From assembly GCA_001949185.1 (NCBI GenBank), contig BDGG01000002.1, positions 2,663,826 to 2,727,825 of the forward strand: a DNA stretch of 64,000 bases. The letters run 5' to 3'. A program made the position numbers and the translations under genes. This document shows positions 1 through 64,000 of the stretch, piece after piece. Origin of the DNA: Ramazzottius varieornatus (taxonomy: Eukaryota; Animalia; Tardigrada). Every line of letters begins with the position of its first letter. The first letter of the stretch is position 1. The notes beneath the pieces are model-generated. The model was not told the origin of the DNA and did not search any database. It saw only the letters and a list, made by a program, of their open reading frames with translations.

Positions 1-604
1 CTATTTTTGAAAACGGCATAAATTTCTCAAACAAACTTTAGCGATTTCGGATGCGGCTAAACTACTGCGACCCTAAATTTACAGTCAGTTACGAAGCCGC
101 GAACGGTTTCGTACTGTTGTCGGCTGTAACTCATCAGTTTAGTCGATCGACATACCGCATCGTGTGCTATGATAGCGTCCAGCGTTTTATAACTGACCGA
201 AAATTTATGGTCGCAGAAGTCTGACCGTATCCGGCATTGTTGCAAACAGTGGTTTCCATTAATTTTAGCAAAGTGCTGGCGTAGAATCAGACAGAATCGA
301 ATGAGCCCGAGAACGTTCAACAAGGAGTAGGTTGGATTTTTCCATCTCAAAGTTTCTCGAAAAAAGTTGCAAACTGCTTGGATCAATAGCCGCACTTGAT
401 CAATCTCCTTCCTACTCAGAACAGTGCCTCGGAATGGATTGCTGTTAGGACTTACGTGTAGTACGCGGAGCAAGGGCTATCCTCTTTGTACGAAAAGTTG
501 CGGAAAACGACCACATGATGATTATCCGTAAGGGGTTAAGAAAACCGTTGACGTACTGTAGTTTGCTGTAACACACTGTAGTTGGCTGGTTGAGGATCCG
601 TTAA

Positions 605-1020
605 CACCTTGAATACCAAGCTTTTTGTGTCGGCAGATCACCAGCGTACTCACTGTGAGCACAGAACTTTAGCTGGAGGAAACTGGAAGGCGTAACCCAA
701 ATTAACCAATAAACAACTTTCAGAATCTCGAAATTGTGAAGATTGGCAGGCCGTAAAGGCCAACGTGGGAAAAGTAGCCCTGGCCGTTTTGATTTGTTTC
801 TGGACGCACCGATGACACCAAGTTTGTCCCAAGCCTAGTATCGGTAGAGGAAGCTCTCCTTAGTGTTTCATATTTTTTTCTAAACAGATGGTAGCTATGT
901 ATCTCGAGCAAAGACAGGAAACCTAAAAAACTCCCGAAGCTGCCCGAAATCGTAGGGATTTTTCCAGCCTGCGGAAGTTATACTGACCAGTGGTCATCAA
1001 CTGCGTTTTGGTGATAAGAC
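605..1020 (-). mobile_element. Partial piggyBac-type (TTAA) MITE, same family as 23041-23568
   Basis: TTAA at 601-604 is followed by CACCTTGAATAC. The reverse complement of ~650-1000 aligns by eye with ~23170-23520 (shared blocks GGGACAAA..TGTCATCGG, CTACTTTTCCC, CGGCCTGCCAATCTTC, CCCGAAATCGTA). Another related terminus starts at TTAA 1119-1122 (CACCCTGATTACCACCGTACTCATTGTG). Confidence 0.6.
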
Positions 1021-2210
1021 CGCAGACCAGGCAATGAAAAAAAGTTTGATTCAAACCGGGCAAAATGGAAATTATGGGGAGCGAAAAAGTGCCGTACAGC
1101 TTGGACTACTAGACAGCATTAACACCCTGATTACCACCGTACTCATTGTGTGTACTTAACCCGGTTAGATTATTGTCGTAAGTTTTGTCACTAGACCTCA
1201 ATTTCATAACAAATTAAAGCGCTACAAAAACTGCGTCGCGCGAGGGAGTGAAAGCTTGTGAGGTTTTGTGGAATCAGACAATTAAAACGTCGTTCAATAA
1301 AACAACGCTGGAAAAAAATAACGGGCATGTACTGTAGCTCCGACCGCAAGCACTTCTGATGTCACCGCCAATGTGCAGCTAGAATATTGTCGTTTAATTG
1401 GTTGGGTAACATACACTGTGCTTTACTGGCCGCACCATAATAGACTGTGTACGGCGGAGGTGACCATAGCCTCTGACCGAGACCAAGACACAAAACCAAG
1501 GCATTGTCTTGGACATCGTCGTGTCCAGGGTGTACGGCAACAGCGCGATAAGGCCAAAGCACTAGAATTCGCTCCGTTGCCGGATATTGGTATATCACCA
1601 ATTCTAAGTCTTATGCTTACAATGATTATACTCAGCATCCTGGCGTTTTGTTTCACACTTGCTTCGTATCAAAATGTAGACAATTGATTTCTCTATCGTT
1701 TAGTACCCAGCAGGTCACGAGAAAACGTTTCTGCAGGATCCAAAGGTAAATACGGCTAAAGGGGGTGGAAAGCATCCGCTGAGTGACGTCACTCACTGAA
1801 GCGGCATAGTCTCGGCTGCGGAACGAGAAAATGCCGATTTTCTCAAGATTTCACCCCTTGTTGCCGTATTTAACTCCGGATGATACAGATGAGTTTTTCC
1901 ATTATCTGCTAGGTGTCAAATGATAGAGAGATTGATTCCCTACATCTTGATGCCAAGCAGGTACAAAACATAACGCCAGGAAGCTAAGGACGACCATCCG
2001 AAGTACATGACGTTAAATTGATCACTTAACGTCGTGACGACAACCTTCACATAAAATCAGCGTCGTTTTGGTGACGTCAAAGAACTTCTAGTGTCTTGGT
2101 CAGGAACTTAGTAACATCGTCACCTCACCGTACACAAACTAACACCCCGAAGCGGTACGTAAAGGTAAGATCAGACAAACACGCTGGGACTTGGTTACGT
2201 TTTAACGATG

Positions 2211-3992
2211 TCACCAATCCGGCTTGTTTATGGTAGTGATATAGTTATCTTTACCATGATACGGCTGCTGGAAAGGCGTGGCTGCTGTGATTACCGGACA
2301 GCACTACAACAAAAGTTACTGACCCTTGACAGCGTGTTATAGGACAGTTTGTTTAGGGGTAAATACGAAAAGGTATCTCCTGAATTGCATTTGAATATAC
2401 CTGAATCCACACCCAATGGAGCTGGTTATCCCAAGGGTTCATGGCTTGGCCCATCCCTAGAATTTACAGACAGGTATGCTGGTGCGCTAACCTTCGGGTA
2501 GGCTTTGCCGGGGGAAGCGACGGTACGTGGTTGCCCATTTCCAAATTATTTCTAAAGCACTTGCTTGAAGAAGAGTGACAACCATGGAGAACGTTATTCT
2601 TACCTGTCATAACAAAGTGCGGTACATCGCCTGCAAAAAAGCACCAGGTCGTTATTCTACTTGTCTACGAAAGGCTGTAAAATTTAGATTTAGAGCACCA
2701 TGGTGCAGAGAACTTAATTACATCTGACGATCCAGTATCCGTCGTAGTGTTCGCCAGCCCTACAGAAAGAAGGATTGCGCTACGAGGTACCTGGGTAACA
2801 GGGCTGCCTTACCTGTCATGGGTGTATTTCCATTGACAGCGGTCGTAGTCTATCTGGTAGTTCTCCGGTGTTTGGCCTGCAGACAATGCAGCCTTCAGCA
2901 GTTTGCTGCATCAGGTTTCAACAAACGGAGGTTGGAAACGCCTACAGCATTTCATTCCGACTGGAGCGATAGGATTTATCGACACAGGGCTGTAAAATCC
3001 TGGAAATATCGAATGTAGTAAACGGCGAGAAGTACTGGTAGTGAGTTCAAACGAATATCGAGCTAACCTGTAACAAACGTGTTGACTGTGTCGGTTGGAA
3101 ACACCTTATCGTAGCAGTAGTATTCACCGATCGTCAGGTTCCTGACAGAAGATAAACAATATCAGTGTTGGTATTCACTGATTTTTCTCTTAGATGTAAC
3201 AAGGAGCTTCGAATGGGTGCTGCGTTGAAAGATGCCGAAGGTTTATAACATTTACCTGGTGTTGCACAGGGGATAATATGGGTAATAACCGTTTGACGGT
3301 GGTTTTTTGGGGAACCTTGATACAACGAGAACAAAAGAGCATGAGCATCAAGCGTAACATCGGATTAACTTGTCGACCAGGAAGCAATCAAGTTGATTCG
3401 GCCTACTCACATGAACGTGCACCAGACCTCTGTAAAGTCCACAAACCATGTCATTGAAATTCGCGCATCACTGATTACTTGTCAGTGTGACTTACGTGAA
3501 ATTCCCATGAACCCGGTGAACGCGTCATAGACTCCTGCGAAAATTACTTGTTCAGTCAAAAACAAAACAACACAACACGAGGAAGGTGCTTCCAATATTG
3601 CAGAAGTTGAAGGACGTACTCACCGGTCATGGCCTCCCCGTCGCTGCATTCGACCAACCACTTATGGTACTGAAACCATCACAACAAAAGCCGATATTAA
3701 GTGTTCATGGTACTAGATATATGTCAGACGAAATCGGATGTGAGCCCAGCTGACCTCATCGTTAAAGCCACCTCCCATGTTACCGGCAGTAACGATACAG
3801 TCGCCGGTCGCTAAATAAATATTGCTGGCTGATCATGAAGGACTCAGTAATTGTAAGAAAGGGTTCCGGCATCTAAACATAATCAACCGTACCGAAACAA
3901 CGATTTGCAGCATAGTATCCGGAAACGGTCAGAATAGTCTGTAAAAAACAGAGAAAAACACCAACGTGTTCGGGGCTAAAAGACAGGCGCAT
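2211..3992 (-). CDS. Secreted Cys-rich three-repeat protein (dermatopontin/beta-prism-like pattern), 13 small exons, ~241 aa
   Basis: Exons 3992-3893, 3810-3755, 3669-3624, 3534-3496, 3429-3411, 3315-3256, 3141-3068, 2999-2946, 2876-2813, 2759-2722, 2630-2604, 2456-2401, 2303-2211. All 12 introns are GT-AG (53-147 nt), the phases are compatible and there are no stops. Signal-like N-terminus MRLSFSPEHVGVFLCFLQTILTVSG and three C..C..(M/V)TG...C(C) repeats. The last exon could instead splice at 2255. Confidence 0.8.
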
Positions 3993-4936
3993 TCTGTACA
4001 CTGTCGTGGTGAGCTGCTGTCTCACGCTGATCAACGAGGACTGAGGACCAGGACCAACGAGAGACAATGGAAACCAGGGTGAGGAACCCTCTAAAGTATA
4101 TGGGTATCCGTATCCAGATTGCACAGTCAACGGCTCAATCGCAAAAATGGACATTGATGCTGATAACCCGGCGTACAGGCGGCTTACAGCGGTGAGACGC
4201 CCTGAGGTTACGGTAATTACTCTGCATGTATGTACAAGACGTTTCCAAACAAAAGGTGCTGACACTCCATTGATGATAAATTGTGATCACTTTTAACTCT
4301 GTCGACTGTCAGTTATAAACTTCGCATAATAAAAGCCGATGAGAAGCGCTCTTATGAACAAAAGTCATGAAGTATTAATAATCTAAGTGATAGTTTCAAC
4401 TTACAGCATCACCTTCAAAAGCACTGTGATGACTACTTGTCGCATCACTTCTTAACACCCAATAAAACACTCGTGTCGGCTCCTTTTCATCGACGGGTCA
4501 AAAGCTCGTTCGTTTTTTGAGTGATAGAAACCAGAAGGACGCCTGGAAAACATTGCGTTGATTTGCTGCGTGGGCTGTGCGCGAGTTGGTACTGACCACC
4601 ACGGTACAACACAGTTTTACTGTCTGCCAACAGTTCCAACGCTGCATGTAAGGATATTTAGGATAAGAGTTACATGTGTGCTTCGAGATATTGGGCTGGT
4701 GAGCGCACTGACAAACCATTCCAGCCAATACGTCACAAAAAAATGTATGCGATTAATGACGACGGAACCAACATCCGTCAAACCACCCCGACAGACCAAC
4801 GTACCATCCAAACCACAAGCTGCCGATCACGTTCACGTCACAGCACCGCCCTTATTACCCTAACAGACATTTCCCTTCTCTAGACTAATTGTTCACCGGC
4901 GTTGTAAGTAAAAGAAAACAAAAGTCAAAAGGTAGT

Positions 4937-6409
<1,473 letters not shown>

Positions 6410-8807
6410 GTTCAAATCTTGAACCAAATGTCAACCCGTGAAATGTTTCAGTAGATCTGGTAGAAAGTAGAATATTCCAGATCAGGAACCAGCTCAGCCC
6501 GCATACATTAGGAGACTTCCAATACGGGATCAGCTGGAATAAATCGCATATAAAATCAACGCTCATTTAATTTCCCTGATATTTGTACATGCACGCATTG
6601 CCAGAAAAACTTTGATAAAGAGGTTTTTGAAGCGAGTAACATGCATTACGAACCTCCGTTGGGAATGGTCGTTTAGCAGTTTAGGCTTCCCGAGCCACGT
6701 TGTTGTGTAATCCAGCCTGTCGTATCGGAGAGTACTCCGTCCAAAGAAGCAAAGGTTGGAACAGTCACGGGGTTCTTCGAAAGAAGGCAACAATATGTTG
6801 AGCAAGTGCGGGGAAAGGGTTCTTAGGTAAAGCTTAGCAAGGTGCGAAGACGCGAAATCTGTTATGGGCGAGAGAAACCAGATCTAAAGGCTGCAGTATT
6901 CATCCACCAAAAGACGGTTCAGTCAAGTTGGTCTAAGGCCTTGCGCGACAAGCAGGGGAGGAAGGCACCACAAACGGGCAGGAGTACACGCGGTATGGTA
7001 AGTGAGTGTGGGAGAAAACGGGCAGCGCTGATCGATTTCTCCTTGGTGGTTGCACGAGGACGGGGAACGTTAGACTTTACAGCCTGGTTGAGCCTTGGAC
7101 CGTGTAGCGGTCCAAGCCTGGAGCGTTCAAGTGATGTAGCTTGACGACATGAGGCTTCCTGCTGGCGGTATAAGGAGGAGGAAGAGGGAGCGAGCACAGC
7201 AAATTTGCGTTTGTACAGTGATTATCGGCCTCATAGGCCAACACCAGCATCAGCTGAAACACGGGAGCCTTCGCCCAGTTCTTGTCAGGTACTTCGTCAA
7301 AAAAACCGCATTGCCGTACCTCCGCCCAGGGAAAAGTACGATAGGCGTTTTGTCAAAGCAGTAGGCTACTTCGAACTGACTGCGAAAGTGTGAAGGAGGA
7401 AGGTCTTATGCTGTACTGGTGCGAACAGACATAACGTTTGCGGAGAAACTAATAGGCAGTGGGTTTTTACGATAGTTTGACTGACGGAATTTCAGCTTTC
7501 AGTCCTGTACGTCCGCTGTGACGTATCGTAACCGGGACATCGAGTAATTAAGGCCATGTGACTGCTCTGTGTTATATCGTTTGGTGCCGTCACGTGGTCC
7601 ACAGAAGGCCGCTGGCTATCGGTCACGGACGAAGTGTTGGACAGTCTGAACAGTAACCGTATTCGTTGACCAGTGAAGTGACTGGAGTCTATTGTGAAAA
7701 CAGTAGCTTGCTGACGTCAGACTATTCATTCTTTCAGTTCTCACTGAACAGTGGCGTCATGCGGTAAATTTGATTTATGTCGGGTTTTGCCTGCGTGTCT
7801 GTCTCCTTATCAGTAGGAAAAGCTTCTCTTACGTTTTGCTCTCTGAATATGTTGCTGAGAATTCCATTGAGGTTTGTCTCTCTTCTCTCACATCAGCAGA
7901 AATTATCTCTGTGCTTGCTTATGCCTATTCCTCTTCCCTCTCTCCCTGACCGACAGATGAGTCGAGTCGCATCTCTGCGTGTCGATCGAGAGCTGCTCCA
8001 GAGATGCCTGCCTTCAATCCCGAACGGCTGAATGGTGCGTGAATATGCGTCTATGATGGCAGAGGATTATCTATTTGAGTTTTAACAACAACATACTACA
8101 GCGCTATAACATGAAAAGTATCTCCTTGGATGTTTGTTTGTCTTTGGCACATTCATTCAGTCATTAGCACTTCAGACCTAATGATTAACTGTCCCGACAT
8201 TTGAGGTAACAATTTACCTGTACTCGTGTCTCGGTATATTTCGGATTTCTCATTGCGATGCAAAGTATGCATATCGTTTGCCTATGCAAACTCTGTCCAT
8301 GCGGGTTTTTTTCCAGTTGCACCGAATATCCGTTTGACGTCTCTTCGGACATCCGCCATCCAGTTTTTGCATTTTGACCATCTTTTGCTGGACCAGTACC
8401 ATGATTCAGGGACGAGTCATTGAAAGTGACAGCAGTCGGTTTGTCCGAAGGAAATTTGTGGATCTCTGCACTGAAACCAAATACATTGTCCCACACATAA
8501 GACGAACGAACTCCACCGTCTGAAATCTCTCCTATCATCGCTTCTGATTCTGGTCATCTGCCACATCTGCGTCGCTCATCGGGGATAGCACCAGGTGAGA
8601 CGAATATTCCGGAGGAAGAACTCACAGTACTACGGCAGGTCTCTGTTGTATATGCACTGATCATCCATCATGTTGTGTGAAGTTCAATCAACTGGACGAT
8701 CTTGATTGGCCGACGATAAATAGGATTGGCACTTTTCTACTATCTGTTCTGCGTTGTAGATCGACCACCTTCACTTGTCCTGACCACGACCTCTTCATAG
8801 ACCGGGA

Positions 8808-11561
8808 ATGTATTCTCGAGGAAAGGCAGGCCAACCAGTACCGTCGGACGCCCAAGCAAAGGAGAAGTACGAGTTTAAGAAAAACGGGCTCAGGCTCGAA
8901 TACACTTCTGCTGGAGATAAAAATTCGTTCTGAATGAGTTCTGTTGCAGGCTTATCGTTTTCGTTTACGAATATCTGCATCACATGGGAGCAAGTCAAGC
9001 TGCTGGAATGTTTCTCCAAGAGGTACTCCTTTCAAAACACCATTCCTTTCGCTGTCTGAATACTTACAATATGGGAGTGTAGCACATAGTTTAATTTCTT
9101 AATTTTCTGCAGATAAAATGGTCAGGTCCACCGGTGCAGCCTGGCGCTGATCCTCCAGGTTTCCTTAGTTCATGGTGGAGGTACGTTCCCCTATCTCGCT
9201 TCGGAGAAAGATTTCCCACGGTTTGTCTGTGCTTCAGAAACAGAAATTTATTAGTGCGTTATGATTATAGTGTATTTTGGGACCTGTACTGCGCCGCGCC
9301 GGAAAGACGCGACCGCGAACCTCATTCCAGAGAAGCTGCCTCCTTCCATGACTATGTATATCACCTCTCGGTCAACCACCGAATTTCAAACCAAAATGTT
9401 TCAACGTCTACTCTGATTTTTTTTCCAGACAATAATGGCCCAAGCTGGGCATCCTCTTTCCCCTGGCATGAACGGCATAGGCATGCCGCAGAACCATCTT
9501 TCGCACGTAAGTATAGTTCCACGAGCGCGTCTACCTGCTTCAAGTGATGTATCCATAGGACTGTTTTTGATCGTAGGGCATGCCTGACGGTGCTATCCAG
9601 AGTCCCTCGTTAGCGCACCAGCTAGCTGCCAGCGGTGAAGGCGGTCTTCCGCCTGGTTTCTTTCCCGGTTCGCATCTTCGGCCCTCCTCTGCACAGATGG
9701 TGCCTCACGGTGCCATGATGCATTCGCTGACAGGTGCAGGCGGCCAGCCGTCCAGTATGCAACAACAACAACAGCATCCCGGTCAGCCTAGTACCACCCA
9801 ACAACAGCAAGCACAACAGCAATCCCAACAGCAGACCAATGGTCCTCTCAACCCCAACTCCCCACATCCTGCCATGACCATGATGATGCAGTCTGGTAAG
9901 AGTCAACAAAGTTGTGAATCTAGCCTTAACCCAAACGCAGTTTGAGTGAACTGTCGAGTATCAAGAGAAAACCACGCCGACGTTATTGTACTGTGTCGTT
10001 ATTTTACAGGTGCCTCACCGAGAGGGTACGCGCCTTCGACGCGCGGTTCGCCAGCCGCTCGGATGACCCATCCCAGCCAGCAGCAAGTGGACTTTTCCGG
10101 TGCACCTCCAGGCAGTATGATGATAGACTCGCAAGGAATGCTGGTGAGTAGAATGCCCATGACGAGAGGGATGCCTGCTTCACCCATGACACCGGGCGCA
10201 TATCCTCCAAGTGTCCTACAACGAATGCAGAACCCCAATGGATCGCCTTCCTCCACCGGTTCCGTTCTCATGTAAGTCCACTGTACCATCTGGGAGCTCG
10301 GGAAACAACGTACACGATCTTTATTTCAAATGGCGCATGCTTCCGTTGTCGCCCGCTGCAAAGGTGCGCCACTCGCATTTCCTCCCAGCATTCCTCCTTT
10401 ATTTTCAGGTCCACAATGCAGCACCAACAGCAACAAAGAGCCCAAGCCTGGCAGCACCAAAATTCAATGGGCCATTATTCCACGCCTTCCCCTCCAAATG
10501 GATCTTATATGAATATGGTAAGTTTTTTCTGTGAGGCTGAATTTCTGGTTGTTTTATTTCGGTTTTTGAATTTTATTTGACGATGGTGTTGGTGTTGCTA
10601 GATGGGACCACCCTCGCATATGCAGCAAAGTCCTTCCCAGGGTAAGTTGGCTAATCCTCCAGAGCTGTGCCCTACGAATTTTAGGAAACAGGGCGACAGG
10701 CGCGAGGAGGAAGAAAGGAAGTAACGGCTAATACAGGAGAGATCATTGATTTTCTCTTCTGTGGTGTTGTAGAGTCAGTATTATCTGGTGGATCTGATAA
10801 TATTTACGGCATGATGAAAGCGCAGCAAGACAGATACGGCAATAGCATGCAGGACGGATCGATGGCTTCTATGCAAGGAGTCGACATGGGCTCTATCAAC
10901 GGTACGTCTCTCTCGCTCATTTGACATTTCAGAGTTTCCCACGTCACAAAACGCATCAGTTCCCGTCAACATTAGGCATAGAAAAATTGGTCGAAGAGTA
11001 AGCGATATCTTGGTAATGTGTGAAAGCGTCGACTAGATTTCAAAGACTTAAATCTAATCCAGTTCGTCCAAAACTGTTATTGGAAAACTACGCCCACGTC
11101 CGCGTCATCTTCTTTCTACTGTATGTCAGAATGTTCGCTTCCATGCCGGATTCGCAGCAGGAATAAGTGGGAGCTGCGGAAGAAACCGTACGAGATGCTA
11201 ACTGAAGTGCCGCATTCGTCTTGCCAGGCACAATGAGCACGTGCGCCACAATGGGATTACCATCTCGTGCCTTTCGTTTGGTCAGCTCCGAAACTGAGTT
11301 GCGGAGCTTGTATCCTGAAGCTACAGTTGGCGGAAGCTATAGCAGCATCAATACTGATACATGTCTAGACAGTTGTTTTGGGTTTTTGCAGGCGAAGGAC
11401 TGGAAATGAAGCATTCGCCCAGTGTGAATGGCAGTACGAATTCCTCCGGGACCCAGCAAAACACCGGGCAGAACAGTATGGAAAACGTCGACGAGTATTC
11501 CCTTTCACAGTACTCCAGCGGACAGACGGCAACTTCTACCGGGTCCACGCAGGACTCATAG
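8808..11561 (+). CDS. Ssdp: Single-stranded DNA-binding protein / LDB cofactor (Ssdp, SSBP2-4 family)
   Basis: The spliced N-terminus [20 protein letters not shown]|[24 protein letters not shown]|[23 protein letters not shown]|[20 protein letters not shown] (exons 8808-8866, 8950-9022, 9113-9180, 9271-9355) is the LisH/LUFS domain. P/G/M/Q-rich exons follow, and the last exon ends at 11561. Internal exon boundaries of the low-complexity part are less certain. Confidence 0.9.
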
Positions 11562-12278
11562 TGCTCTCGAACAAACCATGTAGGAAAGTGACGCGAATGA
11601 TCATCATTGGTGAAGGTTTAATCATCGAACTTTGAATCAAACGAGGAAAGACCGGAAAGAAAAGTTAACCGGCGGACTGAAGTATTTCTCGACAGTTTTT
11701 ATTCACGTTATCTCTGTTTCTTTCCTCCTTTTATCGCTGGTTGTAAAGGCAAGCTTCAAATTTTTGGCAGCAGTAATTATCGGTCGTGGTTGAATGGTGA
11801 AACACCGGCTGATGGTTATTTTGACTGGTTCGTTCTTCTTCACAAATGATATCCATTTTCTTGTTTTATGTAAATCAATATTCAGCTTAATCAAATGGAA
11901 CCTGTACTTTCGAATCTTTTTGAGCCAAAGATCTTTTCCCGACCTTCAGCCTGTCTCCCACTTGTGCATCTCCTCGAACTACTAGCACGACATCGATCTT
12001 GAATAATCATTTGTTTCTCATGTTTTTATTTATACTTGTCCTGTCTGTTCGGTTCTTCAATCGTCTAAACTTTCAAGTTTCAGCAGTAAACTTCACCGAG
12101 CTCAGTTTTGAACTCGTACTGCTAGTCGTCAAGAGCGAAAGCTCCAGAGCCGAAATACGTGCAAATACGCTAAACAAGGATGTAAATAGGCTGCGAAATA
12201 CGCTAAAACAACAGTCACTGTTGGACAATTTAGAATCGAAACTCACAGAATAAATTATTGATAAGAATTATTATTCCA

Positions 12279-14693
12279 TTATTTTTTGGTGTGCCCGCGC
12301 AACTGATGCCACCACTCGAGGACTTTCTTCCTCTTGGCCCATGTTAATTCATGCCCGTACTTGACGTACCATCTGCAACAGAATGAGAAGATTTCGATAA
12401 AAACCAGAATGGAAGAACTTCCGTTATGAAGAATCAGAAAAATGGAAATTTCTTACATTCCGAATAAAAGGCCTCCCAAATGAGCAGCGTGGTCGAAGAA
12501 ACTCCATCTCAGCGCTACGCCCAACGCTTCAAAGGCAAGCAGAACGTTCAGAGCGGAGCCAGCACTGAAAGTGTACATGGGCAGGAAAATGATGGACAGT
12601 TTGGAGTCAGGAAAAGCTGTACAGACGGCGCCTAGAGCGCCAATGATGGCACCTGAGGCACCCAAAGACGGCTGATGCATCCCGCGGAGAAATTTGTTCG
12701 AAAGACTAACCAGTCCAGCAAACAGACCTGCAAAAAGAACTTACTAGCTAGTGTTTCTGACCACTGGGAAGGCCGAGCAGAAGCAAAGAAGCACAAGTTT
12801 TGCGAGTAAAAACTTTTGCTACTCGGATCACGTTGCGCACTTGTTTTCAGTTCAGCGGTTGCGATATCTGAAAGCTCGAACAATCTGATCGTCCATTGAA
12901 ATCTCGACAGACTTAAAAGGGCCTCGCTTCGCTCGGGCTGATAAAAGAAGGGAGTGAACGAGCAACCTGGGACACTATTTGAAAACCTTTGCGTGCAAAT
13001 GTCAAGTGCCAGCCGTTGGCGTATGCAGGCGGATGACAGTACTCACAGTCCAGATGAGTAGGCGCGAACGCCATGCGAATGAACCGCGACATGTCCATGC
13101 ATACAGCGATAATGTGGTATGTATGCGCAGGAAAACAGGACAGTTGGGTTTCGGCAGCCCGATTTCCGGAACATTGACTAATAATACGGTTGTTCAAACA
13201 AACAGTTCTAAGTTTTGGCACCCCAGTGGCTTTCTGTAGCTTCTGATAAGATGACAGGGAGCAAACATCGAGGAACACGGAGCTGAATTCAGATCTGATT
13301 TTTGACCATTGGCGGAGGATATGTATCAAATTTCGTGAGGGGTTGTTTCGAAAATCTCATTATGAAAGACAAGGTGCCACGGTGCAATAACGGTGAAAAC
13401 GAACTATACGATTATTTCCACCGCGAATCTCCATTACGATCCGTTTTCTGTTATACGTTCTCCACTTCAACACCCTGTAGCATTATATACTAACATACGA
13501 TGTCATTGTAAGCGGTCAGTCCACACTTTACACTCTACAGTAGGCAGAATCACCCTCAAGAATTCCCAAAAACCGGCCCAGAAGGGCGAAAAATTTTTGA
13601 GACTCTGAACCACGGCGAGGTGCGGCAAACTTACCATTCCCTGCCATCTCAGACTTCATGTCGAAAAAGGGGTCCTTTGGACACAAAAATGATGTTTGAG
13701 AATCCGGGCCGCCGAAAACCCAGTTAAACTGGCCGGAAGTGCGCATCTTATCACCGTGAGCCTGTGCGTACGGTCGAGTGATTTCGTGCGCAGTGCAGCC
13801 TGCAGCGGGCTGATTTATGCACCTCCGTACAAAACCGAATATCAGGTCGCTTACCAGCAGACATGTAGAAATAAAGAAACTGCTCCCTCCCGAACATGTG
13901 AAGTGCGGCGTCGGAGAAGCTCCATAGCACGTACATATTACAGAATAGATGAAAAGGCGCAATATGGCTGAACATGGAAGCTAGCAGAGGGATTCCGACG
14001 ATGTTCGACGTTGGGTTCGACAGGAAGTACTTCCTCATGAACGGCTGAAGACTGCGCAACTGCCACAGAAGAAATATTACACAGTTGACTAGGACCAAGC
14101 CTATCACCACTTTCTTTCCGTCGTTCAGATCTTTCCAGTAACGAGAAATCTGTAAGAGAAAAACTCGGATGAGAGGAACATTCAAAGATTCAATGGGGGA
14201 ATATATAACGGACCTTTTCCTGCCAAGAATATAATTTCTGCATGGGTAGAAATTCTGCTCCGGGAAAAGTGTGAATTTTCTTCCGGAAGTTTTCGTAGTT
14301 CCATATTGCGCAAACTAGGTAGGACGTTCCCGCAACCTGCAAAGTTTTCCTTGATAGAGAATAATCCGAATTCAACAGTTAAGTACCCAAATATCGTACA
14401 GCTGAACAGAATGCCGTTGCCCGGATAAATTTTCCGGTATTTGTAGTCCATATATTTGTAGGTGAGGTGGGAGATTTGACCAGAAGCTTGGAAGAAGTTT
14501 TCGGGGCTGATCGTACCGGTCTGAAATAATTAAGCAAAGTAAAGAACTCAAGTCACTGAAAAATCCCACAGAACAGTTAGAAAACCGCGGAACGGTTGAT
14601 TGGCCAAGCTTGATTGACTTTTATAACTAACCTGCAGATACAAAGCAAGATTGACTGCCTCGGTGGAGCCGATATCCGGCTGAGCACCGTCAT
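12279..14693 (-). CDS. PARL: Mitochondrial rhomboid protease PARL / Rhomboid-7
   Basis: Spliced motifs LVCAIWNYEN, SMFSHIAPFHLFCNMYVLWSF, catalytic SLGASGAI and FFDHAAHLGG, C-terminal WYVKYGHELTW..WWHQLR. The N-terminus is basic and Ser-rich like a targeting peptide. The start codon is inferred. Confidence 0.92.
13575..13720 (+). repeat. Dispersed repeat fragment in the long PARL intron, homologous to ~40925-41085
   Basis: Shared blocks AAGGGCGAA, CGGCAAACTTACCAT and TCTCAGACTTCA-GTC-AAAAAGGG-TC-TTGGA-ACAAAA occur in the same order at both sites. Confidence 0.65.
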
Positions 14694-14819
14694 AGCAAGT
14701 GAGCAAGACTCCCAGCAGGCGATTGTTCCGCGGATCCAGCAGCAATGTCGTTCAAGCAAGTGGGGATGTTCAAACGAGCGAGATTCCTCGCGATCCTCAC
14801 TGCGATTTGTTTCTCAGCG

Positions 14820-15573
14820 CGACCAACGAAAACCTGGTTATCTCTTCCAGCCAGACAAGCTCTTCTTCCAGACCCAAACCGTACTGCACGACCTGAAACC
14901 CAGAGAACAGGAGAAGGCAAAGACACACATCCGATGGGGTCGGATGGACGGATGCAGCTGATATCTTGCGGTTCGACTTCGAATGGTGATTGGTGGAACA
15001 GCTGAGCCTGACAAGATAAAAATAATTGCGACTTGACCTGACATGACATAACACCCTGCCTTGGTGGAAGAGGCTGACTTGTGACGTCACAGTAAAGACA
15101 TGGCTCTCCAGTTGGCTGATTACTTCTTCCGCCAGAAGTCACCACAGAGTTTCCGCAAGGTATCCTTTCTCCCAAATGAAGACCGGAAGCCAGACATAGC
15201 TTTGCAAAATTTCGGCTCGACCATCGGAACTTTTACAGTACTCGTATGGATTTCCACGAAACTCGACAACCAAGATGGCTTTCCGAAAACTCTTCCCGCT
15301 CCGCTTTAGGTTGTGATGATCTTCAAATCGGTCAGTCTGGTATGGACCGACGTGCCTATTGGAAGACTCATACGGGAAGGGGGAAACCCGCCTCCGGATG
15401 GACCGGCGTGTGGCATCGGAGGGTTTCTGTGCCCAGCTCCCGAGTCACCCACGATTCGGGATGTCTCAGTGGGAGTCGTGGTGACCGCGGTACTTCTCGT
15501 CATCACTGGAGGATACACTTTTGTTAGATCGTACAGAAAACCCTCGCTAGAGTACATCTCACAAGGGGATTAG
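14820..15573 (+). pseudogene. Fragment of a receptor guanylyl cyclase / natriuretic-peptide-receptor-like gene
   Basis: Exon 15310-15573 encodes GGNPPPDGPACGIGGFLCP (the NPR juxtamembrane PPPDxPxCG..C motif), a TM helix (VSVGVVVTAVLLVITGGYTFV) and RSYRKPSLEY, then TAG. Upstream pieces (IRWGRMDG; LADYFFRQKSPQSFRK|gt) are broken by stops or frameshifts. Confidence 0.65.
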
Positions 15574-17382
15574 GCCAAGCATCTGCACCTGTCGGTCAGC
15601 TTCAGGTTTCATAAGTGAGGTTATAGAACAACGCATCCACTGAACATGTTCAGAACCGGGACGTACTGTAATGCTTCATGAACTTCGCGAAGTGACGTCA
15701 CAATGCGCGTAGGGTTTACGGGTATGATGACGCATACAATACACGCTACCTGTGACCCAGTTCCAGCTGGCCAGCGCCATTAGTGACGTCAAAGATCACG
15801 AGCGGTTCGTTGAGTCCATGTAGGTTGCATGTGGCAATTTCAGTCCCGAGAAACCCAAACGATCATCGATGTGCAAGCCGGAAGGAAAATAAAATAAATC
15901 TGTGGAAATAAAACCACGTAAGAAAGGTCCAACTTATGGATAATACAAGGTCGACGCCTTCACAACAGTTCAGCATGAGTTCATTCGACTACCGTGTCGA
16001 AAGTGCATCCCTTCAGGTGCAATTTTTTGATTTACAGTTGTTTCTACAAGACTACAGCGCATGCAATTTACTTATGAACCAATAAACGAGTCAAATGTTT
16101 GCACCGGAAGGGATGCACTTTCAATACTGTAGAACCAATGCAGGTCGGTGCGTTGCCAATCAGTTGTGGCTTGTAACTTTTCGAATTTCACGAGCCGGTC
16201 AGCTTATTGATTTTACCGAACGAGAAAATCGGAAAATGTCGGAGCGAGTTTCACCCACCTGTTCTATGGTGTCGTTATGCACCCACTGAATTCGAAGCGA
16301 GCATTTGAACTGTATTTCCATCTCGTAGAGGAAGAACTACTGTACAGTATATTACGTCGGCACATCACTTCCCACAGCTCTAACTTCTGATTTCCGATAT
16401 GAATATAATGGTCTTACAGCACTGTATCCGTCCAAGGTTTTGCGCAGTCACGGCACAGGCTAGTAAATATTGCCTGGCAGGGACAAAAGAACTTCAACGC
16501 CTTCAATCGAAGATCCCTGGCCAGTCAAGTGCAGCAATATGCCACAATAAAACACTCGGTGATATGAGGCCCTGGGTGTAATTCACTGGCCTGTCACGTG
16601 ACTGCGCGAAACCTTAGAGAGAATACTGTATTACCCGGTCTGTACCTACGTAATTTTCGCGTTAATGTTTACAACACAATTATCCAACCGCTCCATCCGG
16701 ACGGCGAGCTCTTACGCGGAAGCGATCTTTGAAGCCGACGCGGCTAGTGTTACTGTCAAACTACAAATTAACCACGATTGAGAAGACGCACACTTGGTTG
16801 GAAGTTTCACCCCGGATGGTTACCGCGTTGGACATTGTACAGTACAGTAGTGGTTCGACAAGACCACATACAAATACCCGCTCAAAATGAACGCTCGTCA
16901 TCATGAGCTCACACTTCCTTGTTAGGAGAGGAGAGTTATGCTTGACGTAGGCTGGGTGGTATCTTCGGTGTGTTATTGTGTATAATTGCTAATAAAGATG
17001 GGTCCAAAGGTTTATCAGCAATCGCAGTATCCAAACTGTGACTAAGAGATAAATGTTCCGGAATAAAAAGCTGATAGCTTAACATAACTCCAAACTTGGT
17101 ATAATTAAGCACTCCACTTCAGGTGTATACCGACAAATCTTAGTGAGCCTGTTTGCTACCGACAAATAGTCTCGATTGTTCTGCTTGGACTGCAACAGTA
17201 TTATGTTCGGTCTGGCTCAGCAAATCAGCAATACCGACAAAATCTTCCCGCGAAAATTCTGCCGAACGACTTTTATATTCTTGTCGCTCCTTTGGAAAAA
17301 AATATGCCTATACGCAGATAGGAACGCCAAGTACACTTCGAAATTCTCCTTCGTTCTTATTGGCCGATCCTTGATTCACCGC

Positions 17383-18511
17383 ATGATCCAGATGACCTTA
17401 TGGGCGACTGTTTTGTTCTATATCTCTGTCAGTATTTGCATCCATTCTTCAACAGCAACGGACAAAAAATGGTCGTTTATTGGGGTACCATGTCAGGAAC
17501 GGGAGTTCTGCGGCAACCAAGGCTCTTGCACATTTTTCCCAAAACTCCAGCTTAAGGCTTGCAAGTAAGAGAACGCTTGCGTAACATAGTACACTCGCCT
17601 AGCCTAATTGCCATGGAAAAGATATTGGGAGCTGGCTGAAAGCAGCAGTAGTGATCAGCTAAATCGAATGAGCGTTGCCGCTTTCGGCCGATTGCCAATG
17701 ATTTTGGCCATGCCAATGATTGGGGTATCCTCTTAAGCCTATCGGTTTTTTATAGTTGTCTCGATGGGTTCGAAGGCGAAAGGTGCGAATTTTTGTCCAT
17801 CAGCACCGAAGCAGTCAAAGGCGAAAAAGGCAAGTTCTGGTCAAAATTCCGGTCGACTTCACTTGCAAGAAGAATTTCATGGCGATAATATCATACTCCC
17901 ATGTCATAGCAGTTATCGCTCGAATTTCTGGTAGGAAATACGTCGATATAGAAGAATTTACAGTGCAAGGCGGCGCTCTCTCTTGCAGATAACTCGCTTT
18001 GCGGAGCCAACTTGACTATTGGCGTCATCCTGTTAATCATCAGCGTAATCTCATTATGCGTACTGTTCCTTGTATGCTTCCTTGTGTACCAGCTTCATCG
18101 AAGAATCCACAAAGAAAGGTGCGTCTGCAAATTTTGTTGTGCTGAAATTCACAATGCCGACATCCTGTAAACCTGAATGTTTCTAGGAAAATTAGCAGGT
18201 GTCCAGTTTCACGGCCACTGTTGGAGGAGATGGAAACACGGGACCGAGAAAACCGTAAAGTGCATTCTACCTTTCTCAAGAGGTTTCTCGGGCTCGACGC
18301 TTTGAGCGCTGGTAATAGTGCAGTGGCTACGAGGCGAAACAGCGTGGTGAACCAGCGAACCGTGGTTCAAACAACCCTCTCAACAACGCCCTCTACGGTT
18401 GAAGTTCCTCAAAAAATTCCTCAAGGCGCCACTCGCTGGGCTCAGACCATCAAACGAACCATACTGAGAACGGAGGTCTCCGTGGTGGACCAACAGCCAG
18501 AGGAAGCGTGA
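17383..18511 (+). CDS. EGF-domain type I membrane precursor, EGFR-ligand-like (spitz/Keren/TGF-alpha type)
   Basis: Exons 17383-17564, 17756-17829, 17989-18118, 18187-18511 join in frame. They give a signal peptide, a single EGF motif CQEREFCGNQGSCTFFPKLQLKACNCLDGFEGERC, a TM helix IGVILLIISVISLCVLFLVCFLVY and a cytoplasmic tail. Intron 2 has a GC donor. Confidence 0.82.
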
Positions 18512-20551
18512 GCCGTTGATGGCTTTGTTCTGCTTCGAAAGACGAGTGTTCGATCTGGTTGATACCAATGCAGCCCGCCGTTGGCTCTTCTGATATTATA
18601 TATTCGTTTGTTGACTATCACTATATGCTGTATACAGTACGAGGTCGAGCAAGCTCGCTCACGCACAAGACGAAATAAATCGTTAAGACCGGTCAGGAGG
18701 GGCTACAGGCTTTCTTGGGCCAACGGGCAGTACTCGTTACTTCTCTGTAACAACTACAGGTTGATTCTAATTGACTGTATGGATTTTGAAGTGGTGCGAA
18801 AAACTTTCCACTAGTCTCTCCGCTTGTAAGCTTCGCCTACGTATAGCTCAAAATTTTAAAACCATTCCCCAATAATTTCATTGCGCGCTTGTATGCTTTG
18901 GAAAAAACACGTAGAACAAAATTTTGACTACGAGGAAAACGAGCGCGGGTTTCAGAACCCAAAGCTGGCTCACATCTGTCCGATGTGTCGCTACGGGCAG
19001 CTTTTTGAAAGCAATGTGCTGATGCAGTCCCGTTTGGATTACGTTCGCAAATTGAAATAAGAATTTTTCTTTTTATGTTTCAATTTGTATTGAAAACTGG
19101 GTCCACTAAACGAGTTGGTAATCAAAAAATCCTAACTATTTTCTGTGTTATTTTTTTATCCCAGATTCAGCACAGAACGAAGCGTGATCGGATCCTTTCT
19201 AAATATCAGCTCAAAAAACTATGCATCATAGGAAAAAACTTTAGGACAAATTTGTGGTCTTGCACGTCAGGCATGAATAATTCGCTCAAAAACCTCGTTT
19301 ATCGCGAGGAAAACGGGTGGGTGGATTTTACCAATTAAACGACTAGACCCACGAACAAAAAACTTATACAGCATATCAAGATCTAAGAGAGATCTATCGA
19401 GGGAGCAGAAGCGTGGCGATGTCTGCCCAAAAATAGCTGTGTAAAAAATTCACAAAATCCATTCAGTCATTTAGAATCAACCTGTACAAGAGAAATCGCG
19501 CTTTGTCGCAGATTGATACTAGTATCAGAGGAAATGGAAAGTTTAGGTGAATGTGAATTTTAGAATGAACGCCAATTTTGAATGAACGCTAGAACAGCAT
19601 AAGCTGCCTCGGAGGACTATTTAAGCCGGAAAACAGCAGTTTGAAAGCGGCTTTCAGCAGTCCAGCGATATCAGTGCCGCCCTTGTTCTCGAAATAATAT
19701 GCGCGAAGAACAAGAGAACACCGGACTTTGAAGTCAGCGCTGTATAACTTTCAAGATGTTTCATTTTGGTCAGCTTCTGATTGATCTGCATTGAACCCAG
19801 CCTCAGTTTCACCCGTGTTCCTTTGGATCCGTCTGGTACAAGTCAGGATCAGGGAAAATGGGCCTGTCTGGATTATCATGAGGGACCTCTGTAGTCTTGC
19901 TGGTCAATGGCTGCTGTAACCATAGTTCTACATGTTTCCTGCGTGCGGCTGCGCGATCGAGCTCTTAGGCCGCCATGAAGGCGTGCAGATACACAATCAC
20001 GGAAGTCGAGTTGAACATCTACTTGTTCGTCATAAATCGCAGAGGCGTACCTCGCTTGACGCCAACTTCAAGGTCACGAAAGTCGGTTCTGTTATAACGG
20101 ATCAGTTAGGCCTTTGATCATGAGGGCTCGAGTGAAAATATCCCGGTGTTCATACGGAAACCATAAGAAAATTAAAGCAGCTCATCGCTACGGTCGAATT
20201 GAATCGATTTGTTACGTATATTTCAGGTCCGACAAGACCGAAAGTTCGGATCGGCCAATTTCCAGCTGGCTTTCAGTCTCAAAACCAATATTTGTTGATG
20301 ACTTCGGATCATGTTTACTGTTTTAGTTGGGTATATAAAAATAACTAAACTGACAAGTGGGACTTTGCAATTCCAGATTTTTGCTAGGACCTTCTGGAAA
20401 AGCAAATAGGAATATAGGAATATTAGGAATTACTTTCCTATTTTCCATTCCAAGGACATTCGGCCTGGAATTTACAACCTTATTCGCCGCACTGTAATAC
20501 GGATCTTGGTTCTTTGTCCTTGCCACCGGATGTGGTACCCTATTTGACGAT

Positions 20552-21607
20552 TCAGTCCTCGACGATGTCCCGTTTACGTATGCTGGTGGAAACGGTGCTG
20601 ACTTGAGCTTGTCCAGGTCTCCGTTGCTTCTTCTTCGACACGTACCCGAACAGTTCCTGGATAGCCAACCGAATGTCATTGTTTGCAACATTGAGGAGAA
20701 AGGGGTTGATAGTTGACATGGAGTAGGCCAGCCAGTAGGTAGCTTGGTTCGCGGTCTCGTTCCAGATACCTGTGTAGAAACTTATGACATAATAGATGTA
20801 CCATGGTGCCCAGCATCCAATTATCGCGCAAATCAACAGGGTCAGTAGTAGAAAAGCTTGCTTCTCTTTACGCTCTTTGTTCGATAAAGGAACCTTCTTC
20901 TCTTGGGAATCGACTGGGATTTCACCTCTCGGAGCTCCAGCGACCCGTGAACGGGTGCGTTTTGCCTGCATGATTTTCGCTACGATGATGATGTATGAAA
21001 CCACGCTCACTACACTAGGTATCCAAATCAACACAGTGACCACGTTGATAGCCGCCGCCCACTCTGGAAGTCCCTCCACATCCCAGTTGCATTGCTCAGG
21101 GTCTAGTGTTGAGTTAACAGACTGGAGCCTTTCAGCTGTAAACATTCTGGTCTTCGTGTATTCGAAGATCATGGCGAAAAAAGTGATCAGCCACGCGGTA
21201 GTAATGAGAGCCAGGCTTTTGGACATTTTGTTGTGCAGGCGGTAGGAGATGGCCCACGTCACCGCCCATACTCGATCGACAGAGATGACCGTGAGGGACC
21301 ACATGCTGAGTCCTGTGGCAAAGTAGTCGAAGAACATCCAGATTGAGCAGTTAGTGGGACCATAGTGCCACACGCCCAGGTATAGGGTGTACAGAGTATA
21401 GTATGGCATATCGATGGCTCCGACCAGGAAGTCCCCGATCGCAAGGCTGAGACAATAAGCGTTGAAGGGAGTGCGTAGACGGGAATATTTAATGAACACG
21501 ACGATGATGAGGAAGTTGGAGACCACCGTTACGAAAATCAAAATAGACAGGACGACTATAATCTCCACTGGAGCGGTGGGAAAAGCTCCTGGCAAAGTGG
21601 AATTCAT
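20552..21607 (-). CDS. Intronless class A (rhodopsin-like) GPCR, biogenic-amine receptor-like
   Basis: Seven hydrophobic segments. SN in TM1, LAIGD in TM2, TM3 C..W..FDY (Asp3.32), DRV in place of DRY, CWAP in TM6, NPFLL in place of NPxxY. N-terminal MNST glycosylation sequon. Confidence 0.92.
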   Translation of the reverse strand: MNSTLPGAFPTAPVEIIVVLSILIFVTVVSNFLIIVVFIKYSRLRTPFNAYCLSLAIGDFLVGAIDMPYYTLYTLYLGVWHYGPTNCSIWMFFDYFATGLSMWSLTVISVDRVWAVTWAISYRLHNKMSKSLALITTAWLITFFAMIFEYTKTRMFTAERLQSVNSTLDPEQCNWDVEGLPEWAAAINVVTVLIWIPSVVSVVSYIIIVAKIMQAKRTRSRVAGAPRGEIPVDSQEKKVPLSNKERKEKQAFLLLTLLICAIIGCWAPWYIYYVISFYTGIWNETANQATYWLAYSMSTINPFLLNVANNDIRLAIQELFGYVSKKKQRRPGQAQVSTVSTSIRKRDIVED

Positions 21608-22451
21608 CGTAAGATGTGAACAATGCAAGTATCTGAAGCACCAAGGAGTCTCCCAATTCCACGCTCGGAAATGTGCCAAAAGCCGGTGTTCAAAAGCTAG
21701 ATGAAGGAGAGTACAGAAGTCGCCAAAAAGGAAAGGCGGCAGAACTAGCGCGTCTTGGCAAATCTGGATAGGGGAAAAGTGAAGTGTGGTGTCAAGTTCA
21801 ATTAGAAACCCAAAATATTGAGGTACAGTACTCCGCAACTGTTGGAAAAAAGTTAATTGGGTTACCCGTCGAGTGCAGTTGTGGCGAGGTACTTCTGTAA
21901 CTACTCGATGGATCAGGCGTAATGAACAAAAAACTTTTATTGACTCTCAGCCTTCGTGAAGGCAATTTCCGCCCATTGAAAGGAATAAAGGGTGAGCGTT
22001 TGAAACATCTTGCTACTTTAAAAACTACTCAGGTGAAAATATGCGTGCAACTCGGGATTGCCATACACAATAGATTAGAAAAGTTATTTCACGAAAACAT
22101 GACCAGATGCTATAAATGAATCGATGTTCCCTTTCAACGGACTGACTATTCATATCCTGTTTGATAAATCGATAAATAATCATAAAAACGTACAAGCGGT
22201 ACGCTGATGATCGACATGAGTTTGAAGCGTGACTAGAAAACTTTTTATTGCTTCTTCGTGACGTCGGTGGAAACGCTGGTGAGCGCAATTTCTTCTGGAA
22301 TTATAGGTAGCGTGCTGTGGGTCCCTAAAAACCCAGCTGGTTCTTTTGACATGCTGCCAGTTCCAGAGGTGGCATAAAGACCAAAAAGCATACCGTCACG
22401 AATATCGGACCCATTATCGGTGTTACTTCAAACACTCTTTCGACGTATCGT

Positions 22452-22965
22452 CTGGATGAGGAATGGATGGGATTTCTATCCGGATTGCAGCTGGATGGAT
22501 GGGACTCCCATCCGGATAGATACTGGATGGTTAGGTTTCCCAACCGAATGATCCGGATTGCTACCGGATAACGGTTCCACCGTGTGGAACTTGGATTTTG
22601 CAATCCAGAACGGATCGAAGCCGACCCAAGTCGGGTTTCAACTTTTGCACAGCCAAATGCAGCCTTTGTTCCACGGAAGGAGCCGACAGATTAATCGAAA
22701 TCCGAACCGGACTGAAAGCTAAACGGTCGGACTGACTTTTCTGCTCTGAGTGTTATCAATGATCATGCTCCGTTTCCAACCGGACAAAAGATTGTATGGA
22801 TGGACCTTCCAACCGGTTCCAAACCGGATGGCTGGCATCCCTATCCGGTTGGCTCCTGGATGGTTGAGGAGCCTATCCAATCCGAATTCTATCCGGACTG
22901 TCCCGGATCCATTCGTTAGTGGATTGGCTTTTAACAACCCTACTCGCTGGATACTGCAACCCTGT
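22452..22965. repeat. Degenerate array of GGAT...ATCC/CCGGA hairpin units, probable TE remnant
   Basis: Recurrent units such as TGGATGGGATTTCTATCCGGA, TGGATGGGACTCCCATCCGGA, TGGATGGACCTTCCAACCGG and CCGGATGGCTGGCATCCCTATCCGG. The array ends at CAACCCTG|TA. Confidence 0.55.
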
Positions 22966-23040
22966 ATATCGGAAGAGCGCATCATGTTATACACCGGCAA
23001 TTGCTTCATCGGCTGCACTCCAGTGCAATTAGGCTGTTAA

Positions 23041-23568
23041 CACTTGTAGCACGACCGTACTCATTGTGAGTACAATGTGTCAGTTTCACTCGCCTCCCGA
23101 TTTTAGCTTTTGGTCTTTCGGGTTGGGGATATTTTGTTTGCCTGCAACTCGATCTTGTCATTAAGTTGAGATTAATGACCAGTGGTCAGCGAAAACGCAG
23201 AACGCTAGCAAAAAGTTTTACGATTTCGGGTGGTTTCGGTGGTATTTCAATCTTCGTCTTCTTACTGGAGGCACATACGCAACACTCATTCTGAAAAAAT
23301 CTGAAACAGTGAAGACAATTCCCTTTACCGAAACCAAGCCTGGGACAAATTTTCTTGTCATCGGAATGCTTTAGAGAAAATCAAAATGGCAAGGACTACT
23401 TTCCCCAGGTTGAACTCCACGGCCTGCCAATCTTCGAAATTTCTAAATTTCTTAAATTATCTATTGGCTGGCCCCGCCTCCTTCGCATTACCTTAGCCAA
23501 CCAAAGTCTTGTACTCACAAAGAGAACGGTGGTATTTTGCGAACATGAAAACCTTCGTGCTGTAAGTG
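23041..23568. mobile_element. piggyBac-type MITE (~530 bp)
   Basis: TTAA on both sides (23037-23040, 23569-23572). 14-bp TIR CACTTGTAGCACGA / TCGTGCTGTAAGTG with 2 mismatches, and subterminal GTACTCA..GAG motifs. No transposase. Confidence 0.78.
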
Positions 23569-23884
23569 TTAATGTTGATAGGATGGCTAAAAACAAGGAA
23601 ATGATCATGGTGGAGTAAGATAGATGGCTGGACTTGGTGCAAAACGCACCTGGTAGCCTTCTGGACTTCCTACGCTTCCCGTTCATCCTCCCTCATCTCT
23701 GGCAGCATTTTGTGGACGTCTCGATGGCCAGTGCAGTTTTGTAGGTGGACTTTCCCAGTCAGCTGTTGGTGACGTCAATCAGGAATCAACCGTACGAAGG
23801 CTACCTAAGTCTACCAGGTCTGAGCAACAATCATCATACGACCCTGCAGGGAGCCTCGGATCTCCGTGCAGGTATCTCCTCGAC

Positions 23885-26800
23885 ATGGCCGCTGTGTTCA
23901 CCTGTGAGCTGTGCTTCAGTGAGTGCAAGACTGAAGGAGGCTTGAAACGTCATAAAAGCTCCAGCAAATGCAAGACCCTTCAAGCTAACGAGGGGATTAT
24001 GCCTGTTCCCACCTCTTTTTGGTCAAACTGTCCTGGCGGAACGAGAGAGGAGAGTCTCTTCTAGGATCTGAGCCAGTGAGCTAAATCCCGCGTCGATCCT
24101 GGAACAAACTACAGGGACTCGGAAGTGACGTCAGAAACGTGATGTCTTGTAGGTCCACGTTAGACCTAACAAACAAACCCTGAACCCCATCAGTAAACAA
24201 ACTTGTTACGGCAAATAGATAATACAGAAATGATGAGCGTCATAAAAGTGATGGAAGCAAAGACGGGCCTTGCACCACCCGCAAACCAGAAGAACAATGT
24301 CTCTGCAGTTCTCGTGAAGATAACTGCCTTTCAGCTTATCAAACATAAACCTGGCTGGATTAACATACATGAAACGTTCGTCGGTATATCCCGACTTATG
24401 CCAAGCTTCAGCTATCAAACTTTCGAACCTGGGCGACTGAAACTGTTGATACAGCAAAGAGTGCAATCTCAAAATCACATCGCGATGATGCACTTGAACG
24501 GGTAAATCGTGCAAAAAGACAAAGTCGGATATCTTCTTGAAGCAGCCTTTGTACATCCTAAAGCATAACACATCCAGCGGTTGAATTTGACCGGTAACTC
24601 TCGGAGGGATGGTCAGCATTTCGTACTCCAGCTCTTCCGGTTTCAGTTCAATCACAGAATCTTGATCGGTGAAGGTCCTCCACGAGTCGGCCAAGAAAAT
24701 GCACCGCTCTTCCATATGGGGGAAAAGAACTTTCTCTGACCACTCTAAGTAGAGCTTCTTGGTCATCTTCCCGGGTATCGAAGCAGTGACATACAGATTA
24801 TCAGCCTTGAACATCGTTCTCGACACGATTGGACCAAACAGTCCTTTCTCTTCCTTCAGCGTTAGGAAAAGAACAGGAAGAAACTTACGCCTGCCCGGGG
24901 AGACCGCCATCATCACAGTGTAGCTATGTGTCATGGAATTCTCCAACTGGGTGATCGCTTCCACGTGTTTTACTCCAGCAGTTTCCAAAGTTCTTCCTGG
25001 TCTCATCTCATATTCAGAGCCTGACTGATCCGCATTCCACAGACAGTCTAACCCGTACTCTGCGATCCTTGATCTGACAAGCGCAACGCAGGCTTCAGCA
25101 CTTTCCTTGACGCTTCTTGTATGGATTTCTTGGTGACGAACTTGGTTATTTTCCGGTCAACGATCCCATAATATCTACAAAATATTAATTTCGTTTTTGA
25201 AGGAAATCGAAGCACAAAAAACTGTTGGTAACGTTTGAGTTTTCCGATCCAGTCTGGGGAAGCAGTGAAACCGGCCAAGTTCACTGTTTCGTTCGCAGTG
25301 AGAGCCCATCGACGTAAGTCCAAATCCTTGTCCACTTGCTTTTTCCTTTTATCGAGGAAGAACTGCTTACCGACATCCAAACTCAGAGCCTTCAACTTGT
25401 CCAGCCTGGAACCGCCTTCCACTAGCTACTTTTCCCAGTCGTACAGCTGCCGTAAGCTGGTTAATCTACCAAAACTTCTCTGAACAGTGGCCAACGTGAG
25501 ACGCTTCTTCTTCACGGCGTTTCTCCAGTATTTAACCGCACGTTTCTTGTACTTCAAGTTGACTAACTGATCCACTGGAAGCTTGGGTTAGGAAGTCGTG
25601 GGATGTATAGCTCATGGGAAGAAGGTTCAGTTCCGCTGGAAACAGGCTCAAGCAGTCTATCAGGTTCCGTAACGTCGAAGTCAGCTTCACTCCGGCCATT
25701 CAGCAGGTTGCACTGGACAACAGATTCTTCGTAAACTTCAAATGACTCGACGCGGATCTGCAGATCATGCTGGAGGTCTTCTTCAACGGCATACACAGGA
25801 GTAACACTTTGGGTGATCTTCGAGTTGATAAAATCTAGGAAAGATTACGAATTAATTTAGTATCTTTTTTGTTTTTGAGCTCCAGTGCACAGCAAGATTA
25901 CTTTTAACTATGTCCTTGAACTGCCTGTCAGCTTCGCTTGGAAAGTCGTCGATACGGTAGTGCAGTTTGTAGTCCCATTCCAGCAGCTTGATAACATTCA
26001 GCAAGTTGATGGATTCCATTTCAGAGAAGCGCAGGAATGAATGAGCAAATGAGAGAAGGTCGAAAAACAGCAGAAAACTTGATGAGCAGGAAGCACAGGC
26101 TCAATCAACAACCGAATCAACCATCGAACAATCAAGTCTTGATTGTTCACTACTCTGCTTATATACCGCCCTACTTTTGACGTCACTCCAGAGTCCCTGT
26201 AGTTTGTTCCAGGATCGACGCGGGATTTAGCTCACTGGCTCAGATCCTAGAAGAGACTCTCCTCTCTCGTTCCGCCAGGACAGTTTGACCAAAAAGAGGT
26301 GGGGACAGGCATAATCCCCTCGTAAGAAGTCCAGTCAACCTGCAGTTGTCGGTGATCAGAATCAGCTCTCACCAGTCGATAGGTTACGTCAGTCATTTCA
26401 GTCTACGCGAACCTCGCGCCGGATACCTAGAGGTGCACGGCCTGCCGCTGCTGTTGCGTTACTCAACGTTGTCAAAGATTGCACCAGGAAGAACGACACC
26501 GAGACTTGGTGTAAGCTTTTAGGTTTCGCTTCAGTTGCTCTTAAGCAGCCGGACAAGTTCAGTAAAGGTAAAGAGAACCTCACCTCGCTTGTTAAAGACG
26601 ATATCCTTCGCCCAGTAACCGCGCAGTCTCCCACGATTAACAAGGGAAAGCCTAGTAAGCCTGCCGATGAGGATGCCGCTCTGCGTAAACGCGTGGAGGG
26701 CAAACTCAACGAAGGTGACATCAGTGGTGCTGTCAGAACCTTGGTCTCGGAAGATTCCATCGCACCACGCACTGCTGAAGTGCTGGAAGCACTGCGGTTA

Positions 26801-28660
26801 AAACACCCACCGGAACAGGACGTCACCAGCTTTCCTCCTGAGCCTGAGTCTGATGTCGCTGTTCCACCGGTTCTTCCGCACGAAATCAGCCAGGCAATTA
26901 TCAGCTTCCCTAACGGATCCGGAGGAGGACCTGATGGTCTGCGTCTGCAGCACCTGAAGGACCTGACGAATGGTCTCACCGACGTGGCCTCCAACGAGCT
27001 GTCAGAGGCACTCGCAGGACTGATGACCATCATGCTGAGCGGAAAGGTCCCTGCGGACATATGCCCTTTCCTTTACGGTGCGTCGCTCACGGCACTTAAA
27101 GAGAAGGACGATGGGATTCGTCCGATTGCCGTCGGCAGCACGCTACGCCGCATAGCTGGAAAGATCGTCAGCAAGCGGTTCATGCTCTCGATGGGTGAAC
27201 TCCTACGCCCAAAGCAAGTCGGCTACGGCACGAGAGGAGGAGCTGAAGTGGCAGTCCACGCGGCTCGTTTCTTCGTCAGCAGCAACACTAAAGACTGTCA
27301 AGTACTCCTAAAACTTGACTTCAAAAACGCATTTAACACGGTTTATCGTGACAGGCACCTATCAGAAGTGAGGGAAACATTGCCAGATTATTATGCCTTT
27401 GCTCATCAGTTGTATCGCCATCCTTCCAACCTCTTCTTCGGCGAGAAGTTGCTGTCCTCGGCCCGTGGTGTTCAGCAGGGGGATCCGCTGGGTCCTTCGT
27501 TCTTCTGCCTCGTTACGAGGAGACTGTCCAAGTCGCTCGTGTCTCCGTTCAACTGCTGGTACCTGGATGATGCAACCATTGGTGGAGATACGGCCAGCGT
27601 CTTGGAGGACTTCGAAACTGTGAAAGATCAGTGCGCATCACTGGGGTTGGAGTTGAACCTGTCAAAATGCGAGTGCTTTGTTTTTGGCGGAGTGAAACGG
27701 GACCAGCTAAAGACTAAAATCTGCGTTCGTTCCACTTGCCCCGAGATGGTTTTCTTGACAGACGCAAGTCTCACGCTGCTCGGCGCGCCGGTCCTCCCGC
27801 CAGCCATCACTCCTGTTTTGGAAGAGAAGACTGGACATGCACGCTTGATGACTTCACGACTCACTAAGCTGGCTGCTCACCAGGCTTTGTTTCTGCTGAA
27901 GAATTGTCTGAGTTTGCCTAAAATCTTGTATGTTCTAAGGTGTAGCGCAACCTGGACCTTCCCTGAGCTGCTACAAGAGTTTGACGGCGTACTCCGGCGC
28001 AGCTTTGCGCAGATCTCCAACATCAACATGTCAGACGACGTATGGAAGCAAGCGACCTTAGCAGTGGGTAAAGGTGGCCTCGGCATCCGTCGAGCAGAGC
28101 AGATTGCCCTCCCGGCCTATTTAGCCTCGATCTACTCTGCAAGACGTCTAGTGTCCGGAATGGTCGCCGATTTCGACGTGGATGACCTGTGCGCCGATGA
28201 GTTGGCAAGCTGGAGTGTTCAGTCGGGAACTGAGTCTCCGATAGCTGCCCTCAGAGGAGTACAGCGCGTCTGGAGTCAGCCTCTTGCTGACCGATGCTTC
28301 GTTGAAATACTAGAAACAAGCTCAGTGCTGGACAAGGCCAGGATGCTCGCTGTGTCCGCCAAACAGCCGCCATTCTTCCCTGAATGAGTCCATCAAGAGG
28401 GCCCTCGTGTCGTGTCAGGTATTTCTTCAGCCCTGTGGGCTACGAAGTTTACGGAATCTTTGGACCTGCCGCGACAGACCTGTATAAAATTGGCAAGAAG
28501 ATGAGAGAAAGAACGGGAGAAAAAAGATCTCCGGAATTTCTTCGCCAACGAGTCTCCATTGATATTCAGAGAGGCAATTCCGCTTGTGTTTTGGGCACTT
28601 TCCCTCATGCTCAGGGCTTATTTTTGCTTTATGCTGAAATTACCTGAAAAGAAAAAAATT
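23885..28660 (+). mobile_element. CRE-clade-like non-LTR retrotransposon (Zn finger + RT + partly deleted RLE), interrupted by a DNA transposon
   Basis: ATG 23885 gives MAAVFTCELCFSECKTEGGLKRHKSSSKC (Zn finger). After the insertion the frame continues through RIPRGAR into the RT (GPDG, RPIAVG, LDFKNAFN, GVQQGDPLGP, WYLDD). 3' remnants SRHSSLNESIKRAL and QRVSIDIQRGN are present, and there is an A-rich end at ~28647-28658. Confidence 0.88.
23989..26322 (-). mobile_element. Tc5/pogo-like (Tc1-mariner superfamily) DNA transposon with decayed transposase
   Basis: ~145-bp TIRs at 23989-24133 and 26178-26322 (about 3 mismatches) starting CGAGGGG. TA at 23986-87 and 26323-24. Transposase ~26019-24206 has WNADQSG, FLADSW and IQPLDV motifs and a C-terminal CGWC..LCFHHF, with stops and frameshifts. 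Confidence 0.93.
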
Positions 28661-29998
28661 TGGAGTTGAACTTCCGGTCGTAAACTTGTCAGCTAGATAG
28701 ATGGCGAATTCATACTACGGCAGAACATCTTTGACTCGTTCAGTGGTTGTCGAAAGCTTCCGTTCTGCACGGAACTGTCGGTGAAGAGTTTCACTCAACT
28801 GTCAACAGCCGTCTGACTTCCATACAAACTGTAAATTTGCCGTCTTTTCCGCCTGGCCCGTAATTTTTCCTGGCCTATAATATCTTGCCGCCGCGCGTGC
28901 ACAGAGAATAATTGTTGGAAATTGCAGCTGCATCGCCTGTGGTCGTCGCAAATTCGAAGACTACCTAGGTAGAAACAGCCGAATGTCCAACTCTCGAAAC
29001 GATTGAAAGTTCTTCCACATGATGCGAAAGTATTTTACAATCACGGACGACATATGTACACTACCCCGAGCAAATCTCCGACAGGCGTAAACGGAATTGC
29101 ACAGACTAAAGAGAGCAACAAAATGTCAACTGATTGTGCTTCCGAAGCTACATAAGTACAAACGCTCACGTTACAGCTTATGCGGAAGTAAAAAAAATAT
29201 GCCTGATTTCCTTCTTGTCAATTGCCGGGTAGCAAACATCTCTTTCAGGGACTCCTTAACATGAAAGACAGTGTCTGTGCTGCAGGCCTGTGGGACGTCG
29301 GTCCAGCCTTTTTGTATCCACAAAACGTTCTGCACGAGGATCCGATGCAGTTTAGCAGCTTCCTCGAAGGCAACCGTACAGTGAGAGCCGGAAATAGAAA
29401 ACCAAACATCTCTAGACGACCCCAAGAGTTCTTACGTGTTCTTAATGCAAGTTCTATGACTAGTTTCACGGCATTAACCACTGCGAGAGTGGCTTTGGAT
29501 ACAGTCATTGCCGGAGTAGCTTCCATTGAAGGCCGTGCCCCTGTGCAATGACTATGCATAGTCAAGTAACCGTGACGTTCCCAGAGGGACACTCGATCCC
29601 CCAACGTGTGCTCAAGAAAGAATTCAAACAACGCGAAACACGTTCCGTCGTCAAAAAAACCCCAAATATCTAATTAGAGTAGTCTCGAAGAGCTGCTTTT
29701 GGGCCAATGCCGCATTGGTGCTGTTGCTTGGACAATGGGAAACGTAAAATCGTCGAATAGCTCAAACGTCTTGCTGAAAGTGACAGCGACACAAGATGCG
29801 TAATGGTCGTGAGTAATGGTTGTAAGTTTTGATAGCAATGGAGCGAGCTGCTACGGGGAATCCCGTCATGTATTGCCCTCAAGGCTCAAAACTGACGATG
29901 AACAAACGAATAAGCCAAAGGTTAGCTCGTCTCTGTTCAAATTCAGCTTTCGCTGCAAGACTCTGTTTCTCACTGATCTGTAACTAATAGAGCATAAG

Positions 29999-30757
29999 AT
30001 GCCCGAGAAGATAGTTCTCCGATATTTTAACGTCCGTGGTCGGGCCGAAGTCGCCCGTTGGATTCTTGCGTATGCTGGTCAAGACTACCTGGACGATCGA
30101 GTCGAAGGTCCTCAGTCTACACAGTGGAAAGAGTTGAAGGACAAGACCCCGTTCGGACAGTTACCGGTGCTCGAAGTTGACGGGAAAATGCTAGCTCAAA
30201 GCCGTACTATTGGACGATATTTGGCCCACAAATATGGACTCGCCGGCACTGTAAGTCCTCCAAACCATATTCCAAAGTTAGGTCGTTTCTTCTAAAACGT
30301 TTCCTGTAGAGCAAGTGGGAGCACGCGCAAGTTGACTCGATCGTAGACTATATTGACGGTAAGCTGACAGTCATATCGCCCTTAACGAAAGGAAGATACC
30401 CGATGTCTCTAAGTGCGGCTTTCTTGTTCAGAAATCGACAATTGCCGTGTGAAGTACATTCAGGCTTGTATGAAGCGAAGTGACGATGTGGAGAACGTCA
30501 AAGCCACGTTTCTGCAAAAGGAAGTGGTCCCATATCTGCAGAAGCTGGAAAACCTTCTCGGTGGTGGCAAAAGCTATTTCTGTGGTGACGAACCGACCTG
30601 GGCAGATTTCGCTGTGGTTATATTTCTTGACGAGGTTGCTAGCATGAGTTCCGATGCTCTGGCGCCATACGAGAATCTTCGCGCTCTTTCCGAACGGACT
30701 CACAGTCTGAAAGGTATCAAAGAATACTTGTCCAAACGACCGGCAACCAAGTTCTGA
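29999..30757 (+). CDS. Glutathione S-transferase, sigma class
   Basis: Exons 29999-30250, 30310-30358, 30432-30757. Motifs LRYFNVRGRAE, TPFGQLPVLEVDG..LAQS and TWADF, C-terminal IKEYLSKRP. Confidence 0.95.
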
Positions 30758-31062
30758 TTCCCCGATCAAACAAGCACCATTGCATACCGTGGAAGGCGCT
30801 CTCTCTTTGCTAATTTGTGTCTGTTTTCGAACACATCCTGTACGTACGAAAGGAGCTTATGTTACTGTCACGTCAACAGCATCGAGCTTCACTGATGTTC
30901 TTCACTTTCGCACCTGGATGATAGAATGGCGTGTCAATATTCGTCAGGATGCATAATTATGACTTTACTCCCTTAAAGCTACTGATCTTCATGAAAATGG
31001 AAGCGAGTTTGCAACGTTCACATTTAAGCATTGTTTATCGTACGCCTGTGAGAGTCCATATA

Positions 31063-31802
31063 CAGCCCGCCCAAGCCAACTTGCTACCACTCATTTCTCC
31101 AAGGCCACCTCCGCTCGATTAGTTTTCCACGTCGAAATCAATTTTCCCCGGTTTAGCATTCTCTTTGATGTCTCTCGGAAAATTATTGGCAAGAAATCTG
31201 TTCACGGAAAGTCATGATCGACGTTGACCTCGGGGAGGAGCTGAGCGAAAGACGCACCAACTTTTGTCATTTTTGGGTTCGTTTTTGAAAAATTATTTCT
31301 CAGTCTTCCGTTGGCATCCTGCGGTACGGTTACCAAAACCAATTAATACAAACATTGAACTAAAGGAAGAGTGGCTGAAACCGCAAATTTACCGTTCTGG
31401 AAAACGGTCAGAATATTTTTCGAAAACGAGTTTTCCCAGCAAAACGGTCTTATTCTACTGTTTTAAATCGTTTGTCAAATTCGGTTGGACCTTTCCTGGT
31501 CTTTCTCGATTCTTCTCGGCTATCAGCATAGTGATATGTTTATTTACACCAATGTCACGATAAGAACTCAAGCATGGAAATTGGCAGACTGCGTTTCACC
31601 CCCTGGTGGTATGTCTTCCCCACCGGAAGTCATAGTAGTCAAGTTTGTCAATCAGCTTGTCACCATAACTGAACGAATCATAGCTCAGTCGAAGTAGCTT
31701 GAAAAGTTGTATGGAGAAACGGGAAGCACGAACGGGAATTTAGCATTCTGAATGTTTCCTCGTCGAAATGCCAGGCGGCAGCAAGTTGGCTTGGGCAAGG
31801 TG
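31063..31802. mobile_element. TA-flanked non-autonomous Tc1/mariner-type element (MITE)
   Basis: TA|CAGCCCGCCCAAGCCAACTTGCTACC ... GGCAGCAAGTTGGCTTGGGCAAGGTG|TA. The subterminal sequence is homologous to the 41400-42168 element. Confidence 0.75.
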
Positions 31803-34800
31803 TACTCTCCATAGTCCCCCAGCACCGATTGCAAGAACGGCGAAACAGAATCGGCTGTTTGGGAAACTTCTAGCACGACTGAGCGAACACCCGGAAACAC
31901 TCGAGCTATGATTGGTTCAGGTGCGTGCATTCATCCGCCCATCGGCTACAGGATGGTGCATGACGGTTTCCGTACTACACACTAAGGCGCGACAAGTAGA
32001 TGCTTTCCACGGTGCTCGATTGCCATTTATGAGCAGGAACGAGGGCGTCGATGTTCCTGTCATTTGCTCCAATCGGCTTTAGGACTATTTTTCCACACTT
32101 CTGGTATCGCCGTTCTGTACAGCTGGAGGACTATGGAGGGTATATGGACTCTGCGCCTGTTGATGCAGTCGTGAGCTTTCCACCATTTGTTAGAACCATT
32201 TTTCTCCTACGACTGGTTGCTTCGAGTCACAACTTTTGTTCATCCCCATAACTCTGTAAAGCTTTTGATGATAAGTTTTTCGATCTCGAAAACGAAAACG
32301 AAGTGAGTTGGTGCGGTGAGTTCGGAAATATGACCCGTCTGAACCCTGTCCCAAAGCCGGCTACAGCAGAATTATTGTCCCCTTCTTCCTATTGTTTTGC
32401 ACTTTTCATTCCATTCCAACTAACCGCAACGTGGAATGGATTGGCAAAAAGGAGTTCAGTTTATCGAAGGCTTTGTAGCTCGTGAGCCGCAGATGGAGCA
32501 GCTCATCACATTCACATCAGAGACATTTACTGCAATACTCAACTCTGAGATCCACATACAGTCTGTCGCAGCAAAGGTGCCGGTGTATTGCAAAACAATT
32601 CCTACTCAGTTGGACTGTTTCAACTAACGTCTTACATGTTCTTAATCGATGAGCTTCCACCTGGACACTCGCAGCATCTCTGAAGCCGGAACGATGTGAT
32701 ACTTGGCAATACCAGAGATCCGACCGACTCCAGAATTCATCTTGTATCCATGGTAAAAACCATCACGAATTACAGTGCAATATGATATTAACAGAGTCCA
32801 TATACTATATGGACTCTGGTATTAATATAACAAAAGTCGCCCAGACCATACTTTAACCACCGTGGGTCGATCCACACTGCGTTAACCGACCAAGCGAAAG
32901 CTACTTTGATATACAGCCGGGCCATGGAGCGGTGAACCATCAGCACGAACAACGGTACATTGACCGGTTATACTCCCCAGTCACAGACAAATATGAAACC
33001 GTTCACCGCTCCATAGCGGACAGTGACTCGGCATAGCCAAGTCGCAAAAGTTAAACTAAAGTGGGCACCACTGTTATCAGTGCGGAGGGGAAAAATCCAG
33101 GGTAGCAGACCAGGATCAGGGCAAGTGTCCAGGTACTCCAATATTACTGTTGCATGGTAGTCCGGTGGCGTCTAGTCGACGCCCGACGGGCAAATTTGTT
33201 TGATGGAACGCCACAAGACCCCCATGGCGGTATGGCCTATAGGGCTCCAGTGAATTCGTCGTAATACAAACTGCTGGCCTCTCCTCAAGTGGCTCTTGGG
33301 GTGTTTTATGCCTCGGACCACCCGTAAATGTGTCAAATCAAAACATACTGTAAAAATTCGCTGCGTTCGCGCAGCAAGTACTTGTACATGAAGATGCACC
33401 CCCGTAGGGGTTGAACAGGCAGTAAAGCCGGACCGGGGCTGTACTTCACGTGTGCTATGACATGATGCGCGAACGCTGGCATGCTTCTGGATATTTACAT
33501 GCTCGAAGAAAGAACGTCACCTGGAACATCGAACAGCAGAAAAGGAACAGTTTACGCACGTGTCGTAAAAGCGTATGTGCATGTGCCCCAGCGCTATTCT
33601 ACAGTTCGCTGCGCGACCATGCAAAACCTAAGAATTAAATTGAGATTTGTAATTAACGGCATCACACTCCTAGCCCGTCGTGATTGATACGTGGGACACA
33701 CTGATACTTCAACGCATTACTCATTGGAATCGAACTCGATTATGGGTAGGGTAGTAATGCCGTTACTGTACTTGGCTACCCCACATAGGCCCACTTCTTT
33801 CTGTTTACAGAGTTACAACTGCAATGAAACTCCAGCCAATCCAGAGGCTCACTGTAGAGGGAGCAAGCTTGATGCAGCGTTTCGAACAGTGGAAAAGGTG
33901 CACTGCAGCTGAGACGAGAAGTGAGCATGGCTAAAGCCAGGTAAGACACGATGGCTGTCTGGGGCAAAGGTGGATTGGCGTCGCAGCAGTGAAAATCTTC
34001 TCACGTTCGTCAACTGTCCAGAACAGCAACCATCATATCGCTGACGGGCTGCTCAAGACTCATGTCCATCCCGAGAAGTAGCACCCGGAAGTGAGTAATA
34101 ATATCCTAGATTTCGGGCATTCCAATTAAATACCTAACCTGCGACTCGCCATTTGGCTTGGAAAAGATGTCAAATGGACTCAACAATCCCAAAAGTTTTA
34201 CCGAACTAGGGCAGATGCAACAGATAATTGTGTCTCGTCTATCGACTGTACGGTGAAACCTATATCAGACAAAGCCTCTAACCGTTCGCAACGAAGTACA
34301 AAACTCGTTTGTCGCGGTTAACTCAACTGCTAGTCCATGTAGAGTAACTACTGTAACTTGACTCTTGGGCTTCCTGCGGTAAGACGGGGTTATCCGCACC
34401 GGTCTTCGGGCCCACACGGAGAACAAAGACAAAGACGAAGACAAAGACGATGCACAATTGCACAGCGTTTGTCTCCGATCGATTAACTGTTGGTTGACAA
34501 GTGAACTGCTCACTCCAGGGCCTGGTTTATGTCGTTCAATCGCGTACGAGGCGCGTACACGGCCGTACAGATCCCAGCAGCGGACGTTCCCCGGTAGCTT
34601 GATCATCAAAATTAAAGCTGATCCCTGCTTTCCAAACTGGCCAAGTTGACGCACAAAGGGACATGAGAATAATGGCCGTAAGATAACGAACTTTTCGATT
34701 CGGTGTGAGAAGATATCGAAACCGAAAATTGCTATGTGACCTCACATCGAGAAATCAATTTTGATGTGCCTCGCAACAGATCCATAACAAATCGAATATT

Positions 34801-35205
34801 TTTGGTAAATCTAGACGTACCCGAAGATCCAGACGGATGAGAGTTTGACCGCTTTTAAGGGTGACGCGAAACTTTTCGACCTTCCCACTATATGTTTGCC
34901 AGCCAGAAAAACTGTCCGGTGAAGGGGAAATCTCTCACCATTCGAAAAGACTTCAAGAAGGGTGCAAATGATCAGTTTTAAGGCAGCTGCAGCTGGAGTT
35001 CTCGTTGATGAGATGATTTTCCATTTTCCGGTTTACCGATTTTGCGGTGGGATTCGGTTTGGTAAATCCAGATTTTAGTGTGGCATTTTACCGAGTGGAA
35101 AATAATTGGTGTGAACCTCATACCGACATTTCCGCTTCGGTGTGAGGATTAACCAAATCGGAATAAACCAAATCGAACTTAATCACATCCCGTCTCTGAA
35201 TTATA

Positions 35206-35762
35206 CAGGGTGGGGACGTTAAGTGACTACCACCTATTAGGCCGTTCTCGACCGGATTTTTGCTTGACTCCGCAACTAGATTACTTTGGTTCAAAATCCT
35301 TTTTGACACCTCTTGAGAACTTACTGGCCAGAAATCTGTTCACCAGGAGCCGAAATCGGCATGAAACCAGGGATGGAAAAAGTCGAAATTTCTCTCAACT
35401 TTCTTGGTTTCCAGGGTCCGTTTCCGAAATTCATTATTCGATTTGCAACTGAAGTCTTGCTGTAATCTTACTCATAATAATTAAAACAGGGACTGGGCTA
35501 CACAAAACGTGGTCGAAAGAATCAATCTAACGTCCAGGACAAGAGAAACAAAATATGGGTGGAGACAAAATATCTTCCTCACCGGAAGTCATGCTAATCA
35601 ACTTTCCCAAAGTATATTTCAATCGATATGAATATACTATATGTCATTGGAAACAGGTTAAAGAGTTGTATGAGAGTTGTGAAGGACTGGACAAAAAAAC
35701 CGTAAACTGATTTTTTCATAGCGTTTTGTTGTAAGTGGTAGTCACTTGGCATCCCCACCCTG
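35206..35762. mobile_element. TA-flanked MITE with 28-bp TIRs
   Basis: TA|CAGGGTGGGGACGTTAAGTGACTACCAC ... GTGGTAGTCACTTGGCATCCCCACCCTG|TA (3 mismatches). Confidence 0.82.
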
Positions 35763-36889
35763 TAGTTTACCAATCTGTTATCTGCGTAGGCTCGCGTCCC
35801 ATATGCTAAGCGGAAATCGTTTGAATGGGGACTACTTTTGATCCTTTAGAACGGTCTTTTCCTGATCTCCGGTAAAATAAATCTAAACATGTGCGAATCC
35901 GATGCGCTATCTAGCTGGATGATTTAACACGTTATCTGTGCGCGTTCGAATTTTCGGGAGGCCGGCTAACGAAACGGAAAGGTCGTTCTCGAGAGTGGCG
36001 CACGTGTGCATTATCAGTTCTGTCCAGTCCAGCCTTATCCAATGCCTATGTCCAGCTTTTACAACACGCCGACCGGAAGTCAGGTGCCGGACCAGGAGCT
36101 GGGCGAGCAAACCTGACAAGATAGTATTCCTAAGTAGCGCACGTCTACGATTTTATTGGATGGAAGTGCGCGCCAATTAGAGGAATGATCGTATCAACTT
36201 GTTCGCCGAGGTCCCAGATGACATCTCAAGTTGTACTATGTATCATACAGTATTGATATGCCCTTACGACATATCACCCAAGGATGTCCTGCTGAATCGA
36301 CTGAGTCGCCTGTCCCGCTGAGTCGACCAAGAACAACCGTTTTGGAATCTTAATATGACAATAAAAATTGAGAATCCAAGGCTGGTCAATTTCAATATTA
36401 ATTAGAATATTAATTGAAATGTTAATTAGATTTCGGAAAGCAGAAATTATAATTGGCAATTGGAATACAGAATGTGGAAATCTGAATCAGTGAATCTGTG
36501 TCAACAACGCGGTAAGGCGCGCATGGGTGTGTCAAGAAGCGGATTTTCTACATGATTCGAGCGCCTGACTGAGCGGATAATGTGTACGTATGTGCATCTC
36601 GCGCGAGGGCGCAACGCAAGGTGCGTATTGAACACACAGTAGTATTGATATGAATACTCAGGTCTCAAAACTGAAGTAATTTAATTGCCGTCGAGAGCGG
36701 AATTCCGATTAATTCTAATTGCTAGCTTTGCTGAGTTGAATTTCAGACAATTAAAACTGCTGTCGGCCGAGGTATTCCGATTAATTGTAATTACAATTAG
36801 AATTGGAAAAGTCATATTGAAACAACACTGGTACAGGTATAGCAACGAAGAAGAACCGGTCTACCCATTTCATTCCAGGGAATGGACGA

Positions 36890-39075
36890 TTACCGAAGAG
36901 CAGCCGGTTTTTGGAAGGCAGACGCAAACTTTTTCAGAAGCGGCAAAGCGGATATGATCAGTCCGCCAATTGTCATAATACCTCCCATCGCAACAAACAG
37001 TTCTTTGTCTTCCACCATAGCTCGACACGATGAGCCCTCCTAACGGAGCTCCTGCGAGGAAACCAAGTCCCCGAAAGAAGACCATATTGCCGTATGTCGA
37101 AGCGATATACCATGTGCGGATCGGTATAATTTTCTTCAAAAGAATCAACGAGGACCAGAGAAGTCAGACACACCATGCATCCTATAAAATCCGAGCTGTG
37201 AGTAAAAGGTGGTAAATATTCCAAAACCAGACATGAAAGTACACACCGTAACCCAACCCAGCTACCGCTGCGTAGATGGCCGCTCCCACAAAACTATCAT
37301 CGACTGTGACTAACGCCGTCGCTATTCCGACAAAGACCATTTGACAGAGCGAAGATCCAGAAACGGAGAGCTCCAACCTTATTTGCGACGGCCCCGAAAA
37401 ACAGTCTTCCGGCAGTGCTCAACGCGCCCATGATGGAGACCAAAATGGACGATGTCATACGATCGACTTTGACATCCACCAGAGCACGGTTTACTTGATA
37501 CACCAATGGGGCGTTCAGAGACAAGAAGATTAGGAACTGGCTAACGACGAATACCCAGAAAACCCAATGTTTGAAAATGTGGAACGTGGGCGGCTTTTTC
37601 GAGATCGGACTTTCGGGACCTGAAGACCCTTCTTTGTCACCGATGGGATTGCCATCTTGTGGTGCTTGAGAACGTTTTTCGTCATTGCTTTCTTGACCAA
37701 ACGGTAAATCTGTTGAGAGCAATGAATTTTCTTCAGTCAAGGTTCACCGACAGCACACCTTCAGAGTACTACTACCTTGCACGATTTTCTGGTCTTGTCC
37801 GTCTTAAACACCGGAATTTTGATTTGGTTGACGATCTTCGGAAAATGTGACATCTCTGAGGCTGATGATTTCGACAGATAATGGCTTCAGACTTCCGTTG
37901 TTTTCTTTCTCATCTTCATGCATCCGTAACATCGTCAGTTTTGGGACGGCCGGAGCTTCGTCGGCCATGTGTACTGGCTTTACCGTTCTCAAGGGAGCCT
38001 TTTGATCGATCACTGACGTTACAGGTCGGAGGAATAGTGCAAACACACATCCTTGAAAGGCGATGGTAGATTCAATCAACATGGCCCCACGCCACCCATT
38101 CCGCTCAATCAGGTATGCCAATAATGGACCCATCACAGCGGCACCTATTCCCGAACCCGAAGCAATTATTCCAACGGCTATGGCGCGACGACCCTCGAAC
38201 CACTGTACAATGCTGGTCACAGCGCAAAGCACCGCACATTCGCACCCAATACCTGTAAAAGATTTGGGACACAGGCTACGGACCAATAGTAATTGCGGTA
38301 TTTTGCGTTATGGATATACGATGGAAGATTAATAACCTGTCACCAGGCCTTGGAAAAGCACGACGAGAGCGAAATATGACATGAAGGACGCAATCAGTAA
38401 TCCCATAAACGCCAGCAGACACCCGAAGAAGGCTGTAGTCCGAGTTCCAAAACGTTCTACAAGGAACGATGCCAGTGGACCACAACCGAAAAAAGCTCCT
38501 GCAAAATTACCAGTGTGGAAGCTGGTTGGAAGCTCATGTCGCGTTGTAAAGTACAGCGCACCTGCTGAAGTTCGAAGTACAAAGCTTGTGGGTCGATAGC
38601 TTTCTTACCGAAAAACACGGCTGAGATCCAGGAACAAGTAGTGGCAGACAGGCTGAAGTCCGCCAGAAAGACAGGAAAATATACCGAGAGCGAGTACATA
38701 ACTCCGCAGTTGGTCACGTGGAGGAAGAACGCACACACGACGATGGACCTACATTCAGAACAAACACAGTCATATGTCAGGCGTTCCTCCCACAATAGCG
38801 GATTAATGGCACCGAAGCTGGCCATGGTGAGGTCCTCACCAGCCAAATCCACCATCAGGAGCTGATGGGACACCGACAGTTTCTTCTAGCAACAAGTGCT
38901 GTTCGATCTGCTTGCGGTCCCGCCCCGTTGGTCGTCCTCGAATCCAGTGGCTTTCATCAGCGTGATCTGAGTTTTTCCTGCGGTAGCGGTCGGCATGGTG
39001 AGCCAGAGCATGTTTGTGGACCGCATTGGCACCTCCAGAATATTGTGAGACCTGGTTTCTAACTTTCGCAGTCAT
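36890..39075 (-). pseudogene. Monocarboxylate transporter (SLC16/MCT, MFS) gene with multiple frameshifts
   Basis: MCT motifs APDGGFGW, GPLASFLVERFGTR, QWFEGRRAIAVGIIASGSGIG, GWRGAM and GRLFFG. The frame is broken by a stop at 37804 and apparent frameshifts near 37345, 37106-37128 and 37012. Confidence 0.75.
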
Positions 39076-41399
39076 TCACAACTACGGTAACTTTAATACC
39101 AGATTTTTTTATCCAACAAAAGAGCCTCCTTATATGTAGTTCACATTACAAGTAGCCCAAACGAAACGATTAGGACTATAGCGAATGTATGCAAATTGAT
39201 TGCAAATGAACCGGCGAAATGGCCAAGTTATTCCTGTGTACTCACGCGGAACACACGTGTTTACCTTTCAATATTCATGACTGGATTTCTTACCTCAACC
39301 GGCTTCTGTCAGCAGAAACCTCATAACCATGACGGCCCGTATAACTTTAAGTCGCGAAAAACACGCACTGAGTCATAATGTAATTTTATTTCTCGTCGCA
39401 GCAGGGAGTAAGGATTTTCTAACCTCTGGCACCAGCGTGCCGGTAAACATGGAAACATATGCTATAAAAGGCGAAATCGGCTGAGAACCTCCAAAACACC
39501 CCAAGACGATGCGCATCATGCCATCCTAGCATCCATCCAGTCCAGCTTGGAGACCAGAAAATCGAATTGAGCTGGAGCGAAGCGTGGACGGTGTTCAGCA
39601 TCCCGGCTAATACACTGTTGGTAGCCGGAGCGACGCCGTTGTCCCTAGGCCTAGGCCTTCAGAGACGCTGTTGGGACATTATGCAAAGCAGAATCGAGAG
39701 CGGTTTCACCTCGCCGGAAAGAGTGCACAGAGTACTGATGTGACGGACAGTCTGATTTGGATAGTATCGTGTAATGCTCCTTCGCGCTTTACGTCATCGT
39801 AAGCGCCTGCTATATGCTTCTTCAGAGGCGTAGAAACGATGCGTACTATGACATCAGTTTGCGAAGTTAAAAAACATTACAGTACAGTTTATATCAGGGT
39901 TGAAATTGGGCATTACGTCATTAGATCCAGTATAACGTCGGCGTGCCACTTTAATTTTGTGAATTGTGAAACAGCCAAACTATACAATAACGAGCTTACA
40001 TACTACATGTAAAGCGTTGAGGGAAGTGAAATACGATGGATAAATCTCAAGTTATCAGGCAAAAAGCAGGGCACCTCCGTTGGTGAAACGAGCTTCAAAA
40101 GGACCTGGCTCGAATGGAAATCTGATTGACCGACAGTCCGGCGCCGTTGCTCTGCTGTACACCAATCACGATTTCCAATCCGCTTCGCCAACCAGAGCAT
40201 TAGTGAGGGCGGTTCGTCCAGAGAGACTATAGGGGGTAGAGAAACCGCTGAGTTTACCTTAGAGCCGCAAGATATGGAAGACGTAAGTCACTTATTACTA
40301 CTAACGAACATTACCATTGGTCTGATACGCACAGAGGCCACGCCCCAGCAGAGTCGGTTGCATTTGGGTTACTTGACTGTTTACGGCTTATGGTGATGGG
40401 TTCCGGTAACCGTCCTTCTCTGTCGCTAGCTGGTTCTGAACGAGAAACCCGCAATATGTCCCACGAAAAAACTAGACAGATAGACGCTCTAGATATGATA
40501 CAGATCAAAAGGAAGGAATCAAGCGCGAAATAAATGGTACGGAAAGTGGCAAAACTATTGATGAGCCAAGCTGCTCAGTGGTTCGATATTTACTTACGGT
40601 AGCAGCTCCGTAGTGAGCCGTACTTAGGTGCTCGCCGGACCTATGACACAAACGCACGCGCTTCATGTACCTGCATACATGATTAAGGCGCAGCGGCTCG
40701 ATCTGTCAGGTTAGGCCGAACCGTCGGTTTCTCCGAGCGGCTAAGGGTCATCGGAGGTCCCTTTGACCCGGACCTGCAACGGAAGCTAGTCCGGCAATGA
40801 CTTGATCTCCAAAAGACTGGCGTGACGTACGTGTAGCATGCCAATGCGTAGGTAGTTGTTCAGGTATCAAACCCCCTGGCGGGGACGTTTCAGTTATTGG
40901 TTACCCCCGAAAATGTTTTAGAGTGTCTTGCCAAAAGGGCGAACAGTTTTATGAGAGTTTTGAGACACGGAGAGATACGGCAAACTTACCATCCGTTGCC
41001 CTTGATGTTTTCTCAGACTTCACGTCAAAAAAGGGTTCTTTGGAGACAAAACTGTCCCGGACATTGGGCGGCCGAAATCCGAATGTCATACACCCCCGGA
41101 AAAAAATAGGGTCGGATCGAGATACTATACGTCGACCAGAGTTTTCGTTTCCCTGACTGCATGATTTCGAAGTCTTGACTCGGTGTGGAGAATGTTCTGT
41201 CGATCGTATTCGACGAACTGCCAGCTGTTTACACACTTCAGTGCCTCTCCGGATGCGCAATGTGTTTCGTCCAAAGCATGTATTGCAAGCGTTCCCTCTA
41301 TACAACTTGCCTTGTAATACAGAAATACCGGTTCGGACAAAGGAACATTGTGATCTTTGAGTTTCATTACTTGAGAAAATGTATACGCGGCTTGGGACA

Positions 41400-42168
41400 C
41401 AGGGCGCTCGCACCAACTTGCTACCACCTGTCATTTCCTCGAGGAAAAAATCAGATTGCTTTTTTTCCGCCTGTTCTTCCACACTATCCATATAGCTTTT
41501 CAAGCTGTTTCCTTTGAACTATGAGCCGTTTTATGATATTGAACAGCACCTTGAAGAATTTGACTAGTGTGAATTCTTTTGGGGAAGACCTATCGTAACC
41601 ACCTAAACTGTTGTCCACAGGATCCCATGTTAGTTTCCATCCGACATCTGCTATCAAAAGGCCAAAAACTCTCTTGGTTGTACGTGTGAATCAAAAAGAT
41701 CCACGGGAATATCGAAATAACTCAGCGAATGAATTCCAAACAGCGAGTTCGGCCATTTTGCCGACAAACCTTGCTCTATGATAAAAATTCCAGCTTTTGA
41801 CCTGATCGACAGATTCTTTGCTTCGACCTATTTTCGATTATCCCAGCTCGCAATTTAATTTTTTCCGGTCACAGTAGCGCATGACTTCAGCGGAAAAGTG
41901 ATAAAAAAATTTTTTTGAAAACGACCCCAAAAACTTCGAAAGTTGATGGACTTTTGGCTTCTCTCTTCCTCCAGCTTAATATCGCTCACGACTCATCCTC
42001 AAAAGATTTCGAGTTGGTTATTTTTCACGAGGTTGCAAACAGGATGTCTAACCAGGGAAAATTCGTTTGTAAGTTGAGTAATGACCGGGGAAAATTAGTA
42101 GGTGAGTAACGATCCAGTCGTGAAAGCTATGATTTTATGGGTGGTAGCAAGTTAGTGCGAGCGCCCTG
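41400..42168. mobile_element. Non-autonomous Tc1/mariner-type element with 29-bp TIRs
   Basis: CAGGGCGCTCGCACCAACTTGCTACCACC ... GGTGGTAGCAAGTTAGTGCGAGCGCCCTG|TA (1 mismatch). The left flank is CA rather than TA. Confidence 0.8.
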
Positions 42169-45100
42169 TATCTGTGAGATGAACTCGTCGTACTAAAAGG
42201 AATTTATATCACTTGTTACCGTAACTTCCTTGGGCTCAGATTCAACCATTCATGGTCTCCAGCCCGTACTTCTCTTTTTGTGTTCGCCGAACGACCTCGA
42301 ACCGTTGGGTTATCGTGTCCCTCTGAAACTGCGGTTACCTATCGGTAATAGTAAGAACGTAGCGAGCCGCTTCGCGTACACCCTGCAGCTAACAAAGTGC
42401 TGTCGAGTGGAACACGTGTTTCTCTAACACCTTGAGCACCGGGCGGGAAACTCACTTTCCTGGCGCACACCAATTAGTATGTAGCGGAATTCCAGTTCAG
42501 CTTTTGGTGCTCGGTTTTTCTCGTTTGCCTGAAGAATCAACTTCTCTTCAAGCTGCAACTAACGGCCACTGGTCGATAGCTCTGCAAAACTGTCTAGATT
42601 TTTTCCTTTCTGATGAAATTTCGTCGTAGCCAGCCAATTTTTTTCTCAGCCAGGTTGTCGGTTGGTTCAGAGTCCACAAAAAAATTGTAGCTTGAGACCA
42701 AACATTTTTGCATCTTGCGAGAGTTTCGGATCCGTGAAAAGATCTGCTCAGTGGTTAACATAAAAACATGAAGGTTGGCCGTTTTGACTTGGTAGGTGGC
42801 GCACTTTACAGCATGTCCCAAATTTCAGCCGATCGAGTAGGTTAAGACTGGCCCAACTTGGAGCCGCCCCCTAGTTTTGACCGGTTAAAAAGAGACACGA
42901 AAGTGACTTTCCCACCTCGTGTTCTCAAAGCATGAAATCGCGTGGTGCTCAAGGTGCTAATTAAAATTTGCCCCGAATGTTGCTCCGATGTACCTCGACC
43001 AAAAAGAACTCCTCCCCTCTCCCCCCTAGATGCTTCGTCCTCGAGCGACGCCTTCGCTTGCAATCTGTCTTTATTCCCCAGAACCTTCATACCCCTACAA
43101 GCACGGACCCAAAAAGCTTCGACTTTTCAACATTCACGAACCTTAGTAACTTAAGCCTTAGCGACACCCTGACCCACAGCCATTGCCTCCGGAATCTTGC
43201 AATGGAATTTTTATTGTAAAGTTGTCGTTGACAACAGACATCCGCTGTTATACAGTACTATCCGAACTCCCCTCGATCGCGATCACTCTAACGATAAGTT
43301 ATAAGGCATTTTTCAGGCAGTCGAAACCGTAATAGACGGAGAGCTTTCGAATTTAGTTGCAGTGGGGCGAATCACAGTTCACTGGACGATGTTGAGCAGA
43401 AGTTCTAGAACGACCGAGCTTGAAGATTTGTTTGATATCGTGTCACCATAACAAACAAATGTGGGGAACGGGGAAGATTTAACTGCCACCGAACTTGACT
43501 CTGTGAGCCCCCAAATTATACAATGCGTGACACCATATCAAGCAAATGTGACCTGACAGAAATACCTGTCAACAGGAAATGACTTATGGTGTCTATGGCC
43601 GCCCACACTGCAGGGCACAACCTACACTTGTTGTTCTATCAGAATATTCGGAGCAGGCCAAAACAAGGCCTACGCTTTTGTAAGATGCAGCTAACTTTTC
43701 AACCTCGACCTACGTCGCTAACTTTACAACATTCCATCGTAAAAAACACGGACGTTAGCACAGCAGCGGTATATAAAGGCCAAACTGATAACAATGAAAA
43801 GTGTTGTTAAGACGGGGTTTCTTTGCTCCTCTTTCTCATCGCTTTGACCTGACCTCCCGCGGTTACTTGCTCGCCGGTTCCTTTCCCAATGATTAATTTC
43901 TCACTCTGACCTGTTAGCTGTTGGCTTTAGGCTGAACGGGTTGTCAGGGGACGTGGTAATGAATACCTGGTCCACTTTTAAGAATATCTTACGAAAATAA
44001 AGCTCGTTGAAGTTTTTGAGCTGTCTTTTCCCAACAGGACAGACTTTCTTAAAACTGAACCGGGCTACTGATAGTCTTCTTGTTGCCGTACGTTTCAGCA
44101 TTAAGCGTAGAGTTTCAAGAATACTGTTGGCGACAATAGAATTTCTTCGTCTCCACTGGTGCTTCTGAAGGACGTCAAAATTTTCAAGATTACGTCATGG
44201 ACAGAAACAGCTCCACCAATTAACCGCAAGGCTGAAGCGGAGCTTCCTTATGCTTAGAGAAATGAAGATACCAATCAGTGATCTCGGTTAAAACGAGGGA
44301 ATTGAAATATTGCTTCTGACCAGAGATAGAATGTTTTGAAATAAGCGTTCAGAAACTGGCAATGCCATACTGAAAGATATAAATTCAGGTCGGTATGCGC
44401 TTGAGGGTGCGTCACCTGCTACAGTAATAATTCTCGTCACTTCAATGGTACAACCTAGACGTGAATTCTATTAATATAAGCCGAAGCGAGCTACAGTAGT
44501 AAGGAACATGCGTCTGACAAACTTGCACGTCCAGGACGTCATCTCGTTTCGTGTGTCAACTTGGCATGCTGTTGAAAGCGGCATCCTCGTTCTTTTCCTA
44601 CCATTCCCTAGCCTCCAGAAGTGAATTCGAAGTTCACCGCACACTTCCTGATAAGCTGAGCTGTCAGTGACGTACCAAAGAAAATTATCACTGTACTTAA
44701 ACTACCGATCAGTCAAGACGTACCGGTACGTGCTACGTTTTGTACCGTGGGCCGTGAATGGTGTTCTACTGAATGGTGGACAGCACAGAACTTGATACAT
44801 ACAGAATGTCCCGACTGACCGGTAGTTTAAAGTGGCAGATGTAGATGACAGACTAATTTGCCTGGTCTTGTGAGTTTCGACGATCCAGAATCATTGTGTC
44901 CTTAGTATTTAGGTTTCAATCTGCATATTTTGTAAAGGATTGCTGGTCATGAGACGACCAGGAATCAATCATATACAATTGTAGTGTATCACAAGGAACC
45001 AGCTATCAGCTCGTTAATATTATGCAGTTAGAATAAAGATAAGAGACCGGAAAAGCACAGTTTACAGGGATGGCAGGCTTGCAAAGAGACCAGCGTGTGA

Positions 45101-45969
45101 AAAGCTGATTAGGGAAATACATAGGTATACAGCACTTTATTTGATTGAGACAGTGATCTTTGTGGTATCCGGTGTATCCCTCGCGTTCTACCTCAGTGAA
45201 AGTCTCTTCCTCGGTAGGCACAATGTGCCGCACTGATTTTCCACTGCCCCGAGACGGTTGGGAAAGTAAAGGTCGGTATGTATGAGCGGGCACTGCAGGC
45301 TGAATGGTTCCTGCGTCCTCGTTTCTTTACGGCGCTGCGATGTTTCGTTGATCTCCATGCATACAGTCATCATGGACCATTGTTGTTCTTTTCCAAATGG
45401 CAATCGATAGAAGGAGTATATACCTACTGAAAAAGTAAATTTTCCATCGTGTGATCTGTCGTCATGAAGAGGCTCAGGACTACCCGAGGAACGTCGAAAT
45501 TGAGATACACTTTGTTGGTTCCTCAGGCATACTTTAGTTACTTTTCATGGCAGTACCAACAAGCAGCGGAGCGTAATCATCCTCTGAGTGAACGAGTTTT
45601 GAGCATGTCCTGAGTTACTTCTCACGGTGCTCCAGAGTATTTTTATCGGACATTGTTCGACTTGTAATCAACTCCTTTCTACGGTGTTTTAACTACTGTA
45701 ATCTTGACGAGTTCAGCATGAACCTCCACGCAGAATGTTTTTGGAATAGAGCACTTCAGACCGAAAAAGGATACAATGCAGAAATCCAAAGCATCAATGC
45801 CGTAGAACAGATACTGAAAATTTGCAGAAGGGTTTTCCGAACAGAAGTAGCGATACAACAAACTGATAACAGATGGATTAACCCAAACAGCAACAAGAAG
45901 CGTGGAATTTAGGGTCCTTCTTTGAGCGTCCATTACCTGTTGAGCGCCGGCGAAAGAGATATCCTGCCC

Positions 45970-47115
45970 ATCTGTAATGAATCAAACAATCATTACCTCC
46001 ACATGGCTTCAAGCTTCCTTGCCCGTTAGTATAGGAGGTCTGGGCATCAGACGCACAGAGAGGATCACGCTCCCAGCCTTTATGGCTTCGATCCACTCTG
46101 TGCAGGCGCTGGTGCTCTCCATCTACCCGGAAAGCGACCTGGACAGCGTCGTCAACGGCGGACTGGACATTGGCCACTTCTGACTTCGGCTGAACTGCCA
46201 GTTCCCGCTCTTCGCCGACAGCAGCGTGCCTGGGACCTTCCTATGATGACGGAGGAATTCAGAAGTCTGATGGACCAGGGCGATATGACAACTAAGGCAA
46301 GACTGATGGCTGTTTCGACAAAGACCTCCGGAACCTAGCTGCACGCTCTGCCGGATTCCTCACTTGGGAATCTCCTCGACGACAACATACTGTGGATCAG
46401 CGTTGGGCTGCGGCTAGGATCGAGACTATGTCAGCCTCACATGTGCCACTGTGGAGAAGTAGTCGACGAGTATGGGCTCCGCGGTCTGAGCTGTCCAAAG
46501 AGCGTGGGACGCCACAGTAGGCACGCTAGTCTGAACGAGTCGGTGCAAAGAGCCCTCGTTTCAGCACAAGTTTCGGCGGTTCTGGAACCACTAGGACTTT
46601 CGCGGGACGATGGACTGAGACCTGATGGAAATACCATGATACCTTGGAAGAATGGGAAGGAATTAGTTTGGGATGTGACTGTGGTAGATACATTGGCGAA
46701 GTCCTACGTCGGAAAGACAAGCGAGAAGGTGGGAGCTGTCGCCGAAGACGCGGAAGAGAGAAAGATCCAGAAATACTAAGGCATCGCTTCACAGTACCTC
46801 TTCGTTCTTTTGGGATTCGAGACCTTCGGATCTTGGGGACCTGCAGCGACGGGACAACGCGATCGGGAAGCTTGTTGAGTTTTCTTTTGAGACTAGATCT
46901 CTTCAATATTTCAAACAGCGCTTGTCTCTTGACATACAGCAAGGTAATGCTTTCTGTGTTATGGGTACTGCGAAGGAGACTAAAGGACTCAAAGAAATAT
47001 TTTACGTTTTGAATCTTAGGAAGGGAAGAACCGCGTCCACGTAACTTGTTAATTTTGATTTAGTCTCCTGTTTCACTGTGGTCTTCTTTTGAAGAAAAAG
47101 TTATTTATTTGAATA
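45970..47115 (+). mobile_element. 5'-truncated, decayed CRE-like non-LTR retrotransposon (RLE domain)
   Basis: WLQASLPVSIGGLGIRR, CHCG..LSC..GRHSRH zinc knuckle remnant, RPDG..PWKNGKELVWD RLE motif and AEERKIQKY, with in-frame stops. It is paralogous to the 26.3-28.6 kb element. Confidence 0.88.
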
Positions 47116-47229
47116 AAGTAAATCCGCATCATTACTGTAACAAAACTGATTAACGACGTAGGCGCTCTATTTGGCCTACTGCGCAGGCTGCCATGAGTCA
47201 TATGGGGTTTATTACTGCCCCCGTTTTTA

Positions 47230-47725
47230 ATCTGGATATTCAAACGATCGACGGGCTATCGAATGGCCATTTAGAAAGCTGGGATCCGCTCTTGATCATC
47301 CCGCTATCGGGGAAGATCAGCTGATGAGATCTCTCGTCCTCGTGATGTTAGACCCTGTACGGAGTCGTACGCGTAAATCAGTCAATCAACGTCAGTTTGA
47401 ATCTTGCAAATGATTATTGATCAAACAATCAATGATCGACAGATGCCAAGATACTGACGTTTCAACCGCCTTGACCATTAGTCTTGATGTAAGTCTTGAT
47501 TGTGTGATCAAGCATCGTTTGCCCTTTTTGATTTCAAACTGATGTTGATTGACTGCGCGCATTTACCTGGGCTTGATTTACGCGTACGACTCCGTATAGG
47601 GTCGTACGTCACGAGGACGAGATATTTTATCAGCTGATTTTCCCCGATAGCGGGATGATCAGAAGCTGACCCCAGCTTTCTAGATGACCATTCGATAGCC
47701 CGTCGAGTCGTTTGAATATTCAGAT
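47230..47725. repeat. Foldback / long inverted repeat element (~495 bp)
   Basis: 47230-47380 is the imperfect reverse complement of ~47574-47725. Inner arms also pair (GTCAATCAACGTCAGTTTGA / TCAAACTGATGTTGATTGAC; TGATCAAACAATCAA / TTGATTGTGTGATCA). Confidence 0.88.
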
Positions 47726-48207
47726 AGAGCTTAGACGAGGAAAGTTGGTGGAAGACGCACAGTGCCAGAAGGGAATACTTCTATCATTGGTGAAACAGAG
47801 CTTACTCTGAAATGCCTGGAGGTAGCAGCTCCATTCTCTTCGGTCTAAACTGGAGGCAGCTGGAGCCTCCTACAGCTGAACCATTACTCCGGTGCTACCA
47901 CCTTCCAGTTTTCTTGCTACAGTGCATACACTGCGAGAAATCCATTTTGACCAGAAGCAGGATGTATTTTCTTGACTCTTGTTTGTTCCTCGAAAGACAG
48001 ATGGATTTGCTTTGTTAGGTCTCAGTCATTTCCGATTTCCAAAGCGTCATAAATGACTATCAAAATCTAGGACATTGTTACTAAAAGATGATATTTTGTC
48101 ATCCGTCATATACTAGTAAGAGCCGATAACCAATCGTACAAGCGCCACAAGGTTTTTGAAAGACATAAAGCAAAAGCGAGAGAAGGAAAAGTCAAAGCAC
48201 CGACATT

Positions 48208-51200
48208 CTAACAGCCTTGGATCAGTTCCGAAAGTTTCGTGAACTCCGGCGTGTCCAGCCACTAAATCGGAAAAGTGGTGAATTTTCAGCGTCACGAATG
48301 GTAAACTGCCTTCTCAGACAGTACCTTTATTTCGGTTTTGTCGTTGTCACCGAAGATAGGGCTACTGCTCAGTACCCCCATGCCAAAGTATGGGGTTCCA
48401 GCAGTATCGGTACCGAAGACGCCCAAGTAGCTTCCGGTACCCAGGAAATCATCGTCGATCACTTGTAACGCCGTTATGGTCGTGATGGTACTTTGCGACC
48501 GTACCACGTCAACCGTTGTGGCGGGATAAGTTTTGTTGCCATCTGACATGATGATCGATTTCCCGTCAGCTAAAACCTCGTCAGGGGGTTAGTTCTCGGT
48601 AATCGACTGTACAGTGAAATTTTAAACGTGTAGACAAAGGTTTTCATACCATTCACAACGAAGTAAAGTATTCTTTTGTCGAGGTCCAGTCCATTGTTGG
48701 TCCATGTGGAGTAACTTGACCCTTGAGCTTTCTGTGGCAGGACGGTGTCACAGGCGGCGGGCATGAGACCCACACAGAGGACAGCTACGTTGTGCTAAAA
48801 TGTTAGTTAATAAGGTTGTATGGATGGTGTGAAAGTCTTTTGTGGTAGGAGGGAGTTCTTTCGTACAGAGATTAGGACCATTTGTGGTTGGAAGTTTCCC
48901 GAATTATCTGTGACATTGACTTGAACATATGCTTGGTCCACGTTGGTCAACAGACCAGCCTTTGACCCGGTGAAGAACTGGCTGGTTGGTTGGGGGTTCG
49001 GTACCCGGGACGTCGGTAGGATCTTGCTGCGCTCGTAATCGACGGTATACTCCACCGCACAAGCACCTGGAAAGCCATGGGGTATCTCGTCGATTTGGTA
49101 ACAAGAAGGCCGGAAGGATGGAGGAAACCATAGGTTCTGTTATCACCTCTAAACATCAGCAGCTTGTCGTATCCTGCTGCGAAGTACCCCACGGATTCCT
49201 GGGGACCTTTTGTGCAGAAGTCCTGCAGGGAACATGGGTTAGCGGACATTGGCGTCGTGGTGGGCGGGTTGAAAGTCGTTGTGCACTGTGTGCCATGACC
49301 TGAAATCAGCCAGAAATGTTGCTTGTGTGAGCTAACGGTTATGCTTTGACAATGGTATAACTGATTCCCAAATTCAGGCACTTGTTTGCTTTCACGGAAA
49401 ACTGAATCGCCGAGCTTACTTTGATAAGCCTTTATTTTTTGACAGTGTTTAATAACAGAAATTATCGAGTAAAGCTGATGATCATAATAACAATCAATTT
49501 TTACGGAAATGTAGTGTACGTCATTTGGACTCGTTAGGGTTCTTCACAACAGGAAGCAACATTACTCTCAAGAATTCCCTAAAATTAACGATGTTTTCAA
49601 CCTGTCGAAATTCATTGTGGAATTCACGGAGACTTCACGCAGGTCGATGCCATACTGGTTGATCCGGTGTATTGTGCATTCCGGTTCGACAGATTGATGG
49701 TGGCGGCAAAAACAGTTTGGTACTTGAGCAGCGGTAAATGGTAGCAGACCTGGGTCCCCCATTCTTCCGTCGCGTTTAATTGCCCGTTAGTTACCGCGGG
49801 GGAGTGATCAGACGTCGTGCCCGGCGTTGGCATCAGTAAGCTTGTTGGCAACGCGGTGCTTGTCGGAACTTCCCTTACTGTAATTGAAGATGATGAAGTA
49901 CTGGCGGAAGGAGCCGCGGTAGTTGTTGTTGTACTTGTCAACGTGCTTGTGGACAAAGGTGCGGTAATTGCGGAAACTGGAGTGCTTGGTCGCGGGGAAT
50001 TCGATGACAACGAGCTCGTTGTAGTGCTAGATGAAAAACTGCCACCTGCTGTTGAGCTCAGAAGACTCGACGTTCGCGCAGGCGGCGCTCGGGTGCTAGT
50101 TTGCTGAAGAGTAGAGGTCACCACCGTCGATGGAGTCGAGCTTGAAAACTGCGTTGTGGCACCGGCGAGTTCTTTAGCTGCCAGCTGAACTCTCATCGTT
50201 GAGGTGGCTTGTGTTTTTCGAGCACTGAAAGTCGTCAGCAAGACGCTGGAAGACAGAGATGTCGAAGAACCCGTAGGTGCGGAAGTACTGCTGGACAGAC
50301 TCATCGAGAACGTCGCGCCAGCAGTAGTGATAATTGTCCGCGTAACAGTTGATGGAGTTACGGATAAACTTCTAGTGGTGCACTGACTGGAAGTAGCTGG
50401 TGTTGTTAGTGCTGACGAGACGGTAGTCTTTGACGGTGTGGTCGAAGCTGGAAGTGTAGTTGTCAGTGTAGTCCTGTTTGGTGTACTGGAAGCTACTGTG
50501 GTAACCGTGCTGGAAACCGTCGTGCTGGTTATTGAAGATGTGGTCGTGCTTGTAGTGGACGTCAGTGTTTGTTCTTCGCATTTCACTGCAAGTAGCGAGG
50601 AGACCATTGACTCTATGAATATAATAGCTTGTTGAAAATAATACTTCGAGGTATCTCAACGTACATGGGTCGCATCGGTCAGCATCACACCCGTACTCTT
50701 CGCTAATTTCTCTGCAGTCCATCTCGCTTAGCCGATTCAGCATCGGAATTCGATAGGGAGGATTCTTGACAGTGAAGGCCACTTGACCGGGCTTTGCGAA
50801 GACGGTCTGCTGGTTGTGCGTCACCGAGCAAAGGTCGTAAGCGTGCTTGTTCTTAGTGGTGCCCCAATCATATTTGTCATATGCAAAGGCCATGCCTGCG
50901 AAGAATATCGCGTCCCGTTACCCCAGGTGCCAAACTTGAATCGGATTATTAAGTCATGTGTGTCGTACCGCCTGCGATGCCAGAGGACACAATCTCGATG
51001 AATGCATCACGGTCCGGACGTTGGTGTTCCGTGCGCTTGCCCAGAGCGATAGCAAAATATTTCAGAATGTTATGATGCGTTCCTCCGAGGCATCCGTCCG
51101 AGCCGCGTGCCAGTACCATTGCTTGCTCCGAGCTCTTCTTCGCGTGGTCGGCGTAAACACCGGGGTAGCTTGAACACTGCTTTTCTTCCGTTTTCCTTTA

Positions 51201-53632
51201 AAAAAAAGATTGCTATCGAGAAACAGAAAACGAAGTGAACAAGTTGGAAAAAGATGAAATTTACCCGTCAGGAGCAAAGGGGGTGATCTTCAGCTTATAC
51301 TCGTCCGAGCTTTGCGGGACTTCCACGAACTCTACGCATCCTTTCATATTCTGCATAACAGTTTTGATGGCGCCCTCTACGACGCCTCTTTCGGCACTTG
51401 CTGCAAAATAACCAAATCAGCTCAGATTTTCAACTGGAAATGGGTGGAGTGGTAGGCTGGTCGGTGTGTGCAAGGTGACTTACTGTATGCTTTGTCGATG
51501 TAATAGGGAACGGTATTATCAGGCCATTTCTTGTACTTGGGATCAGCGTTGATTACCCGGAAGTGTTCGCCACCCATGCGTGGCTTCCGACGAGCATTGT
51601 AGACTCCTGTACCAAATGATCCTGCTTCAAGTTTTTCCGGAAGCGAACAAAGACATGGCAAAAGCTTCTGAGCTTGCAATACGCCAGAAAATTTAGTAAA
51701 GTGAAGACTGATCGTTTACCAGAAAACTTTCTACCGGACGACCAATAAAGCGCCGCAGACCATGCGCTTGATTGGTTGATCATTTCAATACGGTGTATGA
51801 CTCGATGAAATTTAACTTCCGTTTTTCTAAGGTATTTGCGTGAATATTTCCTCCCCATGGCGCTCAGATCTTTACCTGCAACAATGGAGCAAGTCGTTTT
51901 GGACGCATCTCTGTCCAGCGTAGTCGGGCTAAGTGTGGTCTTGACAGAAAACTCCGTGGGAGCTTGGGTGTTCGGAACCGAGTAGCAGATTGTCGTTTCC
52001 TTGTCGGAAGAAGTGACTGATGTGATCACGGAAGTGAGCGATGACTGTGTGGAGAACGGCACAGGTGCCGGTGGCTGAGTCACTGCAGGTGGCATAGCGG
52101 GACGAACTTGAGCAGCGCAGTCCACTTGAACAAACAACAAGTCAGCATACATACACAGTATCAATATTCACAAAGTTGTCAGTTGAAATATTCATGGACA
52201 AAGATGAACATGCACTTACAAGGTGAGCACTCCTTCGCGTTACATCCGTATCCAGCTGATATCTCCTGACAGTCGCATTCCGATAGTCGGTCCAGCTGAG
52301 GTATGAAGAAGGGCGGCTGCTTGACCGTGAAGGCTGGACCATTAGCGGCGAAATCCGCCTCGATGTTGTGGGTGATGCTACAGTAATCGTAAGGGCAGAC
52401 CATCAAAGCTTCTTCGGTGGAGTATTTCCGGTACCCGAATTCCAGCATACCTGAAGGGCGGGAATATCGTTTTGGACTTTAGCGAATGAATCTATTGATA
52501 ACTAGCAGTCCAGTCGGGTTCTTGGTCCCTGCTCTAACGTCCTCCACTCACGGGTCCTACGCACGAAATCTGATTTAACTGAGCTTGTACTCAGCGTCTA
52601 ATCAGCTTTCTGATTTCTGATTTTGGCAGGTTTGCCATGAAACTGGCATAAAGTCCAGGTGCAACCTGCTATCGTGAAATCAGCTTTTTTTCTGACGAAC
52701 TAGCGATCCGGCTAGGCTGGTAGATCATTTTCTCAATAAGCGCATGTTTTTAGCCAGTAACAATGGGGAAGTGCGCCACTTGAGACGACGATCTGGTTCA
52801 GTTACTGTCCCAGTCTACAGTAGCTCAGCAAACTTAAGGTTCAGAAGTGGGTTTACGATACCGGGTAGAACATAGTTGCGTTGAATTTCGATGTAGTTGT
52901 CACGATCCGGTCGCTGATGTACGTTTCGAAGTCCGAGGAGTAGTCCGAAGAACTTCATGACTCTGTGTATTGAGCCGTCATCAAGACAGCCACTCTTTCC
53001 TCGTGCAAGAACGGCTCGTTGTTCGAGAGCGCCACTGGCCTTTCCGGCCGCGTACACTCCGGGATACGTGTAGCAGAAGCTTTCTGGTGTGACACTACGA
53101 GAAATTAGAGGATGTAAGATTGATTTGCCGAAGGTTTTTTTGAAGGTGGAAAACATTACCCGTCATTTTGGAATGGTGTGATCTTGACCTTGTAGCGCGG
53201 GTCGGAGGCCGGAACTTCGACGAAGATCACACAGTTGTGAATGTCCGAGACAACCCGCAGGATACTCATACGAATCAGCTGCTCTTCCTGTAACGTATAC
53301 CCGGGGTCTATGTAAAAGTAGACTTTGTTGTTGGGCCATTTTTTGATCTGTTGATTCTGGTTGTAGACCCGAGTTTTAAACGGTGTCATTCGTCTTCGGA
53401 AATCCTCAAAGTCGTCGGCTACAGAACGAAAAAGTGGTTGTTAGTGCGCGAATTGAATTTTCCTACCAAGAAAATTCGTAGAAAGCTTCAATTCTTGGTG
53501 ACTTGCGGATGCGTTCAAGACAAATGTTGACGTATTGAGACTTCGCATACCAGACTTCACCGCTGAGACCTGCACATCCAACCATAAAGCAAAGTAAATC
53601 ATCGAAACAACGAGGTCCCTTTTTCTGACCAT
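48208..53632 (-). CDS. Secreted multidomain protein B: signal peptide, two non-catalytic astacin-like domains, Ser/Thr mucin-like tract, C-terminal hemopexin-like domain
   Basis: ATG 53632 starts a hydrophobic leader. Phase-compatible exons give KKWPNNKVYFYID..GLRNVHQRPDRD..YDYCSITHN, a linker, KKWPDNTVPYYID..GKRTEHQRPDRD..YDLCSVTHN, a ~300-aa S/T tract and then NPC..KLLMFRGACAVEY..LIQGC*. The junction 49656>49299 is inferred. Confidence 0.78.
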
Positions 53633-53989
53633 CTTTGAGCGTGCCTTTTCAAAGGACCAGTTCAACCCGTAAGAGATCGTAACGTGTGAGTCTTCCGAAG
53701 CGAATTATTGAAGTTGATTGTAACCGCTTTGGACTCCAACGAGAAGACAAAACTTTTCTCCTACCTCCGGGAACAGAGAACATTCACGGAATATTATGCA
53801 ACATGTTCGTGCTTGAAGAACACTTTAACTAACCGGATAGTGAACTGTGGAAACCATATAAAGCATGCAGTAGCTCATCAATAAACACTTCAACACTAAA
53901 ATTTCAAGTGAAGTCGCAAAGAGGCAAGCAATAATTTAGAAAGCAACAGCAGGAAACAAACTTAACAAGCATCGAAAGCGCAGTCAGTT

Positions 53990-56900
53990 TCAGTTCAGAT
54001 GGCGAGCTCTGTTTTTGCTGGCGGCAGTGGTACCAGCGCAACAACGTTTAATTCTTTCTAGACCGGGTATGAAATCCACTGGTGGGCTAGCCGGTGTGAC
54101 TTCGGGTACCGGTGTCGCTAAGTTTGGATCATGCTCTGGCGTCATCTCCTGAAAGATGGCATCGGTGGGCGTCGTATTCTCTGCCGTCGTGGTAGCGGTG
54201 CTCGAGGTTCCAGTATTTGGGGTAGTTGGCGCAGTCGTGGTGGTTACGGAAGACGAAGCGCTGCTCACCATGGTGAACTCAGAAGGAACTGGAGGAGTCG
54301 TAGACGGTATGGTACTGGGAGAGGTGTTGGATGGTTGCGGGCTGGCGGTCATCTCAGGTGTTGGAACCTCAGTCGATGGAACCAGAGGAGTCGTAGACGG
54401 TATGGTACTGGGAGAGGTGTTGGATGGTTGCGGGCTGGCGGTCATCTCAGGTGTTGGAACCTCAGTCGAAAGAACCGGAGGATTTGTCTGAATGGTAGCG
54501 GCGCTGGTCCGTCCTGAGGCAGGAGAAACATCTGACGTTGTAGAAGTCATCCGACTAGCTGTGATCTGCGTCATTCCTTGCGGTGCGTTGGGGACATCGT
54601 TTTTACCTATGGAGCCTGTCGCCGGTTTGGATGGCAGTGAATCCGTGGTGATGGAACCAATGGTCACTGTGGTAGTGGAAGCGGCTTGACTTACGACGGT
54701 AGTCTGTTGCGATGTGATTGGTTGTTGCTCCGAAACGGCTGTAGGAAAAACGGCTGGCTCGGGTTCGGCAAGCCGGGAGACTCCCGATATCGTGCTACTG
54801 CTGGCATCAACAGTGGTCGGCGTAGCCGGAGTTGTAGTAGTGGGTGTGGTGGAAGATATCGTGCTGTCAGGGCTCGAAGCTGGGCTGGAAGCTGGGCTTG
54901 AAACTGGACTTGAAGTAGCACCAGTTGTACCATCTGGAAAAGAACATGAAAGTAATGAAAGTACGCGGTAAAGAACGACCAGAATATGGTCAATTGATGC
55001 TTCACCGATGAGATCGACTGCACTGTTGAAATGTGAAGCGACAGCGGAAATAACTTTGTCAATAGCAGATTTTGTTCGATGATTGTGTTCATTGAAACAG
55101 ATCAGTTCGATAAGAGAGGCAGTACTGCATTACGGAGTACACTTTAATCGTAAACTTTTCAGAACCATGATGTGAGTCTGCATGACGTACTAAAGGATAA
55201 AGCGAATTGCAAAAAGCAGGGAGATACGTCAAACTAATTCGTTATTTTCCGCAGTGTGTACACTAATGCTTTGCTGTTGTTTTACCGGTTGAGGCAGAAG
55301 TTGTCGCCGCATCCGAGGTCGATTGATCTGAACTCGCAGAGGACCCCGTGCTCGTCTTGTCCGTAGCAGCCGACGACGTTTCACTCGGTGGTGCAGGGCC
55401 GTCGCCTCCCAGTGGTACATCCGGCAACGGTGGTGCGACTTCTGGAGCCTTCGAGCTCGTTGAATCGGCACCGGGCTTCGACGGGGTGGACTTGCCGTCG
55501 GAAGGAAGACCACTTGGAGCAGCGGTCGAGGCTGTTGTGGGCTCCTCCATTCCACCACCTGCACCACTTGGGCCACCACTGGAAGCCGCACTGGACGAAG
55601 CAGAGGGTGTCGTTGAGTCTCCAGCACTACTGGAGCCGGATGTCGATCCGTCCTTGGGAGTTGTCGATTGTCCTGCTTGGGGTTTTTCAGAGCCTCCACT
55701 TCCCCCGCTACTGGAGCCTGAACTGGAAGGCATAGTAAGAGTTGTTGGTCCACTGCTTCCAGCTGAAGAATCTGCGGGCGTGCTTTCACCTTTACCAGTC
55801 GAGCCACTTGAGCCGCCTGAGGAACCAGATGATGCCATAGAGTCACCCGGCTTGGTCGGACCCGATGGTGTTGTGGCCGAGCTAGAGTCACCAGCGGACG
55901 ATGATGCCCCGCCACCGTCACCCGGTTTCGTCGAGCCTGTGCTAGAGTCAGATCCTCCTGAACCTCCAGAGGACCCGGGGCACGCCGAAGTGGGACCGCT
56001 GGAGCCGCCACCTGATGCAGTGCTATCACCTGCGCTGGAGCTACCAGATGACCCGGTACTAGGCGTGGTACTATCTTCTGGTTTGGTACTGCCACTTGAT
56101 CCCGAGCTACCACCCGGAGCGGTACTTGGTGTGGTACTATCACCAGCTGCAGTGCTGCCACCTGCGCTTGAGCTTTCAGATGACCCGGTACTATCTCCTG
56201 GTTTGGTACTGCCACTTGATCCTGAGCTACCACCTGGAGCGGTACTTGGTGTAGTACTATCACCAGCTGCAGTGCTGCCACCTGCGCTTGAGCTTTCAGA
56301 TGACCCGGTACTATCTCCTGGTTTGGTACTGCCACTTGATCCTGAGCTACCACCTGGAGCGGTACTTGGTGTAGTACTATCACCAGCTGCAGTGCTGCCA
56401 CCTGCGCTTGAGCTTTCAGATGACCCGGTACTATCTCCTGGTTTGGTACTGCCACTTGATCCTGAGCTACCACCTGGAGCGGTACTTGGTGTAGTACTAT
56501 CACCAGCTGCAGTGCTGCCACCTGCGCTCGAGCTACCAGATGACCCGGTACTAGGCGTGGTACTGTCTCCCGGTTTAGTGCTGCCACTTGATCCCGAGCT
56601 ACCACCCGGAGCGGTACTTGGTGTGGTACTATCACCAGCTGCAGTGCTGCCACCTGCGCTCGAGCTACCAGATGACCCGGTACTAGGCGTGGTACTGTCT
56701 CCCGGTTTAGTGCTGCCACTTGATCCCGAGCTACCACCCGGAGCGGTACTTGGTGTGGTACTATCACCAGCTGCAGTGCTGCCACTGGAGCCTCCGCTCA
56801 GAGAAGTGCTTCCGCCAGGTCCAGCAGATGATGAATCGGACGAGTTCGCGCCTGGAGAAGTCATGCCGTCCGACGAACCACTGCTTCCAGATGAAGCCGA

Positions 56901-59900
56901 GGGCGCCGTGGTTGATCCATCGGAAGAACCAGAGGACCCGGAAGAGTTCGAAGGAGCCCCTGATGACGCAGGTGTAGTAGAGCTACCATTCGAGCTGGTA
57001 CCAGTTGACGACGCACTGGAACTACCACCAGCGCCACCTGCGGGCGTGGACGATCCATCACTGCTACCACCAGGTGACATGGTGGTGAGTGTGCCGTTCG
57101 ATCCTCCTTGAGACGTAGTCTGGTTCTGCATGCAAGGGCATACGAAAGGCGTGGAGCTGCCTCCAGGACTCACGGTTGTAGGGCTCGATTCGTTGCCACC
57201 GGCGAAGGTTGGGAAGACAGGGGACATTGGAGTGGTGGGCACGTCGCCGCCACCTGGCGCGCATGTGGTAGTTGCGACTGTCATGAAGGTGGTCGGTGTT
57301 GAAGCTCCATCGCCGCTGCCAATGGCAGGGGTCATGTCACCGGGGAATGTGGTGGAGAAGGTGGTAGGTGTGGTGACGGGTGGCATCTCGTAGCAAACGG
57401 TCGACATACCGGCTGGGGAGGTAATCACGGTGGTCGGGATGGACGTCATAGTGGTGGTCATGGGGGTTTGAGGTACCCCGGTGACGATCTGCGGGGTGGG
57501 GCCTTGTGTCATAGTGGTGGTCATGAGGGTTTGTGGTACACCGGTGATGATCTGCGGGGTGGGGCCTTGTGGTAAACCTGACGAGGGCGTGGTGGTCATC
57601 ATACCATTCATCGGCTGACCGGGTTCCGCTGGCTTCTGCATGGCGGCGCAATTCGCTACACGGCAAAAAGGTTCACTGTCAGATACTATTGGTTTCATAA
57701 AAGTCAGACAATGTCAAAATTTCGATGATGAGTGGCTTACTCGGCATGCATCGTTCGGCAGGGCAGCCATAAACTACACTAAGTTCTTTGCAGTCACATT
57801 CGGACAGTTGGTCGACACGAGGAATGAAGTACGGTGGCTGGAGGACTTGAAAGACAGGGGTGCCAGGGCTGATCGAGTAATCGTCGATCTTGTTGTGCGT
57901 GATGGAACAGTAGTCGTACGCGCAAGGAAGCGACGAGTTTTTTTGAGTGTATTTCTGGTAGGCGATCTGCAGGTTTGGTCGGACGTTACCGGTGTTGACG
58001 GATATGAACTGATCGCGGTCCGGACGCTGATGGACGTTGCGAAGACCCAACACGATCGAGAAACTGCAACACCACACAAGGAATGAAAAATAGTCCCGTT
58101 TCCTCAAGGTGAGAGATTAACCCTACAATTTCATCAGAGGATGAAGTGTTCCATCAAAGCATCCATCAGGCCCGCCAGTCAAAACCATATCTTGTTCGGT
58201 CCTTCCTGACTGCAGGAAGCCTTTGTAAGCGCCTGGGTAAGAGTGACAAGTCTTTAAGGCAGGATTGGCACTATAGAAAAAGGGAAAACGTTACATGGAT
58301 GACCGTACGTAACTTCGCTCCTGACTGTCACAGAACAGTACTACTCCTTTTCGGTAGGCTTACGTTTGGATGGAGCCAGTGCTGGGTGTGATTTTTATCT
58401 TGTACAGCGGGCTACTAGCGTCGACTTCCGTAAACTTAACACATCCATTCAGGTCGCTCATCACTTTGGCCATGGCTGCTTTGATCATCGCCTTATCCTG
58501 TTCACCTAAGAAAAAAAACAATACACTTCACTTTAGCCATAAGAGAACTTCACGTTCAATGTCAGTAGACTTCCGGTACGACATACTGTACGACGCATCC
58601 ATGTAGTAGTAGACGGTATTCTGGGGCCACTTCAAAAAGTTCGGGTCAGCATTGACGATTCTGAAGTGCCAGGCTTTGTGTCGTTGATCACGTGCTTTGC
58701 CACTGGCTTCGCTGGGCATCGTCACCGCTCCGGTGGTTGTTATTGCGCACTGAGCTCCCGGTGAACTATTCGCTCCACCACCTGCCGAAGAGCCGCCCAG
58801 GCTACCCGAGCCCGCCGTGCTTCCTGAACTTCCACCTAATCCCGACGAAAAGCCACCATGCCAGCTGGTGCCAGGACCTAATAGGTTGCCCGGTCTGGAT
58901 CCGGAATTCATGGAACCTGCCGAAGGGCCCGAACTTCCAAACGAACCACTGGATCCCGATCCAGCTCCTGAACCAGAACCACTAAAAAGACACCACAATA
59001 AAAATCCTTAAACCGAAATCTGACTTGAAATATATGTTGTTACTATGTATTTATTTCTTTATCAATGACGAGTTAATCCAGGTGTCTGAAAGCAACGTCT
59101 TTTCTACCTCTGTCCTGACGCAGCTGGTGTCGTCGACGAAGAGCCCAGACTACTGCTGGAACCTGCGCTCGAGCTTCCGGAAGAGGGAGCAGTTGAGCCA
59201 CCTCCCCAGAACCCATTAGGCATGATGGCAGTAGTGACTGATCCACCGGCAGATATAGGTGGTCCGCTGAAGCAGATCGTGTTACTACCGGCACCCGTCG
59301 GCACAGTGGTCTGCATTCCGCCCGCTGACGACATGATGATAGGTGGCGTCATGGATGGAACCGGAGTCTGCATGCCGGAGTTCATGTTGCTCATGGGAAG
59401 CGGGCCGGGCTGTGAGGAGATGGGCGTTGTGGTAGCTAGAGGTTGGCTAGGCGGTTGAGTCTGCGGGGTTGGTGGCGTCTGGATGGGACCTGAGGGGACC
59501 GCCGGTGAGGTGTTGCTTTCTGACACGGGAATGTTCATGTCGCTAGAGACAGCTTGTCCGCCCATGCTTTGCGGGGTGGTGGCTGTGGTGGTAGTCGGCG
59601 TTGGTCTTTGCTGGGAAGCGCAGTCGACTAGCGTAAAAAAGCTGGGTCAGTATCGCTACTATGTCACGCCTAAGTCTCTCAGAAAAAAATCACAGCATTT
59701 GCAGTTTATTTTACAGGGCGTTAATTTTCACTTCTCACCACCTCTGGCAACGCGCCAAGGATATACTGTAACGAACAAAGAACCGGCTTACCTTTTTCGC
59801 ACTGGCTGCTGGCACAACCGTACATGGTACTCAATTCCTGGCAGTCACACGTGCTGAGCTTATCCAGTTTGGGGATGAAACCGGGTGGTCCCATCACCGT

Positions 59901-60898
59901 GAAAGCTTGCATGCCTTCCTTGGCGTAGTCGGTGGGCTGGTTGTGGGTAATGCTGCAATAGTCGTAAGGACAGGCCGCGAATGCTTCGGAACCATCGTAC
60001 AGCTTGTACGCCATCTTCATGTCTGTAGGAAACCAACCATTTTCAGAATCCCCGTCACAGAAGAAAACCGTAATGTGAAGTCTCGTGTTCCAGGTTCACC
60101 GTCTGTCTTACCGTCCTGAAGAGCTGCGTCGTTCATTTGAATATAACTATCTCGATTCGGCCGCTGATGTTCATTCCTTTTTCCCAGAACTGTAAGACAA
60201 TCGTTTTAGGATTTCATGACAAAGGAGTATTCATGACCGAGAAATATCCCGTTTTACCCAGAGCAAAGTATTTCATGAGCGAATGCAGGCTTCCGTCAAA
60301 GCAGCCGCTTTTTCCTCTTGCAAGAACCAGGTTCTGCTCGTTCGTTCCCATCTCGGGACCTTTCGCTAGCTTGCCAGGAAACGTGTAGCATTTCCCTTCT
60401 GGAGCTCTGAAAATAACATTGCTCACATCTATGATGTCCAGCGTAGATCTTAGGCCATAATGTACCCGGGAGATTGCGTGGGTGTGATGCTGACTTTGTA
60501 CTCCGGCGAGTCTTTCGACACTTCCTTGAATTTGATGCATCGCTTCAGTTGCATCATAACCGCGAGCATAGCCTGTCTGATTAGCGCCTGTTCCGTGGGA
60601 CCTGAAATGGTTGACACCTTTCAGAGACATTCGAAAAGTGGGACCAGGAAGTTTTCGACTAACTGTAGCTAGGGTCGATGTAGAACGGAACTTCGTTGTT
60701 TGTCCATGGTACGAAATTCTGGTTCATGTTGATCAGTCGAGTATGTCGTTCAGGCTGCATCATGACACCGTTCACGTTGACTGGAATAATAAATAAAAAT
60801 TAGACATTGATCCAGCCGAAATTATCCGTATGAATTGATTCACCGAAGGTGAGAACACACGTCAGCGTAAATAAGAATAGCATTCGGAGTTTCTCCAT
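53990..60898 (-). CDS. Secreted multidomain protein A: signal peptide, two non-catalytic astacin-like domains, very long Ser/Gly/Thr/Pro repeat tail
   Basis: ATG 60898 starts MEKLRMLFLFTLTCVLTF|VNVNG. Domain 1: VPWTNNEVPFYID..GKRNEHQRPNRD..YDYCSITHN. A P/T/S/G linker follows. Domain 2: LKWPQNTVYYYMD..GLRNVHQRPDRD..YDYCSITHN. An ~800-aa repeat exon splices (ACC G|gtaaaa..ttccag|AT) to a last S/T/P exon ending at 53990. Confidence 0.8.
54289..54468. repeat. Coding tandem duplication, 81-bp unit
   Basis: Two near-identical copies encoding STEVPTPEMTASPQPSNTSPSTIPSTTP. Confidence 0.85.
56020..56785. repeat. Coding minisatellite of 120-bp and 132-bp units in gene A
   Basis: Lines 56161-56520 repeat with a period of 120 and are almost identical. 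The flanking units carry a 12-bp (TPST) insert. The unit encodes GGSTAAGDSTTPSTAPGGSSGSSGSTKPGDST(TPST)GSS(G/E)SSSA. Confidence 0.95.
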
Positions 60899-61711
60899 CT
60901 TCCGACTGTTCCTCAATGACAACCCTACGAATGCCAAGAATGATTGCTCAATAATAGGGAATTTCAATCGCAGCTCGGATGGATGTACCTGTTGCGGATG
61001 CGACTTCGTTCGAAATACCCAAGTCCGGCCTTGTGGACCTTCCACAGCTAAGTCGTGATGGCGATCACGAGTACCAGAAGTGTCTAGCCAAGCAGAAACG
61101 TGCCAATTTTTACGACTGATCCACTTTTTTAGAGAGGATGTCGCATATCGTTCTTTTTCGACGAAACTTTTGCTAGCTCCATGTTATCGATAAACACTGC
61201 GAACAATCGACGCTTAGACATGTTTCCACCAACAAAGAGCTTTACAACTTTATGAGTTCATCCTCACGAACCCGTAGCGAGGATTTGGCGCCCTCTGTCG
61301 AACCCAAGCCTTCATGCGCTTCGGTAAACCGAGTTCAACGGCCTCGCTTGAGTGGAATCTTCTTTCTAGTTCGTCTGGAGAACCGTCATATTTTCCTTTG
61401 TTTAATGCTGGAATGTTGCCTATCTGATCGTTAACGGACCATTGTCCAGTCTATCGGGTGAAACCAGCTGTCGATGTTTAGCCTTCGACGAACAGATGGC
61501 ATTACGGATAACATTCCGTACCCTGCGATGAGTAAACAACGATGTACAGTACTTGATGACGAACATTTGCTCCGAGCGCTCAGCTGTGCCCTTAGGTGCA
61601 GCAGTTCCACAAATGATGTCATTTTAGCATGTTTATTGGACAGATTGAGAAACGCTTCTGCTCTCTAATTTTATGAAGATTGATCTACACCGAAAATCCA
61701 TCGATCGAGGA

Positions 61712-62896
61712 ATGGTCATGAGTCCGGTCATCTTCGCTATACTCTTGGCATTATGCTTGACCGGCGCCGAAAGCATCTTGGTCTCCGGGAAAGCGTCCAC
61801 TAAAAATCTGGAGCAGACTAATATCACGCTAGACATCGCCTTGTTCAAGCGAATCAACCTGCCCGGAAAGTTTGCAGGTGAAGTTTCAAAATTTGTCCGT
61901 TTTCTTAACAACTAAAGAGGTATTTTCCAGGTCAGTTTCAGGAACACATGAACATTTGTTCGTTTCTTTTTTCTGCAGACTGCCAAGAGATTCAGGATGC
62001 CGGTCACCGGATTAACGGCGTGTACAAGCTGCACATTAACGGAACCGTCAAGGCACGTCAATTATTTCATCCTATCCAGTGTTTTATCATAGGAAACCGT
62101 CTCCTTTTTGGCCTCAGTGGATCTGTGCTTTGTTTCTTTCCCAGGAAGTAGGATGCTTTCTGAGTGGCGCACCCGCCTGGACCATCTTCCAAGCCCGCTA
62201 CAAAGGCGACACCGATTTCAACCGTCGTCTGGTGGAGTACGCCAATGGATTTGGTAACGTTAGTGGCGACCACTGGCTCGGACTCAACACCATTCGGCAT
62301 CTCGTGGAACTGGGTACGTTGATATCCATCCTGTGTGTGCAAACGCAAAAATAATATAGAAAATTGCCGTGTCTGGACGGCACATGGAAAAGGCTGAACA
62401 AGTACACCTCATCAACATGCGAGGCAAATCAGGCTAAAAGCTCGATGTGGCATTAGTTTCACTTCTCCAATGCTGTCAGACTGCAGGCAGTGAGGTTTGG
62501 TTTTTCGCAGGTAACAATCAGCTGCAGATCGTCATGCAGTCCTGGCCTCCAAGTCAGACCGTCATCGCGACGTACGGTTCCTTCGGTATCGGGACTCAGG
62601 ATCAAGGTTGGCCCCTGTCGGTCGGAAGCTACAGCGGACCGGTGGCGGACGACATGAGCTACAGCAACGGTCGAGTCTTCTACACGTCCGACGTTCCGGA
62701 CCCCAACCAATGTGCGGTCCACCAACGCGGAGGCTGGTGGTTCAATTATTGCTCTTACGCCTTTTTCAACGGTCGCTATTACCGCGGTGGACGTTACGCA
62801 CCAACTTCCTCGTTCTACGATGGGATTTACTGGAAAGACTGGCTGGGTTATGATTACTCGCTGTACTCAGTCACCATGGCCGTTGGCCATCGTTGA
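61712..62896 (+). CDS. Secreted fibrinogen-related domain protein (FReD/FREP, ficolin/angiopoietin-like)
   Basis: Signal peptide MVMSPVIFAILLALCLTGAES. Motifs DCQEI..NGVY, WTIFQAR..DFNR..EYANGFG..DHWLGL, CAVHQRGGWWFNYC..FNGRY and DGIYWKDW. Four exons. Confidence 0.93.
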
Positions 62897-63109
62897 TTCT
62901 TTGTCCTCTCTTCCGCGATTCAGAGCGTGGTTTTTCAGAATTGCAACCGAATATTTTGAGCATGGGACGAAACTTCCCCAGCGTTTATTTCATTAGCATC
63001 GATAATACAGTTTCTGTAACGCAATGCGATTTCGAATGGAGAAATTGAAGGAAACGCACTGAAGTCTTTCTACGGATACTTGGCATGAAAAAAGTCCAAA
63101 TCGGGTTTC

Positions 63110-63854
63110 TCAGTTTTTGACATCGTGGCCTTGTTGTTGCGTGTTGTCATCGCATCTTCCCAACCTGGAGATGTGGATTTGTCGGCCCGTTTCTTCTCGT
63201 GCAAGGCACAAGAGACATTCGTTGTTGTAAGAGACGCCATCGCTGCCGCAAATGGGGAAGTACATCCGATTGCAGCCAATTCTTGGCTGATACTGCGAGC
63301 AATCAACCTACGAAGCAATGCTCGCGTAAACACGATCTTAGAAAAATGGAACGGATTCGCAAACTTTACCTTGTTGGAGTCGTCCACGCCGGCCGGCGGC
63401 TGGTCGTTCTGGATTTCCAGTGGTTGATCGCCGTTATTACATTCACCTGAGAGAGAAAACACCGTTAACAAATGTCGGATCCCTTTCTACCCAGTGCCGA
63501 GCTGTAAAATGCCACGATAAAGAAATGTTACTAGAGCAAACTCACCTTCATATTGGATAGTGATATCTTCCCGGTTGTTCTCCGCGTTGTCGTACTTTTT
63601 GACGCATAGCTCGCACAGGTTTGCGTAAGTCTTGTCGTTGCTTCCGCACAGCGGAATGAAGATTTTCGGACAACCGATTTTCATTTCCGGTTTACATTCC
63701 TGCCACACATGGAATAGACTTGTTGATCAGTTTCAAACATGGTATTAACACAACCGGAAGTGTTTGCTTCGTTGCTGCGACGTACCGGCTGGATGTTCCG
63801 CTTTCCGCTGACCACGCTCACCCCAACAATCAACACTGCGAAAGTCCAGAGCAT
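63110..63854 (-). CDS. Secreted two-domain Kazal-type serine protease inhibitor
   Basis: Exon 63854-63786 encodes the signal peptide MLWTFAVLIVGVSVVSG. Kazal 1 is CKPEMKIGCPKIFIPLCGSNDKTYANLCELC..GEC. Kazal 2 is CSQYQPRIGCNRMYFPICGSDGVSYNNECLLC..GRC. Stop at 63110. Confidence 0.9.
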
Positions 63855-64000
63855 TCTGATACCAACCGGATATTCACTACAGAGGTCGAGAAAGATCAGA
63901 AAATATGGGTCAACGATACGGGAAATTATGGATTGTTTATGGGCAGTTTATAGTTAGCAATGGGTCCTTGTTCTGGTTATATGGCATTTCAAGCCAAGCC

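What the first reader, a model, noticed from the sequence alone, without database searches (positions are those of the whole stretch)
50660..60898. Family of catalytically dead astacin domains built into giant mucin-like secreted proteins
Seen: four astacin-like domains in two tandem genes. The canonical HExxHxxGxxHEHxRxDRD is replaced by KYFALVLGKRNEHQRPNRD, KFFSIVLGLRNVHQRPDRD, KFFGLLLGLRNVHQRPDRD and KYFAIALGKRTEHQRPDRD, so all three Zn-binding His and the catalytic Glu are lost. The Met-turn SxMHY becomes CS(I/V)THN, losing Met and the Tyr ligand, and new conserved cysteines appear (YD[Y/L]C, LSx[C/M]DC, YGC..C). The same substitutions recur in four divergent domains with open frames and intact splice sites, which implies selection for a non-proteolytic role. 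Inference: a pseudo-protease/mucin system acting as a scaffold, substrate trap, inhibitor decoy or cross-linker in cuticle, egg coat or mucus, possibly relevant to water retention.
Basis: partly seen in the sequence, partly recalled or inferred. Interest (0 to 1): 0.85.

Follow-up and report, generated by a model that had tools for sequence, protein, structure and literature searches.

The report
Zinc-less astacin domains in tardigrade mucins
Two neighbouring genes of the tardigrade Ramazzottius varieornatus encode secreted, mucin-like proteins carrying four astacin-protease-fold domains that have lost every catalytic and zinc-binding residue. They belong to a large, conserved, tardigrade-only family of such "dead" proteases that has apparently not been described.

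Summary
On the minus strand of window 49.6-60.9 kb lie two adjacent genes of Ramazzottius varieornatus.

- **Gene A:** my model has 13 exons and 1,877 aa: signal peptide, domain D1, a Ser/Thr/Pro/Gly linker, D2, and a tail of about 1,100 aa.
- **Gene B:** this is RvY_04335. It encodes a signal peptide and D3, followed either by D4 plus a mucin tail or by a hemopexin-like propeller (alternative splicing).
- **Astacin homology:** all four domains are astacin (M12A) homologues by Pfam. The D3 model matches BMP1 and astacin at Z 21-22.
- **Active site:** H92/E93/H96/H102 are replaced by K/(Y,F)/(L,I)/(N,T). Met-turn Met147 and Tyr149 are replaced by Thr and Asn.
- **Transcription:** spliced RNA-like contigs from three studies confirm every gene B intron and gene A's last intron. 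D1 and D2 splicing is predicted only.
- **Family:** the four domains belong to one clade (SH-aLRT 98). The replacement residues and four new cysteines are themselves conserved in it. At least 18 such domains occur in this genome. All named members are from three eutardigrade genera. A recent paralogue pair gives dN/dS of 0.12-0.20.

Loss of catalysis is a sequence inference. A non-proteolytic binding or scaffold role in a secreted glycoprotein matrix is also inferred. Any link to water retention is untested. Other first-stage notes of this scan flagged the same family elsewhere in this genome.

The parts
60844..60898 (-). Gene A exon 1: ATG at 60898 and a hydrophobic signal peptide (18 aa plus 1 base)
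   Evidence: Read directly from the sequence. The donor is GTGAAT and the phase is 1.
59792..60780 (-). Dead astacin domain D1 (gene A exons 2-6). Motifs: KYFALVLGKRNEHQRPNRD and CSITHN.
   Evidence: All introns are GT-AG and the frame is open. Pfam Astacin hits two exons weakly, at 12.5 and 17.1 bits. D1 falls in the dead clade, next to the N-terminal domains of P. metropolitanus proteins. Its splicing was not checked with RNA.
58700..59627 (-). Linker 1 (gene A exon 7 and the start of exon 8)
   Evidence: The linker is 66% Ser/Thr/Pro/Gly and carries isolated cysteines.
57741..58699 (-). Dead astacin domain D2 (end of exon 8 and exons 9-11). Motifs: KFFSIVLGLRNVHQRPDRD and CSITHN.
   Evidence: Pfam Astacin scores 44.5 bits (E 1.8e-11) on the last exon alone. 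The model is GT-AG throughout. D2 groups with the C-terminal domains of P. metropolitanus P0001 and P0002.
55286..57685 (-). Gene A exon 12: a mucin-like tail of about 800 aa with tandem repeats
   Evidence: Open frame. Tandem repeats of period 120 nt x 5.8 copies, 95% matching. The whole tail (exons 12-13) is 42% Ser+Thr and 68% Ser/Thr/Pro/Gly. A 1,276-nt RNA contig of run X1 extends 781 nt into it.
54934..55285 (-). Last intron of gene A. If retained, the frame stops at 55263.
   Evidence: The loose end at 54934 in runs X1, X3 and X4 reads as the reverse complement of the tail sequence just before the GTAAAA donor. Unspliced contigs covering 54905-55250 are also present in X3 and X4.
53990..54933 (-). 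Gene A exon 13: a further 314 aa of Ser/Thr/Pro-rich sequence, with the stop at 53990-53992
   Evidence: It is in frame with exon 12 after splicing. RNA contigs cover 53784-54934.
53551..53632 (-). Gene B (RvY_04335) exon 1: ATG at 53632 and the signal peptide
   Evidence: Identical to the N-terminus of GAU92223.1 and GAU92224.1. The joint 53418/53551 appears in three runs.
52220..53418 (-). Dead astacin domain D3 (gene B exons 2-4). Motifs: KFFGLLLGLRNVHQRPDRD and CSITHN.
   Evidence: Pfam scores 50.2 bits over profile 1-189 on the annotated protein. AF2 pLDDT is above 90 for residues 50-280. VIA gives Z 22.0 against BMP1. All three introns are confirmed by RNA joints.
51876..52124 (-). Gene B exon 5: a Ser/Thr/Pro linker whose phase-1 donor is spliced either to D4 or to the hemopexin-like exons
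   Evidence: Joints 51605/51875 (run X4) and 49297/51874 (runs X1, X3, X4).
50665..51606 (-). Dead astacin domain D4 (gene B exons 6-9, an alternative cassette). Motifs: KYFAIALGKRTEHQRPDRD and CSVTHN. It lacks the extra Cys pair.
   Evidence: All four of its introns are confirmed in runs X1 and/or X4. Pfam gives 19.3 bits on one exon. In the tree it sits next to the second domain of P0003. Against the divergent run X4 it shows 6 non-synonymous and 2 synonymous differences.
49624..50585 (-). Gene B exon 10: the Thr/Ser-rich tail of the long isoform, with the stop at 49624-49626
   Evidence: Open frame. A contig of run X4 covers 49411-50585. The tail is 49% Ser+Thr.
48208..49299 (-). Alternative 3' exons of gene B, encoding the hemopexin-like C-terminal domain of the annotated isoforms
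   Evidence: Residues 353-616 of P0151 map to 49297-48211 in five blocks. VIA gives Z 10.4-11.2 against hemopexin-fold proteins 6ix1, 3oyo and 7rj9 for model residues 374-616. Pfam finds nothing here.

Best explanation
These are two adjacent genes of Ramazzottius varieornatus for secreted, heavily Ser/Thr/Pro/Gly-rich (mucin-like) proteins. The proteins display astacin-fold domains that cannot work as zinc proteases.

The three zinc-binding His, the general-base Glu, the Met-turn Met and the Tyr ligand are replaced by K, Y/F, I/L/V, N, T and N. No propeptide is present.

The replacements are fixed across a monophyletic family known so far only from tardigrades. The family also gained four invariant cysteines, probably two extra disulfides. 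The fold is therefore kept without metal and is under selection.

Most likely (inferred) the former substrate cleft has become a binding site. The domains would then act as non-catalytic recognition or cross-linking modules, displayed singly or in pairs on O-glycosylated stalks. In the short isoform of gene B the domain is paired with a hemopexin-like propeller. The proteins would be part of an extracellular matrix, cuticle or mucus.

Shown: homology, predicted fold, loss of catalytic residues, transcription and splicing, family-wide conservation.

Inferred: absence of zinc and of activity, glycosylation, the binding role, and the location.
For: - **Motifs and gene models:**
- **Pfam Astacin:**
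- **Closest solved sequences:** fish hatching enzymes and BMP1.
- **Predicted structure:** AF2 model with pLDDT above 90 over the domain. Foldseek TM 0.76-0.79. VIA Z 21-22 against BMP1, TLL-1 and astacin.
- **Column statistics over 36 dead and 81 active domains:** H92->K29/R6, H102->N30, M147->T36/36, Y149->N28. New Cys present in 36/36 at four columns.
- **Co-varying fifth Cys pair:** both present in 10 domains, both absent in 24.
- **Single clade:** SH-aLRT 98, nested in a 47-row all-dead clade at 99.
- **Orthologous two-domain proteins in Paramacrobiotus.** All named members come from three eutardigrade genera.
- **Copy number:** at least 18 distinct dead domains and at least 15 canonical HExxH domains in the loci fetched from this genome.
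- **Selection:** dN/dS 0.12-0.20 over 249 codons in a recent paralogue pair.
- **RNA:** spliced contigs from three studies, while the DNA-like run X15 reads through the introns.
- **Composition, repeats and unpaired linker cysteines:**
Against: - No experiment shows lack of zinc or of activity.
- No localisation or ligand data exist, so the binding or scaffold role is inference by analogy with other pseudopeptidases.
No annotated gene A protein was found.
- D4 shows 6 non-synonymous and 2 synonymous differences against a divergent strain, lacks one Cys pair and is skipped in the annotated isoforms. It may be under relaxed constraint.
- dS among D1-D4 is saturated, so selection on these four domains themselves is argued from conservation, not from dN/dS.
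- The fold prediction used an alignment that included true astacins.
Confidence: 0.6

Rival explanations
1. The dead domains are regulators of the animal's own active astacins (at least 15 HExxH copies in the genome). They would keep the substrate-binding cleft and act as substrate traps, or as decoys for inhibitors or activators. This would protect or time the proteolysis of cuticle or egg-envelope proteins, rather than building matrix themselves.
For: Active and dead astacins coexist in roughly equal numbers. Residues lining the former active site are conserved rather than random. Pseudopeptidases that regulate their active cousins are a known theme (PMC11266112).
Against: The long mucin tails, tandem domains and hemopexin-like partner look more like matrix or adhesion architecture than like a soluble regulator. 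No co-expression or interaction data exist. This rival overlaps the best explanation, since both assume binding without cleavage.
Confidence: 0.2
2. The domains are still hydrolases that use a different metal site or mechanism.
For: His173 and His219 are nearly invariant, and Glu172 is common (30 of 36). D1-D4 share an extra His one helical turn before the Lys.
Against: His173, His219 and Glu172 are equally conserved in true astacins, where they are not ligands. The extra His is Arg in a third of the clade (H18, R12). No new conserved acidic residue or His cluster appears. The clade-specific invariant residues are K, R, N, T, C, P and F. The general base is an aromatic residue.
Confidence: 0.03
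3. The domains are decaying relics: non-functional remains of duplicated protease genes carried along in mucin genes.
For: D4 shows 6 non-synonymous and 2 synonymous differences against a divergent strain, has lost a Cys pair, and is skipped in the major isoforms.
Against: The frames are open with intact splice sites in all four domains. The same replacements are kept in 36 distinct sequences from three genera. D1, D2 and D4 have orthologous partners in Paramacrobiotus. dN/dS is 0.12-0.20 in a recent paralogue pair. All ten cysteines are kept in D1-D3. At most this applies to D4.
Confidence: 0.04

Closest known systems
Astacin metallopeptidases (MEROPS M12A; Pfam PF01400): crayfish astacin, BMP1/tolloid, meprins, fish hatching enzymes
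   Same: - Homologous over the whole catalytic domain (Pfam 1-189).
- Same predicted fold (Z 21-22).
- The RxDRD motif, the YDY..S.xH segment, the Gly of HExxHxxG, and both ancestral disulfide cysteine pairs are kept.
- Secreted.
   Different: - No HExxHxxGxxH motif, no Met-turn Met and no Tyr ligand.
- No propeptide with an Asp switch.
- A 3-4 residue insertion before the former zinc helix.
- Four to six extra cysteines.
- Fused to mucin-like stalks or a hemopexin-like propeller, instead of CUB, EGF, MAM or ShKT domains.
Pseudopeptidases of the ADAM family (M12B; ADAM2, 7, 11, 18, 22, 23, 29, 32; unc-71), as reviewed in PMC11266112
   Same: Metzincin-fold domains with substituted zinc ligands and general base. 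They act through protein-protein interaction rather than catalysis.
   Different: - A different subfamily (adamalysin, not astacin).
- ADAM pseudopeptidases usually keep the Met-turn methionine (PMC11266112), whereas here it is Thr in 36 of 36.
- ADAMs are membrane proteins, whereas these proteins have no membrane anchor.
- That review lists no M12A example.
Matrix metalloproteinases (catalytic domain plus hemopexin-like propeller)
   Same: The short isoform of gene B and many family members have a metzincin-fold domain, a Pro/Thr-rich hinge and a four-blade hemopexin-like domain. The full-length MMP-1 and MMP-12 structures align over both parts.
   Different: The N-terminal domain is astacin-type and dead. 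Pfam does not detect the propeller. The layout is probably convergent.
Secreted mucins
   Same: Signal peptide, very long Ser/Thr/Pro/Gly-rich regions with tandem repeats, and scattered cysteines.
   Different: Pfam found no VWD, CysD, cystine-knot or SEA domain in the pieces scanned. The globular modules are dead astacin domains. Glycosylation was not shown.

Membership tests
Astacin family (M12A, Pfam PF01400): homology and fold | Profile match over the whole catalytic domain above the curated cut-off | tested here: met
   D3 (GAU92223.1) scores 50.2 bits against a cut-off of 22.5, over profile 1-189. The last D2 exon scores 44.5 bits. D1 and D4 hit exon by exon at 12-19 bits, below the cut-off when taken singly.
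Astacin family (M12A, Pfam PF01400): homology and fold | Astacin three-dimensional fold | tested here: met
   This is a predicted model, not an experimental structure. pLDDT is above 90. VIA gives Z 22.0, rmsd 2.4 A over 193 residues against BMP1, and Z 21.2 against 1ast.
Astacin family (M12A, Pfam PF01400): homology and fold | The two ancestral disulfide cysteine pairs (astacin C42-C198 and C64-C84) | tested here: met
   Cysteines at the aligned columns (gene B residues 90, 261, 121, 150) are present in 86-100% of dead domains and in 74-85% of active domains. The pairing itself was not tested.
Active astacin metallopeptidase | Zinc-binding consensus HExxHxxGxxH, including the general-base Glu | tested here: not met
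   The consensus is K-(Y/F)-x-x-(I/L/V)-x-x-G-x-R-(N/T) in D1-D4 and in 36 distinct clade members. All 81 active domains have H, E, H and H at these columns.
Active astacin metallopeptidase | Met-turn SxMHY with the Tyr zinc ligand | tested here: not met
   The segment reads CS(I/V)THN. Thr is present in 36 of 36 and Asn in 28 of 36. Active domains have Met in 71 of 81 and Tyr in 81 of 81.
Active astacin metallopeptidase | N-terminal propeptide with an Asp switch (FxGD) between the signal peptide and the catalytic domain | tested here: not met
   Only about 10-25 residues separate the signal peptide from the conserved W-P..(V/I)PYY start. No FxGD motif is seen in the N-termini of gene A or gene B (read). 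D2 and D4 are internal domains.
Active astacin metallopeptidase | Zinc content and proteolytic activity | not testable with these tools
   This needs recombinant protein, metal analysis and protease assays.
Pseudopeptidase (non-peptidase homologue under selection) | The enzyme fold is kept, the catalytic residues are lost, and the sequence is conserved and expressed | tested here: met
   Fold. Residue loss. Single conserved clade in three genera. dN/dS 0.12-0.20 in a paralogue pair. Spliced RNA. For D4 alone the selection evidence is inconclusive.
Mucins | Long Pro/Thr/Ser-rich, tandemly repeated regions in a secreted protein | tested here: met
   The gene A tail is 42% Ser+Thr and 68% Ser/Thr/Pro/Gly over 1,109 aa. 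Repeats of 120 nt x 5.8 copies. Signal peptides are read from the sequence.
Mucins | Dense O-glycosylation; VWD, CysD, CK or SEA domains of gel-forming or membrane mucins | tested here: inconclusive
   Pfam found no such domain in the tail pieces scanned, but not all of gene A was scanned. Glycosylation cannot be tested here.
Hemopexin-like repeat domain (C-terminus of the gene B short isoform) | Four-blade beta-propeller fold; Pfam Hemopexin repeats | tested here: inconclusive
   VIA gives Z 10.4-11.2 and rmsd 3.5-4.0 A over 168-178 residues against hemopexin-fold proteins. The model there has only moderate confidence (pLDDT 30-90). There is no Pfam Hemopexin hit.

The most novel reading that the evidence does not exclude
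Tardigrades evolved, from one ancestral astacin, a metal-free protease-fold module in which a lysine takes the place of the zinc ion and extra disulfides hold the cleft. They expanded it to about half of all astacin-fold domains in the genome. Mounted on mucin stalks and hemopexin-like propellers, these modules would form a major, phylum-specific class of extracellular matrix, cuticle or mucus proteins. Their multivalent binding and bound glycan water would contribute to cuticle integrity or to surviving desiccation.
Probability: 0.15. Interest if true: 0.75.

Novelty: new variant of a known kind. Interest (0 to 1): 0.55.

Why it matters
**A gap in the pseudoprotease literature.** Pseudoproteases are known in several families. 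For the astacins, neither the 2023 family review (PMC9848320) nor the 2024 pseudopeptidase review (PMC11266112) describes a conserved zinc-less lineage. The astacin review's tree was restricted to sequences with the typical motifs.

**What this finding adds.** There is a whole clade with fixed replacement residues, new disulfide cysteines and new domain partners. It makes up roughly half of the astacin-fold domains found in a tardigrade genome. This offers a natural experiment on how a metzincin fold is stabilised without metal.

**A candidate set of matrix proteins.** The family is a set of candidate tardigrade-specific extracellular matrix or mucus proteins. Gene knock-out is, to my knowledge, feasible in this animal.

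**An annotation warning.** UniProt names several members "Metalloendopeptidase", although they lack the catalytic residues.

Tried and rejected
- **Annotated gene A protein:** searches of the 5.8-billion-protein set with the tail start and with the last D2 exon found no R. varieornatus entry. This may be a length-window effect, since my model is 1,570-1,877 aa. Gene A's D1 and D2 splicing therefore rests on sequence only.
- **Joined (spliced) models:** they were used only inside local scripts, for alignment, tree and counts. They were not sent to any search or folding tool. Database and Pfam searches were done exon by exon by reference, or with the database protein GAU92223.1. No fold was made for D1, D2 or D4.
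- **dN/dS among D1-D4:** dS is saturated, so this is uninformative.
- **Automatic pairing of L016 and L017 ORFs:** a first run mixed in non-coding frames. It was discarded and redone on the four coding segments.
- **Pfam on the C-terminal exons and tails:** only chance-level hits.
- **Literature:** searches for tardigrade plus astacin, astacin plus pseudoprotease, RvY_04334 to RvY_04337, tardigrade plus mucin, and Ramazzottius plus M12A found nothing on this family.
- **Alternative metal site:** rejected. No clade-wide new His, Asp or Glu cluster exists.
- **Gene A and gene B as one ORF:** rejected. Three in-frame stops lie between 53990 and 53704.


Full report
**Organism and place**

The window is G000:C2:2663826-2727825 of a 55.8-Mb genome in 200 contigs. 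Gene B's product is identical over its first 352 residues to GAU92223.1 and GAU92224.1 (RvY_04335-2 and -3) of Ramazzottius varieornatus. Everything of interest lies on the minus strand.

**Gene models**

I read the sequence, fixed exon borders at GT-AG sites, and checked the frames in a script.

Gene A has 13 exons, from 60898 to 53990, and encodes 1,877 aa.
- An 18-aa signal peptide.
- D1 (exons 2-6).
- A Ser/Pro/Thr/Gly linker (66% of residues are these four).
- D2 (exons 8-11).
- A tail of about 1,100 aa (68% Ser/Thr/Pro/Gly, 42% Ser+Thr), containing 120-nt tandem repeats.

Gene B starts at 53632 and has two forms.
- The long form has 10 exons and 910 aa: signal peptide, D3, linker, D4, Thr/Ser-rich tail, with the stop at 49624.
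- The annotated forms splice the linker exon directly to exons at 49299-48208.

The joined protein models were used only in local scripts. They were not sent to any search or folding tool. Searches were made exon by exon by reference, or with the database protein of gene B.

**RNA evidence**

Contigs of three RNA-like runs from three studies (X1, X3, X4) were laid on 49251-55250.
- They show nine spliced joints with CT..AC ends, which correspond to GT..AG on the minus strand. These match every gene B intron that I had predicted. One acceptor lay 12 nt from my first guess and was corrected to 51606.
- An alternative joint, 49297/51874, skips D4 and its tail. It appears in all three runs.
- The joint from the linker into D4 was seen in X4. 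The internal D4 joints were seen in X1 and X4.
- Run X15 reads straight through introns, so it behaves as DNA and serves as a control.
- At 54934 all three RNA runs continue with letters that are the reverse complement of gene A's tail just before a GTAAAA donor. An intron (54934-55285) therefore removes the stop at 55263 and adds a 314-aa exon. Unspliced contigs are also present.
Its splicing is therefore predicted only. It is supported by canonical sites and by intron positions and phases shared with D3 and D4.

**Homology and fold**

- Pfam Astacin (PF01400) matches the last D2 exon alone at 44.5 bits, E 1.8e-11.
- It matches the three D3 exons in order at profile positions 1-46, 74-118 and 123-189.
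- It matches the annotated spliced D3 protein at 50.2 bits over profile 1-189, against a cut-off of 22.5.
- The closest solved sequences are zebrafish and medaka hatching enzymes and BMP1.
- An AlphaFold2 model of GAU92223.1, built with a 41-sequence alignment, has pLDDT above 90 for residues 50-280.
- Foldseek ranks only astacins at the top, with TM 0.76-0.79.
- VIA-align gives Z 22.0, rmsd 2.4 A over 193 residues against BMP1, and Z 21.2 against crayfish astacin.
- The fold claim rests on a prediction whose alignment included true astacins.

**The dead active site**

I aligned 36 distinct dead domains with 81 HExxH domains.

| Astacin residue | Residue in the dead clade (of 36) |
|---|---|
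| H92 | K 29, R 6 |
| E93 | Y, F or L |
| H96 | I, L or V |
| H102 | N 30 |
| Met147 | T 36 |
| Tyr149 | N 28 |

- All 81 active domains have H, E, H, H and Y at the corresponding columns.
- The four window domains follow this pattern. D4 has Thr at the H102 column.
- A 3-4 residue insertion lies between the conserved GC and the former zinc helix.
- The Arg two residues after the Gly, and a Lys in the YK.K.TP strand, are also clade-specific and nearly invariant.
- Four new cysteines are invariant (gene B residues 215, 252, 266, 271).
- A further pair (residues 210 and 250) is either present together (10 domains, including D1-D3) or absent together (24 domains, including D4). The two apparent exceptions are explained by a one-residue alignment shift. 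This pattern suggests disulfides.
- No propeptide or Asp-switch motif precedes the domains.
- No new cluster of His, Asp or Glu appears, so an alternative metal site is unlikely.

**The family**

- Searching this genome with the D2 exon finds 31 matches on many contigs.
- In the fetched loci there are at least 18 distinct CS(I/V)TH domains and at least 15 canonical HExxHxxGxxH domains.
- Against 1.84 billion representative proteins, about 50 of the best 150 hits carry the dead motifs.
- Every one of these that has a name comes from R. varieornatus, Hypsibius exemplaris or Paramacrobiotus metropolitanus.
- Their automatic names include "Peptidase M12A domain-containing protein", "Metalloendopeptidase", "mucin-2-like" and "astacin-like metalloendopeptidase".
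- In a maximum-likelihood tree of 147 domains, the 37 CSxTH domains form one clade (SH-aLRT 98). That clade sits inside a 47-row clade in which no domain has HExxH (99).
- D1 groups with the N-terminal domains of the two-domain P. metropolitanus proteins. D2 groups with their C-terminal domains, with D3 as sister. D4 groups with the second domain of a P. metropolitanus "mucin-2-like" protein.
- The two-domain design therefore predates the split of these genera.

**Selection**

- dS among D1-D4 is saturated, and dN is 0.49-0.58.
- A recent paralogue pair elsewhere in the genome (L016 and L017, 249 codons, 84% amino-acid identity) gives dN/dS of 0.12-0.20.
- Run X4 comes from a slightly divergent strain. 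Among the differences listed, D3 has 0 non-synonymous and 1 synonymous, D4 has 6 and 2, and the Thr/Ser tail has 10 and 8.
- The numbers are small and ten differences were not listed. D4 may nevertheless be less constrained. This fits its missing Cys pair and its alternative inclusion.

**Partner domain**

Residues 374-616 of the short gene B isoform match hemopexin-fold proteins at Z 10.4-11.2. The matches are plant hemopexin-fold albumins and the vitronectin hemopexin-like domain. Full-length MMP structures align over both halves. Model confidence there is moderate and Pfam sees nothing. Several family members share this tail. The layout resembles an MMP built on a dead astacin.

**Interpretation**

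What is shown:
- Secreted mucin-like proteins carry astacin-fold domains that have lost the whole catalytic apparatus.
- The domains keep a conserved, differently furnished cleft and have gained cysteines.
- They are transcribed and spliced.
- They are old, with orthologues in Paramacrobiotus, and are members of a large clade known so far only from tardigrades.

What is inferred:
- The domains hold no zinc and cleave nothing.
- The conserved Lys, Arg, Asn and Thr of the former site stabilise the fold or form a binding site.
- The stalks are O-glycosylated.
- The isolated linker cysteines could make intermolecular bonds.
- The proteins act as binding or cross-linking components of an extracellular matrix, cuticle or mucus.

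A regulatory decoy role towards the animal's active astacins is the main rival. It differs only in the binding target. Nothing here bears on water retention.

**Literature**

The astacin family review (PMC9848320) cites canonical tardigrade astacins. Its tree was restricted to sequences with the typical motifs, and my term search found no mention of inactive or pseudo forms. The pseudopeptidase review (PMC11266112) lists only ADAMs for M12. Searches for tardigrade plus astacin or mucin, and for the gene identifiers, found nothing on this family.

Other first-stage notes of this scan flagged dead astacins at other places in the same genome, and flagged the hemopexin-like tail here. These are unchecked notes that agree with my genome search.

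**Verdict**

This is a real and well-supported feature: a new, lineage-specific, zinc-less variant of the astacin family, fused to mucin-like and hemopexin-like parts. Its function is unknown experimentally. It is of moderate to good interest.

Noticed in passing
window 48208-49299 (-): The alternative 3' exons of RvY_04335 encode a domain whose predicted fold matches hemopexin-like four-blade propellers (Z 10.4-11.2). This gives the short isoform an MMP-like layout on a dead astacin. Pfam does not detect it.
   Followed up: partly
window 54934-55285 (-): The last intron of gene A is both spliced and retained in RNA contigs. Retention ends the protein at 55263. Splicing adds 314 aa ending at 53990.
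   Followed up: yes
window 53551-54321 (-): RNA contigs of three runs run without a break from gene A's last exon, across its stop at 53990 and about 360 nt of non-coding sequence, into gene B's first coding exon. This could be overlapping UTRs, read-through or a shared transcript. Contigs cannot tell these apart.
   Followed up: no
window 49400-54100: Run X4 differs from the window at about 1-2% of positions, so it comes from another strain or a close relative. Its differences are mostly non-synonymous in D4 (6 of 8) and absent or synonymous in D3.
   Followed up: partly
G000:C1:7827208-7827423 (L022), G000:C1:8882533-8882748 (L028), G000:C3:1478847-1479068 (L009); proteins P0155, P0036, P0054, P0074, P0078, P0087: A second group of dead astacins (for example RvY_02803, with KILANVLGLRNEFSRPDRD and no CSITH motif) forms the sister group of the CSxTH clade within the 47-row all-dead clade.
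   Followed up: partly
protein P0080 (OQV24185.1, Hypsibius exemplaris): A 1,244-aa protein named 'Mast/stem cell growth factor receptor Kit' carries three further astacin-like domains with degenerate zinc motifs.
   Followed up: no
proteins P0014, P0017, P0020, P0022, P0152 (UniProt names): UniProt's automatic name 'Metalloendopeptidase' is given to family members that lack all catalytic residues. This is likely an annotation error that will propagate.
   Followed up: no
linkers of gene A and gene B (e.g. window ~59290, ~57400, ~51990, ~49720) and of P0001-P0003, P0009: A short Cys-containing motif, (T)(I/V)C(Y/F)xxP, recurs in nearly every Ser/Thr-rich linker of the family. Its role is unknown.
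   Followed up: no
protein P0006 (1,268 aa): This representative hit matches the D2 exon query in 19 short stretches and has odd Pfam fragments. It is probably a repetitive or artefactual protein.
   Followed up: no
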